Virus genome (UHGV): UHGV-0180032
From: a virus
DNA length: 64,000 bases
Reading direction: 5' to 3' (one strand)
Shown here: positions 1 through 64,000 of the stretch, one piece after another
How positions within the stretch are numbered: the stretch's first letter is position 1
Layout of the letters: each line of letters opens with the position of its first letter
The notes under the pieces: generated by a model
Database searches by the model: none
Seen by the model: the letters and a program-made list of their open reading frames with translations, nothing else
What the model was told of the DNA's origin: nothing
Program-made: the position numbers and the translations under genes

Positions 1-277
1 AGGACGAAGAACAGCTACCCACGCACGACGCTGAACAGTTTCCTGAACAGCTCGAGCAACCGTGAGTACATCCGTTAGAACATGTCCACGAACACGCTCC
101 CCCGCAGTCTAAACGCGAAGGCGTCCAACCGGAAAACGAATCTGCTGCGTTATGCGCTTTCGATGCGACCTGCGCATTGACACGAGGGCCGGTAGCGACT
201 GTATTTTCTACCGTTGTTAACCGATCGCGCATTTGTTTAACACTAATCGCCATTACGCTTCCTTAAAATTAAAATAG

Positions 278-310
278 AGGAGGAACCAGCCATAAGCATA
301 GTTCCTCCTG
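278..310 (-). terminator. hairpin terminator after the 401-aa fibre gene
   Basis: Stem GGAGGAAC/GTTCCTCC (279-286/301-308) followed on the minus strand by a T-rich tract. Confidence 0.5.
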
Positions 311-318
311 TAATTAAA

Positions 319-1524
319 TTATTTCGTACCCGCTTCCGCCTGTACGTCATCACGAGACGTCAGGTTAGCGTTAACGTGTACAGCGGCCTGAACCACACCA
401 CCGTATCTCTTGTGGAGATAACCGCTGTGCGGGTTATCTGCCGCGATGTGGTTTTGTAGGTTCTGGTTCGCTTGACTGATTGCGTTCGTGTTATTGTTAA
501 CCTGCTGTTTAAGCGCATCCAGGTTCTGTTGTACCTGATCGATTTTCTGATCGGTTTCTTGACCCTGTTGCTCTAACGCGGCAACACGCTGAATAACCTG
601 ATTCAGTTTTGTGTTTAAATCGTTGATGCTCTTTTGCAGTTGTAACACTAACGAGTTCAGGTTCGCTAACGCTAAAGCCATTTTCTGGTAGTTTTGAGCA
701 ACCACGTTAAGTTGGTCGTTCCACGCTTCCAGAGAGTTGACAACAGCGTCAATACGTTTACCTAAAGCTTCGTCTGCTTTCTTCAGTGCATTGATTTCCG
801 TAATCGTTGCATCGATAGCAGACTGGACGTCACGAATAAGCGCACGGATTTCCGTTTCTGTTAACCCGTTAACCTGATGGATATCAAGATGGTGAACGTT
901 ACCGGTTGCGTTGATGTGCGCATTTAAAGCGTCTAAGAAGTCATTTTTCAGGCTTTCTAAAATCGCTTTAATGTTCTCTAACTGTACCGCGTCACCGGAA
1001 CTGATCGCGTCTTTAATCCCCGCCAATACGGTGATGATATATTCAAAACCGTAGATGTCACCCACGTCTTTATACGTCGGTGCAGACGGGAATGTATCCG
1101 GTACGTTACGCAAGTCTTTAAACGCAATCGTACGGTTATCGAGGTTTAACTCAGCAATCGCCTGTTCGATAGCCACAATGTTCGCAGACTGTGGACCACC
1201 AACGACCTGCGCAGATACCGTAATATCTGTTGGAATCGCTGTGTTAGTGACCACCACCGCCATAACAATCTCGCGGTTTTTAGTCAGCTTTTCATAAGTC
1301 GGGTGTGCAAAAATCAACTCATAATCGGTACCACGTTCGTAGGTTGCATCCGGTCGGTTAGCAACGCGTAAACGGAACGTGTCCGCAAAGAACGGACCAT
1401 CAGGAAAAGCAAAAGCACGGTTTACTTTACCTGTACCTAACGTAATCTGACGCTCCACAGCGTTAGACGTTAGCGTGCCCGTTAAATCTAAAGGATATTG
1501 ATAAACAATGGAGGCCATGGCCAC
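319..1524 (-). CDS. putative tail fibre protein (shared N-terminal anchor domain plus long coiled-coil)
   Basis: 401-aa ORF; AGGAGA RBS just upstream of the ATG at 1524; N-terminal PFF...G-DYEL motif shared with the three upstream giant ORFs; long Q/N/L-rich heptad region; function inferred from architecture only. Confidence 0.5.
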   Translation of the reverse strand: MAMASIVYQYPLDLTGTLTSNAVERQITLGTGKVNRAFAFPDGPFFADTFRLRVANRPDATYERGTDYELIFAHPTYEKLTKNREIVMAVVVTNTAIPTDITVSAQVVGGPQSANIVAIEQAIAELNLDNRTIAFKDLRNVPDTFPSAPTYKDVGDIYGFEYIITVLAGIKDAISSGDAVQLENIKAILESLKNDFLDALNAHINATGNVHHLDIHQVNGLTETEIRALIRDVQSAIDATITEINALKKADEALGKRIDAVVNSLEAWNDQLNVVAQNYQKMALALANLNSLVLQLQKSINDLNTKLNQVIQRVAALEQQGQETDQKIDQVQQNLDALKQQVNNNTNAISQANQNLQNHIAADNPHSGYLHKRYGGVVQAAVHVNANLTSRDDVQAEAGTK

Positions 1525-1558
1525 TCTCCTTTATTCGAGACGTCCTTGTCCCGAGTCA

Positions 1559-4500
1559 TTAAGATGTAAACATAAGATTGAACTGGAGTTTGTCGATATC
1601 GCGAGTTTCTGCCGGATTCACGGCATCGTACGCGGTCGCTACGTAAACGGTTAGCGTACCGTTCGCGTAAGACGATTTCACCGGTGGGTTAGTTCCGGAC
1701 TGACCATCTCGCACAATGAGTGTAGGTTCACTTGGGAGATTGTCAAACTGACCCTTAACCGCTTTATATACCAAACCCGATTGCGCAGCCAGTTCAGTGT
1801 CCGTAAAGACAAAGAACGGTGTGTCGATATCAGCCTGTTTGATTGTAGTACCAGACTCGACGTCAATCAACTGTACCGCCCCAAACTTCGTACGATAACT
1901 TCCATACTCGTTCTTCGGAATAACGAACGTGACATGAACACGAACCTCCTCGGCGGGTTTAAACCCACTGTGCTCTTTTTCCAGGTACTGGTTGGCGGTT
2001 AACGTTACCGTTTGTTCAGTCATCGTACCACCGGCCTGGTTTATTGCATACCGAGCTTCAACAATACCGGTTGGTGCAGCAAGTCGCAGTTTCAGAGCAC
2101 GATTCGCCGTTCCTGGATTACCTGGCACCTGAACGCGCAAACTCAATGTTAGGTAAGCATTCGTTCCGGTAGTCGGTTTCGTATACGCACCAATCCATTT
2201 CATGTTCGCAGACGCTGCCTGCGTGTTCTCAGAAGCAGTGGCTGTCGCAATGTTAGCAGCTACCGCTTTCTGCCAGAATTGGTCAGCGCAGTTCTCATAC
2301 GCTACCCTGGCCACGCTCTTATAACCCGAATACGTTTCCTGAATTGGTAACTTAGGACGCGTCGTAATGCCAGACAGTGAACCCCATTTCTGACCGTCAA
2401 CATACCCTTCACCTTTTGACGCAGACGCCGTAGGTGCTTTAACAGGCTTGTTAACCAGCGTTAATAGAGGACCCGTCTTTCTGTCAAACGCTGCTGCAAC
2501 ATCATGTTGGTCGATAATCGCTGCGTGGTCTTCCAGTTCTTTCACACGGCCCAAGCGTTTTACTTTGTCGATACGGATATCCGTAATACGGTTGGAATCA
2601 GTGGTTACTGTCCCGACGAACAGTCTCGTTGAAGTATCAGCTAACTGCTCCAAACCGATACGGTATTGCGCAGTAGAACCCGACACCTCAGCGTGCACGT
2701 AGAACGTCTGGTTAGCGTGGTTAGACGGGAATTCGCTGCTTAAGTCCACAGACCACGTTGGGAGCGTGTAACTGCTGCTACCGAAGTCTAATTTGACTTC
2801 TTCCGTCAAATATAGAATCCAGCCTTCTGCTGTCTCCACACCGGCAATAATAACAGCCTGACCTTCGGTTGAGAACGTCGTGTCGTTAACAAACTCTGCG
2901 GCTGTATACGCGTTACCTGAACAGAAAACACGGTCAGCTTTAGAGTAAATCAACGCCATCTTGTCCCAATCACCGGCACCCATAAAGCAGCCTGATTCTG
3001 GTCTATGTGCAGGGGCCATCTGTCGTAACTGTGATTTACCTGCAACGCGTGTCCAACCTGAACCAGGGTCGAAGGTATATTTCGCAGCGTAGCCCAGGGC
3101 GTTTAAGTCCCCGATATTTCGGGTAGTTAACGTATAAGGTAGCCAGATACCGAAGTTAGTTCCATCCACAGATGCAAAAATAGGCTGTCCCACGCGCCGC
3201 GTTTTACCACCCCCTTCTTCCCTCAAAGACTGATAACTTAAACCATAATCGAGGTCTAAGAACCAGTCCACCAACTTAAAGGTAGCGGAGTTGAAACGTA
3301 AGTAGCCGTTCTCTTTAGATGGGCTCACCATGAAGTAATAGATGTCCAGAATTCGACGTCCGTTACTTGAGGTTTTCATGCACGAAACTTGCAACAAGTC
3401 AAATTCGCACACGGTGTTGATACCCAACATCCAAAGAGCAAACAATGCATTACCGGTTTGATGGGCAGCACTAATACGTTCGTTCGCGTATCCGTTCGCT
3501 TCACCGGAAGGCGCACCGTCGACGATCATCCGAATCATTTTCTGCCGATCGGCTTCTTCTAACGTTAAACGTTCGGAGGACAACGCGAAATTACCGTAGA
3601 TGTTGCGATACGGGAACGTTTCTGCTTTGGTCAAATACCAACCGTTTAACTGTCCATGACGCTCCTCAGGGATCATACACGCAGCCATACAGCTAAGCTG
3701 CTCGTAAAGCGTCGCATCAACTTCACGACGGTTGTTGTTCGGACCGTACCCACTATACCCAGAAACATCGTAAGGTTTGTTCGGATCAACTTCCACTTCG
3801 ATCGTGTAACGGTTACGAGGGTTCGATAACCAGACCTTATTCGAACCACCAATCCCTACTGGATAAGACAAACCGATGGTGTAAATGGAGCCACGGCCTT
3901 TATCCCAGGTAAACGTTCCTTCGCCCGAGGTGTTGTTTGGGTTATCGTAACGCAGATAATCGAAAAGCTCTCTGCCTTGTGTACTCTTAATAGAAACATT
4001 AGGCATTTGGTCCGCATCGGCAATTTGCCAACAGGAAAGCATCATTCCTGTACCGTTGGGTTTAGCATACGTCGCGAAACAACGGTTGTTTGCCTGGCCA
4101 CCACCCCACTTACGATTGGTTCCTACAGTTGAACCATCTGCGAACGAGAGTGTAGTAGTAGCATCAGCCTTGATGGGGAAGCGTTCGCGGCCTTCTAACG
4201 TAACCTTGCCCGTCAACGTATCGATTGTAAAACTTGTTGCCCATTGAAGGAAATTAATCGTCGTACCGTCGGCCGCTGCAAACCACACGGTAGGCATATG
4301 GTTCACACGAATCACGCTATCGCGCACAGCACACGCGTGGTTACATTCTGGACCGTGAACAAAGTTACGCCCGATCGTCCATTTAGCACGACCCTCCGGT
4401 GTGAGATATGTAAAGAATTGACCCGTTTGCGACTCTTCGGTTTTCTGACCAATACGCAAGCAGAGGTTATCTCCGAATTGTCCCATCTCGCCGGTTAGAG

Positions 4501-6745
4501 TTACACGTTCAAATTCTAACGTAGTGTTAGTAGACAAATCGGCCTTACGTAGACGCCAAGCTGCTACGGCGTAAGCGGAGTTATTTACCGTTGAACGGAG
4601 AAGATAAACGTAGTCCTCAACCAACACGACATCGTCAGCTTCCGGCCACGGGTTCCAGGTTTGTTCCACAGTACCACTGGGGTTGCCGTTACGGTACACG
4701 GGCATCGTAACGCGACATACCACCGTGTGCTTAGTGTGGTCCATCGAGCCATTAAACAGCACCAAATAACGGTTATTGTCAGAACCCAGGCAAATAATCG
4801 CTTCCTGGCCACCGATCAAAATAGCTTTTAGGGTCACTCCAGGATATTTACTCATCCCGGCAGGGTGATATTTCACTGAGGTCTGCTGCGGATTTACAAA
4901 CGCGTTTGACGTGTCAATGTCAGCATAGCCGTAATAAATAGCTTCCGTACCCGGCACGCCGTTAGAACCGTTACGGAGCGAATAAACCTTACCCTGCTGA
5001 TACCCAACAACCCCTTTCTGGTAAGACTGGTTTTTGGTGTAGCCTGCGTAGTTGCCTAACGCTGGGATAGGTAAGAAGTTTTTATTACCGAATTTCGCAC
5101 CGCCTACTGTCCATGCCGGTAAGATGGTATTCAGTTTATCAGAGACCTTCTTAATCTCTTTTGCGAACAACCACCCTTGACGTGACGTGACAGCTTTATC
5201 GTTAGTGGTGTCAATTGCATCCCACAGCTGTAAGATACCATCAACCGTTGCACTACCAATCGGGACGTTATCCAAGTCAGCAGTGGTGTGGGTGTGCGTC
5301 TTCAAACTCTTGTTTTTCAACACGTTCGTTAACGCTTTTGTCACAGGCTTAGCACTCGGTATGGTGTTATCCATCTTATCGATACCGAAATCGGTTTTCG
5401 TTAAGGTTAACACCATGTTGTCGCCCGTCTTAACAAACCCTTTACCGTTAACGGTATAGTCATCGTCAACGTACAAGTCCAACCGGTCTTTTAATTCAGT
5501 TACGGCTTTCTGGGAGATAGCAGTACCTAACGCCGCAGACGTAGAGATATTCGTAATCGAGAACAACCCATAAACTGATTCGGACGCTGTGGGAATATTC
5601 GCGTTTAACGTGACCGGGTTAGTCTGTTTTGCGGTACCGTACGGTTTTACTGTGTCTGACGCTTTGAAATACGCGTTTGCTTCAAGCAACGTTACTGACG
5701 TCAGATACATGTTCACCATTTCTGGTGTAACCAGGTACACAGAGTTATAAACCGGTGCTAATACGTCCTGCTCTGACCCTGAGTGAACCCAAAGTGTATT
5801 CAGACCCGCACTGAATTCAACCGCTAAACCCGATTCGTTGTTGTCCTGGTCTGCTTTAATCACTAACGGTTGTGGCGAGGTAATTAACCACTTATCACCA
5901 CGAATACTGATGATGTGACCACCTGACGTTTTAAACGTTAATTCATTACCGTTCGTGGTGCCCCATCGACCGTAAACGGTGCCGAGGGCTTCACCCATTA
6001 ACTTGTCAACGTCGGATTGCTCAATACCCGCTGACCCCATCAGCGTAGCCAATTCGTCAATCGTTAACCCAAACGCTTTTGTGGCGTCAACCGCACGTCC
6101 TAATACGGGGAGAGCAGCAACGTCATCAGTGGTATAGTGATGCGCGTTAGGATTACGGTGATGCTGGTATAATTCTTCGTCGAAAACCTTTTTCCCGTTC
6201 TCGTAAATCAGGTTAGTGACTTCACTGAACGCAGCATCTAATTCCGTAGAACGTTTGATGATTTTCTTGCGAATGTCTTCTAAAGCCTTAACGACCTCGT
6301 CCCTCAGAATCGCTTCTTCTAAGTTAGCAGGCGGGTCGATAGGCTGAATAACCGGCGCATACGCCATTAGTTCAGACCAGTCCACGTTACGTGGGTCTTT
6401 CAGGTCAGTACGAACTAAGAACTTCCCGATTTCAGATTGCGGTACACGGTATTGACGTGCTACCCCTAAAATCTCGTATTCGATTTCTGTTGCGGTAAGC
6501 AACATAAACCCGCCGTAAATCTGATCCTGCTCAGCTTCGGCGAGTTCTTTAAAGTAATAGCCTAAATAGTAGTCCAACCCCTCAATCAGAGTACGACGTC
6601 CGTTAGGCGCGGTATCGTCGGCTACTGTGAGTTTTAATCCGATACGATAAAAAGGTCCTTCGGGTGGAATGACCACGTTAAATCGGTTAGGGTACGTCGC
6701 TGTGCTTAGCGTACCGTTAAACTGCGCCGCGTCTTCTCTCGGCAT
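1559..6745 (-). CDS. giant virion fibre/tailspike-like protein (1728 aa)
   Basis: Uninterrupted 5.2-kb ORF; AGGAGT RBS before the ATG at 6745; N-terminal motif (EGPFY...GLDYYL) paralogous to neighbours; size and Gly/Thr/Asn-rich composition typical of receptor-binding fibres. Confidence 0.55.
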   Translation of the reverse strand: MPREDAAQFNGTLSTATYPNRFNVVIPPEGPFYRIGLKLTVADDTAPNGRRTLIEGLDYYLGYYFKELAEAEQDQIYGGFMLLTATEIEYEILGVARQYRVPQSEIGKFLVRTDLKDPRNVDWSELMAYAPVIQPIDPPANLEEAILRDEVVKALEDIRKKIIKRSTELDAAFSEVTNLIYENGKKVFDEELYQHHRNPNAHHYTTDDVAALPVLGRAVDATKAFGLTIDELATLMGSAGIEQSDVDKLMGEALGTVYGRWGTTNGNELTFKTSGGHIISIRGDKWLITSPQPLVIKADQDNNESGLAVEFSAGLNTLWVHSGSEQDVLAPVYNSVYLVTPEMVNMYLTSVTLLEANAYFKASDTVKPYGTAKQTNPVTLNANIPTASESVYGLFSITNISTSAALGTAISQKAVTELKDRLDLYVDDDYTVNGKGFVKTGDNMVLTLTKTDFGIDKMDNTIPSAKPVTKALTNVLKNKSLKTHTHTTADLDNVPIGSATVDGILQLWDAIDTTNDKAVTSRQGWLFAKEIKKVSDKLNTILPAWTVGGAKFGNKNFLPIPALGNYAGYTKNQSYQKGVVGYQQGKVYSLRNGSNGVPGTEAIYYGYADIDTSNAFVNPQQTSVKYHPAGMSKYPGVTLKAILIGGQEAIICLGSDNNRYLVLFNGSMDHTKHTVVCRVTMPVYRNGNPSGTVEQTWNPWPEADDVVLVEDYVYLLRSTVNNSAYAVAAWRLRKADLSTNTTLEFERVTLTGEMGQFGDNLCLRIGQKTEESQTGQFFTYLTPEGRAKWTIGRNFVHGPECNHACAVRDSVIRVNHMPTVWFAAADGTTINFLQWATSFTIDTLTGKVTLEGRERFPIKADATTTLSFADGSTVGTNRKWGGGQANNRCFATYAKPNGTGMMLSCWQIADADQMPNVSIKSTQGRELFDYLRYDNPNNTSGEGTFTWDKGRGSIYTIGLSYPVGIGGSNKVWLSNPRNRYTIEVEVDPNKPYDVSGYSGYGPNNNRREVDATLYEQLSCMAACMIPEERHGQLNGWYLTKAETFPYRNIYGNFALSSERLTLEEADRQKMIRMIVDGAPSGEANGYANERISAAHQTGNALFALWMLGINTVCEFDLLQVSCMKTSSNGRRILDIYYFMVSPSKENGYLRFNSATFKLVDWFLDLDYGLSYQSLREEGGGKTRRVGQPIFASVDGTNFGIWLPYTLTTRNIGDLNALGYAAKYTFDPGSGWTRVAGKSQLRQMAPAHRPESGCFMGAGDWDKMALIYSKADRVFCSGNAYTAAEFVNDTTFSTEGQAVIIAGVETAEGWILYLTEEVKLDFGSSSYTLPTWSVDLSSEFPSNHANQTFYVHAEVSGSTAQYRIGLEQLADTSTRLFVGTVTTDSNRITDIRIDKVKRLGRVKELEDHAAIIDQHDVAAAFDRKTGPLLTLVNKPVKAPTASASKGEGYVDGQKWGSLSGITTRPKLPIQETYSGYKSVARVAYENCADQFWQKAVAANIATATASENTQAASANMKWIGAYTKPTTGTNAYLTLSLRVQVPGNPGTANRALKLRLAAPTGIVEARYAINQAGGTMTEQTVTLTANQYLEKEHSGFKPAEEVRVHVTFVIPKNEYGSYRTKFGAVQLIDVESGTTIKQADIDTPFFVFTDTELAAQSGLVYKAVKGQFDNLPSEPTLIVRDGQSGTNPPVKSSYANGTLTVYVATAYDAVNPAETRDIDKLQFNLMFTS

Positions 6746-6759
6746 CGTAAAGACTCCTA

Positions 6760-6801
6760 CTTTTAAATAAAATGGATACCCCTCCCCATTACAGGGAGGG
6801 G
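6760..6801 (-). terminator. hairpin (partial terminator) between two fibre genes
   Basis: Stem CCCTCCCC/GGGAGGGG at 6780-6801 followed on the minus strand by CCATTTTATTT; lies between the stop at 6840 and the start at 6745. Confidence 0.4.
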
Positions 6802-6839
6802 TTACCTACGGACACACAACTGCCCGCAGGCAGCCTGTC

Positions 6840-9800
6840 CTAAGTACGATCCCCTAACTGCTTCCCGTTAAGTTCTCGTTTCAGTACAGAAAGTATCCAT
6901 TTCCACGCTTTACTCGTGATGTGGTACGGATTGCGTTTCTCCATTAAGAACTGCTTTTCACCGCTACGCAGTTCGAAGCTCTGCGCATTAAGCTGATCCT
7001 GACGAGTGCTTTGCTCATCGGTCACATCTAACGAACAGGTAAAGTTAAGCTCGTAACCTTCAGGATTATTACCCGGCGGGTCTAAGACAATATAGATGTC
7101 CTGACCTACACGTAAGTCGGTGGCCGTGATACTAATCGCTTTACCTACGTCAGCGCTGGTCGACAGAGCAAACTCCGCACTGTCCGTAGACGCTAAGAAT
7201 GGGTCTTTCCCTGCGTCACCGATAATCACCTTACCTGGCCAGTTACTTTTTATCGTTCCCGTCACTTTTGCAATTCGGTACTGTTGTTTATCGGCACCTT
7301 GTGCAAAACGGAGAATGAGTTTGTGACGATAACGACTTGCAGCAGCCTTAGTCGTACTCCACTCGTTGTTCCAGGAAGTGTGCAGTTCGTTGTTCTTCGC
7401 CATCAACGCACCGCGAGACAGCTTACGATCAAAGAACTGCGCAGGTAACTGCCCATCATGAGAAACCGCAACGCTTCCCTGACCAGTTGGCAAGGCAATG
7501 CTCTCCGTAACGCGATATTTCTGACTAATCTCATAAGTCGCAGGGTCAATCACAGACTGACTATAATCAGCGTCTTTGTTATCAGCCAAATACCCAACGG
7601 ATGAATCCAGATACGACTCAAACAGCGAACGTAAGTAATGATACTTATCAATGTTGATGTTGTTCGTAACCGGATCAATCAGCGCATGGCTAATCGTTAC
7701 TCGGCATTTCGCACTCAGTTCTTTAAACGACAACCCTATTCCGTCACCGGTGAAATAATCCACTAAGTCGAACGGGAATTGAATTTCCAACTGACGTTGT
7801 TTAACTGTCGTCGTCCCAAACTGCGAGAACGACAACGCTAAACGCAGCACACGCGTACTTACGTTATAACGGTAACGAATCATCCCACGAGGTGCATGGT
7901 TTGCAGAGATTTTATCTCGAGCGGCACCCCAGCCAATCAAATCGAGAATCGCGGGGTTGGTTTCTTCACCGTTGAACAACACGTCCTTAAACGTTGCATT
8001 CACCGCTGTTTCCCCAGACTCTTCCATTACCAACGGAATGTCAGTAACGTCTGAAACTGAACGGGAACCAATCCCCAACTTGCACGCTTTGGCCGTCAGA
8101 TCGATACGTACGTAACGGCGTTTAACACTCGCCCCTTGCGTTGACGTACACAGCACCAAATCCGGTGCAGCAGTAAGTGCTTGTGTTCCACCGACGTCGT
8201 CAACGTCAAACACAAACGAACCTTCGAATGTCGGTGCGTTGTTTTCTTTCGGGTTAAACGGTGTAAACCAGCAATACGGTGTAGCGCCTTCAGGTATCAC
8301 AACGTACTGAAGACTGGACTTCACGTTTTGGTTGTGTGCGTAAGTATAAAGACCACGACTGACAAGATGGAAAACATCACCTGTACCGGCTGCTAACGCT
8401 TTCCTAAAGATACACGCTCTCGGTTCGGCAATGGCACGGTTTAATAACGGCAACCGTGGGTTATCCGTTAACGCCCAGTCCACAGAACTGAGTCCGTGTG
8501 CTTTACGCGTGGCGATGTGTCCACTAACCTCGGCACTTTTCCCGAAATCAAACGTGGTTTCGAACCCTACCGTTTTATTCGCGTAATTCTCACCAGCAAC
8601 AATATCAACGTAACCGATATAACCGCGTTCAGGATCAACCGCGACGCTCTGAATCGGTTCAGCACGCGAATACAGAGAGCCTGTGAGCATGTTAACGTAC
8701 AGATAGTGACGAATCCCTACGTGCGTGGTAACAAACTCCTGGAGAAGCTCTACGCGCGTTTCAGGGCCACTGAAGTAAACGGGGTAATCCCCATCGTAAA
8801 CTTCAAACTGTACCGCTGCGGACTTAGCCGTATCGCTACATTCGGCTTTAACCGCTATTGTGTAGTTTTCAACGTCTGATGACGTTTCGTACACTGCAAC
8901 GAGCGGAGACTCGCCTGACGCTGCCAGGTTACCGTTAATGTAAACCGTAACCGGACCGCCGCCCGCAGCATAAACCCAGAGCTTTGATTGGTACGCCCTT
9001 ACACGCGTTTTTGCCAGTACCGTAACCACTGACTGGTCACCCATCTGAGTAGCGGTTTTACCTACCGCAACAGACTGGAATCCCATCAACGGCGGTTCTT
9101 CAATACCTGTCCAGTTGATTCCCGTACCGTTACTCACCTTACCCGTAGGCCAAGTCAGTTCAAGCTGGTTGTTAGGTGAGAACCAGTTAAACATCGGGGT
9201 GGTTTGCAGGTCAATCGCACCAGTAACGGTACTGTCGCCTTTCGTCCCGTCCAGCAAATAGAAATATTTCAAATCCTGAACAGAGATTGACGTACCCTGG
9301 CTATTAAAACGCCAGTCCGCACCTTTCACAGCAGCAAAATCGGTTACCGTACCTTCTTTCGCGTTTGCAATTGCCGCAGCGACCACATCTAAACGTGCTG
9401 AAAGCTCTTTTAGGATGTTCGGTACCACCGCTCGGTTTTCAACTAAGCCGTTCTGGTTAGTTGCGTAACGACCAATACCGTAAATCGTCTGCGAGGCTTT
9501 ATAAATGCCTAACTCTGACCAGTCGTGATGGTGACCGACATCTGCTAAACCACTAACCGAAGCATTCAGTGCGGTAGACAACGGTTTGTCAAGGTCTGCG
9601 GTGTTATCCGCTTGCCCTAATCCCAGGTCAGCTTTCGTGATTGTCCTGGAACCGTCGTTCATCGGCTTACCGTTAATCATGGTCGTTTTAGTCACGTACC
9701 CTGATAAGTCGGTTGAATACGGCGTTAATGACGCAGGAGTTGCTGCAACCCCAACCGTTTCTGTGCCTTTACCGGTTTTAAGCTTAACAACACCTTTTTC

Positions 9801-11024
9801 AGCGGTGGTCGCTTTCGTCGGGTCGATAGTCCCCACGATGGGATCGGCACGAGAACCTTTACCGGTAAAACTAATCCCGTTACGGCCTTCGATATACACT
9901 TTGGAGTCATCAGGATCGCTACCGCCACTCCCGCCAGCATCAGGGTCTTGCTGATACTCCATCAGCGCTGTGGTGGTCAACAACGGGTTACCGTTCAGGG
10001 TGAGTTTGTTCATCCCTAAAGCGTCACCGGTTGACTCGATGCGTAAGGTGTTTTTACCCGCACGCCAGTTAATGTAACGCCCCGCACCTGTGCCTTCCAG
10101 ATGCCCTACCGCTAATACCACAGAACCGTTGGATTTTAACGTAAAGCCATCATTCGCAAAAATGATTTCGGATTCACCGTTTTTCGAACGGAATTGTGCG
10201 CGGTTTCCAGACACCGTACAGTTAAACACGCCCCGTACTTCCGAAGAAATCCAGTGGGAGATATACGTGTCAATAACTGACTGTGGTAAACGAAACGCTT
10301 TCAGTTCATCCGTTAACGCTTTCAATTTTAACCCGTACGCCATAAAGGTGTCAGGTGTTTTCAGGTTAACGGGATGGGCATTAATTTGTGCGCTCGTGGT
10401 TTCGTGCGGGTTCGTCGCGGCGATATGTGCTGGGTAGTTAAACGCTTCAATTTCTTTCCCCAACGCAGTCACTAGCACTTTAACTTCGGCTATTTTATCC
10501 TTAATTAGCTGGTTAGCGTCATCGGTTTTCAACTCAATATCGTGAATCGCTGACGCTAAGTATTTTTTGTTCAGCAAATCCGCCCAGGACGTTGCCGCAG
10601 GCGTAGCTGGGTATAACGACGGTCTACCGTCTAACAACAGCCAGTCTGCACTGACTGGGTTATTCAGATATTTCACCAACTCGTCGAGCATGTCAACGAA
10701 CGGGTCGTAGAACGTACCGCCGAGCATTTGTCCTTCAAAGGTTACGATCCCTTTGATGGATGGGTTGATAAGGTGTACCCCACAATACACGTTGGCTGCT
10801 ACCGAGTCATCCAGTTCCGTCAGCTGATATTGCAGTTCGTAGTCCACCCCACGGCTCAGTGGGGTGGTTGAACCTGGTTGTCTGACGACTAAGTCTTCAA
10901 AGAACGGGCGATGGTCTAAAATCACCACCCGGTCATTGTTGTTTTCTGACCCGATGATACGCTCCTCTAAGAAGTGATTCTCGGTTTTCGTCCCCCGAGG
11001 ATCGTAAGGATACGCTTTCATCAA
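6840..11024 (-). CDS. giant virion fibre/tailspike-like protein (1394 aa)
   Basis: Uninterrupted 4.2-kb ORF; starts 10 nt downstream of the preceding gene; N-terminal motif (HRPFFEDL...GVDYEL) shared with neighbours. Confidence 0.55.
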   Translation of the reverse strand: MMKAYPYDPRGTKTENHFLEERIIGSENNNDRVVILDHRPFFEDLVVRQPGSTTPLSRGVDYELQYQLTELDDSVAANVYCGVHLINPSIKGIVTFEGQMLGGTFYDPFVDMLDELVKYLNNPVSADWLLLDGRPSLYPATPAATSWADLLNKKYLASAIHDIELKTDDANQLIKDKIAEVKVLVTALGKEIEAFNYPAHIAATNPHETTSAQINAHPVNLKTPDTFMAYGLKLKALTDELKAFRLPQSVIDTYISHWISSEVRGVFNCTVSGNRAQFRSKNGESEIIFANDGFTLKSNGSVVLAVGHLEGTGAGRYINWRAGKNTLRIESTGDALGMNKLTLNGNPLLTTTALMEYQQDPDAGGSGGSDPDDSKVYIEGRNGISFTGKGSRADPIVGTIDPTKATTAEKGVVKLKTGKGTETVGVAATPASLTPYSTDLSGYVTKTTMINGKPMNDGSRTITKADLGLGQADNTADLDKPLSTALNASVSGLADVGHHHDWSELGIYKASQTIYGIGRYATNQNGLVENRAVVPNILKELSARLDVVAAAIANAKEGTVTDFAAVKGADWRFNSQGTSISVQDLKYFYLLDGTKGDSTVTGAIDLQTTPMFNWFSPNNQLELTWPTGKVSNGTGINWTGIEEPPLMGFQSVAVGKTATQMGDQSVVTVLAKTRVRAYQSKLWVYAAGGGPVTVYINGNLAASGESPLVAVYETSSDVENYTIAVKAECSDTAKSAAVQFEVYDGDYPVYFSGPETRVELLQEFVTTHVGIRHYLYVNMLTGSLYSRAEPIQSVAVDPERGYIGYVDIVAGENYANKTVGFETTFDFGKSAEVSGHIATRKAHGLSSVDWALTDNPRLPLLNRAIAEPRACIFRKALAAGTGDVFHLVSRGLYTYAHNQNVKSSLQYVVIPEGATPYCWFTPFNPKENNAPTFEGSFVFDVDDVGGTQALTAAPDLVLCTSTQGASVKRRYVRIDLTAKACKLGIGSRSVSDVTDIPLVMEESGETAVNATFKDVLFNGEETNPAILDLIGWGAARDKISANHAPRGMIRYRYNVSTRVLRLALSFSQFGTTTVKQRQLEIQFPFDLVDYFTGDGIGLSFKELSAKCRVTISHALIDPVTNNINIDKYHYLRSLFESYLDSSVGYLADNKDADYSQSVIDPATYEISQKYRVTESIALPTGQGSVAVSHDGQLPAQFFDRKLSRGALMAKNNELHTSWNNEWSTTKAAASRYRHKLILRFAQGADKQQYRIAKVTGTIKSNWPGKVIIGDAGKDPFLASTDSAEFALSTSADVGKAISITATDLRVGQDIYIVLDPPGNNPEGYELNFTCSLDVTDEQSTRQDQLNAQSFELRSGEKQFLMEKRNPYHITSKAWKWILSVLKRELNGKQLGDRT

Positions 11025-11034
11025 AAAATTCTCC

Positions 11035-14000
11035 TTAATCGCGAATGATTACCGCCTGCACTTTATTGTTGGTGTCGATAAACGACATTACGCGCTCCTT
11101 GTTAAGATAAGGAGGTATCGGCAACGCAGCATAATCCGCCAGGTTGTTATTAAACTCGGTTGCCACTAACGCATTAAGCGTTTCAGGGTCTGAGCTTGTC
11201 CCGGCCAATTCCACGACGCGTACACGATTTAACGAGGAGTAGTTGCTGATATAATCCAACAGCGTACCGTAGAGTTTATTCCCGGTTATGCTGTCCGCCG
11301 TAGAGCGGATATTGGCACGCACTTCGTCCTCATAAAGTCCCCCTAATCCGTAGTAAATAGGGGTGTACGGATCGTTAACGATAGGCGCGAGGTTGAACCC
11401 GGTTAAACGGTCGGTCAGCGAGATTTTCTGCGTAGTACCACCTGCCGCCGTACAGCTTACGTATTTATCTGCCGCAGACAAATACACCACAATAGTGTAA
11501 ACAGTACCTGCTAAGGTCAGCGTTGCGTTAAACGTTAATTCGTTATTCGCACCACGCGTGTGGGTAAATGTCACATCAGGTTGTAACGTACTCCACGGTG
11601 CTGGGGTAACACGTTTGGTCGGCGTGAAGCCTAACACCACAGATCTCCCGTTACCGAAGTTTAAACCAAACCCGGCGTAACAATACTCACCGTTGCTGTC
11701 AGTTAAACGATAACCACGGGTGATAAGTAACGACAACCGCATAAACTCGTCATCGGTATTTTTCCAGCAACCCAGGATGGTTTCTAGCACCGTACCGGTT
11801 TTTGCGTTGCTTTCGGTTTCCCAACTGACTCGCATCCCCGTATTGTTAAATACTGGGAACAGGTTGTGGATAAACCCGTGAACGTTATCACTTACCCCTT
11901 TCGCATCAAACACCCACTTCGACGCAAGCTGGTCGTATTTCACACCGTCGAGTGCTTTATATCCGCCGCCAACCACATAACGCCAGTCTGCTTCACCACG
12001 CACAACCGCTTGAAGTCCAGAAGCCCAGCAGGGCGCACCTACTGTTAAATTGCTTAACCCCAGCACTGCACGTGAAGCAGAACGCTGAATGTGTGCGTTG
12101 TCATTAGCGACATGGTCTTTCAGCTCACGGAAATCCCCTAACCGTGTCACGTTACGTAGTTCAGTAACGAACACTTCAGAAAGGTCGTTAATACCGATCA
12201 ACCCCACGCGCGTCATGATATCCGTTTCAGCCTGACTGTAGCTGTCGTGAATAATGTACTTCGCTTTGTTATCGACAATGTCAACAAAAATCCCTGCGTA
12301 AACTTCCTTATTCAGATTCGGGAAACGTTCGGTAACGTTAACCGACATCAACGGTACGTTGTACGTTTCACCACCAATGAAATACGTGGAAGCAGGAAGT
12401 GTCACCAGGATTTTGTCTTTAACCGTAACGTCAATTAAGTCGTTACCGGACTTACCAAAGCGAATAATGTCAACTCGCGCACCCGAGTCAACCCCGCCGA
12501 CGGTATTCTCCAGTTTTTCAATCTGGGAAGTCTGCGCCATCACCACACTACTATCGAGTGCTAAAGTGACATCATCCACATCCAGACCGAACTTAATCAG
12601 ACCCCGTTTCGTGGTGTCTGCGTTTTCAACACCGAACACAGAAGACGGGTGTTGGTGAACCTTCGGTGAGTATTTGTCTAACTCAGTCTGCTGTGCAACA
12701 GAAATCGGCAAGTCGAGGTCCGGGGTATTCGCAACATTACCTAAACCAAAGGTAATTTTGTCGATAGTCACCGAACTGGTAAGCTGCATGTCGTTGATAT
12801 ACGACTTGGCAGCAACTAACTTACCGGTAAACTCTGCGTCTAGTTTTTCAATTAACGCGGGTGTAGCTGCAAGGTTTTCAGCCGTACCGAATTCGTCCGT
12901 TAACTGCCAGCAGGCTAACGTTGTGACGTCGTTGGCAACCGGAAGGATAAACGTTGCGACAAACGGTGATGCTTTAATCCCGCTGCCAGTAAGTTCCACG
13001 GTAGACGTCGACGCACCGTAGAACAGACCTGTACCGCCTGCGGTATTACCCGGCAAATACGGACCGACCGTAGTGGGGTCTAAGAGTTTCTTACCACGCC
13101 ACAACAGTCCACGGTCATCGGGGTATAGCACAAGCTGGTTATCGCCTGCCTGTAACGTAACAGGGTTGTTACCCGCATTAACATCGGTGGAGCCTTGACC
13201 GATAAACTTAATGGACTTCGGATCAACGACGAACTGGGCACCTAAACGTTTTTCGTCAACTACACCAGGTGCTTTCTTAATGGTAACCGTGTTACCTTTG
13301 TTTTGCGAACTAATAGAGACGCCGTCAGCAACATTATTGATCAGCGATTTAAAGTGATACCGATTCTCTAATGCTTCTAACGCAGAGTCCATGTTATCGA
13401 AGTTAATCCGGGCGCTATACGTTTTACCGTTTACGGTAATAACGGCGTCAAACACGTTCCCTGTACGCTTCAGTTGAAAACGCAGCGTAAAATCCCCATC
13501 CGGTATTGCTGGATCAGGAGCTTGAGAAATATACCGAACTGACGGTACCGGACTCCCGTAACCGTGCAACGACAGTTCGATAGTAAGAGTACCACCCCAG
13601 ACTTCACCGAAAATCTCTACGTACTTACCGGAGTTACTACCGGGATTTTCGTAGAAACGTAAACCGGCCCTACCGACTGCCTCATTACCAGACGCTGTTT
13701 TACGTCCAGTAACAATAAAGTCAATATCTTGCAGGTTAGCGGGTACCGCATTAAAAGAAGCACTAAATCCATTCTTCGTTCCTGTGTAACGAAGCGCGCC
13801 GTGATACGTGCGGCCTTGACTAACATAGCTTTCGCTAAAATAAGGACTCACGTATTTAGACATCGAAACCGGATCAACTTCTGTCGTGAACGAAGTAAAA
13901 CCGGGCAGCGTTCCAATGGTTCCGTCGGCCGTTTTCGTAGTTGACGTGCGCAGTAGTTTCTTTTGCGCAGCCAATGTTGCTTGCGTTGGATACTTAGCAT

Positions 14001-15357
14001 TAACATAATCTGTTAACTGCGGCTTCGTTTTTCCGTAAGCTAACGCTGTATCCGTCGCAATACCATTCAACTCTAACGCACGGATCGGGCCCCACGTATC
14101 GTTGTGCGGGTTGTCCTTACGTGTAACGTGTTCGTGCGCAGGTGCGTTGCGATAGAGCTGTTCTACTAACTGATGGTACTTAACGATTAGCTGATAAACG
14201 TCATTACTTACGTCTGCTTCTGGCGCACCAGGTAACGCAAGGAATTGAGCGTAATCGTTTTCAGCCGCCCACCAGTTTAAGTTAACGTTGGTTTTGTATT
14301 TCAGCCACTTCGCAACATCCGTTTTGGTGTAACCTGCTGAAAATTCGTCTGGCGGTGTGTCAACGTTAAAGGTGTAGTCCATGGACTGTTTGTTAGTCGT
14401 CACCTCGATAACGTATACACCGTTACCCGGTTGACGAACAACGCTAAACGTTAACTCGCCTTTTAATTCGTCGTCGGTCAAACCGTTGATTAACGTATAA
14501 TCATAATCGGTCGAACCGCTGCCTAACGCAACCGTCAGTCGTAGACCGATTTTACGTTGTTTTAATTGGAGACGAAGGATACTTGCACCACCGTTCGCGT
14601 AGCACAGCATCCAATCGATTTGTTCGTTCGGGTTAATACTCCCCATGTTCGGAAAAATAGCCGGGATACGGTATTTCATCGACAGGGAATATTCATTTAA
14701 CGTGGTGGTTTTGTACGTAACGGAGAAACGACGTTTAGCGGTGTTGTAAGTATACCCACCTTTGTTGTCGTACGTTGCGTACTGTTCAGATGTGATAACC
14801 GTACCATTAGCACGGTGTTCGATATCTAACGTGTTACGTGCAATCGGGTCTACCCGATTCACCACGTTACCTAACGAATCACCTAAGCCTGCAATGGCCT
14901 GCATTAATTCCAGTTCACCTTTCCAGTTTTCCCAGTCGAACTGAATGTCAACCGGTGGAAAGTAAACGTCGCCGATAACGGTATCCCATTGACACGCAGA
15001 CGGGTATTTATCTTTATTGAGTTCGCGTTCTGCGGTAATCTGTTCTTGGGTCGCTTCACCACAACCTACGGCGTGGTAATCTACCGTGAAATTCGATTTG
15101 TATTTGTCGTTAACAATCCAAATCATCCCGTGCACGAGATAGGCTGTGCGCAACATACCGGTCTCGTACGGGTGTGTAATAACGTAATCGTCGCCTAAGG
15201 TCAGTATTTTGCCGCCGCTCTTGACCACCAGGGATGTGGTGAAAAAAGGGGCGTGGGCAGGTACCAACATTCGGTACTTCGTACCAATGACGGCGACCGC
15301 TTCACCGGTTATTTTATTCCCCGGTTCTTTGAAGTGTGGGTCTAGGACGACAGCCAT
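11035..15357 (-). CDS. giant virion fibre/tailspike-like protein (1440 aa)
   Basis: Uninterrupted 4.3-kb ORF, first gene of the minus-strand operon; AGGAG RBS; N-terminal motif (HAPFFTT...GDDYVI) shared with neighbours. Confidence 0.55.
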   Translation of the reverse strand: MAVVLDPHFKEPGNKITGEAVAVIGTKYRMLVPAHAPFFTTSLVVKSGGKILTLGDDYVITHPYETGMLRTAYLVHGMIWIVNDKYKSNFTVDYHAVGCGEATQEQITAERELNKDKYPSACQWDTVIGDVYFPPVDIQFDWENWKGELELMQAIAGLGDSLGNVVNRVDPIARNTLDIEHRANGTVITSEQYATYDNKGGYTYNTAKRRFSVTYKTTTLNEYSLSMKYRIPAIFPNMGSINPNEQIDWMLCYANGGASILRLQLKQRKIGLRLTVALGSGSTDYDYTLINGLTDDELKGELTFSVVRQPGNGVYVIEVTTNKQSMDYTFNVDTPPDEFSAGYTKTDVAKWLKYKTNVNLNWWAAENDYAQFLALPGAPEADVSNDVYQLIVKYHQLVEQLYRNAPAHEHVTRKDNPHNDTWGPIRALELNGIATDTALAYGKTKPQLTDYVNAKYPTQATLAAQKKLLRTSTTKTADGTIGTLPGFTSFTTEVDPVSMSKYVSPYFSESYVSQGRTYHGALRYTGTKNGFSASFNAVPANLQDIDFIVTGRKTASGNEAVGRAGLRFYENPGSNSGKYVEIFGEVWGGTLTIELSLHGYGSPVPSVRYISQAPDPAIPDGDFTLRFQLKRTGNVFDAVITVNGKTYSARINFDNMDSALEALENRYHFKSLINNVADGVSISSQNKGNTVTIKKAPGVVDEKRLGAQFVVDPKSIKFIGQGSTDVNAGNNPVTLQAGDNQLVLYPDDRGLLWRGKKLLDPTTVGPYLPGNTAGGTGLFYGASTSTVELTGSGIKASPFVATFILPVANDVTTLACWQLTDEFGTAENLAATPALIEKLDAEFTGKLVAAKSYINDMQLTSSVTIDKITFGLGNVANTPDLDLPISVAQQTELDKYSPKVHQHPSSVFGVENADTTKRGLIKFGLDVDDVTLALDSSVVMAQTSQIEKLENTVGGVDSGARVDIIRFGKSGNDLIDVTVKDKILVTLPASTYFIGGETYNVPLMSVNVTERFPNLNKEVYAGIFVDIVDNKAKYIIHDSYSQAETDIMTRVGLIGINDLSEVFVTELRNVTRLGDFRELKDHVANDNAHIQRSASRAVLGLSNLTVGAPCWASGLQAVVRGEADWRYVVGGGYKALDGVKYDQLASKWVFDAKGVSDNVHGFIHNLFPVFNNTGMRVSWETESNAKTGTVLETILGCWKNTDDEFMRLSLLITRGYRLTDSNGEYCYAGFGLNFGNGRSVVLGFTPTKRVTPAPWSTLQPDVTFTHTRGANNELTFNATLTLAGTVYTIVVYLSAADKYVSCTAAGGTTQKISLTDRLTGFNLAPIVNDPYTPIYYGLGGLYEDEVRANIRSTADSITGNKLYGTLLDYISNYSSLNRVRVVELAGTSSDPETLNALVATEFNNNLADYAALPIPPYLNKERVMSFIDTNNKVQAVIIRD

Positions 15358-15424
15358 TATCTACTCCTATAGTCCGTGGGCGTCGAGTTCATACTATGAC
15401 TTGAATCTATTGAGGAAAAGAGCT

Positions 15425-16687
15425 GTGACTACTGCTTATCAAGTGCGGCCTGACAGCGCTTTTGGCTTCTCTCGTGAGACCCGTACCTGGGGAGCCATCG
15501 ACGTCACGCAACCCTTAGAAACCTTGTGTTCTGATTACCATATTTTCGAAGTCGGTCTGAGTGCGCTTGGTAGAGACTATACGTTAATTAGCCAATATCA
15601 CCTCGCTGACTTACAAAACCGTACCGATACGTTACAAGACTGGCTGAATGAAAAAGCCGGTGTGGTTATCTCTGCGTTGAAAGACGGTTTACCGACGTTA
15701 GAGTTTGATTGGGCACACTACCAATCGATTAATGCCGATGTTCCAGTAGAAACCTACCTGTGCCCTCCTGGTTATCACTACAGTCAAGAATTCAGTATAG
15801 ACGATGCTGACGACGTTGTGGTGGTGTGTGAAGATAAATGGAAAGACAAGTACCGTAACGGGGTGTTGTACAACATCAACGGACAGTGGGTGCCGCATCA
15901 ATCCGATACTGTTGGTGTACGTTTACCGGGTGCAGGTAAAATAGTACGTCGCGCAGGGACACCGGATATCGGGTGTATGGTCTTTAGTAAATTGGGGAAT
16001 GTTAAAACGTACCCCATTGCTAATTTGACCTTAAACAAACTCGACACCACTCGCGACTATTACTCCACGTTAATGATTTCTTTACCGGAATCTATTACAG
16101 GTAAAACCGTGGGGTTTGTTATCGGGGGATTGATACACTGGTTACCGGTTACTGGGTACTTCTCCGACAAAGCCATTATGGTATCGCTACCGAACTTTGA
16201 CGTTGCGCGTACGGTGTTAGAAACCCGACGTTATTACGACTGGGACAGCATTGGCGTGGGTGATTTGTCATCACCGACCAACGTACAGCGTATCCGTAAC
16301 CCAGAAACGTTAAAGGCGCTTTTAACCCACGAGTCGTCGTTTATCTTTACGGTGGATAATCCGTATCTGGAAGAAGAAGTTGTGGGGGTTTCTCACAACG
16401 CTATCTGGGGGCGTTTATACCTTAAAGATCCTACTGACCCTGATGGGGAAAAACAACTGGGGTATCTGTTAAACCGCTTCGGTAAAACCGTTGCCTATTG
16501 GCCGACGTGGGAAGAAGGAGAATGGGTATTTAACACCACGGAGTTCGACAGTCAAAACTACGTGTTCCGTGAAGCCCGCTGGTATAACCAGAATAAAATT
16601 AACGATGCACAGGCAATCGTAGGGCCTTTCGGTCCCTGGGAAAAAGTCTATTTAGAAATGCATCGTTTCCGTGCAAGAAAAAAATAA
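15425..16687 (+). CDS. hypothetical protein (420 aa)
   Basis: Long ORF; GTG at 15425 preceded by GAGGAAAA is preferred because the ORF-track start at 15209 would overlap the divergent gene ending at 15357; followed by a strong terminator. Confidence 0.5.
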   Translation: MTTAYQVRPDSAFGFSRETRTWGAIDVTQPLETLCSDYHIFEVGLSALGRDYTLISQYHLADLQNRTDTLQDWLNEKAGVVISALKDGLPTLEFDWAHYQSINADVPVETYLCPPGYHYSQEFSIDDADDVVVVCEDKWKDKYRNGVLYNINGQWVPHQSDTVGVRLPGAGKIVRRAGTPDIGCMVFSKLGNVKTYPIANLTLNKLDTTRDYYSTLMISLPESITGKTVGFVIGGLIHWLPVTGYFSDKAIMVSLPNFDVARTVLETRRYYDWDSIGVGDLSSPTNVQRIRNPETLKALLTHESSFIFTVDNPYLEEEVVGVSHNAIWGRLYLKDPTDPDGEKQLGYLLNRFGKTVAYWPTWEEGEWVFNTTEFDSQNYVFREARWYNQNKINDAQAIVGPFGPWEKVYLEMHRFRARKK

Positions 16688-16692
16688 GTAAC

Positions 16693-16734
16693 CTCCTACC
16701 CTCTTAGAGGGTAGGAGTAGCACGTTTTTTTTTT
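16693..16734. terminator. bidirectional intrinsic terminator
   Basis: Stem CTCCTACCCTC/AGGGTAGGAG with TTAG loop followed by T10; sits between convergent gene ends 16687 and 16738. Confidence 0.75.
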
Positions 16735-16737
16735 CAC

Positions 16738-16947
16738 TTAGTCTTTTTTGTAGACGATCGCGTTACCGTGCAGTTTGTTGTTACCGGAAATACCGATAAC
16801 TTTAAACGCTTCACCGCCGATCTTTTCAGCTTCGACAGCCAGCTTAGCAGTAACGTCGTCTACGGTGTCACCGAAAGCGCTTACGTTACCAATTTTCTTG
16901 AACTCTTCAGGAATGTGTTCGGCAGAAGAGAATTCTTTAATAGCCAT
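16738..16947 (-). CDS. BhsA/YdgH-like (DUF1471) small protein lacking a signal peptide
   Basis: 69-aa ORF with GGAGAG RBS; C-terminal ...KVIGISGNNKLHGNAIVYKK resembles the BhsA/YcfR ...SFRITSVTGPNTLHGTAVIYK motif as recalled from memory; no N-terminal hydrophobic leader. Confidence 0.5.
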   Translation of the reverse strand: MAIKEFSSAEHIPEEFKKIGNVSAFGDTVDDVTAKLAVEAEKIGGEAFKVIGISGNNKLHGNAIVYKKD

Positions 16948-17147
16948 AGCTACTCTCCAGTTAAAGAAAGGAAGGACTGTATCGTGTTACAACCAAAGCA
17001 TAAGATAGCTCCTCCCGGAAGGGAGGAGTAGAGTGCGCGAAAAAAGTGGCCTGCTTAACTAAACGACGAGGTTTAAGAAAAGTGTTGATAAGAAGCTTAC
17101 CAACGTCAGGTCACAATATATAATACCAACGTAAGAAAAAGGGGAAA

Positions 17148-18113
17148 TTAGCGCGGGCCTGAAGTTGGACCATGTACACCGTCGTGGATGTGTACGCTGA
17201 AGGTAATACCGGAAATCACCGCATCCTTAACCGTAAAGACACCCACACCTTCACCCGTACCACCGTATTTGAAGTTCTTAGCAACTTCCAAATTACCGGT
17301 GAACATTGCTTCATTACCCTCTTGCTTAAAGTTCGGCGTTTTATACGTTGTGGAACCGGAGGCTTCGGTTAGCCACGTTTCTGTTTTAAAGGTAACCGAT
17401 TTCGACGCTTCGGTATTCCGAACTTCGCATTTCTCATTAATCGTTTTCGTTTCCAGGTTAATCGAACGTTTTGCGTAAATGAACGCATCCTCTTTGTTGA
17501 TGTTCACTTTCGAGAGCATCGCGTTCTCAAAACCTAAATCGTCTTCCACCGAGTTAATGTAATACTTATTCCCTTTATGGTCAACGCACTGCCACGATCC
17601 GTTAGCGTTATCGAATTGGAATAACCACGCCGCTTTCTCCCCGTTCACCATGCTTGTTCTTAGGGTAACGTGTTTGTCAATCGTTGAGACGTTTAACACA
17701 TACGCGTTCGACAAGTCATCCGCCATCTGGTTTTCAGGGTCAGCAGACCACGCGTAAACCGCATCCTCTAATCGCTTAACGTTAGCGAAATTCAAATCAA
17801 TCCAAAAATAAATATCAGTTTGCCCTAGACGTAGCAGAATAACGTAATCTTCACGCTTAACGTCTGGGGAATTAATTCGGTTGGAATTAAACTTCCACCA
17901 CTTTGCAGTAATCGTGTTACCGGTTTTAATCGTTAGGTTGTCGGTAGCACCCCCGGCTTCGTGTACCTTTTCAGCGGTTGAAGAAACGGATTGTACAACG
18001 GTAGGGTTCGCAAAGTTGGTTTCAATGGGAATAACACTCACCCGATCCGTACCACGAGGTTTATCTTCCGCGACGATACCAATCGAGAAAAAGTCAACGC
18101 TGGATTTCTCCAT
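17148..18113 (-). CDS. hypothetical protein (321 aa), possibly virion-associated
   Basis: ORF on the structural-gene strand; C-terminal H-x-H-x-G-x-H-GP motif; no assignable domain. Confidence 0.45.
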   Translation of the reverse strand: MEKSSVDFFSIGIVAEDKPRGTDRVSVIPIETNFANPTVVQSVSSTAEKVHEAGGATDNLTIKTGNTITAKWWKFNSNRINSPDVKREDYVILLRLGQTDIYFWIDLNFANVKRLEDAVYAWSADPENQMADDLSNAYVLNVSTIDKHVTLRTSMVNGEKAAWLFQFDNANGSWQCVDHKGNKYYINSVEDDLGFENAMLSKVNINKEDAFIYAKRSINLETKTINEKCEVRNTEASKSVTFKTETWLTEASGSTTYKTPNFKQEGNEAMFTGNLEVAKNFKYGGTGEGVGVFTVKDAVISGITFSVHIHDGVHGPTSGPR

Positions 18114-18132
18114 TAGGTCGTTCCTTAGATCG

Positions 18133-18155
18133 GAAATGTAATCAGATATATTTTA
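18133..18155 (+). promoter_or_regulatory. conserved promoter-like motif, copy 1
   Basis: CAGATATATTTTACTTAGGTGAG; immediately followed by a 10-bp-stem hairpin (18157-18183). Confidence 0.4.
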
Positions 18156-18501
18156 CTTAGGTGAGTAGGGGCTGAACTCGCACTTCAGCCCCTATGGGCA
18201 CGTTTCTTTCGAAACGGAGTTACCACGTGATTAGGAGACAGACCAATGTCTACTGAGAAGAAAAGCGGATTGGACGAAGTCATCGAACTGTTCAAACGCT
18301 ACAACCCGGCTATTCCTCGGTAATCATAGTATTACTTAAAATTTACAGATTGACCCTTTATTCTGCTACTCGGGATACCGGTAGGGGGTAGGGGGCAATA
18401 TGTATACGGATATAAATAGCGGAGGTATACGTAGTATACCGACATACTCTTCCCAGAGGAACGTAGTGACTTCCTTATTCCTTTTTAGGAGAATAAACCC
18501 C

Positions 18502-19239
18502 ATGAGAGACTTAATTGACGATATCTTTACCAATACCAGTTTAGAGCTTTCTTCTACGGTGGTTAACGATCTAATAGGGCAACCGTATCCTGCTAAGTTA
18601 ATGTCAGTCGGTACCATTAAACCCGAAGATTATCCAGACAATGACATTATCGACTGTATAATTGACGAATACACGATAGCCAGTTACGCCAGCCGGGTCT
18701 TCTTTGTTCTTAATAGCGAAACCAGTGTCATTTTAATCTATAAGTTGATTAGTGGTGCTGAACTTGAAGTTGTAGCCGACCACATTCGTCTTATTGCGAG
18801 TACGATTGATGATTTCGCTGTTGCGCTTTTTGGAGACAGTTGGCCTTTGCAACCCCTGTTCGCTTACTTCCCACTGTTTAAGCATGGAATAGGGTTAATC
18901 CGACATACAGAAACCCTTCCCGATAACGTAGAGCTATCGCTGCTTGGACCCGGCATCGATCTTTATCCATTAAAAGACGAGGGCACGCTATATGGTTTGC
19001 GCATTTATGTTTCTCTGTTAGAGGGATACCGCGTTATTGAATTGATTGCATCAGATTTAGCAAAACAGATCCCTGAAGTAGAAACGATTTCTAAAGCCAC
19101 CCACCAGGTTGAGATTAACCTAGGCGATCCCTTATTGAAATATCACAAAGAAATTGACCTTCGTAAAATCGCCACAACAAGAGGGTGGGGGTGTGCTGAG
19201 GTTACGAATGGCTATCTGTTATTAATTAAAACCGCGTAA
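18502..19239 (+). CDS. hypothetical protein; member of a tandem paralog family with C-terminal GW...LL motif
   Basis: ATG at 18502 with AGGAGA upstream; alternative ATG at 18400 possible; C-terminus RGWGCAEVTNGYLLLIKTA resembles the ends of the next three genes. Confidence 0.45.
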   Translation: MRDLIDDIFTNTSLELSSTVVNDLIGQPYPAKLMSVGTIKPEDYPDNDIIDCIIDEYTIASYASRVFFVLNSETSVILIYKLISGAELEVVADHIRLIASTIDDFAVALFGDSWPLQPLFAYFPLFKHGIGLIRHTETLPDNVELSLLGPGIDLYPLKDEGTLYGLRIYVSLLEGYRVIELIASDLAKQIPEVETISKATHQVEINLGDPLLKYHKEIDLRKIATTRGWGCAEVTNGYLLLIKTA

Positions 19240-19264
19240 GTAAAAACCTAAAGGAGAAAATATC

Positions 19265-19804
19265 ATGATTAGTATCGAAATGAAACAACAAGTTATTGAA
19301 TTTATTAACCGGGGCGTGGGTAAACATCGTTTTGAAAACCCGTACAATATATTGTCTAACGTTATCCAACCGGGTACATTGATCACTGGTATTGAAGTAG
19401 AAAAAATCAGCGAAGATGCTGTGCTTTATTATCGCGGTTACGGGGATAGCTTTACCGAATTATTCCGTAAACTGTTTTCCGGTACCGGATGGAAAGTGAC
19501 GAGCGCGTCCTACGACGGTGGCGCGGATGTTGTTACGCTTCTAGACACGGGGAAAGCACTCTATATCGTGAACTTTACTTTCGCAAGACGCTACGCGTAT
19601 TTCCCGAACCCTCTTACGTGTACGTTAAGTAACCCAGGATTACTGTTGACAGATAAAGAAGCGGAAACACTACTTACAGAACTGAAGAAGGACGGTTGCG
19701 ACGCTGGCGATTGGGAAACATTGGTAGGGACAGCAAAAGCACACGGTTGGTATACCGTGCGTAATCTCGGTCAGCAGTTGTTGTTCTTAGCTTATAATGT
19801 TTAA
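19265..19804 (+). CDS. hypothetical protein; paralog family (C-terminal HGWYTVRNLGQQLLFLA)
   Basis: 179-aa ORF, AAAGGAGA RBS; shared C-terminal motif. Confidence 0.55.
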   Translation: MISIEMKQQVIEFINRGVGKHRFENPYNILSNVIQPGTLITGIEVEKISEDAVLYYRGYGDSFTELFRKLFSGTGWKVTSASYDGGADVVTLLDTGKALYIVNFTFARRYAYFPNPLTCTLSNPGLLLTDKEAETLLTELKKDGCDAGDWETLVGTAKAHGWYTVRNLGQQLLFLAYNV

Positions 19805-19815
19805 AGGATAATATC

Positions 19816-20943
19816 ATGCATATTTGCCATAACGCACCGTCGCACAGACTTTATCTTGAAATGCTTTTCGAGGACTACAAGAAAGGGGTGCCGAAAATAT
19901 TACTTAGCATCTCAGGTGCCACGCAAACTGAATTGTTCGGTCGTGTTTTTGGTTGTACCGTTAACGCTTTGCCAGAACCAATCTGTGCACCTGTGGATGT
20001 TTGTGTTTTCGACGAGCGAATTGAGGATTTTCAATTCACCTTTTACGTAAATGATTCTTTACCGTACGACAAACTTTACGTTCGTGAGTTGAAATCAAAT
20101 CAGCGGTTAATGTACCGCGTCTATCCACCCCACAAATGGTCGGTGCTAGAGTATAAAATCAGGCGGCTACCTTACGAGGGTGTGCAATTACTCGACCAGC
20201 AGGATATGGCTTTTCTGGAAGAACTTTGCGGATTTGAAATTGAGAAGATTCACGTAACCCAGGAAATATCCCGAAACGTACCTAGTCGTCATACCCCTAA
20301 CGGTGGATTTCCGTACGAGTTCACCGACACAGGACTAAGGCTCGTAACCGAATTTAACGACGTAATGTATTACGCAGTGTGTATTGAACGTAAAGTAGTG
20401 GAGAAAGAAATGGCAAGTACATTGAAAGAAGAATTAGCCCAATTCATTCGTGATGTTGAAGAGAAAAGCAAGAGCGATCACATATTCTCACAACGCTATC
20501 CTGAACTTATTGACGAAACCACCGATAGTGTCGTCGACGGTATACGCATTTTCCCAAGTGGTCTTGCAATCTACCGACTACCTAGCGTTAACCAGCTTAA
20601 AGTCATGGAAATGCTAAAAGACGTTTTAGCAGAAGCGGGTTGGGAATATCGCTTCGATTGCAATTTCGAAGGGATGGCGTTATTCGTTACAAAGAAAAAC
20701 TATACCTTGTCAATCGATCTACCTAAAAGTCAATATTACAGTTTCTTCCCGAAAGCGGATGACCGCACTGAAAAAGAACCTGCGATGTTACTTGATGCGG
20801 CAGAATCCAATACGTTAATGGTGCGTCTGCGGTCAATTGACAAAAAGTTAAACACCAGTCATTTAACGACGATCGGTAAAGATTACGGTTGGAAATCTGT
20901 CGAACCGTACGGCAGTCAGCTGCTGTTTGTTGCTGACCTTTAA
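19816..20943 (+). CDS. hypothetical protein; paralog family (C-terminal YGWKSVEPYGSQLLFVA)
   Basis: 375-aa ORF; shared C-terminal motif; followed by a terminator hairpin. Confidence 0.55.
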   Translation: MHICHNAPSHRLYLEMLFEDYKKGVPKILLSISGATQTELFGRVFGCTVNALPEPICAPVDVCVFDERIEDFQFTFYVNDSLPYDKLYVRELKSNQRLMYRVYPPHKWSVLEYKIRRLPYEGVQLLDQQDMAFLEELCGFEIEKIHVTQEISRNVPSRHTPNGGFPYEFTDTGLRLVTEFNDVMYYAVCIERKVVEKEMASTLKEELAQFIRDVEEKSKSDHIFSQRYPELIDETTDSVVDGIRIFPSGLAIYRLPSVNQLKVMEMLKDVLAEAGWEYRFDCNFEGMALFVTKKNYTLSIDLPKSQYYSFFPKADDRTEKEPAMLLDAAESNTLMVRLRSIDKKLNTSHLTTIGKDYGWKSVEPYGSQLLFVADL

Positions 20944-20969
20944 TAAGTGAAAATACACTTTCTCTAACT

Positions 20970-20994
20970 GCCGCGCTTTAGTCGCGGCTTTTGT
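20970..20994 (+). terminator. intrinsic terminator
   Basis: GCCGCG/CGCGGC stem followed by TTTTG. Confidence 0.5.
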
Positions 20995-21010
20995 TAAGAA
21001 GGAAATAGAA

Positions 21011-21784
21011 ATGAAAGTCCATTTAGACGACCTCTTTAAAACTGAACCGTATATGGTTAAAGGTTCATTGGCTTCACTGTTGTTAGATGATAGATTTCAT
21101 CGAACGCTCCAATTACAATCGGTCGAATCCGCACCAACAGAAGACGTGGGTCTTTATCAACGTATCACTTATACACGCGGAGAATATCGGCGATATAAAC
21201 CTGATACGCTAACCGTTAAGCTCTGGCAAGTGGCCACAGGCAAAGTATTAACTTATCGCACTGTTGGTCTGTACTACGTTGAACGTGCCTACGCGTGGTT
21301 AGAAGAAGTTAAAGAAATGGATTACGACCGCTTAAGCAAAAGACTGCGCGATAACAACGCCAGTTTACCGATACGCAATTATTTCTCCACAATTGAAAAT
21401 AGTCGTTGTTTCGTTTCACGCGAATCCATGATATTGCCTGGGGCTGATGTTCAGACGACACTAAAAGATGTGGTTGTGAGGAAAATCTTTCATGAATCTG
21501 AACACGTTGGATTTCGTATCTATTTAACTCACAAGAGGCCATTTACCGTGATTCATCTTGTTACCGTACCCGAAGGCTCAGCGGTCGTACGTGAACTTCC
21601 TGACGCACGTGACCGTAGTCCTAATGAGCCGCTTTACTTAATGTCAGGAACAAAATCAGAATCTTTGATGTCCCGTTACAGCATGGTTGATGTTGTTGAT
21701 ACTGCTATGAAGTTAGGTTGGAAAGAAGTACAGCAGCACGGCAAACAATTGCTGTTTATCGCAGATGTAAATCTCAATAACTAA
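21011..21784 (+). CDS. hypothetical protein; paralog family (C-terminal LGWKEVQQHGKQLLFIA)
   Basis: 257-aa ORF with GAAGGAAA RBS; shared C-terminal motif. Confidence 0.55.
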   Translation: MKVHLDDLFKTEPYMVKGSLASLLLDDRFHRTLQLQSVESAPTEDVGLYQRITYTRGEYRRYKPDTLTVKLWQVATGKVLTYRTVGLYYVERAYAWLEEVKEMDYDRLSKRLRDNNASLPIRNYFSTIENSRCFVSRESMILPGADVQTTLKDVVVRKIFHESEHVGFRIYLTHKRPFTVIHLVTVPEGSAVVRELPDARDRSPNEPLYLMSGTKSESLMSRYSMVDVVDTAMKLGWKEVQQHGKQLLFIADVNLNN

Positions 21785-21796
21785 AGAGGTGGTACC

Positions 21797-22375
21797 GTGT
21801 ACCGATTAATAGAAATGAGAAAAGACGTTTGGTTGGAAAACCTCGTCGATGGGGAGCTCGAGGGAATAGAGCTTTCCTTACCAGAGAGAGCGGACACGGT
21901 ATTGGCCTTTCTGGTAAAACAGGCAGACCGTGAACCGGTAGGAATCTTCACTGTGGACTATAAAGATCCACGAGGAATCCATTTACGGAACATTTGCAGT
22001 GGTTTGGAAAACTTACCGGCTAATCCGTTCTTAAACTACGCAAAACGTAAACTCCAACCGGGACAACACCTCTGGGTAACGTTATCGCCTGACGTTAGGA
22101 TCATACGTGACGATTACTCGGCGTTTGTACAGGCAACGAAAGTCAGTCTGTATAACCCGAACGCAGAGCGTACCGATATGCCGTTTATAATTACCTTAGA
22201 AGACGATGGAACGCAAGAAGGTATCGAGGCAATTACGGAATTAGTAAACTCTTATCCGGTTGCCACTATGGAGTTAGAAAACCCAAGCCGACTACCGTTG
22301 GGTGACCTGCTCGAATGGATTGAACTGAATACAGAATTCTTAATCAATTCTCGTCAGTATCGATTCGATGTTTAA
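21797..22375 (+). CDS. hypothetical protein (192 aa)
   Basis: GTG start with AGAGGTGG RBS; followed by terminator at 22380-22410. Confidence 0.5.
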   Translation: MYRLIEMRKDVWLENLVDGELEGIELSLPERADTVLAFLVKQADREPVGIFTVDYKDPRGIHLRNICSGLENLPANPFLNYAKRKLQPGQHLWVTLSPDVRIIRDDYSAFVQATKVSLYNPNAERTDMPFIITLEDDGTQEGIEAITELVNSYPVATMELENPSRLPLGDLLEWIELNTEFLINSRQYRFDV

Positions 22376-22379
22376 CAAC

Positions 22380-22410
22380 GGTGGGGTGTAAGCCCCACCT
22401 TTTATTTTTT
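22380..22410 (+). terminator. intrinsic terminator
   Basis: GGTGGGG/CCCCACC stem followed by TTTTATTTTTT. Confidence 0.7.
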
Positions 22411-22434
22411 GTTCGCTGACATTAAAAATAATCT

Positions 22435-22457
22435 CAGATATATATTACTCAGGTGAG
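22435..22457 (+). promoter_or_regulatory. conserved promoter-like motif, copy 2
   Basis: CAGATATATATTACTCAGGTGAG; followed by hairpin 22456-22474; upstream of the secreted-protein gene cluster. Confidence 0.4.
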
Positions 22458-22504
22458 AGTTAAGATTAACTCTTTTACTTGGTAACCCCACGAGGAGCAA
22501 AACA

Positions 22505-22966
22505 ATGAAAATCTTCACTTCCTTTTTAATCGCCCTTTTCGCAATCGGATTCAATACTGCACACGCCGCAATCAATAGCTGGGAACAACTACCGAACCCA
22601 GGTCAGGCTGTTTACGAAATTGAAGATACCGCCGGAAACGGACTGTCTATCAACTGTGACACTGAAACTGCGAATCGCAAATTTTACGGTCGCATGGTTT
22701 GGTATTACGGGGAACCTGTAGGTGCAACTAACGCTGAAGACAACACGTTGGATATTGTCGTAAATGGCAAAACCTACAACATCCCTACCGTGGATGGTAG
22801 TGACAAAGCAGAACTCGCTTGGGTGGCTTTCGTTAACGCTATCGGTAACGCCAAAACGTTCAGTGTGAATATCAATGGTAACGAAGCTGCTAACTTTACC
22901 GTAGAAGGCGAACGTCTGTCGGAAACTTTCTTCCAGAACTGTGGACACACCCGTCCTAACAAATAA
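22505..22966 (+). CDS. secreted/periplasmic hypothetical protein
   Basis: N-terminal signal-peptide-like segment MKIFTSFLIALFAIGFNTAHA; GAGGAG RBS. Confidence 0.55.
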   Translation: MKIFTSFLIALFAIGFNTAHAAINSWEQLPNPGQAVYEIEDTAGNGLSINCDTETANRKFYGRMVWYYGEPVGATNAEDNTLDIVVNGKTYNIPTVDGSDKAELAWVAFVNAIGNAKTFSVNINGNEAANFTVEGERLSETFFQNCGHTRPNK

Positions 22967-22988
22967 GTATTAATCTTTTTTAGAGTGC

Positions 22989-23381
22989 GTGAAAATGAAT
23001 ATCAGAACTATACTTTATACAATCATTATTTTCTGTGCAATCGGCATTACTGGCACTTATGCTTTCGGTGGCTCGGATGTCAGCCATTACGAACCGGCTC
23101 CTGACTCACCGATTATCAACCCGGATGAGTCCCCTACGTTAATGCGCAGTTTCGGTAAACTGCAAGTTTATCGCTTAGTACGTGGTGAAACGTGTACCGG
23201 ATTACTCATTGCTGACACCCGTGCACAAGTCTACCAACGTCTGACGGATATCGCCTGCGAACAACCAAAAGTCATGTCGGTCAGTATTCATCCGTTAGAG
23301 GTCGGTAATTATACTGCTGTGGACTTCTTCCATAATGCAGAACTGATTGGCCGTATTACTTTAAATCGTAGCGCTGAATAA
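22989..23381 (+). CDS. secreted/periplasmic hypothetical protein
   Basis: N-terminal hydrophobic leader ...ILYTIIIFCAIGITGTYA; start could be GTG 22989 or ATG 22995. Confidence 0.5.
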   Translation: MKMNIRTILYTIIIFCAIGITGTYAFGGSDVSHYEPAPDSPIINPDESPTLMRSFGKLQVYRLVRGETCTGLLIADTRAQVYQRLTDIACEQPKVMSVSIHPLEVGNYTAVDFFHNAELIGRITLNRSAE

Positions 23382-23399
23382 TTTAATGGAGAATTTACA

Positions 23400-23888
23400 A
23401 TGAAACGTTTACACACCCTGATGTTCTTCGTGGCTATTCTTTTCACAGGCTTTACCTTTAACGCAGAAGCGGCTACCGTAAAACAAGCTCTTAGCTGTAA
23501 CCCGGAAGCCTGGGCTGAACAACCTGGTGCGTGTCCATCAACGTACGAGTTGTACGAAGGTGACGCTACCTACAAAGCCGCTATCGACAAAGCATTAAAA
23601 CCGGTCGGACTGAGCGGCATGTTCGGTAAAGGCGGCTATATGGATGGCCCTGGTGGAGGTATCACGCCAGTAAACATTAACGGTACAGTCTGGCTCCAGG
23701 GCGACGGTTGCAAAGCCAATACCTGCGGCTGGGACTTTATCGTAACACTCTATAACCCAAAAACCCATGAAGTTGTTGGCTACCGTTACTTTGGTTTAGA
23801 TGACCCGGCCTACCTGGTTTGGTTCGGTGAAATTGGCGTGCATGAATTCGCGTATCTGGTGAAAAACTACGTAGCTGCGGTTAACTAA
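23400..23888 (+). CDS. secreted Ivy-like (lysozyme/lytic-transglycosylase inhibitor) candidate
   Basis: Signal peptide MKRLHTLMFFVAILFTGFTFNAEA; KGG-Y ... GCKANTCG loop resembling the Ivy C-K-x-x-x-C motif, compared against a sequence recalled from memory. Confidence 0.4.
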   Translation: MKRLHTLMFFVAILFTGFTFNAEAATVKQALSCNPEAWAEQPGACPSTYELYEGDATYKAAIDKALKPVGLSGMFGKGGYMDGPGGGITPVNINGTVWLQGDGCKANTCGWDFIVTLYNPKTHEVVGYRYFGLDDPAYLVWFGEIGVHEFAYLVKNYVAAVN

Positions 23889-23903
23889 TTTAAGGAGTCT
23901 ATC

Positions 23904-24314
23904 ATGAAAACGTTTATCAAAACTTTACTCGTTGCTGTAACTGTTCTGTTCTCTCTTAACGTGGCAGCAAAAACAGTAAAACTACCGGCGGGTATCAAAT
24001 ACGTCAACAGTACCGATGAATTCTACTGCACAGAAATTGACGGTCTGTATTGCCAGACAAAGAATTTGTTTGAATACAAAGGTAACAGATATGTTTTCGT
24101 TGTTGAGCAAGGCGGTGCCTGGTGCTACGACAGCCCTATGTCGGTACTCAACCTGGAAACTTGGAAAGCACAGAAAATTGAATACAAAGACAACCAACTG
24201 TGTTCAGGCGAAAACAAACCGTTCTTCAAAATCAAAAATGGTGTCCCGACTGTAGGTATTATCGACACCTCTGGAACACCAATCGTTGTAGCTCAGGACA
24301 AACTTAAAATCTAA
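23904..24314 (+). CDS. secreted/periplasmic Cys-containing hypothetical protein
   Basis: Signal peptide MKTFIKTLLVAVTVLFSLNVAA; AAGGAG RBS; several Cys residues. Confidence 0.55.
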   Translation: MKTFIKTLLVAVTVLFSLNVAAKTVKLPAGIKYVNSTDEFYCTEIDGLYCQTKNLFEYKGNRYVFVVEQGGAWCYDSPMSVLNLETWKAQKIEYKDNQLCSGENKPFFKIKNGVPTVGIIDTSGTPIVVAQDKLKI

Positions 24315-24324
24315 GGAGTAAACC

Positions 24325-24714
24325 ATGCGTCTTATCTGCGCTTTGTTGGCGTTTTTCTCAATCGGAGTTATGGCTTCTACACACATCGACGATTTATTAC
24401 TTACCCCGGCAACGAACACAGACTATCACTACAACCCACCGGGTTTTGAAGTCTGCGAAGGCGATGCAGGCGAATGCCAAGAAGTTGGCGCAGATGGACG
24501 CTATATACTCGTAAAAGCAGACGGCGGGACAACCTGTCCTGCGGGTTATTATTTCGTACTTGACTCTGTAGCAAAAGAGGTGCTTCCTGTAACGACCAAA
24601 ACGTGTGACCCCACAGTTGTACTAACGCTTGCGAAAAGCAAATCACGTGACCGTCATCTTATCGTCATCGAAGAACGCGGTGAGATGCTAGGCGCTATCG
24701 AATTAGATTACTGA
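24325..24714 (+). CDS. secreted/periplasmic Cys-containing hypothetical protein
   Basis: Signal peptide MRLICALLAFFSIGVMAS; AAGGAG RBS; terminator follows. Confidence 0.55.
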   Translation: MRLICALLAFFSIGVMASTHIDDLLLTPATNTDYHYNPPGFEVCEGDAGECQEVGADGRYILVKADGGTTCPAGYYFVLDSVAKEVLPVTTKTCDPTVVLTLAKSKSRDRHLIVIEERGEMLGAIELDY

Positions 24715-24725
24715 TGTGTAGTCTT

Positions 24726-24763
24726 GACCCCGGTTCGTGCCGATTCGTCCGGGGTCCTTTTTA
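24726..24763 (+). terminator. intrinsic terminator
   Basis: GACCCCGG/CCGGGGTC stem followed by CTTTTT. Confidence 0.65.
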
Positions 24764-24792
24764 CGACTTGTTTTACCTAAAGGAGAATTAAA

Positions 24793-25269
24793 ATGCGTTT
24801 ATCTAATGTTTATCAAGCAGCCCAATTCCATCACGAACTGACGGCTAAGCCTGAGTATATTCGCCACAACTTAACGGTGGCATGGAAACTGTTAGTGATT
24901 GCTGATGCAGCACGGCACAACGACCAGGAAACCATTATCAAAACTGTGCGTACTTTACGCCCTATTGACCTGGAAACAATTTGGTCGTTTGACTTAACTC
25001 GAATTTATCATCGTCGTTTTAATGCGGCGGTGGATGCGATACGTCCTTATTTCCACTATTTGCAAGCAACATCGGACTGTGGTCCATCCTTAGAGTGGGT
25101 CTTGGTACAAAGCGTATGGAGCGATTACATTTATCTCCTATCTTTAGAGACGGGTGAATGCATTATCGCTAACGAGGTATTCTCAACCAACGCCGAAATG
25201 TATCGTTCCCACGCTACTATCCAGGGTGTCTCACAGCCTATCTTATCACTCACGCACTTAGGGCTGTGA
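24793..25269 (+). CDS. hypothetical protein (158 aa)
   Basis: AAAGGAGA RBS; flanked by terminators. Confidence 0.5.
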   Translation: MRLSNVYQAAQFHHELTAKPEYIRHNLTVAWKLLVIADAARHNDQETIIKTVRTLRPIDLETIWSFDLTRIYHRRFNAAVDAIRPYFHYLQATSDCGPSLEWVLVQSVWSDYIYLLSLETGECIIANEVFSTNAEMYRSHATIQGVSQPILSLTHLGL

Positions 25270-25271
25270 TT

Positions 25272-25306
25272 AGCCCGGCCCCGCTGTGTACGGGGCTTCT
25301 TTTTTG
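25272..25306 (+). terminator. intrinsic terminator
   Basis: GCCCCG/CGGGGC stem followed by TTCTTTTTT. Confidence 0.65.
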
Positions 25307-25323
25307 CCCAAGGAAACTGAAAC

Positions 25324-25932
25324 ATGAACGAAATTACTTTGGTTCGTTTTATCGAAGCGATGCATCGAAACGAAGCTAATCCGCACTCTCCGTTATTCAT
25401 CGATTTAATGGAGGAAGAAGTCGAAGGGTTCTTAGCGTACCCGCGTTTGAAAGCGTATTTCGAACGTAAAACACCAACCGCTTACGAGAAGTTGATGTAC
25501 GCGTTAGACAACCGTACTACGCTGAACACCACACCGTTTAAAGCGCTGGAAGCAATTGACCCTACCGGGGGCGCAGGTATCCCACAACGTGTTGTGTTCT
25601 ACTACATCGACAACGGCCGTATTAAAGCCGACGTTGTAAACTGGATCTCCGAAGGGGAAATCCCAGAAACGCGTACTTTTAACCTCTGTCCGGTGGAAGA
25701 AGGTTGGGTCGCAGGAACGCATTATTCCTATCCGTATCAAAGCATCAAATCGCCTTATCTGTATCCGGTGTATTTAGATGACGTTACGCCAGGCAAATGT
25801 ATTCCCGTTACCAATCTGATTTGCTTACTGACGATGGAAGTTGTTGCGTCAGATGCAGGCCAGGCTTGGGTTGAGCAATCGAAGAATATCCAAAACTGGC
25901 AGGAGATGGGTTACAAACTCTACCAGCCGTAA
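25324..25932 (+). CDS. hypothetical protein (202 aa)
   Basis: ORF between two terminators; no recognisable motif. Confidence 0.5.
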   Translation: MNEITLVRFIEAMHRNEANPHSPLFIDLMEEEVEGFLAYPRLKAYFERKTPTAYEKLMYALDNRTTLNTTPFKALEAIDPTGGAGIPQRVVFYYIDNGRIKADVVNWISEGEIPETRTFNLCPVEEGWVAGTHYSYPYQSIKSPYLYPVYLDDVTPGKCIPVTNLICLLTMEVVASDAGQAWVEQSKNIQNWQEMGYKLYQP

Positions 25933-25937
25933 TACCA

Positions 25938-25986
25938 CGAGAGAACCTTCGGGTTCTCTCCCTTCTCTTTTATTTTTTTTTCTTTT
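25938..25986 (+). terminator. intrinsic terminator
   Basis: GAGAGAACC/GGTTCTCTC stem with TTCG loop followed by a long T-run. Confidence 0.75.
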
Positions 25987-26017
25987 TACACCACGCTCCG
26001 TGAATATGGAGGTGGAC

Positions 26018-28522
26018 ATGTTAAAAGTTGAACGTATTGTACTTAAAGGATTTACCGGAATGGGGTTACACGAAATCGAAACCTTCGATTTTACTATCCA
26101 TTCCCCGACCACCATTATCCTCGGTGGTAACGGCTGCGGTAAGACCAGCTTACTGTCCGTGTTTCTACCTATCGCACCTTCGAAATCCGAATTCCGTGAC
26201 GGGGGTTCTTACACCAATATCTGTTTGGTTAACGACCATCGTTACAAGTTTAAAGTTGCACGTAAAGGCAACTCACTGGTTTGCGATATCGAGAACCTGA
26301 CGACGGGTACCAAAATCGTCGAGCAAGGTAATGCGAAAGTGTACAACTCTCGCGTGGAAGAAATCACGGGTATTACAAAAGAGATTAAAGAGTTACTGAA
26401 CGGGGAAGTGCTTTTAACCGATGCAGGAACGGAACTGCGTCGTAAGTGGTTCTACCGTTTAAGTACATCAGACTTAACGTACGCGTTAGGTTTTTATCAA
26501 CGTTTACGAAAAAACCTGACGATGCTAAACGGCGGTATTGAAATCACCAGCCGTAAAATTGCAGAGTTGCGTACCCGCGTAATTGATAACGAGGAAGAAC
26601 GACAGCAGTTAGCAACACGGTTAAAAGCATTAGAAGCAGATTTACGTGAACTCAACAAACAGATCGAACAACTGCCTGGTCTGAATCGTGACGTTACGGT
26701 GGCAACGATTCAATCGCTATTGCTTAAAATCGAAGCACCGATTAATGCTATCTTGGAACACCGTGGTGGATTACCTACGGAAGAACAGGTAGAGGAAGCA
26801 CGACGCGTTGAAGCCACTGCCCGTGAAGCGGTGGTCTCTGCTGAAACAGAACTGTCTATGCTAAACAAAGATTTGTCTTTGTTGATGGACGAGTCTACCC
26901 GCCAAGATTACCTGATGCGAAATCACGAAGGGTTAAAGAACACGGTTGCGAAACTGCGCGAGTTATTAAAGCAGTGGGACACTGAGCACCTTTTCCCTGA
27001 ACTGTTTGCGGAGACCGTTAACATCGACCAGCTTAAAGCAGCGACGGATGCGCGTGTCTGGGGACAACGTTTAGGAACAACGCTGGACGCCATTAAATCA
27101 ACGGAACGGTTGAACGTACTGGAAGAGAAACTGTTGACCTTAGACCAAAACTCGTCTGGGTTGCGTGACCGACTGCAACGTGTTGAAAACGTATTGCAGA
27201 ACCTCAACCACGAACGGAATCACTATTTGGAAACCGCCGAGGTTGATTGTCCGCAGTGTCAGTTTAAATTCCGTCCGGGTGTCCGTCGTTCTTTGCCTGA
27301 ATTGGAAGAAGCCATTCGTGGGCAGATGGAGCAACGTAATACGTTACAGACTCAACTTGATTCCGTGTTGCGAGACCGTACGGAATTAGAATCGGACGTT
27401 AATTACATGCGTCAAGTACGAGAAATCGTTTTAACATACTCGAAAGACCCGGTATTGAGTTTGTTCTTTAAACGTCTCCAGGAGCGGAATGTCTTTACGG
27501 ATAACCGCAGTCAGTTCGGCAGTTTGTGCGCAGAGTTCGATCGTGAACTTTATTCCGCAATTGAGTACCACGAAACGAAACACCGTTTCGCTAAAGCGGA
27601 AAAAGAGTGGGCAAACGCAGTTGCAGCGGTAGGTAACGTTGACGGTGCACTACAGCAGAAAATTGCCTTCCAACAGGAACGTTTGGGTAAGGCAACAGAA
27701 ACGCTCTCAGAGCGCCGTAGAGAGCACGCAGTTGCTAATGATACCTTTTGTTATCTAAACGAACTTAAAGCCACTGTAGACAATTTTAATGCGGTTTTTG
27801 AGCGTTTAGAGAACGATGTTAAGGTAACATTAACCAACACGGTGGTCGAAACGTTATTAAACGCCCGAGAAAACAAGTTGGATGCGTTCACCACAGCACG
27901 AGAACGGTATCGTCAAATGGAAAACGAACTCAACCAACTTACTGCGTTAGAAAAGGAGTTATCAGATTTACAAGCGCAGCAATTCAATAACAAGCTGATG
28001 ATTCAAGCGTTCTCGCCCGAGAAAGGGGTACTACGCAAATACTTCTACAACGCTATCGTGAGAATCACGGAATTGATGACGCGGTATATCGAACAAGTCT
28101 GGACCTACCCTATGCGGGTCATGCCGTGTGACTTAACCGACGGTGACTTAGACTACACCTTCCCAGTGCAGTTGAAAACCCATCCTGAACCGGTACCTGA
28201 CGTACGGAAAGGGTCGAAAGCACAGCGAGCCATCTTTAATTTGATGTTTCGTTTAACCGCTTACAAGGCCCTGAAACTCCATCAGTATCCGCTACTGTTG
28301 GATGAACCGTCAGAAGGGATGGATGAAGAACACCGAAATAACCTCGTTGGGTTTATTAAAACCTTGGCGAATTCCGGTGAGTTCTCTCAGTTACTGGTGG
28401 TGTCTCACGAAGCAGAAATTCATTCAAAACTTAACGAAGCCGCATACTGTGTTATTGAACCTGAAGGCGTAACACTGCCTGCGGTTTACAATGAAGGAGT
28501 AAAAATTGTCTACGCAAACTGA
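26018..28522 (+). CDS. Rad50/SbcC-like recombination ATPase (T4 gp46-like) with zinc hook
   Basis: Walker A GGNGCGKTS near the N-terminus; long heptad-rich middle with CPQC hook; C-terminal KGSKAQRAIFNLMF (signature-like), LLLDEPSEGMD (Walker B/D-loop) and VVSHE (H-loop); start 26018 (or 26006) chosen over the ORF-track 25841, which would run through the upstream terminator. Confidence 0.75.
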   Translation: MLKVERIVLKGFTGMGLHEIETFDFTIHSPTTIILGGNGCGKTSLLSVFLPIAPSKSEFRDGGSYTNICLVNDHRYKFKVARKGNSLVCDIENLTTGTKIVEQGNAKVYNSRVEEITGITKEIKELLNGEVLLTDAGTELRRKWFYRLSTSDLTYALGFYQRLRKNLTMLNGGIEITSRKIAELRTRVIDNEEERQQLATRLKALEADLRELNKQIEQLPGLNRDVTVATIQSLLLKIEAPINAILEHRGGLPTEEQVEEARRVEATAREAVVSAETELSMLNKDLSLLMDESTRQDYLMRNHEGLKNTVAKLRELLKQWDTEHLFPELFAETVNIDQLKAATDARVWGQRLGTTLDAIKSTERLNVLEEKLLTLDQNSSGLRDRLQRVENVLQNLNHERNHYLETAEVDCPQCQFKFRPGVRRSLPELEEAIRGQMEQRNTLQTQLDSVLRDRTELESDVNYMRQVREIVLTYSKDPVLSLFFKRLQERNVFTDNRSQFGSLCAEFDRELYSAIEYHETKHRFAKAEKEWANAVAAVGNVDGALQQKIAFQQERLGKATETLSERRREHAVANDTFCYLNELKATVDNFNAVFERLENDVKVTLTNTVVETLLNARENKLDAFTTARERYRQMENELNQLTALEKELSDLQAQQFNNKLMIQAFSPEKGVLRKYFYNAIVRITELMTRYIEQVWTYPMRVMPCDLTDGDLDYTFPVQLKTHPEPVPDVRKGSKAQRAIFNLMFRLTAYKALKLHQYPLLLDEPSEGMDEEHRNNLVGFIKTLANSGEFSQLLVVSHEAEIHSKLNEAAYCVIEPEGVTLPAVYNEGVKIVYAN

Positions 28523-28706
28523 TTGGTGGCGTCAGTTACTAAGCGTTTTAGGGTTTAGCGTCATGGTACTGGTTGCCATTCTGTACGTGCTATTTTGTAT
28601 AACGGCGATTTTATGGGTGGTCTTAGCGTACGCGATTAGACTCGCCTGGGGTTCAATTTGGCACCAACGCGAATGTGAGTGGCGGTGTGTTGGAGGGAAG
28701 TCATGA
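28506..28706 (+). CDS. small membrane protein
   Basis: TTG start preceded by AAGGAGT; single strong hydrophobic helix; overlaps the end of the Rad50-like gene. Confidence 0.35.
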   Translation: MSTQTDWWRQLLSVLGFSVMVLVAILYVLFCITAILWVVLAYAIRLAWGSIWHQRECEWRCVGGKS

Positions 28707-28813
28707 TTGAGGGTATTCTGTTAACACTTGGGTCGTTGTGGATTATTGGGAAATCCCTCAACTGGCTGATTAATAAGTACGGATGGGCTTTCAAAGGCTC
28801 TACGCACAGTTAA
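28703..28813 (+). CDS. small hydrophobic protein (36 aa)
   Basis: ATGA overlap with the previous ORF; GGAGGGAAG RBS; hydrophobic ...GILLTLGSLWIIG... Confidence 0.3.
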   Translation: MIEGILLTLGSLWIIGKSLNWLINKYGWAFKGSTHS

Positions 28814-28820
28814 GTTAGAA

Positions 28821-28851
28821 CCCCCTCCTGGGTAACTGGGAGGGCGTTTTA
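28821..28851 (+). terminator. intrinsic terminator (weak)
   Basis: CCCTCC/GGAGGG stem followed by CGTTTT. Confidence 0.4.
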
Positions 28852-28863
28852 CGAGGGGAAACC

Positions 28864-28992
28864 ATGACTGTTGTCAATACTACCAATGCTGCAATTGGCG
28901 CTTTATACAACGCGGAACTAACATGGGGTGCGGGATTTATTACCGTACTGCTTCTCGCCGCAGCCGCTTTTATCATTGGACGTTGGTTTTAA
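28864..28992 (+). CDS. small membrane protein (42 aa)
   Basis: GAGGGGAAACC before ATG; C-terminal helix GFITVLLLAAAAFIIGRWF. Confidence 0.3.
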   Translation: MTVVNTTNAAIGALYNAELTWGAGFITVLLLAAAAFIIGRWF

Positions 28993-29024
28993 TTTCATCT
29001 TTTTGCGTCTGTAAGGTCTGATAA

Positions 29025-29468
29025 ATGGAAATTTATTTGTTGAACGCACTTTCTAAAATCGGTGAAGAACAAGCGAAAGATTTACTCGCGCTTCATTACC
29101 GTTACTTAGATCATCAAGCAACGATGCTGAAAATCAAAACCGCTGTACCGAAATTAAACGTGCGTCAACTGATCGAAGGCAACTGTGTTGTTCTGATTTA
29201 TATCGACGATGTTGCGGTGGGTTATTGCAGTTATCGTAATCGCAACGGGGTACTCAAAATTCGTTCGTTATACGTGCTGCCTGATTACCGTCAGCGTGGG
29301 GTAATGAAAGAAATCTTCAAAGCGATAGCCGCTGATGAAGCATTCGGTGAAATTGCCATTGGGATGTACACGAAGTGCAAAGAAGCGAAAGAGTATTTCA
29401 TTCGTCGTGGCTACAAAGCAACCTATTCTCACGATAAAGAATGGGTGGATTTCAGCAAAACTTTCTAA
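29025..29468 (+). CDS. GNAT-family acetyltransferase-like protein
   Basis: 147 aa; motif ...YVLPDYRQRGVMKEIFKAI resembles GNAT motif A (R-x-x-G-x-G/A). Confidence 0.45.
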   Translation: MEIYLLNALSKIGEEQAKDLLALHYRYLDHQATMLKIKTAVPKLNVRQLIEGNCVVLIYIDDVAVGYCSYRNRNGVLKIRSLYVLPDYRQRGVMKEIFKAIAADEAFGEIAIGMYTKCKEAKEYFIRRGYKATYSHDKEWVDFSKTF

Positions 29469-29535
29469 AACAATAAAAGGCTCTCTTGACGTTCCTCACT
29501 ATGAGTGTGAGAATTTTACGTCAGGAGAGCTACTT

Positions 29536-29772
29536 ATGTTAAACAGTTTCGGTGTAGGTGGAATGGATACAAGCATTTGCTGGAAAGAATACGAACGCGC
29601 AAAAGCATTTCTCCAGCATCCCAACGTGGGCAAGATCGGTCAGGTGTGTTTTGGTAAACCTGCACTGACGGCCTGTATTCAAGGTGCGTTAGGAACGCTG
29701 CCACCTGAATCACCTTTCGAGCCTAAGGAGAATCCAGATGTTACCAGGAACCCAAACCCCGTATCTATTTAG
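29536..29772 (+). CDS. hypothetical protein (78 aa)
   Basis: ATG with AGGAGAG RBS; the ORF-track start at 29335 would overlap the GNAT gene. Confidence 0.4.
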   Translation: MLNSFGVGGMDTSICWKEYERAKAFLQHPNVGKIGQVCFGKPALTACIQGALGTLPPESPFEPKENPDVTRNPNPVSI

Positions 29773-30112
29773 TGAACCACTGGATAACAGCGACATCTTA
29801 CAAATCTGTTATCAGTGTCACGAAGTCGGTGGTAGTGAACTTACGCGGGTTAATAAACTACTGTGGCTGATTCCAGAAATCGAATTACCGTTCGTTAAAC
29901 CGAGTTTGTGGCGTCGTGGTGCGTGTCGTGAAGCGTATATGCTGTCAAGATTTAACATTAATCTGGAGAAGGTCTGGGAGAAAATGAATGATGCCCAAAC
30001 CCGAGAACAGATTACGCACACGCTGGAATTGCATCTTGCCATGAAACGCCTCGGTCTTGAGCATGAAGGGCTAGAGTCCGTTATCAGTCAATGGGTGAAA
30101 AGGAATCGTTAA
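29738..30112 (+). CDS. hypothetical protein (124 aa) with CxxC
   Basis: AAGGAGA RBS; CYQCHE motif; overlaps the previous ORF by 35 nt. Confidence 0.45.
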   Translation: MLPGTQTPYLFSEPLDNSDILQICYQCHEVGGSELTRVNKLLWLIPEIELPFVKPSLWRRGACREAYMLSRFNINLEKVWEKMNDAQTREQITHTLELHLAMKRLGLEHEGLESVISQWVKRNR

Positions 30113-30212
30113 TGTCTAAAACGTATATAGCGATTTTGGTTGAGTTAGCAATTGGCGGTACGCGGTTTATTCCTGTGCATCAACTGCGCATAGCCCAGTC
30201 GGTAAGACCGTT

Positions 30213-30710
30213 ATGCTAACGATACTTCCAGAATCGGATATTAACAACGACCTGTTTAACGCGCCTGAACGCTTCAAGGTCGTTACGATAAATTGCGTAG
30301 GGGCAATGGGTCGGGGTATCGCTTTAGCGTGCAGAGAACGCTATCCTGGGCTTTATCAGGACTACCGAGAGCGTTGCTTCGCTAACGAAATACGAATAGG
30401 GAATGTGTACGTTTACCCCGAGGAAAACTGCATTCTCTTACCAACAAAAACACATTGGAAACTGAAATCCCAGGTTTCTTATGTTATCGCGGGTATCACC
30501 GCGTTGGCAGATGCCGCAGAAAACTTAGAGGGTGGGGTGGCTTTACCGCCGTTGGGGATGGCTAACGGTTGGTTGACAAAAGCTGAACGTCAACAAATCT
30601 TTTTGTTTATCGAAAAGAAACTCGTACCGAGGAGACAACATTACCGTTTCTATTTACCTGATACGCTTTACCAAGAAGCAAAACCTTTAATTCCAAACCT
30701 TTTTAAATAG
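30213..30710 (+). CDS. macro-domain (ADP-ribose-processing, TARG1/DarG-like) protein candidate
   Basis: N-terminal VVTINCVGAMGRGIALACRERYPG resembles the macro-domain MG-x-GIA ligand-binding strand; later LPPLGMANG; assignment by motif memory only. Confidence 0.4.
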   Translation: MLTILPESDINNDLFNAPERFKVVTINCVGAMGRGIALACRERYPGLYQDYRERCFANEIRIGNVYVYPEENCILLPTKTHWKLKSQVSYVIAGITALADAAENLEGGVALPPLGMANGWLTKAERQQIFLFIEKKLVPRRQHYRFYLPDTLYQEAKPLIPNLFK

Positions 30711-30728
30711 ATATTATCATTAGGGCAC
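30705..30728 (+). promoter_or_regulatory. promoter-like motif, degenerate copy
   Basis: AAATAGATATTATCATTAGGGCAC; overlaps the stop of the macro-domain gene. Confidence 0.25.
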
Positions 30729-30810
30729 ACAACAAAGGAGTACCAGCTGTCCGCGCCGTGATTTCGTTCTACGGAACACGGAAATGTATAAATCCAACTG
30801 GAGAACTAGT

Positions 30811-31497
30811 ATGTTTCGTATTTTCTTTCTTTTACTGGTAACACTTTTCGCGTTTAACGCATACGCATCCAAATCCGCGCCCAGTGCCAAACACCATCGT
30901 GAATTCGAAATGATTCAAGACCGTTTCGAACGTGTAAAACCGTTGATTGTGGAAATCTCCCGAAAGCAGGGCGTCGATCCTAAATTGATGACCACGCTAA
31001 TCTATCGAGAGTCACGGTTTAATCCGAAGGCGTATAATCGAACGTCTAAAGCGCACAGTCTGGTTCAGATGCTACCGAGCACAAAGCGTAATTTGCTAAA
31101 ACTCTACGGCAACGAAATCGGGCTTAGTCGTAACGCGGATTTGTACAATCCTCGCAATGCGGTGCTATTGGCTTCCGTCTACGTTAAACATTTAGAAAAG
31201 GGGTTGACTAAACGACTCAAACGCAAGCCCACTATTGCAGAAATTGCATTGGCTTATCACTGGGGTGAAAGCGGTGCACACGCCAGGATTAAAAGCAAGT
31301 CTCGGGCAGCACAACGAGAAATGGCGAGCTTTATGAAAGATGCAACGTTCTACAGTGCGAAAATCGACAAGCCTGTAGCGTCTCGTCAGCTTGCGTTTGC
31401 GAAGAAACCAGAACGCCAGATTCAGTTAGCGGAAGTTAACCGAATTTGGGATACGATAAACACCAGTTTTCCATTTAAACAAGGAGTCACCCTTTGA
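30811..31497 (+). CDS. secreted lytic transglycosylase (SLT-domain)
   Basis: Signal peptide MFRIFFLLLVTLFAFNAYA; catalytic-region motif RESRFNPKA...SKAHSLVQMLPST matches the SLT E-S ... GLMQ pattern; GGAGAA RBS before ATG 30811 (ORF-track start 30784 possible). Confidence 0.6.
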   Translation: MFRIFFLLLVTLFAFNAYASKSAPSAKHHREFEMIQDRFERVKPLIVEISRKQGVDPKLMTTLIYRESRFNPKAYNRTSKAHSLVQMLPSTKRNLLKLYGNEIGLSRNADLYNPRNAVLLASVYVKHLEKGLTKRLKRKPTIAEIALAYHWGESGAHARIKSKSRAAQREMASFMKDATFYSAKIDKPVASRQLAFAKKPERQIQLAEVNRIWDTINTSFPFKQGVTL

Positions 31498-32003
31498 GCA
31501 TCGTTGTAACCGATTGGTATAAAGGTATCACTAAGGCTACCCAACTTACTGCCCAGGACGTATACAGCATCGTTCGTAGCAGTAGCGAAGACCAGATAAA
31601 GTCCGACGAAGACTTTGCAACGCGTCATGAGTTTTACGATGCCCTTAAAACGGCTTTCGGTGATGACGAAGAAGAAGGTTTAGAGTTTGACTGGAATGTC
31701 AACCTTGCCTTGTTGTGGATTTGCGGATTACGTCCGAGTGTGAAAGACACGGAGCAAGGGAAAGTTCTGTTGTGGCACTACACCGGTAAATACAATCCGA
31801 ACCAGGTCTTTAAAGAAGCGTATATGGAAGCCACTGTAGAGTTACAGAATCTGCTGTTGGGTGAGAACACCTACTGCCAGCGTAGCTTCCTGACGATTCT
31901 GGAGAAACTGGCGACTACGCACAAAATCTGGCGACAGGCAGATGCCCCTGAACACATCTTCGTTCTGGAATTTGCTGTGATTCCAAACCAACCGTTCTTC
32001 TAA
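31494..32003 (+). CDS. hypothetical protein (169 aa)
   Basis: TTG start with AAGGAGT RBS, TTGA overlap with the upstream stop; terminator follows. Confidence 0.45.
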   Translation: MSIVVTDWYKGITKATQLTAQDVYSIVRSSSEDQIKSDEDFATRHEFYDALKTAFGDDEEEGLEFDWNVNLALLWICGLRPSVKDTEQGKVLLWHYTGKYNPNQVFKEAYMEATVELQNLLLGENTYCQRSFLTILEKLATTHKIWRQADAPEHIFVLEFAVIPNQPFF

Positions 32004-32009
32004 TACTTG

Positions 32010-32047
32010 CCCCTAATCCGATTGGATTAGGGGTACTTTTATTTATT
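32010..32047 (+). terminator. intrinsic terminator
   Basis: CCCCTAATCC/GGATTAGGGG stem with GATT loop followed by a T-rich tract. Confidence 0.7.
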
Positions 32048-32066
32048 CCCCTAAAGGAGCAAAGCT

Positions 32067-32546
32067 ATGTTGAAGTTTATCTGGCGTTACCCAACCCGCT
32101 TTTGGTTCGTGGTATTAGAGGTAATCACCGTTCTACTGTTAGTGACGTTCGTAAACGTCCCTACGAAACAAATGGTGATTTTCTGTGTATTCGTGTCTAT
32201 ACCGCTGTGGGTGTTTGCAAAGATTATTAAGTTTTGCATGATAAGCTGGGCGAACTATACCTGCCCATTTAAACCCAGAGAAATCATGAACTGGCTGATG
32301 TATATCGAAGACCGTTTACCCGCTCAGTCTAAAACACTGGGCTGGGAATCGATGTTGGATATTGCGCTAGAAACGAATGCAAAATTTCCTGGGTCAAAGA
32401 ATCCTTATTTGCTGCTGGCTGTTATTGTTGCTCAGCAGAAACGTGCGGGCGAACGCTGGTTACCGAAAGAAGCGAAAGACTATATTCGTAAACACCCGAA
32501 GGCTTTCTATTCTGTAGGCCAATGGCGTAACCTCCCACTTTTCTAA
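32067..32546 (+). CDS. membrane protein (two predicted TM helices)
   Basis: AAAGGAG RBS; hydrophobic segments FWFVVLEVITVLLLVTFV and VIFCVFVSIPLWVFAKII. Confidence 0.5.
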   Translation: MLKFIWRYPTRFWFVVLEVITVLLLVTFVNVPTKQMVIFCVFVSIPLWVFAKIIKFCMISWANYTCPFKPREIMNWLMYIEDRLPAQSKTLGWESMLDIALETNAKFPGSKNPYLLLAVIVAQQKRAGERWLPKEAKDYIRKHPKAFYSVGQWRNLPLF

Positions 32547-32598
32547 CTTTTTACAAAACCCTTAGTTGATTTGAACAAACCTAAAGAGGACTATTAAA

Positions 32599-33543
32599 AT
32601 GACTTTTCCATCTGAAGTAATCTACACACTGGCTAATATTTTTCGCCGTGGTCATAATTTCCCACAGTTCCGGAAATCGGCAGATGTTACAGCCGACTTT
32701 CTGTTTAATTATCTAATTGGTACCGATCCTGCAAGCGTTACGCAGGAAACAATTATGGATATTGAACGTGTCTCGGAAATTATCCCGATCGACTACGCCT
32801 CAGGGTATCAAGACGGAGTTAAGTTCAACTTCTCAATGGGTATGCGTCGGACTTCCATTGACATTAAGCCACGCACGAGTAACGAAACCCTTCCAGCAGC
32901 AAACTACAATCACGAAGCTCACGGTAACTGGTTAGTTGTTGTAGAGCAGGGTAAGAATCAGTATGAAGTCGTCGCGGCTAAAGAAGAAAACTATTTCGAC
33001 CTGGGTCAGATTTCTCGCACTGAAGAAATCTTTTTTAATGCACGTCAGGGCAATATCGGTGTAACTGGAAGTACGGTTTGTTTCATTCTAAGCAGCTGGC
33101 CGCATATTGGTTACGTCTTAACCAACGCCTCTAAAACATTCCACACTTTAAAAATAGAGCACAGTCATAAAGTGCTGGGTGATTTGTTTGCTGCCGACGT
33201 TGAACTACCAGTCTCTGGTACAGAAGTCGCTGTCTGTGAAAACTACGATGATCTGAAATCTGTGCTCGTTAAACGTGATGTTTTCGAATCGTTAAACCTG
33301 GATTTCCCTGGTGACGAAAAAGAAATATCCGTAGCTGACCTGGTAGAAGCATTGTGTCAGAAAGACCAAGCTAATGAGATCAGTGACGAAGAAGCGGAAC
33401 TCTTCCAAGTTCAACAACTCGTCAGCAAGGTTATCGGGGGGCAGGAAATCGTTGACACCCTTATGGCTTTACCAGCGAAGAAACGTACTCAAAAGTACAT
33501 TCGTGAACTGGTTCTTAAAAACCTGGGTCAAGCCAAAAAGTAA
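32599..33543 (+). CDS. hypothetical protein; paralog of 33604-34152
   Basis: N-terminus ...LANIFRRGHNFPQF...ADFLFNYL resembles ...LAYGIRRGSVFRTR...ANFLFDRL of the next gene; terminator follows. Confidence 0.55.
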   Translation: MTFPSEVIYTLANIFRRGHNFPQFRKSADVTADFLFNYLIGTDPASVTQETIMDIERVSEIIPIDYASGYQDGVKFNFSMGMRRTSIDIKPRTSNETLPAANYNHEAHGNWLVVVEQGKNQYEVVAAKEENYFDLGQISRTEEIFFNARQGNIGVTGSTVCFILSSWPHIGYVLTNASKTFHTLKIEHSHKVLGDLFAADVELPVSGTEVAVCENYDDLKSVLVKRDVFESLNLDFPGDEKEISVADLVEALCQKDQANEISDEEAELFQVQQLVSKVIGGQEIVDTLMALPAKKRTQKYIRELVLKNLGQAKK

Positions 33544-33551
33544 TTTAAGTC

Positions 33552-33585
33552 CCCTACTCCTCCGGGAGTAGGGTTATTCTTTTTT
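33552..33585 (+). terminator. intrinsic terminator (CCCTACTCC family)
   Basis: CCCTACTCC/GGAGTAGGG stem followed by TTATTCTTTTTT. Confidence 0.75.
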
Positions 33586-33603
33586 CCATCTTAGGAGTAT
33601 TAA

Positions 33604-34152
33604 ATGTTTCCATCGTCTGAATATTTAACCCACCTGGCTTACGGTATTCGTCGTGGTTCTGTTTTCCGTACACGTTTAAAGGATATAAATTTCCTGGCTA
33701 ATTTCTTATTTGACCGTTTGGGAGATGGTAATAGCGTTTACAAAAAGATCACCACAACACAACTTTATTCCCTTATAGCAGCATCTGAAATTGTACCTAC
33801 AGATATTTGGCGATTCAAACGGTATTGCGAGGAAATTACGATCAGTTTTCTTGATCATTCTCCGATTACCGTTGAAATCGTCGATCGTGTGGACATTAAT
33901 AGTGAGGTATCAGGTTGGAAGATTCTGTTCGATTGTGGCAATCGTTATGCGGTACTTGGTTCTTCGGATGAGCGTGACTTCCCATTCGACAAGCCCTACT
34001 ACTACCTCAACGAAGATGAATTCCCGGATAAAGAATCCAATATCTTTTTAAACGGGAATACCGTTTACTTCATTTTTCGTACCTGGAACGATGTTGCTGC
34101 TATGATTGCTCAAGGCGTCATCGATTACCGTAAACTAGAAGTCGACATTTAA
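33604..34152 (+). CDS. hypothetical protein; paralog of 32599-33543
   Basis: AGGAG RBS; shared N-terminal motif; terminator follows. Confidence 0.55.
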   Translation: MFPSSEYLTHLAYGIRRGSVFRTRLKDINFLANFLFDRLGDGNSVYKKITTTQLYSLIAASEIVPTDIWRFKRYCEEITISFLDHSPITVEIVDRVDINSEVSGWKILFDCGNRYAVLGSSDERDFPFDKPYYYLNEDEFPDKESNIFLNGNTVYFIFRTWNDVAAMIAQGVIDYRKLEVDI

Positions 34153-34161
34153 AATAAAAGC

Positions 34162-34198
34162 TACCCTACTCCCGAAAAGGAGTAGGGTAATTTCTTTT
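34162..34198. terminator. intrinsic terminator (CCCTACTCC family), between convergent genes
   Basis: TACCCTACTCC/GGAGTAGGGTA stem followed by ATTTCTTTT; adjoins the stop of the minus-strand gene at 34197. Confidence 0.7.
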
Positions 34199-34820
34199 AG
34201 TTAACTAACCCGTTAGCTTTAAGAATCTCTAACATCTGGTTGTTTAACTCTTTTAATTTTTTGTTTTCGTTTGTCAACGAAGTAACTTGTTCCGACAACG
34301 GAATAGCCTCTCGAATTTTCCTTTTCCGTGCTGCTTCCATTTGCAAGTGTTGCTCCTCCGTCACTTTCCCTTCATACTCCATGGTCGTGATTTCGACTTT
34401 CGGGTCAATACCCAAGGTACGGGTAAGAATATCCGAAACGTCTTTAGTCATCACCGACACATCTACATAATCCGGTACAAACGATAAGTCCACCACCATC
34501 ACATTACGCTGATACGCAATTCCTGATAAACCAGGACACGATTCTACGTAAGTGTCAGGGATATAAACGACTTGGCCATCGCGTGATTTAAACGTAAGTA
34601 TTGACGCGTTAACGGTAGCATCAGCAAGATATTCTTCTCGCTCCAACCCGACGGGCTTGTAATACTCGTTGTAAACATCAATATTCTGACGTACTAAATC
34701 TGGGAAGGTACGTGATGCCTCCACCGTGAAGATAACCGTTTCGGCTAACGTAAACGGTGTTTTTACCTTAAATAAACCCGTTGTGTTAACGGGAACCAAA
34801 AGAGGTAAACGCGTAGCCAT
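34197..34820 (-). CDS. hypothetical protein (207 aa)
   Basis: Minus-strand ORF starting 4 nt after the upstream gene stop; C-terminal coiled-coil-like segment. Confidence 0.5.
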   Translation of the reverse strand: MATRLPLLVPVNTTGLFKVKTPFTLAETVIFTVEASRTFPDLVRQNIDVYNEYYKPVGLEREEYLADATVNASILTFKSRDGQVVYIPDTYVESCPGLSGIAYQRNVMVVDLSFVPDYVDVSVMTKDVSDILTRTLGIDPKVEITTMEYEGKVTEEQHLQMEAARKRKIREAIPLSEQVTSLTNENKKLKELNNQMLEILKANGLVN

Positions 34821-34823
34821 TCA

Positions 34824-36197
34824 TTACTCCTCGTCGATTTCAGTGTACCATTTCGCTTTACGAGACAGTATACGGTATTCGACGTTATCGTATTCGAACA
34901 CCCAGAAGTAGTTATCTGGATCGGCTTCATCAACGAGTTTCACGACATCCAGACTGGTCTGGTACGGATGGTATTCTTCCGCTGCAATTAACGCCTGGAA
35001 GAACAACGCTAACCACTCGGTGGTGGATTTCGACATTCGTGCAATGTCTGGGTTTGTTGTTGCGATCAGTGCGTAGTCTGGTAACGTTTCGTGTAAGGTA
35101 TTCTTACGAGTGTCGTTCTCAGGACCACTGATAACCACCATGTTCAGTGATTTGTACACGGTCGGTAAATCGGTAACATCCGTCGTCGGTTTGCTTACCG
35201 TTTTACTATTTCTTTCTGCAACAGACTGATCAGACCATTCCCCAAACTTTGTAATGGCTTTGACCCAGAAATCATATGGAAGGATGGGGGAATAGAGAGC
35301 CGCCACGTCTTCCTCATTCGGGATACCACGGATTTTCCACCCCGGAACCATTGTGAATTTCGTGGTGGTAAAGATCTCAGGGAATACCTTCACCCCAATC
35401 GGAACCGTAAAGCTGGAGTTTGCAAGAATGTGTTCACGCAACGCTTGCTTTATTTTCGTTGGGTTTTTTCCTGCACGTCCGTAAATGATAACCGACATTG
35501 GAACAACCAGTGTTGACTCGTAGTTTTCTTGGTCATGCCAGGTGTAGTAGTTAGTCTGGATGGCAGTATACGGGAACCCTGCCATTAACTCGTTGATTTT
35601 CTTATGGTGTTCGGTAAGGTTAAACCCTTCCATCGCTTTTTCAACGACTGACTTCGTGGCCAAGAACGTGTCGATTGGCTCAATCGGCATCTGTACTTCG
35701 ATTTCAAAACCCGTGTAGTCCTGGTCGAAGTCTTCATCCGAGAACCAAACTATGATTTGGTTATCTACATCAGTGTCATCTTGTACTTGATCTGCTGTTG
35801 CTTCATATTTCCAGCTCACCCAACGTGGGAACCAGTTACTGTTCGTCTGGATCATTGCACCGGACTGAACACCGGAAATGGTTGATTGGAATTGGCCTAA
35901 TAATAGGCGCTGGAATTCAAGTTCGTCATTTCTCAGATTCCCCAAGATGGCTTGCTGGTAAATCCATTGAGAAACGGTTAGAATATGATCAGAAAACTCG
36001 GCTGGAACAACAACCGTCCGTTTTTCTCGTTTAGACGTAAATGTCACCAACTGCACTTGCAGATTGGATTTAGTAAACGTCTGTTTACTCTTCGCGTACG
36101 AGAGGGTCAGATCAGACAGCTCACCTACCGGAGCGGTGACGCCGTCCTGATTGTCAAACAGAGCCGGTATCTGAATAAAACCTTGTAAGTCTAACAT
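34824..36197 (-). CDS. hypothetical protein (about 458 aa)
   Basis: Minus-strand ORF; internal ATG at 36197 preferred because the track start at 36257 would overlap the divergent plus gene. Confidence 0.45.
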   Translation of the reverse strand: MLDLQGFIQIPALFDNQDGVTAPVGELSDLTLSYAKSKQTFTKSNLQVQLVTFTSKREKRTVVVPAEFSDHILTVSQWIYQQAILGNLRNDELEFQRLLLGQFQSTISGVQSGAMIQTNSNWFPRWVSWKYEATADQVQDDTDVDNQIIVWFSDEDFDQDYTGFEIEVQMPIEPIDTFLATKSVVEKAMEGFNLTEHHKKINELMAGFPYTAIQTNYYTWHDQENYESTLVVPMSVIIYGRAGKNPTKIKQALREHILANSSFTVPIGVKVFPEIFTTTKFTMVPGWKIRGIPNEEDVAALYSPILPYDFWVKAITKFGEWSDQSVAERNSKTVSKPTTDVTDLPTVYKSLNMVVISGPENDTRKNTLHETLPDYALIATTNPDIARMSKSTTEWLALFFQALIAAEEYHPYQTSLDVVKLVDEADPDNYFWVFEYDNVEYRILSRKAKWYTEIDEE

Positions 36198-36222
36198 AAT
36201 TAAAAATACTCCGAGGTGAGCA

Positions 36223-36726
36223 ATGGGTTCATTTCTTAAAGTGCTTCCGTTCTTCATTCAGATGTTGATGGAAGCATTTAAACCAGGAGAAGGAGAAAAC
36301 GTATCAAGAGCAAACAAGATAATGACTTTAATCATCACGGTCTTGTTATCCTATTCGGCTTTCGTCTCCTATGCGTACGTAGTGCAGTTTCACAAGCTCG
36401 TTACAGTACAATCTCATGATCAATACATGTCGCAATCTTACCAAGAGATGAAGCAAGATCGTGACAAACTGAAAGATGATAATGGTAGACTATACGACAA
36501 GCTCTTTATTTGCCTCGGCCAGAAACCGCCATATGAAAGCGGGTACAGCTCGGTAAAAGAAGACAACTCTACCAAAGATTTAACACCTAAGAAACCAGAA
36601 ACTCCTGTTAGCCCAGCTTCAACACCAGAACAACGCAGAGAAGCTTCGGCGCGACCTGTTGGTAGTCAAAACGCTAACAGTTTCCGTCAGGAGATCATAA
36701 AGACGTTATCCTCACCTAAGGAGTAA
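36223..36726 (+). CDS. membrane protein with N-terminal TM helix and Pro-rich C-terminus
   Basis: GAGGTGA RBS; hydrophobic ...IMTLIITVLLSYSAFVSYAYVV; C-terminal PKKPETPVSPASTPEQ. Confidence 0.5.
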   Translation: MGSFLKVLPFFIQMLMEAFKPGEGENVSRANKIMTLIITVLLSYSAFVSYAYVVQFHKLVTVQSHDQYMSQSYQEMKQDRDKLKDDNGRLYDKLFICLGQKPPYESGYSSVKEDNSTKDLTPKKPETPVSPASTPEQRREASARPVGSQNANSFRQEIIKTLSSPKE

Positions 36727-36729
36727 CTG

Positions 36730-37185
36730 ATGAAATTGCTGTTATTCATCATGATTTTGTGCGTGGGTTTGGTGAGTAATAGCTATGGAGAACCCGGTAA
36801 ACGGCCATCCTATACTGCGTTACAACCTCCGCCAGCGCCGCCTATCATGCTAAATTGGAAGATTGATAAAGACGCGATGCGGGAATATGTTGCGGATGTG
36901 AATACATACGCTTATTACGTTTATCTCTACACACGAAACTTAAATCAACAAGCAGTCAAACGTGGGTGGAATCCACCGATGTTAGCACCTATCTGCGAAC
37001 GGTTTGAAATTCCTAAATTACATTCCGTTCCAGAAAAGATGTTATTAGACGACAAAGCGTTAACGCCACAAGAAATCAGTCTGGATTTGTCACGTAAACT
37101 GAATTCGTTGTTGTGGAATGATCGCTCTGACCGACAAGCTTTATTAGACGCCTACGATCAGTATCTGACAACGTGTTTGAACTGA
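36730..37185 (+). CDS. secreted hypothetical protein
   Basis: Signal-peptide-like MKLLLFIMILCVGLVSNSYG; starts 4 nt after the previous stop; terminator follows. Confidence 0.5.
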   Translation: MKLLLFIMILCVGLVSNSYGEPGKRPSYTALQPPPAPPIMLNWKIDKDAMREYVADVNTYAYYVYLYTRNLNQQAVKRGWNPPMLAPICERFEIPKLHSVPEKMLLDDKALTPQEISLDLSRKLNSLLWNDRSDRQALLDAYDQYLTTCLN

Positions 37186-37189
37186 CAAC

Positions 37190-37230
37190 GCCTCCTGTAT
37201 CCTTCGGGATACAGGAGGTATTTTCTTTTT
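37190..37230 (+). terminator. intrinsic terminator
   Basis: 12-bp stem CCTCCTGTATCC/GGATACAGGAGG with TTCG loop followed by TATTTTCTTTTT. Confidence 0.8.
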
Positions 37231-37272
37231 AACGTTTAACCCCCTTCTAATGTATAGAGAAAGGAGCTTAAC

Positions 37273-38007
37273 ATGACATACCCGAAAACGATTCAACCCA
37301 CCTTACCGACGCTGGTAATTGGTGCTGACGCAGAAACCAAATCACTGCGTCCTGATGCGTATCTGTTAACCACAGGCTTAGTTGCCTTTGACGTACCGAC
37401 TTTAAAAATGGTAGGGTCGTCGTATATGCGTATTGATCCTAACGACCCTAAAGCAAAAGCTGTGTTCCACGAAGATCCACAGACCGTAGGATGGTGGGAA
37501 GGTAAAGGGGAACCTGAATACGCGCCGTCTCGCGAAGCCTACACGGAAGCATGGAGCGGTACAACACCTATGCCGGAAGCGCTGTGGGCGATGCGTAAGT
37601 GGTTAGACGAAATCACCGGTAAACACAATTTCGTGATTACCATGCGTGGGCCGGATTTCGATTCTCCGATTTTCATGAACGCGTTTGCGCAATGTGACGT
37701 TCCTCCAGGTAAATTCCGTAAGTTCAGCGCGTTAGACAGTGACCGCACCGCAGAACGTTTAGCGCTGGCGTTTGGTTTTGAGCCTGATTTGACCGTTGAG
37801 CAAGTTTACTGGACGCGGGGCAAACCGGCATTTGAACACCATGCTTTGTGGGATGCCGCGAAAGAAGCTTATACCACCGCACGTATTTATCACCTTGCAC
37901 TGATTACCCGCGAGTACGGGTACGAACGTGCTAAAGCCTGTCACGAAGAACTGAAAACCGGTGAGTATATTCCACCACAGATTCGTGATCAGTTAACCAG
38001 GGATTAA
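37273..38007 (+). CDS. dexA: DEDDh-type 3'-5' exonuclease (DexA-like)
   Basis: Exo I-like VIGADAETKS, Exo II-like RGPDFDSPIF and Exo III-like EHHALWDAAKEAY motifs; AAAGGAG RBS. Confidence 0.55.
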   Translation: MTYPKTIQPTLPTLVIGADAETKSLRPDAYLLTTGLVAFDVPTLKMVGSSYMRIDPNDPKAKAVFHEDPQTVGWWEGKGEPEYAPSREAYTEAWSGTTPMPEALWAMRKWLDEITGKHNFVITMRGPDFDSPIFMNAFAQCDVPPGKFRKFSALDSDRTAERLALAFGFEPDLTVEQVYWTRGKPAFEHHALWDAAKEAYTTARIYHLALITREYGYERAKACHEELKTGEYIPPQIRDQLTRD

Positions 38008-38009
38008 GA

Positions 38010-39521
38010 ATGAAGAACGTTGATGTTGCTGTACTTTATACCGACGGTAGCCATTTAACCTCACCGATGGGAACAGGCGGTGGGATTCACGGCTACCTGT
38101 TTAACAAGGAAGAGATTGTTGACGGTGGCGTTTATCGCCACCCTACTATTCCCGAAGGGATTACGACCTCAGGCTATCGCCAGATTAACAAAGAGGAAAA
38201 ACTTCCTACGTTACCAGACTCTGTTGAGTTCGTGGACTGCGTTATTCCGGTACCGAAACACCACCACTCCGATGTTGCAGAGATTGTTGCTTTTTTAACC
38301 GTTTTTGAAAAAGCACCATTCGTTGCAAAAAACTACGTTATCTATATCGATGCGTCCTACGTTGTGAATACGTTTAACGATTGGATTGACGGTTGGGCTA
38401 AGCGGGACTGGCGACGGGCTGATGGCACCCCTATCGCGAACCTTGAGCTGGTTCAACGGATGTGGGAAATTAAGAAACGTCTGAAGCGTGAAGGGAAAGG
38501 GATTCGTGTTCTTAAAATCAAAGGACACTCTGGTCACTACGGTAACGAACGGGCTGACGAGCTGGCACGAAAAGGATCGTCCATCTCTGCACACGGAGAA
38601 GGCTTAGATTATCAAGCGTACTGGTCGGCAGACGAAATTCCGGAAGAACAGCAGGAAGAAATTGTCAGCGAAGGCGTTAACGTTGCCGCGTTTCCTGATA
38701 TTTGCGTAACCAAGTTCTGTTACCCGATGGTAAATGAGCAGCACCCTACGGTTAAAGTAAACGGTGAAAATCTCTATTACATGTTCGGGGGTAACCACGC
38801 AAAACAGAAGGACGATATTGTCTTCGTTGGGAAATACATTCCTGATGCGCAGTTCTGTGTGATGTTTACACGTGAGCCGTGGACGAACGTTTACGATTTG
38901 GTTAACGCCCACGCTGCTAAAGCCTGGGAGGGTGTACCACGTTTGCGTCAGTTTGACCCTATCGCTGTTGTGTTCAACTTGTTCGTAAAACGTAAGAAGT
39001 TTGCGGAAGCGGCGGCTAATGGCATTCCGGTTGACAAAATGCACTTTAGCGAAGACAAGAACCTGTGGATGTACGAAGACTTGTCTATCAGTCGTATTCT
39101 GCGTCCCGCGTTATTGTCATACCGCTGCATTTCCATTCGTGATGAACTGGCAGAATGGTTACGTGACTGTTTGGAAGGCAAATCGAACGTTGTCTTAAAC
39201 GACATTACCGATTTGCTTTATGACGAAAAAGGTAAACCCACCAAAGACTTTTACCGAAACGTGGATAAAGGGTTTGACGTTTCCATTAAAATCCCTAACG
39301 GGAAGGTTGCCGTTAAAACTATTTTGACACGTGCTATCGACTTACCGACGCGTACGGAAATCAACCGTATCAAAGAACCGAATGGACGATTCTACGTCGC
39401 TGTACGTCGTCCAGAACGTCAGTACGTTGAATACGCGTTAGTGTATATCGGTGAGAAGTATCACGGTCTGTGGTGTGGTTATTATTCAAACAAACGAATA
39501 TTGACCGATAAGGAACTTTGA
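38010..39521 (+). CDS. rnhA: RNase HI domain protein with a roughly 300-aa C-terminal extension
   Basis: N-terminal 190 aa contain the RNase HI hallmarks: ...LYTDGS..., E in AEIVAF, D in YIDASYVV, W..W..DG.PI.N, and KGHSGHYGNERADELAR. Confidence 0.8.
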   Translation: MKNVDVAVLYTDGSHLTSPMGTGGGIHGYLFNKEEIVDGGVYRHPTIPEGITTSGYRQINKEEKLPTLPDSVEFVDCVIPVPKHHHSDVAEIVAFLTVFEKAPFVAKNYVIYIDASYVVNTFNDWIDGWAKRDWRRADGTPIANLELVQRMWEIKKRLKREGKGIRVLKIKGHSGHYGNERADELARKGSSISAHGEGLDYQAYWSADEIPEEQQEEIVSEGVNVAAFPDICVTKFCYPMVNEQHPTVKVNGENLYYMFGGNHAKQKDDIVFVGKYIPDAQFCVMFTREPWTNVYDLVNAHAAKAWEGVPRLRQFDPIAVVFNLFVKRKKFAEAAANGIPVDKMHFSEDKNLWMYEDLSISRILRPALLSYRCISIRDELAEWLRDCLEGKSNVVLNDITDLLYDEKGKPTKDFYRNVDKGFDVSIKIPNGKVAVKTILTRAIDLPTRTEINRIKEPNGRFYVAVRRPERQYVEYALVYIGEKYHGLWCGYYSNKRILTDKEL

Positions 39522-40189
39522 TGCTGATTGTTTTTAGTCAAGCGTTATCGATGGCACCGAGTTATATCCAGATACGCTTTTCAGCAATTGCGCGTCAGCA
39601 GTGGGGCTTTAAAGCCCCCTATTCTGACGACCACTATACACTCGGAGAAGTAGCACTTGAACTCGCCTTACGCTCATTGTGGGAAATTATCGCATTGTAT
39701 AATGCAGGTTGTGATATACCGAAAGATTGTTTCCCACAACGGGTGATTGCGCAAGGTACTACGAACACTTACGGTAATCCGGCATTGGTAGAAGAGTGCT
39801 TAGGCTACGCTAACCAGTCTGGGGAATTGCAACACAACTTTAATCTGGTGATTAACAAAGTCTGGAGTGAGCTGGAAAGCTACCCTGAAAAGATTATCTG
39901 GTTTGATCGTAACCAATTCGTTAAGGAGGTGGCCAGTAAACGACCTGTACGTTTAGTTACCTTAAAACCCACCGACCTTGATTTGAAACAAACGTATCCC
40001 TTCCCGGAAGAAATTCAACTTTCTCCAGAAACTGTAGGTCACACTATTTTCAAACAAGGTGACGCCTGGATATTGCCTCACGATCTAGACCGTTACTTGC
40101 TCAACTCCGATCAGATTCACTCCGGCTATGATTCTCTCGTGAAAGCGTTTCACATCGATCCCTATTTCGCTAAAAATTTTCTTAGATAG
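39518..40189 (+). CDS. hypothetical protein (223 aa)
   Basis: ORF overlapping the upstream stop (ATGA). Confidence 0.45.
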   Translation: MMLIVFSQALSMAPSYIQIRFSAIARQQWGFKAPYSDDHYTLGEVALELALRSLWEIIALYNAGCDIPKDCFPQRVIAQGTTNTYGNPALVEECLGYANQSGELQHNFNLVINKVWSELESYPEKIIWFDRNQFVKEVASKRPVRLVTLKPTDLDLKQTYPFPEEIQLSPETVGHTIFKQGDAWILPHDLDRYLLNSDQIHSGYDSLVKAFHIDPYFAKNFLR

Positions 40190-40207
40190 ATATTATTCAG
40201 GTGTAGA
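40184..40207 (+). promoter_or_regulatory. conserved promoter-like motif, copy 3
   Basis: TAGATAGATATTATTCAGGTGTAG; upstream of gene 40227. Confidence 0.35.
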
Positions 40208-40226
40208 ACCTTCGGAGTTAATCACC

Positions 40227-40964
40227 ATGTTGAAAGTTTATGTCCCTCAATTACAACGTATTAATCCCTCGTTGTTCGAGGGATTCTTTTATAAAAACTG
40301 GCCACGGTTCTTCGAAGAATCCCTCAAAGATCCTAAGTGGACGACGATACAAGGGGAATTTTTCTGGACTGCACAATCGGCCTGTACCAATATCTTTGCT
40401 AACTTTATTGGCGAAGTTATCAACAGTATCAACTCAAATATTCCTTTTGACTTAGAAAACGTAACCGTAGACCTTACCGCGATTTACGACGGGTACGATT
40501 GTTCCGATGTTAACTTCGAACACTTCTCTTCGGAAGAGGTTTGGGAGAAAGTGTATAACTGGCTGGAACATTACGTTAATATGCTACTCTCACCGTCGAT
40601 GTTATCGGGGTTCAATAAAGCGATTCTTCCTATCTACCACGACTTACTGAACGTTAAAGTAACGACGGGTTTATTAGGTTACTGGTATTCCACCTACGAC
40701 ATGGAAAGCACGTTGTGGGAGAAACAAATCAACGCGTACGGTATCGAGTACGGTGACTTTGAAGAAGTCTATCGCGGTTACTGGCCACACAGTTTCTACA
40801 GAAACAGAGAAGTGGGCGAACCATATCTGTGGTCGTTTTATCGCTGCAACACCACAGGCGTTATTTATCTCGAAGACACCGGTGTACAAATCCCTAACGG
40901 TGCTGATGTGACGTATTGTCAAATACGCAAAGACCGGGGACACGTCATTTATAAGGATTATTAA
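40227..40964 (+). CDS. hypothetical protein (245 aa)
   Basis: ORF with upstream promoter-like motif. Confidence 0.5.
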   Translation: MLKVYVPQLQRINPSLFEGFFYKNWPRFFEESLKDPKWTTIQGEFFWTAQSACTNIFANFIGEVINSINSNIPFDLENVTVDLTAIYDGYDCSDVNFEHFSSEEVWEKVYNWLEHYVNMLLSPSMLSGFNKAILPIYHDLLNVKVTTGLLGYWYSTYDMESTLWEKQINAYGIEYGDFEEVYRGYWPHSFYRNREVGEPYLWSFYRCNTTGVIYLEDTGVQIPNGADVTYCQIRKDRGHVIYKDY

Positions 40965-40965
40965 C

Positions 40966-41508
40966 ATGAAATTACTTATTGATTTCTCTCTGAGCTCGTC
41001 ACGCGACAGGCTAAACAAAATACTTACTGAAATGCGAAGTAAGGTGAGGTTAGAACTGCACGACGCAATAGCAGTGTACGAGAGAAAACTGACGAAAGAG
41101 AACAACGGGGAAACCGTGGTGATCTTAGACGCTAAGGCGATGGTGGATTTTCTGGTAGACATGTTAGAAAGGCGGATTCACGCGGTGATAGAGCGACCTT
41201 ACTTAGTTCGTGTAACTGACCCAGACACTACGGTAGAATCAATACTGGAAAAGGCGTTCGTCGACGCAGCACACTATTTACAAAGGCATTCCCCAGACGA
41301 TTTCGAAACGATTTACGTTGGCGTTATACAGCAACAGAATGCTGAAACCAACATCGTGGATACCGTCTGCTGGAGCGATATCCTTACTAATGAAACCATA
41401 TCTCGTGTCCGAGACATCTTTATTGAAAATTTGGCATTAGTGAAAAGGGTGTGCAGTTCCGAGATTATTTACTTGTCATCAAAATACGAAAAAACTAAAG
41501 GAGTATAA
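40966..41508 (+). CDS. hypothetical protein (180 aa)
   Basis: Tightly packed ORF. Confidence 0.5.
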   Translation: MKLLIDFSLSSSRDRLNKILTEMRSKVRLELHDAIAVYERKLTKENNGETVVILDAKAMVDFLVDMLERRIHAVIERPYLVRVTDPDTTVESILEKAFVDAAHYLQRHSPDDFETIYVGVIQQQNAETNIVDTVCWSDILTNETISRVRDIFIENLALVKRVCSSEIIYLSSKYEKTKGV

Positions 41509-41510
41509 CC

Positions 41511-42035
41511 GTGGATATTTTAATTCAATTTCGTAAGAAAACAACCATTACCACGCCGATTGAGTTAGAGGAGAAAATCTCTAGCGCGGTTGCACGCAAG
41601 CTCTGTGGTGCTCACGGCTTTAGCAGTCATCAAGAACGGGTCGTTACTGCCGCCACATTACACAACTTACGACACACAGTACATTACTGTTTAGTTGACA
41701 ACGTCACCATCACTCTTGATGATACCGCAAAAGTCGACCAACTGCGTCGTGAAATTGACCACAAGATCGGCGTTTATAAAAGACGTTTTGATCGTGCCTG
41801 TGCACGTTTAACCGACAACGAGGCATTATGGAAACGTTTGAAACTTGAAATTGAGTATGCTGCGCAGCGTTACGGGATTGGCGGTACCGAACCGTTGCTG
41901 ACCGAACAAGAAATCATGTTAGCAATCGAAGTTTACATCACCGTTTGTCTCGCCATCCTAAAAGAAACCAACTACGAAATTACAAAAGCGTTGTTAAACA
42001 CCGCTGACAGTCTCCACTCAATCTTAGGACAGTAA
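41511..42035 (+). CDS. hypothetical protein (174 aa)
   Basis: GTG start with AAAGGAGTA RBS. Confidence 0.45.
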   Translation: MDILIQFRKKTTITTPIELEEKISSAVARKLCGAHGFSSHQERVVTAATLHNLRHTVHYCLVDNVTITLDDTAKVDQLRREIDHKIGVYKRRFDRACARLTDNEALWKRLKLEIEYAAQRYGIGGTEPLLTEQEIMLAIEVYITVCLAILKETNYEITKALLNTADSLHSILGQ

Positions 42036-42036
42036 A

Positions 42037-42525
42037 ATGAACTTAAATGATATTATCAATCTTAGTAAAAGTGATATTGTGCATGAATTTCTCAATCACG
42101 GTGCGCGTGTAAGAAAAGAAATTGAAGAAAAGTTGGCCCCAACGGTTGCTTCCACTCCTTGGATGGCAGATTACGCTGCGGACTACTTCAGTTGCCAGAG
42201 CGTAATAGCATACATAGCTAACCTGTTTGATTTCTTCAATCCATCAAACGACCACATAACAGAAACAGACGTTCGACAACGCCTTCGCGATTGCCGGTAT
42301 CAGTTCTTAAGAAAAGTTACTGATGCGTACAATTTAGAGAAATTTCCTACACCGATTGTTCCCTATACAGAACCGGAATGGGAAAATTTTTATAGACGAA
42401 TTTGGATTGGTGGGTCTTACGTGGCAGATATCATGGAAATCATCGAACGTAGTGAAAACCTACTTTCCTTACAGCTATGGGAGTGGCTAAAAGCTAACTA
42501 TCCTGACTACGTCAAATTCGACTAA
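42037..42525 (+). CDS. hypothetical protein (162 aa)
   Basis: ORF followed by terminator. Confidence 0.5.
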   Translation: MNLNDIINLSKSDIVHEFLNHGARVRKEIEEKLAPTVASTPWMADYAADYFSCQSVIAYIANLFDFFNPSNDHITETDVRQRLRDCRYQFLRKVTDAYNLEKFPTPIVPYTEPEWENFYRRIWIGGSYVADIMEIIERSENLLSLQLWEWLKANYPDYVKFD

Positions 42526-42530
42526 TAGAC

Positions 42531-42561
42531 ACCCTAGCTTCGGCTAGGGTAACTTTATTTT
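42531..42561 (+). terminator. intrinsic terminator
   Basis: ACCCTAGC/GCTAGGGT stem with TTCG loop followed by a T-rich tract. Confidence 0.65.
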
Positions 42562-42583
42562 AACCATTTTAGGAGCATATACC

Positions 42584-43516
42584 ATGTATTTGTACAAAAG
42601 TAAAAAAGTAAAAGGTATTAGAGACTGCCTTAGACAAATGGGGAGTCAGCATCTAGAAAATGTCATGGAAGAAAATCAAACAAAAGAAAATCCTGTCTCG
42701 AAATGGATAAAAAAGAATCGTAAGCATTTAACTAATGCCTTTATACCCTACGACGCTGAGTTAGGTCTCAAAGATCCCCGTTCCCTTCACGCACAAACAT
42801 TGGCAATTGGATGGCTATACGGTGGTGCTTCCTTAATATCCAATCGAGCACTTAGAGAACTTGTTTTCGAGACTGAGATGCCCAGTAAATTCCCCGAAGA
42901 ATGGTTGGACTTTATACCCACATGGACTGTGGCAATCGATGTAGGTAAAGAGGATGAGACTTTCTTTCTCGGTTATCGAAAAAACGGGGAGAGAAGGTTT
43001 ATTATAATTGCTACAAATACTGATTACGGGTTAACAGAAGGCGTTACCACGATCGCCACCTGCTCGTTAGAGATATGTAGCGTTGGAAACGGGCTTGTTG
43101 AAATCGATTATACAACTGGCGTACAGACCGAACAAGAGAAGACGTTATGGCTATCACTGGCCAAAACCGCCATATCGTTGATATTTCTCTGTACGCTAAT
43201 CCCGCCTAATCTCAGAGGGTCTTTCAATGACATTAAGTTCAAAGAAATCAAAAAGAATGGTAGCATAAGTCACGAAATCAAACCTCGTGAACGTGACGTT
43301 AAAATAGACATCACGCCAGGACAAGTGAAATATCTAAAGGGATTTAACACCGACTTGAAAACCATGGAAGGTATCAAACACGCCAAGGCTGCACATATTC
43401 GTCGTGCGCACTGGCGTAGATACTGGGTTGGCCCAAGAAACGGTGAAAGGAAGAGAAAACTTTACTGGATTCCACCGACATTTGTCCGAGGTTACGTACC
43501 CCACACGCAAGACTAG
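42584..43516 (+). CDS. hypothetical protein; paralog pair with C-terminal AHIRRAHW-R-W-GP motif
   Basis: AGGAGCA RBS; C-terminus KAAHIRRAHWRRYWVGPRNG...WIPPTF. Confidence 0.55.
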   Translation: MYLYKSKKVKGIRDCLRQMGSQHLENVMEENQTKENPVSKWIKKNRKHLTNAFIPYDAELGLKDPRSLHAQTLAIGWLYGGASLISNRALRELVFETEMPSKFPEEWLDFIPTWTVAIDVGKEDETFFLGYRKNGERRFIIIATNTDYGLTEGVTTIATCSLEICSVGNGLVEIDYTTGVQTEQEKTLWLSLAKTAISLIFLCTLIPPNLRGSFNDIKFKEIKKNGSISHEIKPRERDVKIDITPGQVKYLKGFNTDLKTMEGIKHAKAAHIRRAHWRRYWVGPRNGERKRKLYWIPPTFVRGYVPHTQD

Positions 43517-43526
43517 GAGAATTATA

Positions 43527-44411
43527 ATGTTAAGACGCAGAATTTATGGAGACACGCTTCGACGTATTAGTGAAGCTATAGAGACTGCACACAAAGACTT
43601 GTTTGGTCTGAAAGAAGATCGTTTTCTAACGTTTGTCAGGGAACACAAGAGACAACTTCCCGTAACCTTTCTGCCCGTTAACGACCCAACGTACCGTGAG
43701 TTCGGCACCACCAAACAGGTGCCGTATTCTATCCGTCAATCATTAGGTTTGGGTTGGCAATACGCAGGTATTGAAATTATCTCTGATAACGAGTTGATGG
43801 CGTTACTTGCAGACACAGAACGTTTAACGGATATTCCGTACGCGTGGATTGAAGCCATCCCTTCATTCACCTTTTCCGTGACTGTCAAGATTAACGAACT
43901 TCCTGCTACGCTCTTTATCGGTCGTCGTAAATTCGAAGGTGAAGAAGTATTGTTCGTTTTACGGTGGGTGGAGATAAATCAGCGGCACTGTTGGACAACC
44001 AAGATTTATCGGTTCAACAGAAAGGCAGATGACTTTGTTAGTTTAGAGCCTTACTTTGCTAACGAGTCAAAGGACGAGGAACTTCTGGATGAGGTACATA
44101 TCGGTTTATATCTTTCCTCGCGGGTGAAGAAATCGGATCGCGAGAGACGGGAATACCGTGGTAGAACGACACGTTACGTACCTGATACAGAAATCCTTCC
44201 ACGCAGAGAACCTGTCGTTGTTGACGTCAGTCCAGTACAACGCGAAGACTTAGAGAAGCAACGCAGGGAAGGCAGGAGAATCTGTTTAACGCCGCATCGT
44301 GCTGCACACATACGCAGGGCACACTGGAAACGGGTCTGGTGTGGGCCAATGACAGGACCACGCTGGCAGGAGTGGCGATGGATTGCACCCACCTTTATAT
44401 CTGGTTTTTAG
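43527..44411 (+). CDS. hypothetical protein; paralog of 42584-43516
   Basis: AGGAGA RBS before ATG 43527 (track start 43404 overlaps the upstream gene); C-terminus RAAHIRRAHWKRVWCGPMTG...WIAPTF; also shares mid-region GW-Y-G motif. Confidence 0.55.
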   Translation: MLRRRIYGDTLRRISEAIETAHKDLFGLKEDRFLTFVREHKRQLPVTFLPVNDPTYREFGTTKQVPYSIRQSLGLGWQYAGIEIISDNELMALLADTERLTDIPYAWIEAIPSFTFSVTVKINELPATLFIGRRKFEGEEVLFVLRWVEINQRHCWTTKIYRFNRKADDFVSLEPYFANESKDEELLDEVHIGLYLSSRVKKSDRERREYRGRTTRYVPDTEILPRREPVVVDVSPVQREDLEKQRREGRRICLTPHRAAHIRRAHWKRVWCGPMTGPRWQEWRWIAPTFISGF

Positions 44412-44426
44412 CGTGAAAATAAAGAT

Positions 44427-44473
44427 TACCCCTAGACCTTGTGGTCTAGGGGTAGCTTTTACTTTTTATTTTT
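44427..44473. terminator. bidirectional intrinsic terminator
   Basis: 12-bp stem TACCCCTAGACC/GGTCTAGGGGTA followed by a T-rich tract; between convergent gene ends 44411 and 44466. Confidence 0.7.
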
Positions 44474-45221
44474 TGTTTGCCTTCAGCGCTTTCAGGCGTT
44501 CAGCCGTCACGTTCAGACATTCAATCAATTCGTTCACTTGTTTCATGAACAAGCCAAACAGTTCAACCCAATCGGATGCAAAGTCTAACATCGCTGTCAG
44601 TTCTTTTGCTACGTTAGGATGGATGTTTTGTTCAGACAGAATCGTTGCAGAAGCTTTAATGGACTCGATGGATTTGTCGATGTTCGTACGAAGTTTCTTC
44701 GTAATTTCAACGTTCAGTGCTTTTGCACGGTTAAACGCAATATCGATTTCCGTAGCACTGTGATACGTTTTCTCAATCGGACGCTGGTCAATAACGTTGT
44801 TGGTGTAAGACTTAGCCAACTGGTTAACCAGGTCTTTCGGATTCACGTTACGTAACGGAATGTTAACGTTTTTATAACGGAAACCGATAGGTAATGACAG
44901 TACGCCCACATCATGTGTAAGGGCGGAAAGTTGCAACTCAACAGGTAAAAGGACACCGTCGTAGATCTTCTGTAAGGAACTCCACACCGATTCTAAGCGG
45001 TTAATGTGATCCATTACGTAGGTATTGAAGCCTGGCGGTACAATAACCAACATGCCTGCAAAGTGTAAGAATTTTTCCTGTTGCATCCACTTGGAAACGT
45101 CTGACATGTCGTCGTAAGTGGTTAATGCAATCTCTTGTTGAGGGCCACTGAACCCTTTGGGTAAGATTGCAGACGCTTTAGCGGCAAAGCTAGTTAACGC
45201 TGCAAGTGGATTTACGTTCAT
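44466..45221 (-). CDS. hypothetical protein (251 aa)
   Basis: Isolated minus-strand ORF with GAGG RBS; terminator at its 3' end. Confidence 0.5.
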   Translation of the reverse strand: MNVNPLAALTSFAAKASAILPKGFSGPQQEIALTTYDDMSDVSKWMQQEKFLHFAGMLVIVPPGFNTYVMDHINRLESVWSSLQKIYDGVLLPVELQLSALTHDVGVLSLPIGFRYKNVNIPLRNVNPKDLVNQLAKSYTNNVIDQRPIEKTYHSATEIDIAFNRAKALNVEITKKLRTNIDKSIESIKASATILSEQNIHPNVAKELTAMLDFASDWVELFGLFMKQVNELIECLNVTAERLKALKANKK

Positions 45222-45318
45222 TTAAAACCTCGGATTATAAGTCAGGGTTACATAGTAAAGTCTTTTTACAGTTCATCCTGAACTTATGACCGAGATTATC
45301 TCATAAAGGTAAAGCTCG

Positions 45319-45618
45319 ATGAAAATCAAATTACTGACTCGAAACACCACGCCTCGTCTGGAACCGGAAATCTATCTTACCCCGGTGAAAAAAGACAAAG
45401 AAGGTAAGCCTATTCAAGTAGGTAAGATTCTTAGCGTGACCTCTTTACCTAACGGTAAGCGCGTGATGGAATTAGAAATCGACGAGCGCAACAAACGTCG
45501 TTTCGAGTCTATTGAGAACCCCTATCCTGAAAAATCGGAAGAAGTCACCGAGTGGGCAGAGACCTACTTTGAATTCTGGCACAAACGTCGCCTTCTTCTT
45601 CCGACCAAGAATCGTTAA
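45319..45618 (+). CDS. hypothetical basic protein (99 aa)
   Basis: ORF immediately upstream of the recombinase gene. Confidence 0.45.
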   Translation: MKIKLLTRNTTPRLEPEIYLTPVKKDKEGKPIQVGKILSVTSLPNGKRVMELEIDERNKRRFESIENPYPEKSEEVTEWAETYFEFWHKRRLLLPTKNR

Positions 45619-45633
45619 TTATTGGAGCGCTAA

Positions 45634-47130
45634 ATGGCAGGCCCAACTAAGCAAGTTATCGGTGAAGTAATTCGTCCTCGTTTTAACGTTTATACCATCA
45701 TGGACCACGCCTTAGGCAACTACGAAAGAGGCGAAGATGGTTTGTACTACCTTAACGGTGGTTTTGCCCACATCATGGGTTTCGCGGGTCGTGGTAACAC
45801 CTTCAAATCTACACTGTTGGATTTCTGTATCTTCCAAATCCTACAACGCTATAAAGCAGAGTGGGGTTCGAAATACGATACCGAAGTGTCTGCTGCCCTC
45901 GATCGCTTAGAGACCGGTTATATTTCTGCCATGCACGCCAACGGTATTGACGATGGAACTTCGGTACTGGAACTTATTCACGAAGGTCGTTATAACCTCG
46001 TTGGTTCTGACGTGATGCCTGGGGAACAGTATTACAGTGACTATATTCGTGACGAAGTGGAAAAACGCTTCAAGCAGTATATGTCTGGTAAAACCCGCGT
46101 AACACCGTTCCTTGACCCGGTTCGTCGTAAGCAAAAAGAAATCCTTGACCCGTGGCTGTATTCTATCGACTCCCTGTCTGAGTGGCACTCGTCTTCTCTG
46201 GAAGACAAGCACGCTAAAACGGATATCGGTGATTCCGATCAGAACATCCTCAACGCCCACGATGCCTTACAGAAATCGAACATGATGAGCCGTTGGCCGT
46301 CTGCGTTTGCCCGTGGCGGTTTCTACATGGGCTTTGTTGCACAGATGGCGGACGACTCCGGTAAGGCGATGGCGGGTGGTCGTCAAGGACAGAAAGCAAA
46401 CGCGAAACTGCTGGACGATGCGAACGACGATCTCAAATTCGCAGGAATTCCTCGTCGTCAGTTAAGCTTCCTGACCAACTCGTTTATTGTTGCGACAAAA
46501 TCAGGCGAGCTGAAAAAAGACCAGAGTTATAACGCCCAGACCGGTGTTAACGAAGAACTTTACCCAACCGCACGTTCAAAAGCCATGAACGCATCGGTTA
46601 ACGACCTGAAAGTTATCACCTTTACACAATACCGTGCTAAAGGCGGTCACACAGGCGTGAAGTTCCAGATGATCTTCTCGCAAGAGATGGGTCTACTGTA
46701 CCACCTGAGCCTGTGGCATTACCTGAGTGACACCCTGAAAAAATCCGAATTTGGCTTTACGTCCAGCGGTAGTGGTGGTTCCATTAAAGAACTCCAGATT
46801 CTGCCTGGTGTTAAATTCCAGCGTACGACGATTCGTGACATGATCGACGATAACCCGAAACTGCGTCGGGCATTAGAAATCACGGCTGCGATTGCGTACA
46901 TGCAAAACAACTACCATCGTTTAGAGGTTAAATACCACCTCACGATGGAAGAAATCTACAAACTCATTGATGAAAAATGGGATTGGAATGAGATTCTGGA
47001 AAACACCGTAGAATACTGGATGTTTAAAGACCAGGAAACGAAAGGTGGTAAACGTACGTTAACTGCCCGTACGATTCTGGGTATGGCCGTGGACGGCCTG
47101 GAACCGAAGTTCCTGACCAAAAAGAAATAA
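45634..47130 (+). CDS. uvsX: UvsX/RecA-family recombinase
   Basis: N-terminal ...YLNGGFAHIMGFAGRGNTFKSTLLDFCIFQILQRY parallels T4 UvsX ...GGMQSGLLILAGPSKSFKSNFGL...YMRQY as recalled from memory; size of 498 aa is appropriate. Confidence 0.6.
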   Translation: MAGPTKQVIGEVIRPRFNVYTIMDHALGNYERGEDGLYYLNGGFAHIMGFAGRGNTFKSTLLDFCIFQILQRYKAEWGSKYDTEVSAALDRLETGYISAMHANGIDDGTSVLELIHEGRYNLVGSDVMPGEQYYSDYIRDEVEKRFKQYMSGKTRVTPFLDPVRRKQKEILDPWLYSIDSLSEWHSSSLEDKHAKTDIGDSDQNILNAHDALQKSNMMSRWPSAFARGGFYMGFVAQMADDSGKAMAGGRQGQKANAKLLDDANDDLKFAGIPRRQLSFLTNSFIVATKSGELKKDQSYNAQTGVNEELYPTARSKAMNASVNDLKVITFTQYRAKGGHTGVKFQMIFSQEMGLLYHLSLWHYLSDTLKKSEFGFTSSGSGGSIKELQILPGVKFQRTTIRDMIDDNPKLRRALEITAAIAYMQNNYHRLEVKYHLTMEEIYKLIDEKWDWNEILENTVEYWMFKDQETKGGKRTLTARTILGMAVDGLEPKFLTKKK

Positions 47131-47137
47131 AAGCGTT

Positions 47138-47160
47138 AGGGTAGGGTAATCCCCTACCCT
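47138..47160 (+). other. intergenic RNA hairpin without U-tract (possible processing or attenuation site)
   Basis: AGGGTAGGG/CCCTACCCT stem immediately followed by the AAGGAG RBS of the next gene. Confidence 0.4.
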
Positions 47161-47175
47161 AGCTAAGGAGTCGTT

Positions 47176-47475
47176 ATGCGTTATCAAACGGAGATTGTGG
47201 AACGCTTAAGCGAAGGTTTAGCCAGCGTCAGTCTGGAAACAGCAGCGGCATTTCGTGAGACTTTCGCTACTTTCTTTCCCGATCGTGAATCTTTTTGTTT
47301 AAAGGTCGGTGAATATTATTCCAAGTTACTCGAACACTACGGTTATCCGCCTGTGAAATTCGACGTACCTGAAAACACCGACGACATCAGTTATTGGATT
47401 GAAACCCTCGAAGCAGGGACACTTTCCAACTTGCGTAAGGCGGTAGAAAATGAAACTCGATCCAGCGCGGCGTAA
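47176..47475 (+). CDS. hypothetical protein (99 aa)
   Basis: AAGGAG RBS. Confidence 0.5.
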   Translation: MRYQTEIVERLSEGLASVSLETAAAFRETFATFFPDRESFCLKVGEYYSKLLEHYGYPPVKFDVPENTDDISYWIETLEAGTLSNLRKAVENETRSSAA

Positions 47476-48118
47476 AAAAGCAGAAGCTTACGCCTTACAA
47501 ATCTTAAGCCTGGTTGACCCCTCTGGGATTAACGCGGAAGCAGCAAAGAAAGCCTTTGCACGAATGACGGACGAACAGTTTAATCGTCTTCGTGAAGGGC
47601 TACCGATTTACAACCCGGTCGGCAGTAAAGTTAAAATCGACCACATGCGAAACATCGAACTATGTCGTGTTTTAGGTTTGAACCTGGAACAACGGTTGTG
47701 GTTAACTGAACCGAAAACGGGTGTTTTCCATCGTACCCGCTACCCGCATCTGGTGCTACGTTTACCTGCACGTCGTCAAACGCAGATGCAAGAGAAGAAA
47801 ATGGCGGTAGCGAAGAACGACAAAGTTCGTGATAAACTCTCCGGCCAGGTTGTTGGTCCTTCTAAAGCATCTGGTGTGTCTTTCCCAGAAGCGTACATCA
47901 TGTACTCCGATGGTCACGACTGGACACTGAAGGAGTTTCTGTGGGCGCGTGGGGGTAACGAAGCGTTACAACGTGCGTTCTATCAATCGTTACGCCAAAC
48001 CGGTAAGGGACGTATTGACCTACCGGGGGCAGAACGTACCAGTTCAAAAGCAACGCGTACCTGGTCTGCGTATCTGAAAGCGATGCACATTGGTAACAAC
48101 ATAGGCCATCCGTCATGA
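47450..48118 (+). CDS. hypothetical protein (222 aa)
   Basis: ORF overlapping the upstream gene end. Confidence 0.5.
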   Translation: MKLDPARRKKAEAYALQILSLVDPSGINAEAAKKAFARMTDEQFNRLREGLPIYNPVGSKVKIDHMRNIELCRVLGLNLEQRLWLTEPKTGVFHRTRYPHLVLRLPARRQTQMQEKKMAVAKNDKVRDKLSGQVVGPSKASGVSFPEAYIMYSDGHDWTLKEFLWARGGNEALQRAFYQSLRQTGKGRIDLPGAERTSSKATRTWSAYLKAMHIGNNIGHPS

Positions 48119-48837
48119 GATTTTCTCGACGTTTTTTGATTGATATCGATGCGTTGTTTGACACCCGAATCGGTTGGGTCAAAGCCATCAAACCTGAAAG
48201 ATTGGAAATTATGGATTACGACGTTTATCGTCGTCGTTTTACGGAGGAATGGGCGACTGTCTTGGGGTTTGAGAATTGGAAAGAGGAGTATCAGAAACGC
48301 GATAAACGTGCGTTGATGAATGCGGAACCCACCGAACTGTTGTTGACGATGAAGAACGAGTTCGAATGCATGTTACTCGAAATCGAGATGCATTCGCCTA
48401 TCGAAAAACCGACGTTGACGATTAACACCTGGCCGTATACTGACCTTACTGACCAAGAAATGCAAACGTTCTTGCAGATGTTCCGTATCTATTACGATAT
48501 GGTGCAGGTTGAGCTAGTGTCGTGGCCGCATTCGGAGCTTACGCCAGGTCGTTTAGCGACAGCTTGGGATTGCTGGATAATGTACGATTGGTTCGCTTGG
48601 ATTGAACTCAATGCGAAACATCTGAAAAAGCCTATCCCTAGCTTTACCATTACACACCCTGCCCTGCTAACACCGGAGCTTACAAAAGAGACGGTAGAGC
48701 AGCTTAAACGCGATGGTGTAAATCCGTTCAAGGAACACATCCGGTTTATGGCAGAGTGGGTCGGTGTCGACCCACGTGATTCTGCGCTATTTAGTCTGGC
48801 TCGTCCGAAGAAGGACGCGCAAACGCCGCAGTCATAA
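48115..48837 (+). CDS. hypothetical protein (240 aa)
   Basis: ATGA-coupled ORF; 3' end overlaps the convergent gene. Confidence 0.5.
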   Translation: MRFSRRFLIDIDALFDTRIGWVKAIKPERLEIMDYDVYRRRFTEEWATVLGFENWKEEYQKRDKRALMNAEPTELLLTMKNEFECMLLEIEMHSPIEKPTLTINTWPYTDLTDQEMQTFLQMFRIYYDMVQVELVSWPHSELTPGRLATAWDCWIMYDWFAWIELNAKHLKKPIPSFTITHPALLTPELTKETVEQLKRDGVNPFKEHIRFMAEWVGVDPRDSALFSLARPKKDAQTPQS

Positions 48838-49255
48838 TGGACTTCACGTCAATTTGTTCGCCAACCGGAGCCAACTCCCCTTCCGAGATTTCTACGTTAG
48901 GAATGTCTGGAAGGGTGGGTTGGTAACTATTATTTTCATCAGGTTCTTCGTCGTGACGTTTTATTTTCACGTTGCCACGCTGCATCAGAATCGTATTCAG
49001 TGCGTTAGCCAAGTCTTGGTTCGCTTCACTGTTTTTCTGGGCAGCGGCAACACGACGTTTAGAAATGATTTGCTTATCTAGGTCGTTTAATAACGTCCCG
49101 ATACGATCCACGGTCTTTAAGTCTTTGTGAGCATTAGGATCGTCTAAGATTAGATTGACAATTCTGACACGAGCTTGTTGCGTTTGGCGGAGAAGCGATT
49201 CTTCGTCGTCTACTTCACCATCTAACGCCTGGTATTTCACTTCTTCTTCAGCCAT
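48791..49255 (-). CDS. hypothetical acidic protein (154 aa)
   Basis: Minus-strand ORF with GAGGTGG RBS; convergently overlaps 48115-48837 by 47 nt. Confidence 0.45.
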   Translation of the reverse strand: MAEEEVKYQALDGEVDDEESLLRQTQQARVRIVNLILDDPNAHKDLKTVDRIGTLLNDLDKQIISKRRVAAAQKNSEANQDLANALNTILMQRGNVKIKRHDEEPDENNSYQPTLPDIPNVEISEGELAPVGEQIDVKSIMTAAFARPSSDEPD

Positions 49256-49284
49256 TTAAAACCACCTCATTTTCAAAAAGAAGT

Positions 49285-49310
49285 CAGACAGATATTATTT
49301 ACGTGAGACA
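49285..49310 (+). promoter_or_regulatory. conserved promoter-like motif, copy 4
   Basis: CAGACAGATATTATTTACGTGAGACA; upstream of gene 49328. Confidence 0.35.
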
Positions 49311-49327
49311 TTCTTTCGGAGTGAATT

Positions 49328-49876
49328 ATGTTTACAGGATTAATAACGCGTTTTAAGAAACGTCTACAGCAAAAGCGTTTACAGGCTCTCAGAGAGTCTC
49401 TAAGGCAGGAGTTTCATAAGAACATCCATAACCCCTACGTGAGAACGTTTAGCGGCTTACGGTTGCTTACGTTGCCTATAAACGTAGATACCGAACCCTA
49501 CCACCCCAGCTTACGTGGTAATCTCGAGTTACGCGTCGCTAATCTCGATATTCTTTACCAACGTCTTGCTTTTTATATCAACGAATACCAACGCACGATT
49601 AACGGAACGTCTATCGAGTGGTTATCGCTGCCAGAGTCGTTAAGTAAACAAAAAGACTCATCGGAAAACCGCTGGTTAGACACTTATTTTGGGACGTCCA
49701 ATCCGGCGGTTGCCTATTATAAGCTAACGCAGTTACTCGAGCTTATCGAACCTTACGAAGACATTTTCTTAAAGCCCAAGACCGATGAAGATCGGGCATT
49801 GGTAAATCACTGTGCACATTTGTTTCGTGAAATGGAGGTACTCATCGAACACTACCTTTTAAACCGACCTGTTTAA
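49328..49876 (+). CDS. hypothetical protein (182 aa)
   Basis: ORF downstream of a promoter-like motif, GGAG RBS. Confidence 0.5.
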   Translation: MFTGLITRFKKRLQQKRLQALRESLRQEFHKNIHNPYVRTFSGLRLLTLPINVDTEPYHPSLRGNLELRVANLDILYQRLAFYINEYQRTINGTSIEWLSLPESLSKQKDSSENRWLDTYFGTSNPAVAYYKLTQLLELIEPYEDIFLKPKTDEDRALVNHCAHLFREMEVLIEHYLLNRPV

Positions 49877-49909
49877 TAACCAGTTAACCCCTTGTAACAA
49901 GGTGAAGTG

Positions 49910-50722
49910 ATGGATAACGAAGCAAAAGCAAAACTGCAACGAGACGAAGACGAACGTGCGGGTAAACCGTTGCAAAAACTTTACTGGGAATATAAAACTC
50001 AGATTGGGTGGGAACCTAAAGATTATAAGCTTGCAGTTGCAAGACACATCCTATCCCCTGATTTCCGCACACGTTCGAAGGCCGTTCTCGAAGATCGAGT
50101 ACAACGCATCTCAACGAAACTTACCTCGGGTAACAACCGTGACTTACCGGTTGACCTTACGTGGCGTGGGTTCACGGAAGGGTTAGTGATTACCGGAGTG
50201 GAATCGTTGAGAATCTGTATAACGACTTACCGTGGACGTTTCCAGACAAAAACCATTTCTGAAGTCACCACACGAGTGCGTGACGATCTTATCCGCTACG
50301 ATTTTGAAGACTGTAACGAGAAACCGACGGCCAGTGCCAGTACGGAACTGAATCGTTTCTTCCGAGATTGTGCGGGAACCGCAAAGACGATGGAGCACCC
50401 CCTTTCGAGACTCTTGTGGACAATCTTTGCGAATATCAAAATGACTTCGGATTGGTGGCATCGACTTTCAACGAACTATGTTAATAATCCAGAGAACTGT
50501 CTTCCTATCTCTTCTAAACGCAATGACATGCGGCACAATATGCAGCACAACATGCGACTGAAAAAGAAGCTGTCTTGGAAATGGTTTATGAGGATACTCA
50601 AGGCGATTGATGTGAAGAAATTCGACATTCTGTTGACGTTAAAACGCAAAAACGACAACAAGATTTACGAAGTCGTTCACACGGTTGACCTCGAGGCTTA
50701 TCAATTTCGGAGTACAGAATGA
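49910..50722 (+). CDS. hypothetical protein (270 aa)
   Basis: ATG 49910 with AGGTGA RBS. Confidence 0.5.
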   Translation: MDNEAKAKLQRDEDERAGKPLQKLYWEYKTQIGWEPKDYKLAVARHILSPDFRTRSKAVLEDRVQRISTKLTSGNNRDLPVDLTWRGFTEGLVITGVESLRICITTYRGRFQTKTISEVTTRVRDDLIRYDFEDCNEKPTASASTELNRFFRDCAGTAKTMEHPLSRLLWTIFANIKMTSDWWHRLSTNYVNNPENCLPISSKRNDMRHNMQHNMRLKKKLSWKWFMRILKAIDVKKFDILLTLKRKNDNKIYEVVHTVDLEAYQFRSTE

Positions 50723-51993
50723 AACTCGATCAGATAACCGGCCAGATTAACAAAGGTCAATCGGCTATCGACAACTCGGTTAATACCGCGAAGAACGCGG
50801 TTAACCGAGTACAATCTACGGTAGAGAACGCCGAACGTGGCATTCAGAATACCGTCGATAAAGTCAGTCAGCTTTCCGATCGTGCTGGTGAAACCTTTAA
50901 CAAACTCATCAGCGGTGGGAGCGAACTGACCTCAAAAATCGGTAACCTCTTCGGCGGTAGTGACATTGCCAGCGTAGGGGGTACCAAAACAGCAGGTAGC
51001 TCCACCTCCGGTGTTTCTCCAGGACAAAAAGTTCCTGGGTTTGCTTCTAACACTAAAGAGACACTGCCTGTTCTCGACCCGCAGAAGCGTGATGTGTCAG
51101 AACCTTTCAAAAAGGTTAATGAGGAAGGGCTTAAAGCACTAGGATATCTGTCACCGGGTGACTCAGGAAGTTTACTGGGTAAAGGTTGGAACAGTCTTTC
51201 GTCGCTTAGTGATTCTCTTCTGTCAGGAATCGGTACTGACTTTTCCTCCGTGAAGAAACGTCTCGAAGGGACGCTGAATATCGCAGGCCAACTGGCTAAG
51301 CTTCCTTCAGAAATCAGTCATGAAGTCAACAACTTTATGTCTGAAGTCAACAGTATGCGTTACCAGATAACCTCGGTTATTGATGACGTACAACACACGT
51401 TTGACAGCTACAAAGACCTTGACGATTTCTTAGCCATCGACAACTTGATTAACAGTTTCAAAGGCAGCGACAGTTTTTCAGCGTTAGACATTAACACATC
51501 GTCTGCGCTGATCTACGGTTTGTCTACGAAACTTAACAGTTACGGACTGCCTGCAAAAATCGACCCGATGATTCAGGCTATTAGTGACGATCAAGCAAAA
51601 GAGGCGCTTTACGGGGAGTTGATGATTCAAGCTGCGGCTACCGGTAACTTGGACTCAACGGAATATTACCTGGACAAACTTCAGGAAGGTCAGGGCAAAC
51701 AGATTGCGGAAACCGTGATTCAAAACATCATGGCTAACTTGCGTGTAGAACCCGGTACGAGTTTTAGTACGTACGGGACACGAATGTTGGCGTTGTTTAA
51801 AGCGCTGGATGCCAAATGGGATAAAGCGAAAAACGTTACTCCCGAAACTACCGAATTGAAACTCTATACTTACGCAGGCGCTAACGCGATACAAGCGCTG
51901 TTGACCACCGAAAAACGTAACTACGTTTTAGCGGCAGGTAGTGTAAGTTATCAGTCTACCGATGAAATCGTGGAAGACTACTTTGCAATCTAA
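50719..51993 (+). CDS. hypothetical protein (424 aa), Ser/Gly-rich
   Basis: ATGA-coupled ORF. Confidence 0.5.
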   Translation: MKLDQITGQINKGQSAIDNSVNTAKNAVNRVQSTVENAERGIQNTVDKVSQLSDRAGETFNKLISGGSELTSKIGNLFGGSDIASVGGTKTAGSSTSGVSPGQKVPGFASNTKETLPVLDPQKRDVSEPFKKVNEEGLKALGYLSPGDSGSLLGKGWNSLSSLSDSLLSGIGTDFSSVKKRLEGTLNIAGQLAKLPSEISHEVNNFMSEVNSMRYQITSVIDDVQHTFDSYKDLDDFLAIDNLINSFKGSDSFSALDINTSSALIYGLSTKLNSYGLPAKIDPMIQAISDDQAKEALYGELMIQAAATGNLDSTEYYLDKLQEGQGKQIAETVIQNIMANLRVEPGTSFSTYGTRMLALFKALDAKWDKAKNVTPETTELKLYTYAGANAIQALLTTEKRNYVLAAGSVSYQSTDEIVEDYFAI

Positions 51994-52003
51994 GAGGCCG
52001 GAT

Positions 52004-52825
52004 ATGTCCGAACCACAATTACTGCGTTCCGTATTGAAGAAAATCAAAAGTCAACGTGAAGATATTCAATCACTGGCTATAACGCTCGGTTATGCGCCGG
52101 GTGACTTACGTTCTAAATCCTACGTGAACGCGTCAAGCATTGTACTCACACCTGATGAGCGCCTTGCTTATGTCCTATACCTGAGACGGTTAGGCTATGT
52201 TTGTGCGTTACCTGAACAACTCCCGTTTACCGATGGGGTGAACCACATCAACTTTTACTCCAACGGTCGTACTACCGTGGGTAAGATGATCAGCAACTTC
52301 TACGCGAAACCTGACGGGTCAAAATTCGACACGATTCACGGTCAGTTCCTGACGTTGGAAGGTTACTATCACTACTTGCGTATCGTTGACTACATGTTAC
52401 ACGTGGGTTATTCGATTAAAGCGATGGGGCGTCTGGAAACCGAGTTTCCTGATATTCTTCGTTTACGTACGTTAACGGGTACCGAGTGTATTCAGTTAGG
52501 CCGTCGATTAAAAGCGGCAATTTACGGGAAAACGGATTACCGTCCGGGTGAGTTTAGTAGCTACGCGACTGGCGCATTTAAGAATGCAGTGCTGCGTAAG
52601 TTACACCTGTTACAATACGACGGGTCTTGTTTAGGTAATACCCTGTCTTACTGCCATTCGATGAATCTTCCGTTCTTGCATTATTACGTTATGAACGGTC
52701 GGGTGATTACACCACCACATTCTGAATGGCTTCCTAATCTGGTGATTTCTATTGTAGAAAACATCGACTATAACGACTCGACGTTCGATATTACGGACGT
52801 CAGTGAACGTATGGGATTAATCTAA
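52004..52825 (+). CDS. hypothetical protein (273 aa)
   Basis: ATG 52004 with GAGG RBS; the ORF-track start at 51962 overlaps the upstream gene. Confidence 0.45.
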   Translation: MSEPQLLRSVLKKIKSQREDIQSLAITLGYAPGDLRSKSYVNASSIVLTPDERLAYVLYLRRLGYVCALPEQLPFTDGVNHINFYSNGRTTVGKMISNFYAKPDGSKFDTIHGQFLTLEGYYHYLRIVDYMLHVGYSIKAMGRLETEFPDILRLRTLTGTECIQLGRRLKAAIYGKTDYRPGEFSSYATGAFKNAVLRKLHLLQYDGSCLGNTLSYCHSMNLPFLHYYVMNGRVITPPHSEWLPNLVISIVENIDYNDSTFDITDVSERMGLI

Positions 52826-53484
52826 TGGGATTGTTCGATACCCTAGCGCGGCTGGATAAAGCGCAGGAAGAAGAAATCATTCGTGTTGCTGGTGAGTCCA
52901 TTAAACACGAAGTCGAAAAGGAATACTGCGTTTGGGTAAAACCGACGCAGGCGGGATGGGATTGGCTCCACGCACAAGAAGCCAAGATGTTCATGGACAT
53001 CCTCATGCCGATAGAAGGCGGGCGTCGTCGTATCCGTATCAAAGAAGACGGTACAGCACAGCTAACGCTTAAGCGTAAATTCCTTGACGGAAAGGTTGAA
53101 GAGAATTCGGATATCGGGATTAGTTCCGCACTCTCTTTTTACAAAGATGGCTATTTGTCACACCTGGTGAAGCGTATTCACTTAGAGCCAGGTGAATTAG
53201 CCGACAAAGGCGCTAAGCATTGGGATATTGATATTTTCAGTATCACCACCGGACACCCTGCCATTGAAGTTTCAGGTGACTTTAACGATCTTATCACTGA
53301 GATGCGTAGTAGCACCAGCGTCGGTGACTGGGTGAAAGTTGAACTGGAAGTCGAACGTTACGAGATTGCGGATGTGTTGTCTGTAATTCCGTTTGAGTTT
53401 GACGGTCATATTCCGGCTACACCGAAAGATCCTGAAGACCAAGAATATCTTCGCGATTACTGGGATTCAGTTACCCGTATGTAA
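52825..53484 (+). CDS. hypothetical protein (219 aa)
   Basis: Start overlaps the upstream stop; terminator follows. Confidence 0.5.
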   Translation: MGLFDTLARLDKAQEEEIIRVAGESIKHEVEKEYCVWVKPTQAGWDWLHAQEAKMFMDILMPIEGGRRRIRIKEDGTAQLTLKRKFLDGKVEENSDIGISSALSFYKDGYLSHLVKRIHLEPGELADKGAKHWDIDIFSITTGHPAIEVSGDFNDLITEMRSSTSVGDWVKVELEVERYEIADVLSVIPFEFDGHIPATPKDPEDQEYLRDYWDSVTRM

Positions 53485-53488
53485 TACC

Positions 53489-53528
53489 TACCCTACTCCT
53501 AGACAGGAGTAGGGTATTTTCATTTTTT
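53489..53528 (+). terminator. intrinsic terminator (CCCTACTCC family)
   Basis: TACCCTACTCC/GGAGTAGGGTA stem followed by TTTTCATTTTTT. Confidence 0.75.
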
Positions 53529-53548
53529 ACCCTAAAGGAGAATTTACC

Positions 53549-53902
53549 ATGCAAGCTCAGTTTTTTAATACACCCAACGGATTCGGTTTTAGATTCCCTG
53601 AATCTGTTATTGAAGTACCCCTCACACGCGGGGTGCTATTAAAACTACGCACCGTTCTTGCCAACTTCTCAGGAAAGACTGTGGATATTCGCGTATGGTC
53701 AGGCTCGGGAAGTCCTGGTGGTGTTTTGTTTGTCGATTACAATTGGATTAAAAGAACAGGTTTTCCGCTTGTACGAAAAGTTGAAGCTGTACACGGATTA
53801 TCCTTCCACACTCTACTAGGGGATTTATCGTTTCCTGAAACCGGCGATTATTCTTCTCCTGCGGATGACGAATACCAAATTCATCTTGTCTTGTTGAAAT
53901 GA
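53549..53902 (+). CDS. hypothetical protein (117 aa)
   Basis: AAAGGAGA RBS. Confidence 0.5.
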   Translation: MQAQFFNTPNGFGFRFPESVIEVPLTRGVLLKLRTVLANFSGKTVDIRVWSGSGSPGGVLFVDYNWIKRTGFPLVRKVEAVHGLSFHTLLGDLSFPETGDYSSPADDEYQIHLVLLK

Positions 53903-53963
53903 TTTTTACAGTTGGGAACAGACTTATGTCTCCCCGAACTACATTCAAGCGGAGAAAACGATT

Positions 53964-54512
53964 ATGCGTACATATATTCTCGAACTTGCAATTTCCGTAG
54001 AGGAACTTGTGGAAAAACTCGGTGGTACTGGACGCGGACTTCATGAGAAGACCAAAAGTATAGCCTATCTTCTCGAACCAAAATACGAACGGAAACTCCA
54101 CATGATTGCTTCCGTTCGCAACAAAGCCTCTCACAGGAGAATTCTTCCCGATCGCATAGACGTCTATGAACAAGCTGTGGAAGAAACGAGGCTCTATTTA
54201 GAAGAGCTGATTAAGAAAATTGAAGAACGGAAACGTCAACGGGCTGCGGAAATGAATGCCCGAGCTGCGGAGATAAACGCCAGATATCTAAATCGTGAAG
54301 CGTTGTGGAAACAGGTAGAAGACGAAATCGAACGTAATGAAGTTGAGACAGAACGCATGAGAGCACAAGCCTTCTCAGCGAATACTGGCTCGTCTACTAC
54401 GGAAGAGAAGAAATGGTCTGATTTGACTGTAGTAGAAAAGATAGGTTGGGGTGCCGGTATTGCAATCATGGGAGCTGCGGTTGCGTACCTTAAAATAAAG
54501 TCTCGCGACTAA
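53964..54512 (+). CDS. HEPN-like (R-x4-H) protein with coiled-coil and C-terminal TM anchor (speculative)
   Basis: GGAGAAAA RBS; N-terminal ...LHMIASVRNKASHRRI contains an R-N-x-x-x-H motif; charged coiled-coil with repeated AAEMNARAAEINAR; C-terminal hydrophobic IGWGAGIAIMGAAVAYL. Confidence 0.3.
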   Translation: MRTYILELAISVEELVEKLGGTGRGLHEKTKSIAYLLEPKYERKLHMIASVRNKASHRRILPDRIDVYEQAVEETRLYLEELIKKIEERKRQRAAEMNARAAEINARYLNREALWKQVEDEIERNEVETERMRAQAFSANTGSSTTEEKKWSDLTVVEKIGWGAGIAIMGAAVAYLKIKSRD

Positions 54513-54526
54513 ATCGGGTATCGGAA

Positions 54527-55072
54527 ATGAAACAAATACAGTTAACTGATCACGTTAATGCGTTTAAACACTTTCTGGATAACGCGGGTATAAAACCTGG
54601 CGAGCAGACAGACGCATGGACTGCACGTGTTTACGGAAGTATTGGCAAAGTCTGTGAGTCCACGACAACACAGGACGGGTTGTTTGTTGCTAAAGCAGTA
54701 GGTATTGCCTTGTGGGATATTGCTGCTCTAGTTTACGTGATGAATAACGGGGATTTACGTCCCCTTGAAAAATCATTACACCGACTACTAGCCATTAAGA
54801 AATGGAAAAATGAACATCCTGAGTCAATCGCGCTTACGTTGATGCCAGAAGCGGTACTTGCTATCAAAGCGGTACGCAGTTGTACCGCCCGTGCACAAAT
54901 GGAGCGTCGGCTACATCTCACGACGCTCTTTTATCAATTGGCCAGAATTGTAAAGATGAACGGCCTAATCTTCGACCGGGTTCTACAGAACGGACGTATA
55001 AGTTGGACAGAAGAACTAAGTAGCTCTCCGTTCTATACAAAACTAAAACTTAAAGACATTTTGAAGGATTAA
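54527..55072 (+). CDS. hypothetical protein (181 aa)
   Basis: ORF. Confidence 0.5.
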   Translation: MKQIQLTDHVNAFKHFLDNAGIKPGEQTDAWTARVYGSIGKVCESTTTQDGLFVAKAVGIALWDIAALVYVMNNGDLRPLEKSLHRLLAIKKWKNEHPESIALTLMPEAVLAIKAVRSCTARAQMERRLHLTTLFYQLARIVKMNGLIFDRVLQNGRISWTEELSSSPFYTKLKLKDILKD

Positions 55073-55073
55073 C

Positions 55074-55382
55074 ATGGAAAACTATTCGGGTTGGGCAATT
55101 TCGCAGTGCATTGGCTATTCTTTACGTTCTTTAGTGCGTACACTTTATAACAAAAACTCAGGCGAAGCTATTACACCACAGTTACTGGACAAATTGGAAG
55201 TCGAAGTTAACCACAAATTAAAGCAGTTACTCGACAACCACGTAAGAACAATGCGTTGGGAGTTCTTGTTACGTGGTAAGAAGCCTTCAATTACCGTTGT
55301 AGCAGAAGGCAGTGAAATTGTTCTCCAATCCAACGCAGACCTGTTTGAAATTTTAACTGAACTAGAAAAGGACAAAATCTGA
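55074..55382 (+). CDS. hypothetical protein (102 aa)
   Basis: Stop overlaps the start of the downstream thymidylate-synthase gene (TGATG). Confidence 0.5.
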
Positions 55383-56416
55383 TGAAACAGTATTTAGCGT
55401 TAATGCAAGACATTCTGGATAACGGTGTTGTCAAGAAAGACCGCACAGGCGTAGGGACACTTTCTGTATTTGGCCGTCAATTACGTTTTGACTTGAAAGA
55501 AGGTTTCCCATTAGTTACTACGAAAAAGGTTCACCTGAAAAGTATCATCCATGAGCTGTTGTGGTTCTTAAACGGTGACACTAACGTGAAGTACCTGCAA
55601 GAGAACGGGGTAAAAATTTGGAACGAATGGGCGAATGAAGAAGGGAACTTAGGGCCAGTATATGGTAAACAGTGGCGTGAATGGCGAGACTGTAAGGTTG
55701 TGGAAAGCCATGACGTAGGACGTACACAACAACTAATGCAGCGGGGTTACAAGTATATCGGGAATATGAAGGAAGATGGCACAACGTATTTGGTTTATGA
55801 AAAACCACATGACCAGATCAGTAAAGTTATCCAACAGCTTCGTGAAGACCCAGATTCTCGTCGTATTATCGTTAGTGCCTGGAACGTAGCCGACCTGGAC
55901 GATATGGCACTTAACCCATGTCACAACTATTTCCAATTCTACACTACGGAAATGTCACTGCTTGAGCGACTGGATTGGTACGAAGTAAACGAGCCGGAAA
56001 AATTTGCGAACGCACCGCTTATTAATCACGAAGATATTGATGATGAAGAACGACTTCATGAAACTTTAGATCGTGAGGGCATCCCACGCCGTAAGCTTTC
56101 ATGTTTTTACATGATGCGCAGCAACGATTACCTACTTGGCGCGCCATTTAACATCGCTTCTTACGCACTGTTAACCTATATGGTTGCTCAACAACTGAAC
56201 ATGGTTCCAGACGAGTTGGTTTATAGTGGTGTGGACGTTCATCTGTATTCCAACCATCTGGAGCAAGCAAAACTTCAGCTTACACGCGAACCCTACACGT
56301 TACCTAAACTGGTTATCAAACGTAAACCTGATTCTATCTTCGATTACAAATACGAAGACTTCGAATTAGTCGGCTATCAAGCTCATCCACATATTGCTGC
56401 CCCCGTCGCAGTATAA
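55382..56416 (+). CDS. thyA: thymidylate synthase family enzyme (ThyA-like; dUMP-dependent) with two insertions
   Basis: Collinear with E. coli ThyA as recalled: [55 protein letters not shown], catalytic PCH-FQFY, RS-D...[10 protein letters not shown] (Asn retained, so dUMP not dCMP), PKL.IKRKP.SIFDY..EDFE; about 38-aa and about 50-aa insertions. Confidence 0.85.
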
Positions 56417-56446
56417 ACTACCACCTAATTAAAAAGGTACGATAAA

Positions 56447-56893
56447 ATGTCTAAAACTCATGTTAATTATAACATCGTAGTAGAAGAATTATCAAAAGGT
56501 TTAACCGATCTGGATTCTAAAGATAATCCGTTTACCGAACGTTATGGTCCCAATGCTTTATCTGAATTTCGTACTATCCGCTACGGTACAGGCAGACAGA
56601 TGGGGCTTACAGACTTTGCTGTTGAATTAGCTAAAAACCATAAAGGGAAAGTGTTGTTCGTTAACCCAAAAGGGTTCTTAGAGGACGACGTGCTATTCCG
56701 TTTGGGTCTCGATGAATTACCGGAGAATATCACGCAAATCAGCGGTTACCAAATGGGTACAGAAAAAGAAAAATACAGCCTTGTTATTGTAGACGACGCT
56801 GGGGTTTTCTTTAGCATGTTCCGTTACATGAAGTTCTTCCGCTTACTTGCAAACACAGTGACTAAAGACGTTGTAATCCATTTAATGGGTTAA
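56447..56893 (+). CDS. hypothetical protein (148 aa)
   Basis: ORF. Confidence 0.5.
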   Translation: MSKTHVNYNIVVEELSKGLTDLDSKDNPFTERYGPNALSEFRTIRYGTGRQMGLTDFAVELAKNHKGKVLFVNPKGFLEDDVLFRLGLDELPENITQISGYQMGTEKEKYSLVIVDDAGVFFSMFRYMKFFRLLANTVTKDVVIHLMG

Positions 56894-56924
56894 TTAGAAC
56901 CTATCACATTCGAGTGGAAATCTA

Positions 56925-57149
56925 ATGAAGAAGCCACGCTTTCACAGCCTGAGATACTTTACAGGTACTCTATATTTTATTGGCTACAACCGTGTGCGTA
57001 AGGGTCCTGGTAAATCGAAGATGCGCATCGTGCGATATAAAGAGACGCCACCAGGTCTAGCACCGATGGCGAAACTTCTGTCGCCGTTCGCTAACCTTAA
57101 AATCAAAACTGTTAACCCCTTTGTAAGAAATTTGGAAACTAAAAAATGA
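56925..57149 (+). CDS. small basic protein (74 aa)
   Basis: ORF, Lys/Arg-rich. Confidence 0.4.
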   Translation: MKKPRFHSLRYFTGTLYFIGYNRVRKGPGKSKMRIVRYKETPPGLAPMAKLLSPFANLKIKTVNPFVRNLETKK

Positions 57150-57289
57150 CTGAAGAAGTTAAAGTAGAAACCGTTAAAGAAACTGACGAATTTGCAATCC
57201 CTGGCTTAGACCCGGAAGCTACCGTAGAGAAGGGTGCTGACCCAACTACAGAAGACGATAACTGCTCAGGCGGGGCTTGCAAAATTTAA
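57146..57289 (+). CDS. small acidic peptide (47 aa) ending CSGGACKI
   Basis: ATGA-coupled to the upstream ORF; MTEEVKVETVKETDEFAIPGLDPEATVEKGADPTTEDDNCSGGACKI; strong terminator immediately downstream. Confidence 0.35.
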   Translation: MTEEVKVETVKETDEFAIPGLDPEATVEKGADPTTEDDNCSGGACKI

Positions 57290-57297
57290 CAGTTCAC

Positions 57298-57338
57298 GGG
57301 GTGCTTATGTAGCACCCCTAATCTTTATTCTTTTTTTT
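57298..57338 (+). terminator. intrinsic terminator
   Basis: GGGGTGCT/AGCACCCC stem followed by a T8 tract. Confidence 0.75.
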
Positions 57339-57360
57339 GTTAATCTAATGGAGTTTTAGA

Positions 57361-58191
57361 ATGGGCGAACGTTTTAACATCAACGCTATCTACAACATCG
57401 TAGTTAATCCTGGTCAACACCTGGAAGAAGTTAACGCACAACTGCGTGCTCTGAATGAGAAGGCAATACAGTTCGACGCCATTTACACAATCGGTGTAAA
57501 CCCTGGTACCAATCGTATTCGCGTGGAAGGTAAACGACACACCGGCACTCAAGAACTGGACATCGAAACGATTGAAGCACCGATTAAACTTACCGACGCC
57601 GTTTATAACGGTACTGTGATGCACACCGTGTCGGTTCCGGTCTATTCTATTGCGAACTGTGCAGAGCATGTTAAAGGTTGGTCCAAAGAACGTGGCATCC
57701 TCGATAACGGTAAACTGGAAACTCAAATCACGAAATTCTTTGAAGAGTTTGGTGAAATCGCAACAGGTATCAGTAAAAACAAACCTGAACTGATCATGGA
57801 TGGCATCGGCGATGCGTTAGTGGTTTTAGTGAACATCCTGGAACTGGGTAAAGACAAACTGTCTGGTGAAATGACAACCGCTGAAATCATCGAGCACGGT
57901 TTACAATTGCAGGTAGATGATGTCGCTGACGTTGAAGAACATTTTGATGACAACGGGTATCCACATCATTTGTATCTCCACGCTACCGAAATCTTCGCTA
58001 CCGCATTTATTCGCTCCGATGCTGGTTTCGATCAGCTTAACTGGGCTTTGTACCGCCTTGCAAAACTAGCTCTCTACTATCGTCTTGACATTCGTCATTG
58101 TTTCTCTTTAGCCTGGCACGAAATCAAAGACCGTAAAGGTTACCTGAACGCCGACGGCATCTTTGTAAAAGAAGCAGACCTGGCGAAATAA
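57361..58191 (+). CDS. mazG: MazG-like nucleotide pyrophosphohydrolase domain protein (C-terminal) with N-terminal extension
   Basis: C-terminal half has KFFEEFGEIATG...DALVVLVNILELG and ...AWHEIKDRKGY, resembling the all-alpha MazG/HisE E-x-x-E ... D-x-L motifs; GGAG RBS. Confidence 0.45.
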   Translation: MGERFNINAIYNIVVNPGQHLEEVNAQLRALNEKAIQFDAIYTIGVNPGTNRIRVEGKRHTGTQELDIETIEAPIKLTDAVYNGTVMHTVSVPVYSIANCAEHVKGWSKERGILDNGKLETQITKFFEEFGEIATGISKNKPELIMDGIGDALVVLVNILELGKDKLSGEMTTAEIIEHGLQLQVDDVADVEEHFDDNGYPHHLYLHATEIFATAFIRSDAGFDQLNWALYRLAKLALYYRLDIRHCFSLAWHEIKDRKGYLNADGIFVKEADLAK

Positions 58192-58198
58192 ATAAAAG

Positions 58199-58250
58199 TA
58201 CCTACCTCCGAAAGGAGGTAGGTTAACTTTCTTATTTTTTTTTCTTTTTT
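58199..58250. terminator. bidirectional intrinsic terminator
   Basis: TACCTACCTCC/GGAGGTAGG stem with GAAA loop followed by long T-runs; between convergent gene ends 58191 and 58249. Confidence 0.75.
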
Positions 58251-58812
58251 AGGCGTCTGGAACAATTCCAGAAGTGATATACGTCAAACCGTCAAGTTCG
58301 GTAACTTTAATCAGCTTCGAAATATCCTTACCGTCAGACGGCAGTTCAGTTAAGTACACTTCCAACTGACCTGTCCACGCCAAAGATCTCCCGTTCATGA
58401 TAATGATGGTTTTATCTCTGCTGTCTGGTGCAGCTGTTGGGTTCTCAACTTCGTCGTCCGTAATCTGTAAGTTATATTTCGTACGGAACAGTTCCAATAC
58501 TTCAGAAACAGTAGTAGCGTTCACACCTGCGACAGAGACAACGAAATCACCTAACAGATGTTCCAAATCCAACCGACGATAAATCACGTCGATATTACCA
58601 AACGTTTTCTGTTCAATAATTCCCTGGACGCTGAGTTGAGTATTTAATCGTGTAAATTGAGTTTCTGGTGTTTCTACTGCGGGGATATGTGCCGGTGTGC
58701 CGAAATTCAATTTATCGATTGTAATACCTTTCTCTACCAAACCTGGATTCTTTTTTACTAATAACTCATAAACCAGTTGTTTTCCTGATTTACCTAATAG
58801 CGTATTAGCCAT
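58249..58812 (-). CDS. hypothetical protein (187 aa), possibly virion-associated
   Basis: Minus-strand ORF at the head of the right-hand minus-strand block. Confidence 0.5.
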   Translation of the reverse strand: MANTLLGKSGKQLVYELLVKKNPGLVEKGITIDKLNFGTPAHIPAVETPETQFTRLNTQLSVQGIIEQKTFGNIDVIYRRLDLEHLLGDFVVSVAGVNATTVSEVLELFRTKYNLQITDDEVENPTAAPDSRDKTIIIMNGRSLAWTGQLEVYLTELPSDGKDISKLIKVTELDGLTYITSGIVPDA

Positions 58813-58828
58813 TATTTCCTCTCAAACA

Positions 58829-61030
58829 TTAACGTGCTTGCGGCAAGAAGATGTTCGCGATCTGGCGTGCTGGGATAACATCCAGTGCCGAGTTAATAAA
58901 ACTACCCTGTGACCACGCAGATGCCCAGTTTTGTGCCCAGATGCTCGCGTTAATCTTGGCACGCGCAATACCGTTAGTACGTTCGTACAACGTAGCACCA
59001 CCTAAACACGCCATAAATTCACTGAATTTGTTATCATCATCCCACACACCTGTGTCAGTAACAATGGGCATGTACATAACGCGAGTCAAATCACGAATAG
59101 TAACAGAGATGTCGCAAGACAATGGGACGGAGTCGCCTGGCCGCCAACCTAAACCACCCACACCGAACTGTAACGACATCGACGTTACCATTGCATTACG
59201 GAACGAGAAACGCCCTTGAGAGTAACACTCTAAGTAGAACGGGTGGGTAAAGGATTGTTTACCGGTTGCGAGCGGACACACTGCTGCAATCCAAAACGAA
59301 AGCGGAACTAACAAATCCTGGAAAATGTCCAGGTCGTTACCCGACCAACAACGTAAAGGAATGGTTAAAGTAATGTCGTCTCCTGATGCGTCAGAACTAT
59401 CCCAGACTTCTGGGAAGTCTATCACCGAGGAGTTGTACAACGACATTATCCCTGTCAAATGTAGGGTGTCTGCAACGCCTCGCATCGCTGACTTAATACC
59501 GGAAACTAAAGCATCGACCGCACTAAAACCGGTTTGTCCACCCGACAGGTTAACCTCCAACGAACGCGCTTTTGCTGTTGCGGAGTTTACCATCCCGGAA
59601 ATCTCAGGTTCTTTCGTGGAGTTGGAGAACGAACGTGAAACGGTGTCTTTACCGTCAATACGCCAAGTAACCCATTGTGAACCGTTCTTAATCTCCGACA
59701 AGACGTTATCACCAACATCAGCAACCATGTCGGTAAACTCTTTAAAGAACGTTCCTATTTTGGATTCATCTTTACCTTTGTTCATCCAATCTTGGACTTG
59801 AACGATATCACCCTCAGTAAGATCTTCTGGGTTCTTTTCATCTAACGTAGAGTTCAACTGCTTAGCTGCTGCCGCACGTTTCTCCATAGCCTGACGGGTT
59901 TTTTCCTGCTCTGACTGGATTTGTGCAGCTTGCTCTTGCAGTTCATTAGCGGTGCCACCCACCACCAGGCTATTACTCATCTGTCCGATGAGTTCGTCTT
60001 CCTGGCTGTCAATATCCTGTATCGGAGAAGCGTAACCCCCCTTTTCACTTCTGGCAACTTTTTCCAAGTTGTATAGTGAGACTTCGAACTGTTCTGCTTT
60101 TAGACGTACGTTATCGCTGTAAGTAGCATTATAGTAAAACGCACGTAAGCGACTGGCAAACAATTCTTCATCGTCGCCGGATTCTACACGAATCGCGTCG
60201 ATAGTTTTAGCCTGGTAGTTCGCCAAGGTCTGGTAACGGTTAATCATTCGGTAAATGTCAAACTCACCGTTCGCTTTCCAGACTTCGGGCAAAGATTCAT
60301 ACCACTCTTTACGATCTTTATGGTAACTATTTTCTTTACTTTCGGTATCGTAGCCCAACGCAAAAGTCCCTAACACCCCTGTAGGTACCAAACGACGGTA
60401 AATTAACTGGGTATTCAGGATGTTTTGCACTGCACGTAAGTACAGATGCATTGTGGGTTTAACGTAATAGTATCTTGACGTTTCTTTATTCAGCGCTGCC
60501 GAAAGAATCCTCGGTGTAATCAGAATCACCGCAAACGCTACAGTACCCACCGTCGCCCAAATAGCAGCCGCACCGACGTACGATGCCGCCGTTCGAATAA
60601 TTCCTGGATAGTCGCCAGTACGTGCAAGATACGCCAGGTTAGAGTCGTACATGTTCGCAAAGAACGAAGCCATACCCAGATACTTCGGTTTACCGAAACG
60701 GCAGTGGACGTAAAATGAGTTCTGGCTGATACTTTCGTAATAATACGTCCCTAAGCGATAAGACCCTGCGGCTGAGGAGTTATAAAGGGACTCGGTACCG
60801 CTCTTAGTCGCGTCGGGTTGTGCAAACGCGCCTGTTGAGGAAGGGTCTGCAAAAAGTGTAAACTGGGGCGGCGTGTTAATCGCTTTACTACCACCAACTG
60901 TGGTGTCCTCAAACGACAACATGCCACCGGAATAGCGGCGCAAGGCCAGGAAACGTTCATCTCGGCCATCGACTGCGCCATTAAATAGGTTTTTGACCCA
61001 GCTTGAGTCGTTAACTGTTCTAGCGTCCAC
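58829..61030 (-). CDS. hypothetical large protein (733 aa) with hydrophobic segment and coiled-coil
   Basis: Long minus-strand ORF; internal hydrophobic stretch GAAAIWATVGTVAFAVILITP; no enzymatic motif recognised. Confidence 0.5.
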   Translation of the reverse strand: MDARTVNDSSWVKNLFNGAVDGRDERFLALRRYSGGMLSFEDTTVGGSKAINTPPQFTLFADPSSTGAFAQPDATKSGTESLYNSSAAGSYRLGTYYYESISQNSFYVHCRFGKPKYLGMASFFANMYDSNLAYLARTGDYPGIIRTAASYVGAAAIWATVGTVAFAVILITPRILSAALNKETSRYYYVKPTMHLYLRAVQNILNTQLIYRRLVPTGVLGTFALGYDTESKENSYHKDRKEWYESLPEVWKANGEFDIYRMINRYQTLANYQAKTIDAIRVESGDDEELFASRLRAFYYNATYSDNVRLKAEQFEVSLYNLEKVARSEKGGYASPIQDIDSQEDELIGQMSNSLVVGGTANELQEQAAQIQSEQEKTRQAMEKRAAAAKQLNSTLDEKNPEDLTEGDIVQVQDWMNKGKDESKIGTFFKEFTDMVADVGDNVLSEIKNGSQWVTWRIDGKDTVSRSFSNSTKEPEISGMVNSATAKARSLEVNLSGGQTGFSAVDALVSGIKSAMRGVADTLHLTGIMSLYNSSVIDFPEVWDSSDASGDDITLTIPLRCWSGNDLDIFQDLLVPLSFWIAAVCPLATGKQSFTHPFYLECYSQGRFSFRNAMVTSMSLQFGVGGLGWRPGDSVPLSCDISVTIRDLTRVMYMPIVTDTGVWDDDNKFSEFMACLGGATLYERTNGIARAKINASIWAQNWASAWSQGSFINSALDVIPARQIANIFLPQAR

Positions 61031-61075
61031 TTTCTACCTCTTTAAAATGGGGGTGGTTTCCCACCCCCGTATGTA

Positions 61076-64000
61076 TTAACCTGCACGTCTAACGTTAAGC
61101 TGTCGTGCTGGCTGTTCAACGGACATTTGTCGTGATGCTGAACCTGCTGGTGCCGTAGGTTTAGACGATACAGTGTTTTGTACCGGCTGCGGTCGTTGTT
61201 TAAGGATCGTGACAATCTCTTTGAGATAGCCCGCCGATTCTTTTGCAACAGCCAACTGTTGAACACTAATCGGATCACCACTGCTGAGAGTAGGCCCGCT
61301 TTGTGCATCAGAAGTAACCGCAGGTGCCGGTTTGCTCGTCGCTGCTGCACGCTGCACAGCACCTTCTTTCACTTTCTCGACATCTTCTTCAGGCAACCCT
61401 TCATTTCTGGCTCCAGCTGCAACGGTCTCCCCAATCACAGAGGCATCACCGCCTGCACTACTACCGCCAGGTGACGGTACTGCTGGGCCACCACTGGTTG
61501 CGGCTTTGACGTTGTCTGCACCCATTGCACCTTTCTCTGCTAACGCATCATCACGACGCGCAGCATTCGATGCAGGTAGGTTATCAGCCGGATCAGAAAT
61601 TGATGGATCGTTAGCTGCTCCTGCTGCTACCGCCGGAGAGGAGGCAACCGCAGGCGTTAGCCCTTTCACCATGTCTTTCGTTGAAGCCGGATTAGCCGCA
61701 ATTTCGTTTGTCGCCACAGCACCCATGCGACGGTTCAGTTCATTAATAACTTCACCAACAGTACGAATACGAACAATCTGCTTGCCACGCATTTCGTAGA
61801 AGACTCCTTTATTACCTCTAAGGATTTGAGGAGTAATGCCTTCTGCTTTGTCGGCTGGCATGTTCGGATTCTGCCGCCATGCATTAAGGAACTTCTTACC
61901 ACCGCCTGGGCCCAAGAAGTGATACAGATACGCAACAGCCGGAGGCGGTTCTACACCACCCAGGTCTTTCTGCGCCTGCATGATATTATCGCGAATAAAC
62001 TGCACACCGAGAATGGTATTTGCCCACGGGTCGTACTGGTTTACTTGCGGTATACCGTACCGACGAGAATATCCTTTCATCATTCCAGACCACGTTTTGT
62101 CAATGAACTGGAACAACCCTGCTGCCGACGCACCTGGGTTCTTGACACCGTATTTGAAATCAGATTCGGCTTTCGCCATCGCGATCGCAACCGCAGGCGG
62201 AACACCTAAGGTATTTGCGACATCCGCAATCATCGCCTTAACGCCTTCTACGTTAGGTGACTCACCACTACCCAGTTTACTGATTGGGTACTTCTCAGCC
62301 AAGGTTTTGTAGTCACCCTCTTTGACGTCTCCGAGTTTAATCCCGGATTGGCCCGTAGAGAACTTCGCGTAATTGCTGATGCCCATCTCGCCCACAACTT
62401 GAGACAAGTCGCCCGGTGTACCGTAAGACGCACCACCGTTTGGCAAGTACCCATCGTTAGACGCTGTACCCCAATCAACGACACCTTTGAAACGATCTTT
62501 GGTGTCTTCGTCGGTTTGGTACATTCTCGTCGCACGATCGGCTTTCTGCCATTTCGCACGTTTACCTGCTGCTGGCGTAGACCGCAGGGTATTACGAACA
62601 GCCAGGTCAGGTTCTTTGGACAGTTCTTTCAGGTTGGCAAGTTCGGTAGCAACAGAACCTGCGTCGGTGTTTGCTTCTTCACCCAGTGGGTTGAACGGAA
62701 TCTCCCACACGGATTGACGAATACCGCCCTTCATGTTGTAAGCGCCACGAATCATCAACGCCAATTCGTACATGAACCCACCGGACACTTTCAGTTCGGT
62801 AGGGTCTGCTTGCGGAATGTAACGTTTCAGACCAACGACGTAGGTCATATACGCCGGTAAGAAACGGTTGTAGAACCAGTTCTTACAACGCTCCTCTTTA
62901 GGGCCACCTATCAGGTCAGGTGAGATAACCGCAATGGCTTCTTTCCAGTTGCCTTTATAGGTACAGTTCTTCACATCAATGTCTTTCAACACGTTCTTCT
63001 CTAACAGCGTGAAAAGATTACGCGTTGTTTGGTTGATAGTCACCGCACCGTAAGTTTTCCACCTGACCGATTCCAGGTCTTCCAAATCGCTTTTCTTCGG
63101 TAACGAATGCCAGTCAACTTGGATTTGAACCTGCTCGGTTCCGTCTTCCCATCCTTCAACTTTTGCAACTTTTTCGTTACGTTCAGCATCTGCATTCGCC
63201 AGTACCTGACTGGTTTCAGCAACAGACGCAACCTTGTGACCTTCGACGGCGTCACGCATACCCGAACGTTGTTTCCGTTTGTCGTCAGTACGCATGTTGA
63301 TTGACCGCCACACGCGTTCCTGTGCTTCGACAACCTCTTCCCCTGACAAGAACTCTGCCGGAGTAAAGGTAACGAAATCCCACGCTTTAGAGAACCAACC
63401 CTGGTTAACTTTACGCGGGTCAGTCAACGAACGGAACTCCGCAGAATCTTTACCCATCTTCATTTTGTTGTAGAGGGTAATCATATCCGCTTTCGACACT
63501 TTCTTCGGATCACCAACATCCGCTAGAGCGATATCGTTATCCATCGACTTCAGTGCTGAAATCCAGCGGAGATAAATCGGTGCGAAACGTTGTAGCATAA
63601 ACGCAGTAAATGCTAACATCTCACCACGTTCTTCTAAGTTTACACCGAACCCTTCTGCGAGTTTCTTCACGTCTTCAGAAGACAAGCCACGTAATTGTGC
63701 TTCACCCCCTTCGGTATACGAGACGTAAGGTTTCAAAGCGTCTTCTAAATAACGGGCTTTCATACCGTCTTCAGAAGACCACTGGTCGTAGTCACGGAAA
63801 CCGTACTGTGCCAGACGCATATAGTCGAGGTATTGTGCTTTCACACGGGTAGCGCATTTATACGCCCAATAACCCAGACCAGCGGCAGTCGCGCCGATCA
63901 CAATTGCAGGCCAACCCACCGCAGCCACTACCGTAGATGCAGCCGAGGCTACCGCAGTCACTGCCGGAACCGCTAAACGTTGTACGGCAAACTTACCAAC
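61076..64000 (-). CDS. virion-associated lytic transglycosylase-domain protein (5'-partial; ORF open to the window edge)
   Basis: SLT-like catalytic region ...AMAKAESDFKYGVKNPGASAAGLFQFIDKTW...; N-terminal hydrophobic segment; C-terminal Ala/Gly/Pro/Ser-rich low-complexity tail; frame has no stop between 63961 and 64000, so the true start probably lies beyond the window. Confidence 0.55.
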   Translation of the reverse strand, partial: VGKFAVQRLAVPAVTAVASAASTVVAAVGWPAIVIGATAAGLGYWAYKCATRVKAQYLDYMRLAQYGFRDYDQWSSEDGMKARYLEDALKPYVSYTEGGEAQLRGLSSEDVKKLAEGFGVNLEERGEMLAFTAFMLQRFAPIYLRWISALKSMDNDIALADVGDPKKVSKADMITLYNKMKMGKDSAEFRSLTDPRKVNQGWFSKAWDFVTFTPAEFLSGEEVVEAQERVWRSINMRTDDKRKQRSGMRDAVEGHKVASVAETSQVLANADAERNEKVAKVEGWEDGTEQVQIQVDWHSLPKKSDLEDLESVRWKTYGAVTINQTTRNLFTLLEKNVLKDIDVKNCTYKGNWKEAIAVISPDLIGGPKEERCKNWFYNRFLPAYMTYVVGLKRYIPQADPTELKVSGGFMYELALMIRGAYNMKGGIRQSVWEIPFNPLGEEANTDAGSVATELANLKELSKEPDLAVRNTLRSTPAAGKRAKWQKADRATRMYQTDEDTKDRFKGVVDWGTASNDGYLPNGGASYGTPGDLSQVVGEMGISNYAKFSTGQSGIKLGDVKEGDYKTLAEKYPISKLGSGESPNVEGVKAMIADVANTLGVPPAVAIAMAKAESDFKYGVKNPGASAAGLFQFIDKTWSGMMKGYSRRYGIPQVNQYDPWANTILGVQFIRDNIMQAQKDLGGVEPPPAVAYLYHFLGPGGGKKFLNAWRQNPNMPADKAEGITPQILRGNKGVFYEMRGKQIVRIRTVGEVINELNRRMGAVATNEIAANPASTKDMVKGLTPAVASSPAVAAGAANDPSISDPADNLPASNAARRDDALAEKGAMGADNVKAATSGGPAVPSPGGSSAGGDASVIGETVAAGARNEGLPEEDVEKVKEGAVQRAAATSKPAPAVTSDAQSGPTLSSGDPISVQQLAVAKESAGYLKEIVTILKQRPQPVQNTVSSKPTAPAGSASRQMSVEQPARQLNVRRAG

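Follow-up and report, generated by a model that had tools for sequence, protein, structure and literature searches.

The 64,000-nucleotide stretch of DNA analysed here (the ‘window’, from UHGV virus genome UHGV-0180032) belongs to a phage, namely an SPN3US/Asesino-like chimallivirus (a giant, nucleus-forming phage of enterobacteria), and this jumbo phage is of virulent type, unlike the classical temperate phages. On its plus strand, at 53964-54512, lies an ATG-initiated coding sequence of 182 amino acids plus stop, which was delineated from the list of open reading frames and the sequence itself and which comprises a HEPN domain, a helical stalk, a flexible linker and a C-terminal hydrophobic anchor. 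A Shine-Dalgarno-like GGAG (53951-53954, plus strand), read from the sequence 9 nt 5' of the ATG, is kept in the aligned long alleles. The reading frame is real and is under purifying selection, with a dN/dS for the HEPN part of 0.14-0.30 in comparisons with six alleles. The 61-nt spacer upstream of the gene also contains a conserved, putatively promoter-like element (TTTTTACAGTT-N10-ACTTATG; 53903-53928, plus strand), whose TAC..TT...TTATG core is kept in all six aligned genomes (the one with a very divergent 86-aa allele among them) and of which a second full copy stands at 45263-45288, upstream of another plus-strand reading frame. This element resembles the middle-promoter motif of phiKZ, which consists of AAanTTACc at about -24 and TATG at +1.

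The gene forms part of a hypervariable three-gene cassette (a 117-aa reading frame, the HEPN gene and a 181-aa reading frame; 53549-55072, plus strand), which was delimited by conserved flanks in related genomes and lies in a block made up of genes for nucleotide metabolism and genes of early or middle type (RNase H, ThyA, MazG-like). The flanking genes are 97-99% identical at the amino acid level in related genomes; identities for the three cassette members, in the order given, are 61%, 59% and 40% in one such genome (L009), and 35% and 30% in another (L006), where the third is absent, and the position of the HEPN gene in SPN3US is taken by an unrelated 140-aa gene. Alleles of 136, 154, 175, 180, 182, 186 and 191 aa were found, their differences being accounted for by indels in the stalk and the following linker, and the additional 86-aa allele in the same phage slot is without stalk and anchor and keeps the HEPN domain. 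The HEPN gene is an accessory one that is rapidly diversifying. All 56 homologues of the 182-aa protein with E <= 0.01 lie on phage-like contigs of ~222-226 kb or on fragments; searching with a close alignment led back, in IMG/VR, to this phage lineage alone, together with two weak bacterial matches, and nothing was found in 50,697 deposited phage genomes, either by megablast with the DNA or by tblastn, for which the protein and the family consensus each served as query. The expectation that a membrane-tethered HEPN RNase would be unusual in a phage holds in this narrow sense, but a membrane-associated class of HEPN proteins had already been described in 2013.

The original prediction singled out an exact R-N-x-x-x-H arrangement of the kind found in HEPN active sites, and the local translation (M47-I-A-S-V-R52-N53-K-A-S-H57-R-R) agrees with it: the codons for R52-N53-K54-A55-S56-H57, the predicted catalytic Rx4H motif, occupy 54117-54134 (plus strand). 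The accompanying caution that such a motif can occur by chance was well placed, as R[NHKD]xxxH is encountered 19 times in the stop-free segments of the window; its chance expectation is ~0.05 per 182-aa protein. What raises the motif above chance level is its conservation, with R52, N53, K54 and H57 invariant among 18 phage alleles and E13, R52, N53 and H57 invariant among 48 distant relatives (R52, N53 and H57 are so in all alignments). An exhaustive HMMER profile search yielded 348 representative clusters at E <= 1e-3 (50% identity clustering), and RNxxxH was kept in 144 of 148 representatives. Glu13 (codon at 54000-54002, plus strand), an acidic residue of the first long helix that is also invariant in a set of 46 diverse relatives, is probably, to judge from sequence, the counterpart of the upstream acidic residue in HEPN active sites.

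Residues 1-85 (53964-54218, plus strand) constitute a predicted mini-HEPN (DUF4145-like) domain with helices at residues 2-18, 26-32, 39-58 and 65-85, for which the AlphaFold2 models are confident. When checked against the HEPN bundle, the predicted fold proved to be the all-alpha arrangement of two helical hairpins that defines Pfam clan CL0291. In the models the motif residues 52-57 close the helix 39-58 and are followed by a loop (59-64) and a helix from residue 65, a position that agrees with the published HEPN definition (Anantharaman et al. 2013, Biol Direct 8:15), which puts the Rx4-6H site where the third helix ends and the loop leading to the last helix begins. The polar residue (N, D or H) expected after the Arg of such a site is present as well, and R52-N53...H57 is conserved family-wide. 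Thus, the HEPN-like reading is supported by the position of the motif, by the predicted helices, by conservation and by the links of relatives to HEPN families.

Those links are stronger for the relatives than for the 182-aa protein itself, which gave only sub-threshold matches in scans against Pfam, PHROGs, PADLOC and NCBIfam, so that a search of HEPN family profiles supports the assignment for some relatives and falls short for the single protein. DUF4145 (PF13643), which clan CL0291 includes as a divergent HEPN family, was matched at E 0.023 (15.2 bits, cutoff 23.1); the alignment, below threshold and yet consistent, pairs residues 10-62 with positions 20-75 of the 88-position model. Abi_2 (PF07751) was matched at E 0.07 (13.9 bits, cutoff 25.6); full-length membership of that AbiD/AbiF-like family was rejected, as the match covers no more than residues 29-60, against positions 149-181 of a model of ~184, and the protein possesses no equivalent of the preceding ~150 model positions. 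Matches to PtuB and TrlF were set aside because they fall within the charged stalk, sequence profile searches of the PDB returned coiled-coil noise and a marginal match to HepS only, and a viral fold search of BFVD was uninformative (best E 0.095). Among relatives, in turn, DUF4145 is matched by 10 of the 48 distant ones (best 5.5e-7), a plasmid homologue that is 45-54% identical passes the curated HEPN_RiboL-PSP threshold (38.6 bits against a cutoff of 28.4), and the family consensus matches HepT-like, RiboL-PSP and DUF4145 profiles; some members, including the 86-aa allele of the same slot, carry the NCBI/UniRef name ‘DUF4145 domain-containing protein’. Because the protein is sub-threshold and some of its relatives are above threshold, its membership of the HEPN clan CL0291 is transitive rather than direct.

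Beyond the domain, the last HEPN helix continues into a charged helical stalk (residues 86-139; 54219-54380, plus strand), whose length varies between alleles; in the AlphaFold2 prediction, residues 65-139 form one unbroken helix, with a pLDDT of ~79-96 per ten-residue block. The earlier description of this part as a ‘charged coiled-coil’ is borne out in its first term, as the helix after the motif is 48% charged or Gln (E, K, R, D, Q) and 22% hydrophobic. This composition, together with a heptad periodicity that is not above that of shuffled sequences (p about 0.1), leaves a coiled coil not established, and a charged single-helix stalk would suit the data at least as well. The internal tandem repeat reported in the same region was confirmed by hand as a direct repeat of two 21-bp copies (54240-54281, plus strand), encoding RAAEMNA (54240-54260) and RAAEINA (54261-54281) and identical at 17 of 21 nt; TRF left the 2 x 21-bp repeat unreported, since it is too short for that program. 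Exactly one 7-aa copy is missing in some alleles, which are 175 instead of 182 aa in length.

The stalk is followed by a low-confidence linker and juxtamembrane segment (residues 140-159; 54381-54440, plus strand), delineated from AlphaFold2 (pLDDT < 50 for residues 140-151) and the alleles, and containing Trp151 in a K-W-S-D motif. W151 is invariant in the phage alleles, and a W-[SA]-[DES] motif also occurs N-terminal of the anchor in plasmid, Pseudomonas prophage and metagenomic relatives. The hydrophobic tail that had been noticed at the C-terminus is present as a Gly/Ala-rich segment, I160-L176 (IGWGAGIAIMGAAVAYL; 54441-54491, plus strand), which hydropathy and the alleles suggest is a C-terminal membrane anchor and which is followed by KIKSRD. 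Its hydropathy is borderline for a transmembrane helix (best 19-residue Kyte-Doolittle mean 1.54), and AlphaFold2 confidence is low there. Alleles with linkers that cannot be aligned nevertheless all keep I160, G165, I166, A167, I168 and A172, the last 32 codons show no amino acid change in three alleles, and the segment contains the small-xxx-small pairs G161/G165, G163/A167, A167/A171 and G170/A174. It is the only hydrophobic segment, lying between an acidic, helical N-terminal part and six final residues, and this basic KIKSRD flank opposes the positive-inside rule for an N-in/C-out tail anchor and disfavours translocation. A glycine-zipper anchor of the DUF883/ElaB-YqjD type (PF19029) was considered and rejected, none of six C-terminal tails from the family having matched DUF883_C at E <= 10.

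Support for the membrane anchor comes from the family as a whole, in which 111 of the 144 motif-bearing relatives have a hydrophobic segment C-terminal of the domain and 135 have the motif inside the first 90 residues. An N-terminal HEPN domain with a C-terminal transmembrane segment, as predicted from these sequences, is the family's dominant architecture, and the relatives carry one to seven such predicted segments of unrelated sequence. Membrane tethering is not essential to the function of the slot, because the 86-aa allele lacks both stalk and anchor.

The nearest relatives outside the phage lineage occur in two settings, namely mobilizable E. coli plasmids of 3.6 kb and an accessory-gene slot of a Pseudomonas prophage, where the relative adjoins tail-assembly, portal and terminase genes. 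At least 10 of 148 relatives carry two tandem HEPN domains per chain, consistent with a need for two domains per active site. Planctomycete relatives are situated among housekeeping genes and not in defence islands, and a non-conflict role may therefore exist. No antitoxin or neutralising partner was found beside the HEPN gene in the phage or beside the relatives examined, which leaves the tolerance of a constitutive RNase unexplained. Several candidates for such a partner were considered and discarded: the downstream 181-aa reading frame is the N-terminal half of a split homologue of SPN3US gp038 (phrog_10269) and also occurs in phages without the HEPN gene; no relative of the upstream 117-aa reading frame could be detected in the vicinity of other family members; and a HepT-MNT system was rejected since the neighbours contain no nucleotidyltransferase domain and none adjoins the relatives examined. 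Planctomycete relatives displayed no conserved neighbour (an overlap with a DEAD-box helicase was seen once and not repeated).

HEPN RNases serve as the effectors of Cas13, of Csm6, of many toxin-antitoxin pairs and of several recently solved single-gene defences, and those studied so far are nearly all soluble and activated by a ligand or partner. The protein type described here has been catalogued computationally and never studied. In our view it is very probably an RNA-cutting HEPN domain tethered to the inner membrane by stalk and anchor, and it is probably to be read as a tail-anchored endoribonuclease that belongs to the DUF4145-like branch of mini-HEPN proteins, stands alone and is used in conflicts between mobile elements; for the 182-aa protein we infer catalysis, dimerisation, topology, substrate and role as follows. 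Residues 1-85 would fold into the HEPN helical bundle, placing R52, N53 and H57 at the end of the third helix with E13 probably near them; the last helix would extend as a charged stalk of ~55 residues, and a short flexible linker would lead to a Gly/Ala-rich C-terminal helix in the inner membrane, with the HEPN domain remaining cytoplasmic. As is the case for other HEPN RNases, a composite active site that works without metal would require two HEPN domains to pair, which could happen through the small-residue anchor helix and/or the stalk, and RNA cutting would be restricted to a membrane-adjacent layer whose thickness is set by the length of the stalk. The most likely role would be that of a weapon between mobile elements, by which competing phages or plasmids would be excluded or abortively restricted. 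This reading as a conflict gene is favoured because the slot is hypervariable, because relatives are found on plasmids and in a prophage, and because monogenic HEPN/DUF4145 defence effectors have been proven elsewhere: RAZR/PD-T7-4 (Nature 2026, PMC13017515), BxaP (PMC10799925), Ishtar (bioRxiv 10.64898/2026.07.06.735840) and the prophage-encoded HepS (Nature 2026, PMC13043305).

The main alternative, to which we assign a clearly smaller probability, retains the same membrane-anchored HEPN RNase and gives it a role in host takeover, in which the degradation of host transcripts at the inner membrane would produce host shut-off and recycle nucleotides for a phage that possesses its own RNA polymerases and thymidylate synthase. 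In E. coli, RNase E and the co-translational insertion of membrane proteins are both located at the inner membrane. Such a role would fit a virulent-type jumbo phage, the placement of the gene within a nucleotide-metabolism block of early or middle type, and its own phiKZ-middle-promoter-like element. However, the gene is dispensable at the level of the lineage (being absent from SPN3US and from all deposited chimalliviruses), its hypervariability is unlike that of core takeover functions, and host shut-off would make no sense on the small plasmids and the prophage where its closest relatives occur.

Somewhat less probable again is an inactive or non-nuclease protein of HEPN fold, acting as a membrane-tethered adaptor that binds RNA, nucleotides or protein, brings ribosomes, mRNAs or some structure of the phage into place at the membrane, and employs its R, N and H residues for binding. 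Non-catalytic HEPN binders exist (the nucleotidyltransferase-associated, MtlR and Roquin types), a harmless protein is easier to square with the missing antitoxin or immunity partner, and the housekeeping neighbourhoods of the planctomycete relatives point the same way. The chief difficulty is that non-catalytic HEPN families characteristically lose the Rx4-6H site (Anantharaman et al. 2013), whereas in this family the Arg, the polar Asn next to it, the His and the upstream Glu are invariant over hundreds of divergent sequences.

An improbable explanation is that of a small lysis-related or pore-forming membrane protein (a holin/antiholin-like protein or a membrane-depolarising toxin), whose effector would be the Gly/Ala-rich helix at the C-terminus, with the N-terminal domain doing no more than regulating it. 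The anchor is indeed rich in small-xxx-small pairs and more conserved than a passive anchor requires, and a Gly/Ala-rich reading frame follows the homologue in the small plasmids; against this, no lysis genes are adjacent, the 86-aa allele drops the helix and keeps the HEPN domain (which marks that domain as the conserved core of the slot), and the one to seven unrelated transmembrane segments of the relatives suit an anchor and not a specific pore. A chance motif in a generic helical protein without any relationship to HEPN proteins, which could appeal to the 19 occurrences in the window and to scores below every curated family threshold, is effectively refuted by family-wide invariance, fold matches, motif position and transitive Pfam links.

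The conflict reading can be extended into a proposal that we regard as unlikely, though less so than a pore, in which the membrane tether would be a spatial self/non-self filter peculiar to nucleus-forming phages. In chimalliviruses, RNA is the only nucleic acid exposed in the cytoplasm. Resident mRNAs would exit from a central, protein-shelled nucleus, and the RNase would coat the cytoplasmic face of the inner membrane as well as the inner-membrane-derived early-infection (EPI) vesicles around superinfecting chimallivirus genomes; early transcripts of incoming competitors, or other nucleic acids that have just been injected, would then be cut as they emerge and the resident would be spared. 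The length of the stalk (in alleles of 136 to 191 aa, with a heptad-sized indel) might tune the reach of the nuclease in the course of an arms race.

Among proven effectors, the DUF4145 systems RAZR, BxaP and Ishtar resemble the 182-aa protein in possessing a mini-HEPN domain of ~85-90 residues with a conserved Arg...His site, and in BxaP and Ishtar that domain is likewise N-terminal in a single-gene effector. They differ in being soluble and bacterial and in carrying a sensor or partner domain (a zinc finger, HEAT repeats or a beta-rich domain), whereas the 182-aa protein is phage-encoded and, in place of any sensor domain, carries just a stalk and a membrane anchor; the catalytic residues of RAZR, R146 and H154 (PMC13017515), are also more widely spaced than the strict R-N-x3-H found here. 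HepS, from the Salmonella Gifsy-1 prophage (PMC13043305; PDB 9oij/9oik), is a single-protein HEPN abortive-infection system of ~212-218 residues, a soluble tetramer that is activated by siphovirus tail-tip proteins and cuts tRNA anticodon loops; it lacks a membrane anchor, and its sequence similarity to the phage protein is marginal (E 1.1). HepT of the HepT-MNT system (DUF86, type II/VII) is also without a membrane anchor and bears an Rx4HxY signature, in contrast to the Arg at residue 59 here.

Three membrane-associated groups of bacterial HEPN proteins were described by Anantharaman et al. (2013): DUF4145 domains behind an N-terminal transmembrane helix with a WP signature; Abi2/Swt1-type domains behind one transmembrane helix; and, in Planctomyces, an N-terminal HEPN domain followed by two transmembrane helices and a Zn-ribbon. 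All share with the 182-aa protein the predicted placement of a cytoplasmic HEPN RNase at the inner membrane, and the third also shares its order of HEPN domain first and transmembrane region after; planctomycetes are also the source of many of the best relatives, and one relative (P0089) displays Zn-ribbon-like CxxC pairs N-terminal of its C-terminal transmembrane segment. A single-pass C-terminal tail anchor with a charged stalk falls outside the three groups, none of which was reported from a phage, and no experimental test of them was found in the literature. The family thus represents a large unstudied HEPN branch (at least 348 clusters at 50% identity) whose sole appendage is a membrane anchor, with close versions occurring in a jumbo phage that forms a nucleus, in a prophage and on small plasmids of ColE1 type. 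If active, its members would exemplify RNA cleavage that is controlled by location and not by an allosteric sensor, and the phage protein would be the first such nuclease assigned to a chimallivirus; the hypervariable three-gene slot is a place in which to seek genes of phage-phage competition in this lineage.

The closest comparison is provided by a 293-aa protein (WP_096194944.1, NZ_CP148488.1) of the 3.6-kb ColE1-type E. coli plasmids, a full-length homologue that is 54% identical in the HEPN domain and 45% identical across 185 residues, and that shares with the phage protein the stalk, a W-S motif next to the membrane and an anchor of the GIAIG type. It differs in having two tandem HEPN domains where the phage protein has one, and in being followed by an overlapping Gly/Ala-rich reading frame of 172 aa that the phage lacks. 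Its annotation is that of a hypothetical protein only.

The ORF at 53964-54512 (+ strand; ATG start, 182 aa), with a Shine-Dalgarno-like GGAG 9 nt 5' of its start codon on the same strand, is best explained as encoding a stand-alone, tail-anchored HEPN endoribonuclease, for which we infer catalysis, dimerisation, topology and substrate alike. The exact R-N-x3-H arrangement noted in the original prediction is present in the translation (...HMIASV-R52-N53-K-A-S-H57-RR...). As was conceded at the time, the motif alone is weak evidence: R[NHKD]xxxH occurs 19 times across the window's stop-free segments, with an expectation of approximately 0.05 per protein of 182-aa size, and it is conservation within the family, rather than the motif itself, that lifts the HEPN observation above chance. 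When a profile of the protein's first 90 residues was searched exhaustively with HMMER, 348 representative clusters were recovered at E <= 1e-3; RNxxxH is retained in 144 of the 148 representatives listed (inside the first 90 residues in 135 of the 148), while 111 of them carry a hydrophobic segment C-terminal of the motif and at least 10 possess a tandem double HEPN domain. Only E13, R52, N53 and H57 are invariant when 46-48 diverse members are aligned.

An AlphaFold2 model of the full-length protein is confident over residues 1-100 (pLDDT >90), and modelling of the HEPN domain alone (46-sequence alignment; mean pLDDT 97.7, pTM 0.87) yielded helices at residues 2-18, 26-32, 39-58 and 65-85. 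This domain matches the folds of YutE (1ylm), HepT (5yep) and the HEPN toxins 7ae2/8xdj, as well as TT1696, sacsin HEPN, Roquin, Csm6, HepS and AbiA; certain unrelated helical bundles likewise score 6-8 against it, so that a fold match is not proof by itself. In the model, R52-H57 falls where the third helix gives way to the loop that precedes the last one, which is the position of the Rx4-6H site of HEPN domains (Anantharaman et al. 2013, Biol Direct 8:15). The refutation named in the original prediction, a predicted structure other than a HEPN bundle, thus fails. Profile searches link relatives to HEPN families but leave the protein itself below threshold (Abi_2, E 0.07 over the motif region; DUF4145, E 0.023). 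DUF4145, an accepted divergent HEPN family (Anantharaman et al. 2013), is matched by 10 of 48 relatives (best 5.5e-7), others of which match HEPN_Apea, RiboL-PSP and DUF3644; the family consensus matches HepT-like, RiboL-PSP and DUF4145, and a plasmid homologue exceeds the curated HEPN_RiboL-PSP threshold (38.6 vs 28.4 bits). Several members, including an 86-aa allele of the same phage slot, bear the NCBI/UniRef name 'DUF4145 domain-containing protein', and the DUF4145 of RAZR has a demonstrated RNase activity for which its Arg and His are required (PMC13017515).

Beyond the domain, residues 65-139 are modelled as a single continuous helix, followed by low confidence at residues 140-151 and in the anchor. 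Of the residues in the helix beyond the domain, 48% are charged or Gln (E, K, R, D, Q) and 22% are hydrophobic, and the helix's heptad periodicity does not rise above that of shuffled sequences (p ~0.1); the coiled coil first proposed is thus better termed a charged helical stalk. The internal tandem repeat is real (2 x 21 bp at 54240-54281, + strand, 17/21 identical, encoding RAAEMNA/RAAEINA), although TRF did not report it because it is too short. A C-terminal hydrophobic tail is also present (I160-L176, Gly/Ala-rich), with a borderline best 19-residue Kyte-Doolittle mean of 1.54. W151 and the small-residue pattern of the anchor are kept even among alleles with unalignable linkers, and the plasmid homologue has the same W-S...GIAIG arrangement. 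A cytoplasmic N-terminus with a C-terminal tail anchor is predicted from the lack of a signal peptide, the large charged N-terminal part and the cytoplasmic location of RNA, but the topology call is not a simple one, given the basic KIKSRD tail and the borderline hydropathy. A DUF883_C glycine zipper, as in ElaB/YqjD-type tail anchors, was suspected, and no profile likeness was found.

Two cytoplasmic HEPN domains would pair to form the R/N/H site, a step suggested by general knowledge of HEPN proteins and by the tandem-domain relatives, and RNase activity would be restricted to the membrane-proximal cytoplasm. Membrane-associated HEPN domains have been catalogued, including one planctomycete group with an N-terminal HEPN domain followed by transmembrane helices, but none of the groups described combines a stalk with a single-pass tail anchor (Anantharaman et al. 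2013). Studies of any member appear to be absent from the literature, and deposited phage genomes gave no match to the protein or the family consensus.

The neighbouring proteins and gene order match those of Salmonella phage SPN3US (Seoulvirus, Chimalliviridae) and Erwinia phages Asesino and phiEaH2, the RNase H-like protein being approximately 63-66% identical in amino acids; megablast of the window against 50,697 deposited phage records gave no match. The lineage is thus an SPN3US-like chimallivirus, at about 65% amino-acid identity with deposited phages. The lineage is found in IMG/VR and on 222-226 kb contigs from numerous isolate assemblies of Salmonella, Shigella and E. coli, and over 8 kb it is 94.6% identical to 'plasmid unnamed1' (NZ_CP134650.1), a 222,441-bp circle in a complete genome of Enterobacter ludwigii. 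These occurrences point to a carrier state, an episomal state or frequent co-isolation. All 56 close homologues belong to this lineage, with allele lengths of 136, 154, 175, 180, 182, 186 and 191 aa. The HEPN domain (residues 1-85; dN/dS 0.14-0.30) and the anchor (last ~25 residues) are strongly conserved, the last 32 codons being free of amino-acid change in three alleles, and the region between them varies by indels, including the deletion of precisely one copy of the 7-aa repeat.

The gene is flanked by a 117-aa and a 181-aa ORF and precedes thymidylate synthase; in SPN3US the order of the entire neighbourhood is retained, except that an unrelated 140-aa gene occupies this position. The three adjacent genes form a diversity hotspot (53549-55072) inside flanks that are 97-99% identical in amino acids between genomes: identities for the 117-aa ORF, HEPN gene and 181-aa ORF are 61%, 59% and 40% in one related genome (L009) and 35%, 30% and absent in another (L006), where an 86-aa HEPN allele without an anchor occupies the slot. 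The 181-aa ORF was rejected as a HEPN-specific partner because, with the next 102-aa ORF (54527-55382), it is a split form of the single 289-aa SPN3US gp038 (phrog_10269, unknown function); no relatives of the 117-aa ORF were detected adjoining other family members.

The closest relative outside the lineage (45% identity over 185 residues) is encoded by 3.6-kb ColE1-type E. coli plasmids, as a protein of 293 aa comprising two HEPN domains, stalk and anchor. On NZ_CP148488.1 (683-2066) it overlaps a 172-aa Gly/Ala-rich ORF with a weak DUF883_C glycine-zipper match (E 0.025); these two are the sole cargo of the mobilizable plasmids and may constitute a two-gene addiction or defence cassette. In a Pseudomonas prophage, a 138-aa relative has tail-assembly genes on one side and portal/terminase genes on the other. 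The planctomycete genes stand alone on the chromosome, with no conserved neighbour at the loci examined; in Frigoriglobus tundricola (4505-6354 of the locus) a DEAD-box helicase gene ends with a 4-bp overlap into the HEPN-anchor gene, a pairing that three other planctomycete loci did not show.

A role in conflict between mobile elements, through exclusion or abortive restriction of competitors, is favoured because the locus is accessory and hypervariable, because the nearest relatives are carried by small plasmids and, in a slot for accessory genes, by a prophage, and because single-gene HEPN/DUF4145 proteins, including prophage-encoded HepS, are proven defence effectors (PMC13043305, PMC13017515, PMC10799925, bioRxiv 10.64898/2026.07.06.735840). 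The main rival is a takeover function directed at host RNA, and the second a non-catalytic adaptor. A further, improbable reading is that the tether gives a nucleus-forming phage a spatial means to spare its own transcripts while cutting those of incoming competitors, whose genomes reside in inner-membrane-derived vesicles.

The thymidylate synthase ORF (55382-56416) encodes 344 aa (339-346 in SPN3US and related contigs), against roughly 264-280 aa for bacterial ThyA, and so probably carries an insertion. A search of 52800-55500 gave no sigma-70-like promoter. Five + strand ORFs have TTTTTAC in the intergenic spacer upstream of them, at a distance of at most 90 nt (24758, 32548, 45263, 53524 and 53903); a full element, TTTTTACAGTT-N10-ACTTATG, is common to 45263-45288 and 53903-53928 (+) and is similar in sequence to the middle-promoter motif of phiKZ, which has AAanTTACc near -24 and TATG at the start site. 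Directly 3' of a 219-aa ORF, and just 5' of a TTTTTAC motif, lies a strong terminator-like hairpin (53489-53516; 12-bp stem, 6 G-C pairs, T-rich tail).

What the first reader, a model, noticed from the sequence alone, without database searches (positions are those of the whole stretch)
55382..56416. Thymidylate-synthase homolog with two large insertions (possible dUMP-modifying variant)
The protein is collinear with ThyA, including the catalytic PCH and the dUMP-specifying Asn in PFNIAS. It carries an insertion of about 38 aa after GKQWREW and one of about 50 aa between FQFY and KLSCF. Large phages that hypermodify thymidine use ThyA-like dUMP hydroxymethyltransferases, and the insertions could alter folate or product chemistry. 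It is followed by a MazG-like gene.
Basis: partly seen in the sequence, partly recalled or inferred. Interest (0 to 1): 0.5.

Follow-up and report, generated by a model that had tools for sequence, protein, structure and literature searches.

The report
Jumbo-phage thymidylate synthase with conserved inserts
This gene is an ordinary dTMP-making thymidylate synthase of a large enterobacterial phage. It carries two folded, evolutionarily conserved surface insertions that are common in phage versions of the enzyme, and nothing indicates that it makes a modified base.

Summary
ORF 55382-56416 (+, 344 aa) is collinear with E. coli ThyA, 66% identical outside two in-frame insertions: residues 103-142 (net +34) and 190-236 (net +46).

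The suggested dUMP-modifying reading is not supported.
- The protein passes NCBIfam thymidylate-synthase equivalog cut-offs.
- It keeps every catalytic, phosphate-binding and folate-side residue and the C-terminal APVAV lid.
- It has the synthase state at each position where the characterised SPO1 dUMP hydroxymethylase differs (W80, W83, H147, R127, C-terminus).
- A near-identical complete phage genome also encodes DHFR and thymidylate kinase, and no thymidine-hypermodification families were listed.

Both insertions are predicted to fold (AlphaFold2 mean pLDDT 93.9) and are under purifying selection.
- Insertion 1 matches a same-length segment in the solved Burkholderia ThyA structure 3v8h.
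- Insertion 2 is a helical excursion on the tip of the dimer-interface hairpin and has no solved homolog.
- Both are structurally shared with the 201phi2-1 enzyme (TMq 0.92).
- Insertions at the same sites occur in most of the top 150 cluster representatives, and in both contexts examined these lie on phage-like contigs.

What the insertions do is unknown; a role in protein contacts or the dimer interface is my inference. Interest is low.

The parts
55382..56416 (+). thyA: ThyA-type thymidylate synthase, 344 aa including both insertions
   Evidence: ORF. PF00303 E=6.8e-110, full length. NCBIfam equivalogs NF002499 (410.8 bits, cut-off 405), NF002497 (397.9, cut-off 327) and TIGR03284 (341, cut-off 108). 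E. coli ThyA is the best PDB match, E~1e-107. The AF2 model superposes on E. coli TS with TMt 0.96.
55688..55807 (+). Insertion 1 (residues 103-142, net +34), between the Y94 helix and the DQI helix. Predicted beta-alpha-beta-beta unit.
   Evidence: Gap in the alignment to E. coli ThyA. AF2 places E101-108, H112-120, E124-131 and E134-143 at pLDDT 94-97. Ungapped 50-residue match to Burkholderia thailandensis ThyA 3v8h residues 113-162, E=0.0054. 3v8h gives the highest TMq among PDB hits, 0.78. dN/dS 0.047.
55949..56089 (+). Insertion 2 (residues 190-236, net +46), at the tip of the beta-hairpin Ec149-166. Predicted three-helix excursion with one flexible loop.
   Evidence: Gap in the alignment to E. 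coli ThyA. AF2 places H193-203, H205-209 and H222-231; pLDDT is about 62 in the block covering residues 211-220 and 88-96 elsewhere. The edges are conserved across divergent relatives (T.E[LM][ST]..ER and [IV]P[KR][RY].LSC; R196 nearly invariant and P235 invariant in alignment A2). No PDB homolog. dN/dS 0.122. Structurally shared with the 201phi2-1 TS, TMq 0.92.
55919..55921 (+). Codon of the catalytic nucleophile Cys180 (= E. coli C146) in P-C-H
   Evidence: Invariant in alignments A1 and A2 and in 153 of 153 relatives.
56150..56152 (+). Codon of Asn257 (= E. coli N177), the dUMP-versus-dCMP specificity residue
   Evidence: Alignment. The role of N177 is taken from PMC8670742.
56399..56413 (+). 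C-terminal APVAV (= E. coli APVAI), the lid that closes the active site in thymidylate synthases
   Evidence: Same register as E. coli ThyA. Replaced by an unrelated tail of about 120 aa in the SPO1 dUMP hydroxymethylase. Its role in closure and hydride transfer rests on established ThyA enzymology, recalled from my own knowledge.
57361..58191 (+). MazG-like nucleotide pyrophosphohydrolase (276 aa). This is neighbouring context and a possible supplier of dNMP substrate; the link to thyA is only positional.
   Evidence: phrog_7855 E=5.6e-72. Pfam MazG E=0.0012, below the gathering score. No NCBIfam hit. Best PDB match is only E=0.025. A PRA-PH/MazG-like gene also lies next to an insertion-bearing ThyA in the unrelated contig L007.

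Best explanation
The gene encodes a catalytically standard ThyA-type thymidylate synthase: dUMP + 5,10-methylene-tetrahydrofolate -> dTMP + dihydrofolate. It belongs to a phage of about 222 kb that is SPN3US-like and phiKZ-related and infects enterobacteria. Together with the phage's DHFR and thymidylate kinase it supplies dTTP for replication of the large phage genome.

The two insertions are folded surface additions at recurrent indel sites of the ThyA fold. Insertion 1 is a beta-alpha-beta-beta unit that also occurs in Burkholderia-type bacterial ThyA. Insertion 2 is a helical excursion on the tip of the beta-hairpin that forms the core of the dimer interface, and it is found almost only in phage enzymes. 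Neither replaces a catalytic residue.

My inference, not shown, is that the insertions add protein-contact surface. Insertion 2 may extend or stabilise the homodimer or dock a partner enzyme. I put that at about 40%, against about 35% for folded passengers with no separate function.
For: **Shown**
- Full-length PF00303 match and three NCBIfam thymidylate-synthase equivalog cut-offs passed.
- 66% identity to E. coli ThyA outside the insertions.
- R21, E58, W80, W83, Y94, R126, R127, C146, H147, R166, S167, D169, N177, H207, Y209 and the C-terminal lid are all retained.
- The model superposes on E. coli TS with TMt 0.96.
- At every position where the SPO1 dUMP hydroxymethylase departs from ThyA, the window protein has the ThyA state.
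- The complete relative NZ_CP173450.1 has thyA at 92.6% nucleotide identity and neighbouring proteins at 95-100% amino-acid identity. It encodes DHFR_1 (5e-47) and Thymidylate_kin (1.8e-17), and no 5-HMUDK, aGPT-Pplase, TET_JBP, glycosyltransferase or dCMP-deaminase family was listed.
- SPN3US-type phages are reported to carry DHFR, TS and Tmk (PMC6614189).

**The insertions are real protein**
- No length variation in 120 relatives; dN/dS 0.05 and 0.12.
- Confident AF2 fold.
- Insertion 1 matches 3v8h.
- Both insertions match the 201phi2-1 TS.
- Insertions at these sites are common among the top 150 cluster representatives.
- No RNA family hit in the region.
Against: - No enzymology or nucleoside analysis exists for this protein or, as far as I could find, for any insertion-bearing relative.
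- Ec Q165, which helps orient N177, is Met here. The same position is M, I, L or A in 44 of 153 relatives and Ile in the solved ThyA 3v8h.
- DHFR and Tmk were seen in a close relative, not in the 64-kb window itself.
- The relative also has an NT5C-type 5'-deoxynucleotidase, two radical-SAM proteins and several GNATs of unknown role.
- The first Pfam batch listed only 25 of 33 families, so weak single hits were hidden.
- The proposed contact or dimer role of the insertions is untested. The structure tool returns no coordinates, so distances to the active site and to the two-fold axis could not be measured.
Confidence: 0.85

Rival explanations
1. The enzyme is a dUMP hydroxymethylase or other dUMP-modifying variant that feeds a thymidine-hypermodification pathway, and the insertions open the active site to water or change folate chemistry.
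For: - Phage ThyA homologs do include dUMP hydroxymethylases (PMC8989533).
- SPO1 gp29 is also longer than ThyA, at 383 aa.
- A MazG-like gene lies nearby.
- The relative has an NT5C nucleotidase, radical-SAM proteins and GNATs.
- Q165 is replaced by Met.
Against: - Only 19% identity over 113 residues to SPO1 gp29, against 66% to E. coli ThyA.
- gp29 lacks W80, W83, H147, R127 and the C-terminal lid; the window protein has all of them.
- It passes thymidylate-synthase equivalog cut-offs.
- DHFR is needed only when folate is oxidised. DHFR and thymidylate kinase are both present in the near-identical genome.
- No 5-HMUDK, aGPT-Pplase or TET_JBP family was listed.
- Insertion 1 occurs in an ordinary bacterial ThyA structure.
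- H147 and N177, the positions that best separate modification-associated homologs, are in the unmodified state (PMC8670742).
Confidence: 0.04
2. The insertions are folded but functionally neutral lineage-specific decorations at permissive surface sites. They are kept only because removing them would destabilise the fold.
For: - The same three sites tolerate insertions of 8 to about 270 residues in relatives.
- The middle of insertion 2 is highly variable in sequence, length and charge.
- The insertions occur independently of each other: insertion 2 without insertion 1 in 29 representatives, the reverse in 17.
- The crude tree needs many gains or losses.
Against: - Conserved edge motifs, with R196 nearly invariant and P235 invariant.
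- Purifying selection.
- Retained from enterobacterial to Pseudomonas chimalliviruses at 34% identity.
- The insertion-2 entry motif is nearly absent from 185,579 species-representative genomes, which suggests a phage-specific benefit.
Confidence: 0.35
3. The insertions are remnants of mobile elements (intein, in-frame intron or homing-endonuclease scar) of the kind known in phage td genes.
For: - Some phage thymidylate-synthase records show a homing endonuclease beside td or a match split into two places.
- Some relatives carry insertions of 130-270 aa at the same sites.
Against: - The ORF is continuous and has the same length in 120 relatives, with dN/dS far below 1.
- No Rfam family, including introns, reaches E<=1 in window 54000-58500.
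- Pfam finds no intein or endonuclease domain in this protein or in ten relatives with giant insertions or an N-terminal extension.
- 40-47 residues is far too short for an intein.
- The insertions have confident structure packed on the core.
Confidence: 0.02
4. Loss of Gln165 relaxes pyrimidine specificity, so the enzyme also methylates dCMP.
For: Q165 is Met in the window and Ala in Goslar. From my own knowledge of ThyA enzymology, Q165 helps fix the orientation of N177.
Against: - N177 is retained, and Asp at 177 is what marks cytosine-modifying homologs (PMC8670742).
- Q165 is hydrophobic or Ala in 44 of 153 relatives and Ile in the Burkholderia ThyA structure.
- SPN3US keeps Gln.
Confidence: 0.03

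Closest known systems
E. coli ThyA (thymidylate synthase, EC 2.1.1.45; PDB 2tsc, 1tys and others)
   Same: 66% identity outside the insertions. Identical N-terminus (MKQYL). All catalytic and binding residues and the C-terminal lid are retained. TMt 0.96.
   Different: Two insertions, +34 and +46 residues. Q165 is Met and C168 is Asn.
Thymidylate synthases of chimalliviruses: SPN3US gp229, Goslar gp141 and 201phi2-1 TS (B3FJL1)
   Same: Both insertions lie at the same sites. Identity is 65% to SPN3US and to Goslar over the full length. TMq is 0.92 to the 201phi2-1 model. Gene neighbourhood is syntenic with SPN3US.
   Different: No megablast-level DNA similarity. The middle of insertion 2 diverges, at 38-44% identity. 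The 201phi2-1 enzyme is 457 aa, with further additions.
Burkholderia thailandensis ThyA, PDB 3v8h (NCBIfam NF010393 / PRK13821 type)
   Same: A segment of the same length and position as insertion 1 (ungapped 50-residue alignment, E=0.0054). Hydrophobic residue at Ec165 and an RSND motif. Highest TMq among PDB hits, 0.78.
   Different: About 32% identity overall. No insertion 2. The window protein scores 230 bits against a cut-off of 576 for that subfamily.
Lactobacillus casei / Enterococcus faecalis-type ThyA with a ~50-residue 'small domain' insertion (PDB 3uwl)
   Same: Precedent for a large structured insertion in an active ThyA. That site (after Ec87) is the third indel hot spot seen among relatives.
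   Different: The window protein has no insertion at that site.
Phage T4 Td thymidylate synthase
   Same: A phage-encoded ThyA working with a phage DHFR. From memory, its surface insertions were proposed as contact sites in the T4 dNTP-synthesising complex, which is the model for my inferred role.
   Different: About 37% identity (RB69 td). Its insertions lie at other positions, and td carries a group I intron, of which there is no sign here.
SPO1 gp29 dUMP hydroxymethylase; T4-type gp42 dCMP hydroxymethylase
   Same: Same superfamily fold. Catalytic Cys, E58, Y94, R21, R166 and N177 are shared with gp29.
   Different: 19% identity over 113 residues. gp29 lacks W80, W83, H147, R127 and the C-terminal lid. 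The Acj9 gp42 model gives TMq of only 0.52.

Membership tests
ThyA-type thymidylate synthase (EC 2.1.1.45) | Full-length match to the family profile above curated thresholds | tested here: met
   PF00303: 366.8 bits against a gathering score of 24.3, profile positions 1-266. NF002499: 410.8 against 405. NF002497: 397.9 against 327. TIGR03284: 341 against 108.35.
ThyA-type thymidylate synthase (EC 2.1.1.45) | Catalytic nucleophile Cys146 followed by His147 | tested here: met
   C180 and H181. Invariant in A1 and A2; C in 153 of 153 relatives and H in 152 of 153.
ThyA-type thymidylate synthase (EC 2.1.1.45) | dUMP phosphate-binding arginines R21, R166, R126', R127', plus S167 | tested here: met
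   R21, R246, R160, R161 and S247 are present.
ThyA-type thymidylate synthase (EC 2.1.1.45) | Asn177 (uracil rather than cytosine specificity) | tested here: met
   N257 in PFNIAS. Role taken from PMC8670742.
ThyA-type thymidylate synthase (EC 2.1.1.45) | Residues for proton and hydride transfer and folate packing (E58, W80, W83, Y94, D169, H207, Y209), and a C-terminal lid ending at the ThyA register | tested here: met
   All are present, and the protein ends APVAV aligned to E. coli APVAI.
ThyA-type thymidylate synthase (EC 2.1.1.45) | Gln165 (conserved, but not defining; it helps orient Asn177) | tested here: not met
   M245 here. The position is M, I, L or A in 44 of 153 relatives and Ile in the solved ThyA 3v8h, so it does not exclude membership.
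ThyA-type thymidylate synthase (EC 2.1.1.45) | ThyA fold | tested here: met
   AF2 mean pLDDT 93.9. Foldseek against E. coli TS: TMt 0.96, E about 1e-42.
ThyA-type thymidylate synthase (EC 2.1.1.45) | A DHFR in the same genome to regenerate tetrahydrofolate, and a thymidylate kinase downstream | tested here: met
   DHFR_1 at 5e-47 and Thymidylate_kin at 1.8e-17 in the complete relative NZ_CP173450.1. These genes lie outside the 64-kb window itself.
ThyA-type thymidylate synthase (EC 2.1.1.45) | dTMP and dihydrofolate as products; complementation of a thyA mutant | not testable with these tools
   Needs enzymology or genetics.
dUMP hydroxymethylase (SPO1 gp29 type) | Sequence relatedness to a characterised member | tested here: not met
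   BLASTP against SPO1 gp29: 22 of 113 residues identical, E=9e-5. By contrast, identity to E. coli ThyA is 66%.
dUMP hydroxymethylase (SPO1 gp29 type) | Active site as in gp29: no W80 or W83, PCN instead of PCH, R127 replaced, and no ThyA C-terminal lid | tested here: not met
   Alignment A6 shows the window protein has the ThyA state at each of these positions. Caveats: only one characterised hydroxymethylase was compared, and the alignment is at low identity.
dUMP hydroxymethylase (SPO1 gp29 type) | Genomic partners of the pathway (dCMP deaminase, dTTPase/dTMPase, 5-HMUDK, aGPT-Pplase) | tested here: not met
   None of these appears in the Pfam lists for 190 ORFs of the complete relative. 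An NT5C-type nucleotidase is present and ambiguous. The first batch showed 25 of 33 families.
dUMP hydroxymethylase (SPO1 gp29 type) | 5-hydroxymethyl-dUMP as product; hmdU or a derivative in virion DNA | not testable with these tools
   Needs an enzyme assay and nucleoside LC-MS.
dCMP hydroxymethylase / dCMP methylase | Asp at E. coli position 177 | tested here: not met
   Asn257. The criterion comes from PMC8670742.
Burkholderia-type ThyA (NCBIfam NF010393 / PRK13821) | Whole-protein score above the equivalog cut-off | tested here: not met
   230.2 bits against a cut-off of 576. Only insertion 1 is shared.
Intein- or intron-interrupted phage td genes | Intein or endonuclease domain, or a group I intron, within the gene | tested here: not met
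   PF00303 is the only Pfam family. No Rfam match at E<=1 in window 54000-58500. The ORF is continuous and under purifying selection.

The most novel reading that the evidence does not exclude
Insertion 2, possibly together with insertion 1, is a phage-specific docking module on the thymidylate synthase dimer. It would extend the dimer interface across the two-fold axis or recruit partner enzymes (DHFR, thymidylate kinase, the MazG-like pyrophosphohydrolase). The result would be a cytoplasmic dTTP-synthesising complex for phages whose DNA replicates inside a protein shell, analogous to the T4 dNTP-synthetase complex but built from a different structural element.
Probability: 0.2. Interest if true: 0.5.

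Novelty: new member of a known kind. Interest (0 to 1): 0.2.

Why it matters
The main value is negative. A tempting 'hypermodification enzyme' reading is replaced by a well-supported ordinary one, so this phage should be assumed to contain normal thymidine.

There is also a modest positive point. Insertions at three fixed sites are common in phage-encoded ThyA. Insertion 2 is a helical module of about 45 residues on the dimer-interface hairpin. It has conserved edges and no solved structure, and I found no paper that describes it. It is present in model nucleus-forming phages (201phi2-1, SPN3US, Goslar), where its role could be tested easily.

Tried and rejected
- Megablast of thyA against the phage collection found nothing. 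Relatives appeared only at the protein level.
- A MAFFT alignment of 154 sequences timed out and was replaced by pairwise mapping to E. coli ThyA.
It was rerun without them.
- The afdb50 fold library was unavailable.
- The listing of cluster members returned no organism names for divergent relatives. Two genomic contexts were read instead.
- tblastn with insertion 2 alone found only ThyA genes of SPN3US-like phages, Erwinia jumbo phages and Proteus phage 7, so it is not borrowed from another protein. phmmer of insertion 2 against PDB found nothing.
- Giant insertions in relatives were checked as possible inteins or endonucleases; Pfam finds nothing in them.
- A neighbour-joining and parsimony test of single versus multiple origin of the insertions was inconclusive. 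Insertion 2 needs 26 steps against 37 when shuffled, on a poorly resolved tree.
- The idea that insertion 2 is a conserved acidic appendage was rejected. Its net charge is -10 here, but the mean is only -2.4 across 105 sequences.
- Literature searches for a description of these insertions, or for DNA modification in Seoulvirus-type phages, gave nothing relevant.
- The MazG-like protein has no convincing solved homolog.
Full report
**1. The observation**

The window has an ORF at 55382-56416 on the + strand, 344 aa. It matches the whole Pfam thymidylate-synthase profile, PF00303 positions 1-266, with E=6.8e-110. Its best solved relatives are E. coli ThyA entries (E about 1e-107), aligned in three blocks:
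- query 1-102 = Ec 1-102
- query 143-189 = Ec 109-155
- query 237-344 = Ec 157-264

Two in-frame insertions follow from this. Insertion 1 is residues 103-142 (nt 55688-55807, net +34). Insertion 2 is residues 190-236 (nt 55949-56089, net +46). PCH and PFNIAS are present.

**2. Whose gene it is**

The identical protein occurs on contigs of 222-226 kb assembled from E. coli, Salmonella and Shigella samples. A 92.6%-identical copy lies on a circular 221,873-bp 'plasmid' of a urinary E. coli isolate, NZ_CP173450.1. Its neighbouring proteins are 95-100% identical to those of the window. That record carries phiKZ-type internal head proteins, vertex proteins and the S80 prohead protease.

Among cultured phages the nearest are SPN3US-like Salmonella phages, Goslar, Proteus phage 7 and Erwinia jumbo phages. 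They are 58-65% identical across the full 344 aa. At the DNA level the best match is only about 74% identity over 14-19% of a 24-kb stretch.

This fits the recently proposed chimallivirus genus 'Bapsvirus'. It is described as about 220 kb, known only from bacterial assemblies, and syntenic with Seoulvirus (PMC12768965).

**3. What the enzyme is**

Outside the insertions the protein is 66% identical to E. coli ThyA. It passes three NCBIfam thymidylate-synthase equivalog cut-offs despite the insertions.

All residues known to bind dUMP, perform catalysis or pack the folate are retained: R21, E58, W80, W83, Y94, R126, R127, C146, H147, R166, S167, D169, N177, H207 and Y209. So is the C-terminal lid, APVAV. 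The only departure is Q165 to Met. That position is M, I, L or A in 44 of 153 relatives and Ile in the crystal structure of Burkholderia ThyA.

The AF2 model (mean pLDDT 93.9, pTM 0.92) superposes on E. coli TS with TMt 0.96.

**4. Test of the hydroxymethylase idea**

I fetched the characterised dUMP hydroxymethylase of SPO1, gene 29.
- It shares 22 of 113 aligned residues with the window protein, E=9e-5.
- In a joint alignment it lacks W80 and W83, reads PCN instead of PCH, and has Gln at R127.
- It replaces the ThyA C-terminal lid with an unrelated tail of about 120 residues.
- At each of these positions the window protein has the ThyA state.

Positions 177 and 147 are reported as the best discriminators of modification-associated homologs (PMC8670742). 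Both are in the unmodified state here.

Thymidine hypermodification needs a hydroxymethylase together with enzymes such as dCMP deaminase, dTTP/dTMP-depleting enzymes, 5-HMUDK and aGPT-Pplase (PMC8989533). A Pfam scan of 190 ORFs of the complete relative listed none of these. It did find DHFR_1 (5e-47) and thymidylate kinase (1.8e-17). DHFR is needed precisely because a true synthase oxidises the folate. SPN3US-type phages are also reported to carry DHFR, TS and Tmk (PMC6614189).

Caveats:
- These genes lie outside the 64-kb window.
- One batch listed only 25 of 33 families.
- The relative has an NT5C nucleotidase, two radical-SAM proteins and several GNATs of unknown role.

**5. What the insertions are**

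They are translated, folded and selected.
- All 120 close relatives have exactly 344 residues. dN/dS against the E. coli-borne copy is 0.027 for the core, 0.047 for insertion 1 and 0.122 for insertion 2, though with few non-synonymous changes.
- No RNA family, introns included, matches the region. Pfam sees no intein or endonuclease.
- AF2 predicts insertion 1 as strand-helix-strand-strand (101-143, pLDDT at least 94). It predicts insertion 2 as three helices (193-203, 205-209, 222-231) with one flexible loop.

Insertion 1 aligns without gaps, over 50 residues, to residues 113-162 of the solved Burkholderia thailandensis ThyA, 3v8h (E=0.0054). That entry gives the highest query-normalised TM-score in the PDB, 0.78. 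Insertion 1 is therefore an already crystallised feature of an ordinary bacterial ThyA subfamily. The window protein does not itself belong to that subfamily (230 bits against a cut-off of 576).

Insertion 2 has no solved homolog. In the phage collection it hits only ThyA genes. Both insertions are structurally present in the 457-aa TS of Pseudomonas phage 201phi2-1 (TMq 0.92, rmsd 2.3 A, 34% identity).

**6. How widespread they are**

An exhaustive profile-free search of 1.84 billion cluster representatives returned 15,556 ThyA homologs. I mapped the best 150, plus the window, SPN3US and Goslar proteins, onto E. coli ThyA (153 sequences).

| Site | E. coli position | Size range seen | Insertion of at least 20 aa |
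|---|---|---|---|
| A | Ec 80-87 (the Enterococcus/L. casei site) | up to +206 | 52 of 153 |
| B | Ec 99-109 (insertion 1) | +8 to +272 | 84 of 153 |
| C | Ec 151-159 (insertion 2) | typically +30 to +60 | 111 of 153 |

This list is biased towards sequences that share the query's insertions.

Insertion 2 has recognisable conserved edges, T.E[LM][ST]..ER at entry and [IV]P[KR][RY].LSC at exit. R196 is nearly invariant and P235 is invariant in alignment A2. The middle is variable.

Two divergent carriers sit on phage-like contigs. One is 127 kb, with RNR and a PRA-PH/MazG-like gene next to thyA. The other is 78 kb, with primase and tail genes.

The entry motif of insertion 2 occurs only four times in 185,579 species-representative genomes, always on MAG contigs. 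The motif is narrow, so this gives only a lower bound.

A crude core tree shows the insertions are phylogenetically clustered. It cannot distinguish one origin followed by losses from repeated gain.

**7. How it most likely works**

The gene content and the sequence and model comparisons are shown; the activities themselves were not assayed. The protein is a standard ThyA that converts dUMP and methylene-tetrahydrofolate to dTMP and dihydrofolate. The phage DHFR recycles the folate and the phage thymidylate kinase takes dTMP onward.

A TS-GFP fusion is reported to be excluded from the phage nucleus in PhiPA3-type infections (PMC9067925). The pathway is therefore probably cytoplasmic.

The rest is inference. 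From established ThyA structures, recalled from my own knowledge, insertion 2 grows from the tip of the hairpin Ec149-166, which forms the centre of the dimer interface. C146 lies at the start of that hairpin and Q165-D169 at its end. That places the insertion at the end of the hairpin far from the active site and close to the two-fold axis.

I therefore favour a role in dimer stabilisation or partner docking, by analogy with what was proposed for surface insertions of T4 Td. I give that about 40%, against about 35% for folded passengers with no separate function. I could not measure distances because no model coordinates are returned.

**8. Comparison with what is known, and verdict**

This is a member of the ThyA family. 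It is of the type already annotated as thymidylate synthase in SPN3US, Goslar and 201phi2-1. It is not a dUMP or dCMP hydroxymethylase.

I found no paper describing the insertions. Insertion 2 is thus an uncharacterised but common structural elaboration of phage ThyA. It is a small, testable curiosity rather than a surprise. Interest is 0.2.

Noticed in passing
whole window; related records NZ_CP173450.1 (L003-L006, L009) and NZ_CP134650.1: The window comes from a jumbo phage of about 222 kb, phiKZ/SPN3US-related, that is absent from the phage collection at near-identity level. It is deposited as a circular 'plasmid' in an E. coli urine isolate and in Enterobacter ludwigii, and it appears on more than 100 assembly contigs from E. 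coli, Salmonella and Shigella. It fits the published 'Bapsvirus' / persistent virulent phage description (PMC12768965; bioRxiv 10.1101/2024.12.31.630880).
   Followed up: yes
proteins P0159, P0230, P0151, P0172, P0227, P0121, P0270, P0128, P0183 (metagenomic ThyA relatives): Some ThyA relatives carry insertions of 130-270 residues at the same hot spots (Ec 80-87 and Ec 99-109), giving proteins of 530-590 aa. Pfam recognises nothing inside these insertions, neither inteins nor endonucleases.
   Followed up: partly
window 54527-55072 and 55074-55382 (+), also 57361-58191: The two ORFs just upstream of thyA match the N-terminal and C-terminal parts of a single 299-position PHROG (phrog_10269). 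They may therefore be a split gene or two halves of one. The N-terminal part of the MazG-like protein also hits the start of that PHROG.
   Followed up: no
L006:43281-43601 (NZ_CP173450.1 193281-193601) versus window ~55382: The E. coli-borne relative has an extra 106-aa ORF between the 102-aa ORF and thyA. The window phage lacks it, so there is a small indel of a whole gene beside thyA.
   Followed up: partly
L007:8995-9858 and L007:10001-11065: In an unrelated 127-kb phage-like metagenomic contig, a PRA-PH/MazG-like gene sits immediately upstream of an insertion-bearing ThyA and next to RNR genes. This echoes the thyA / MazG-like proximity in the window.
   Followed up: partly
window residue M245 (nt 56114-56116); PDB 3v8h: E. 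coli Gln165, usually regarded as conserved, is Met here and Ala in Goslar. It is M, I, L or A in 44 of 153 relatives and Ile in the solved Burkholderia ThyA. The neighbouring RSND motif also matches 3v8h.
   Followed up: partly
L006:19524-20072; L003:28483-30721; several GNAT ORFs in L004 and L009: The complete relative encodes an NT5C-type 5'-deoxynucleotidase, two adjacent radical-SAM proteins, several GNAT acetyltransferases and a Dam-type methylase. Their roles in nucleotide or DNA metabolism were not examined.
   Followed up: no
window 55949-56089: Insertion 2 of this phage carries a net charge of -10, out of the protein's -11. Across 105 insertion-2 sequences the mean is only -2.4, so the strong acidity is specific to this lineage.
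   Followed up: yes
L001:8001-9038 (SPN3US_0229): The SPN3US thymidylate synthase is annotated as starting 21 nt downstream of the conserved MKQYL start shared with E. coli ThyA and the window protein. This is probably a mis-called start.
   Followed up: partly
L012:4567-5595: A 342-aa ThyA with insertions lies on a 116-kb contig binned into a Lysinibacter MAG, among hypothetical genes. This may be a phage contig binned with a bacterial genome.
   Followed up: partly
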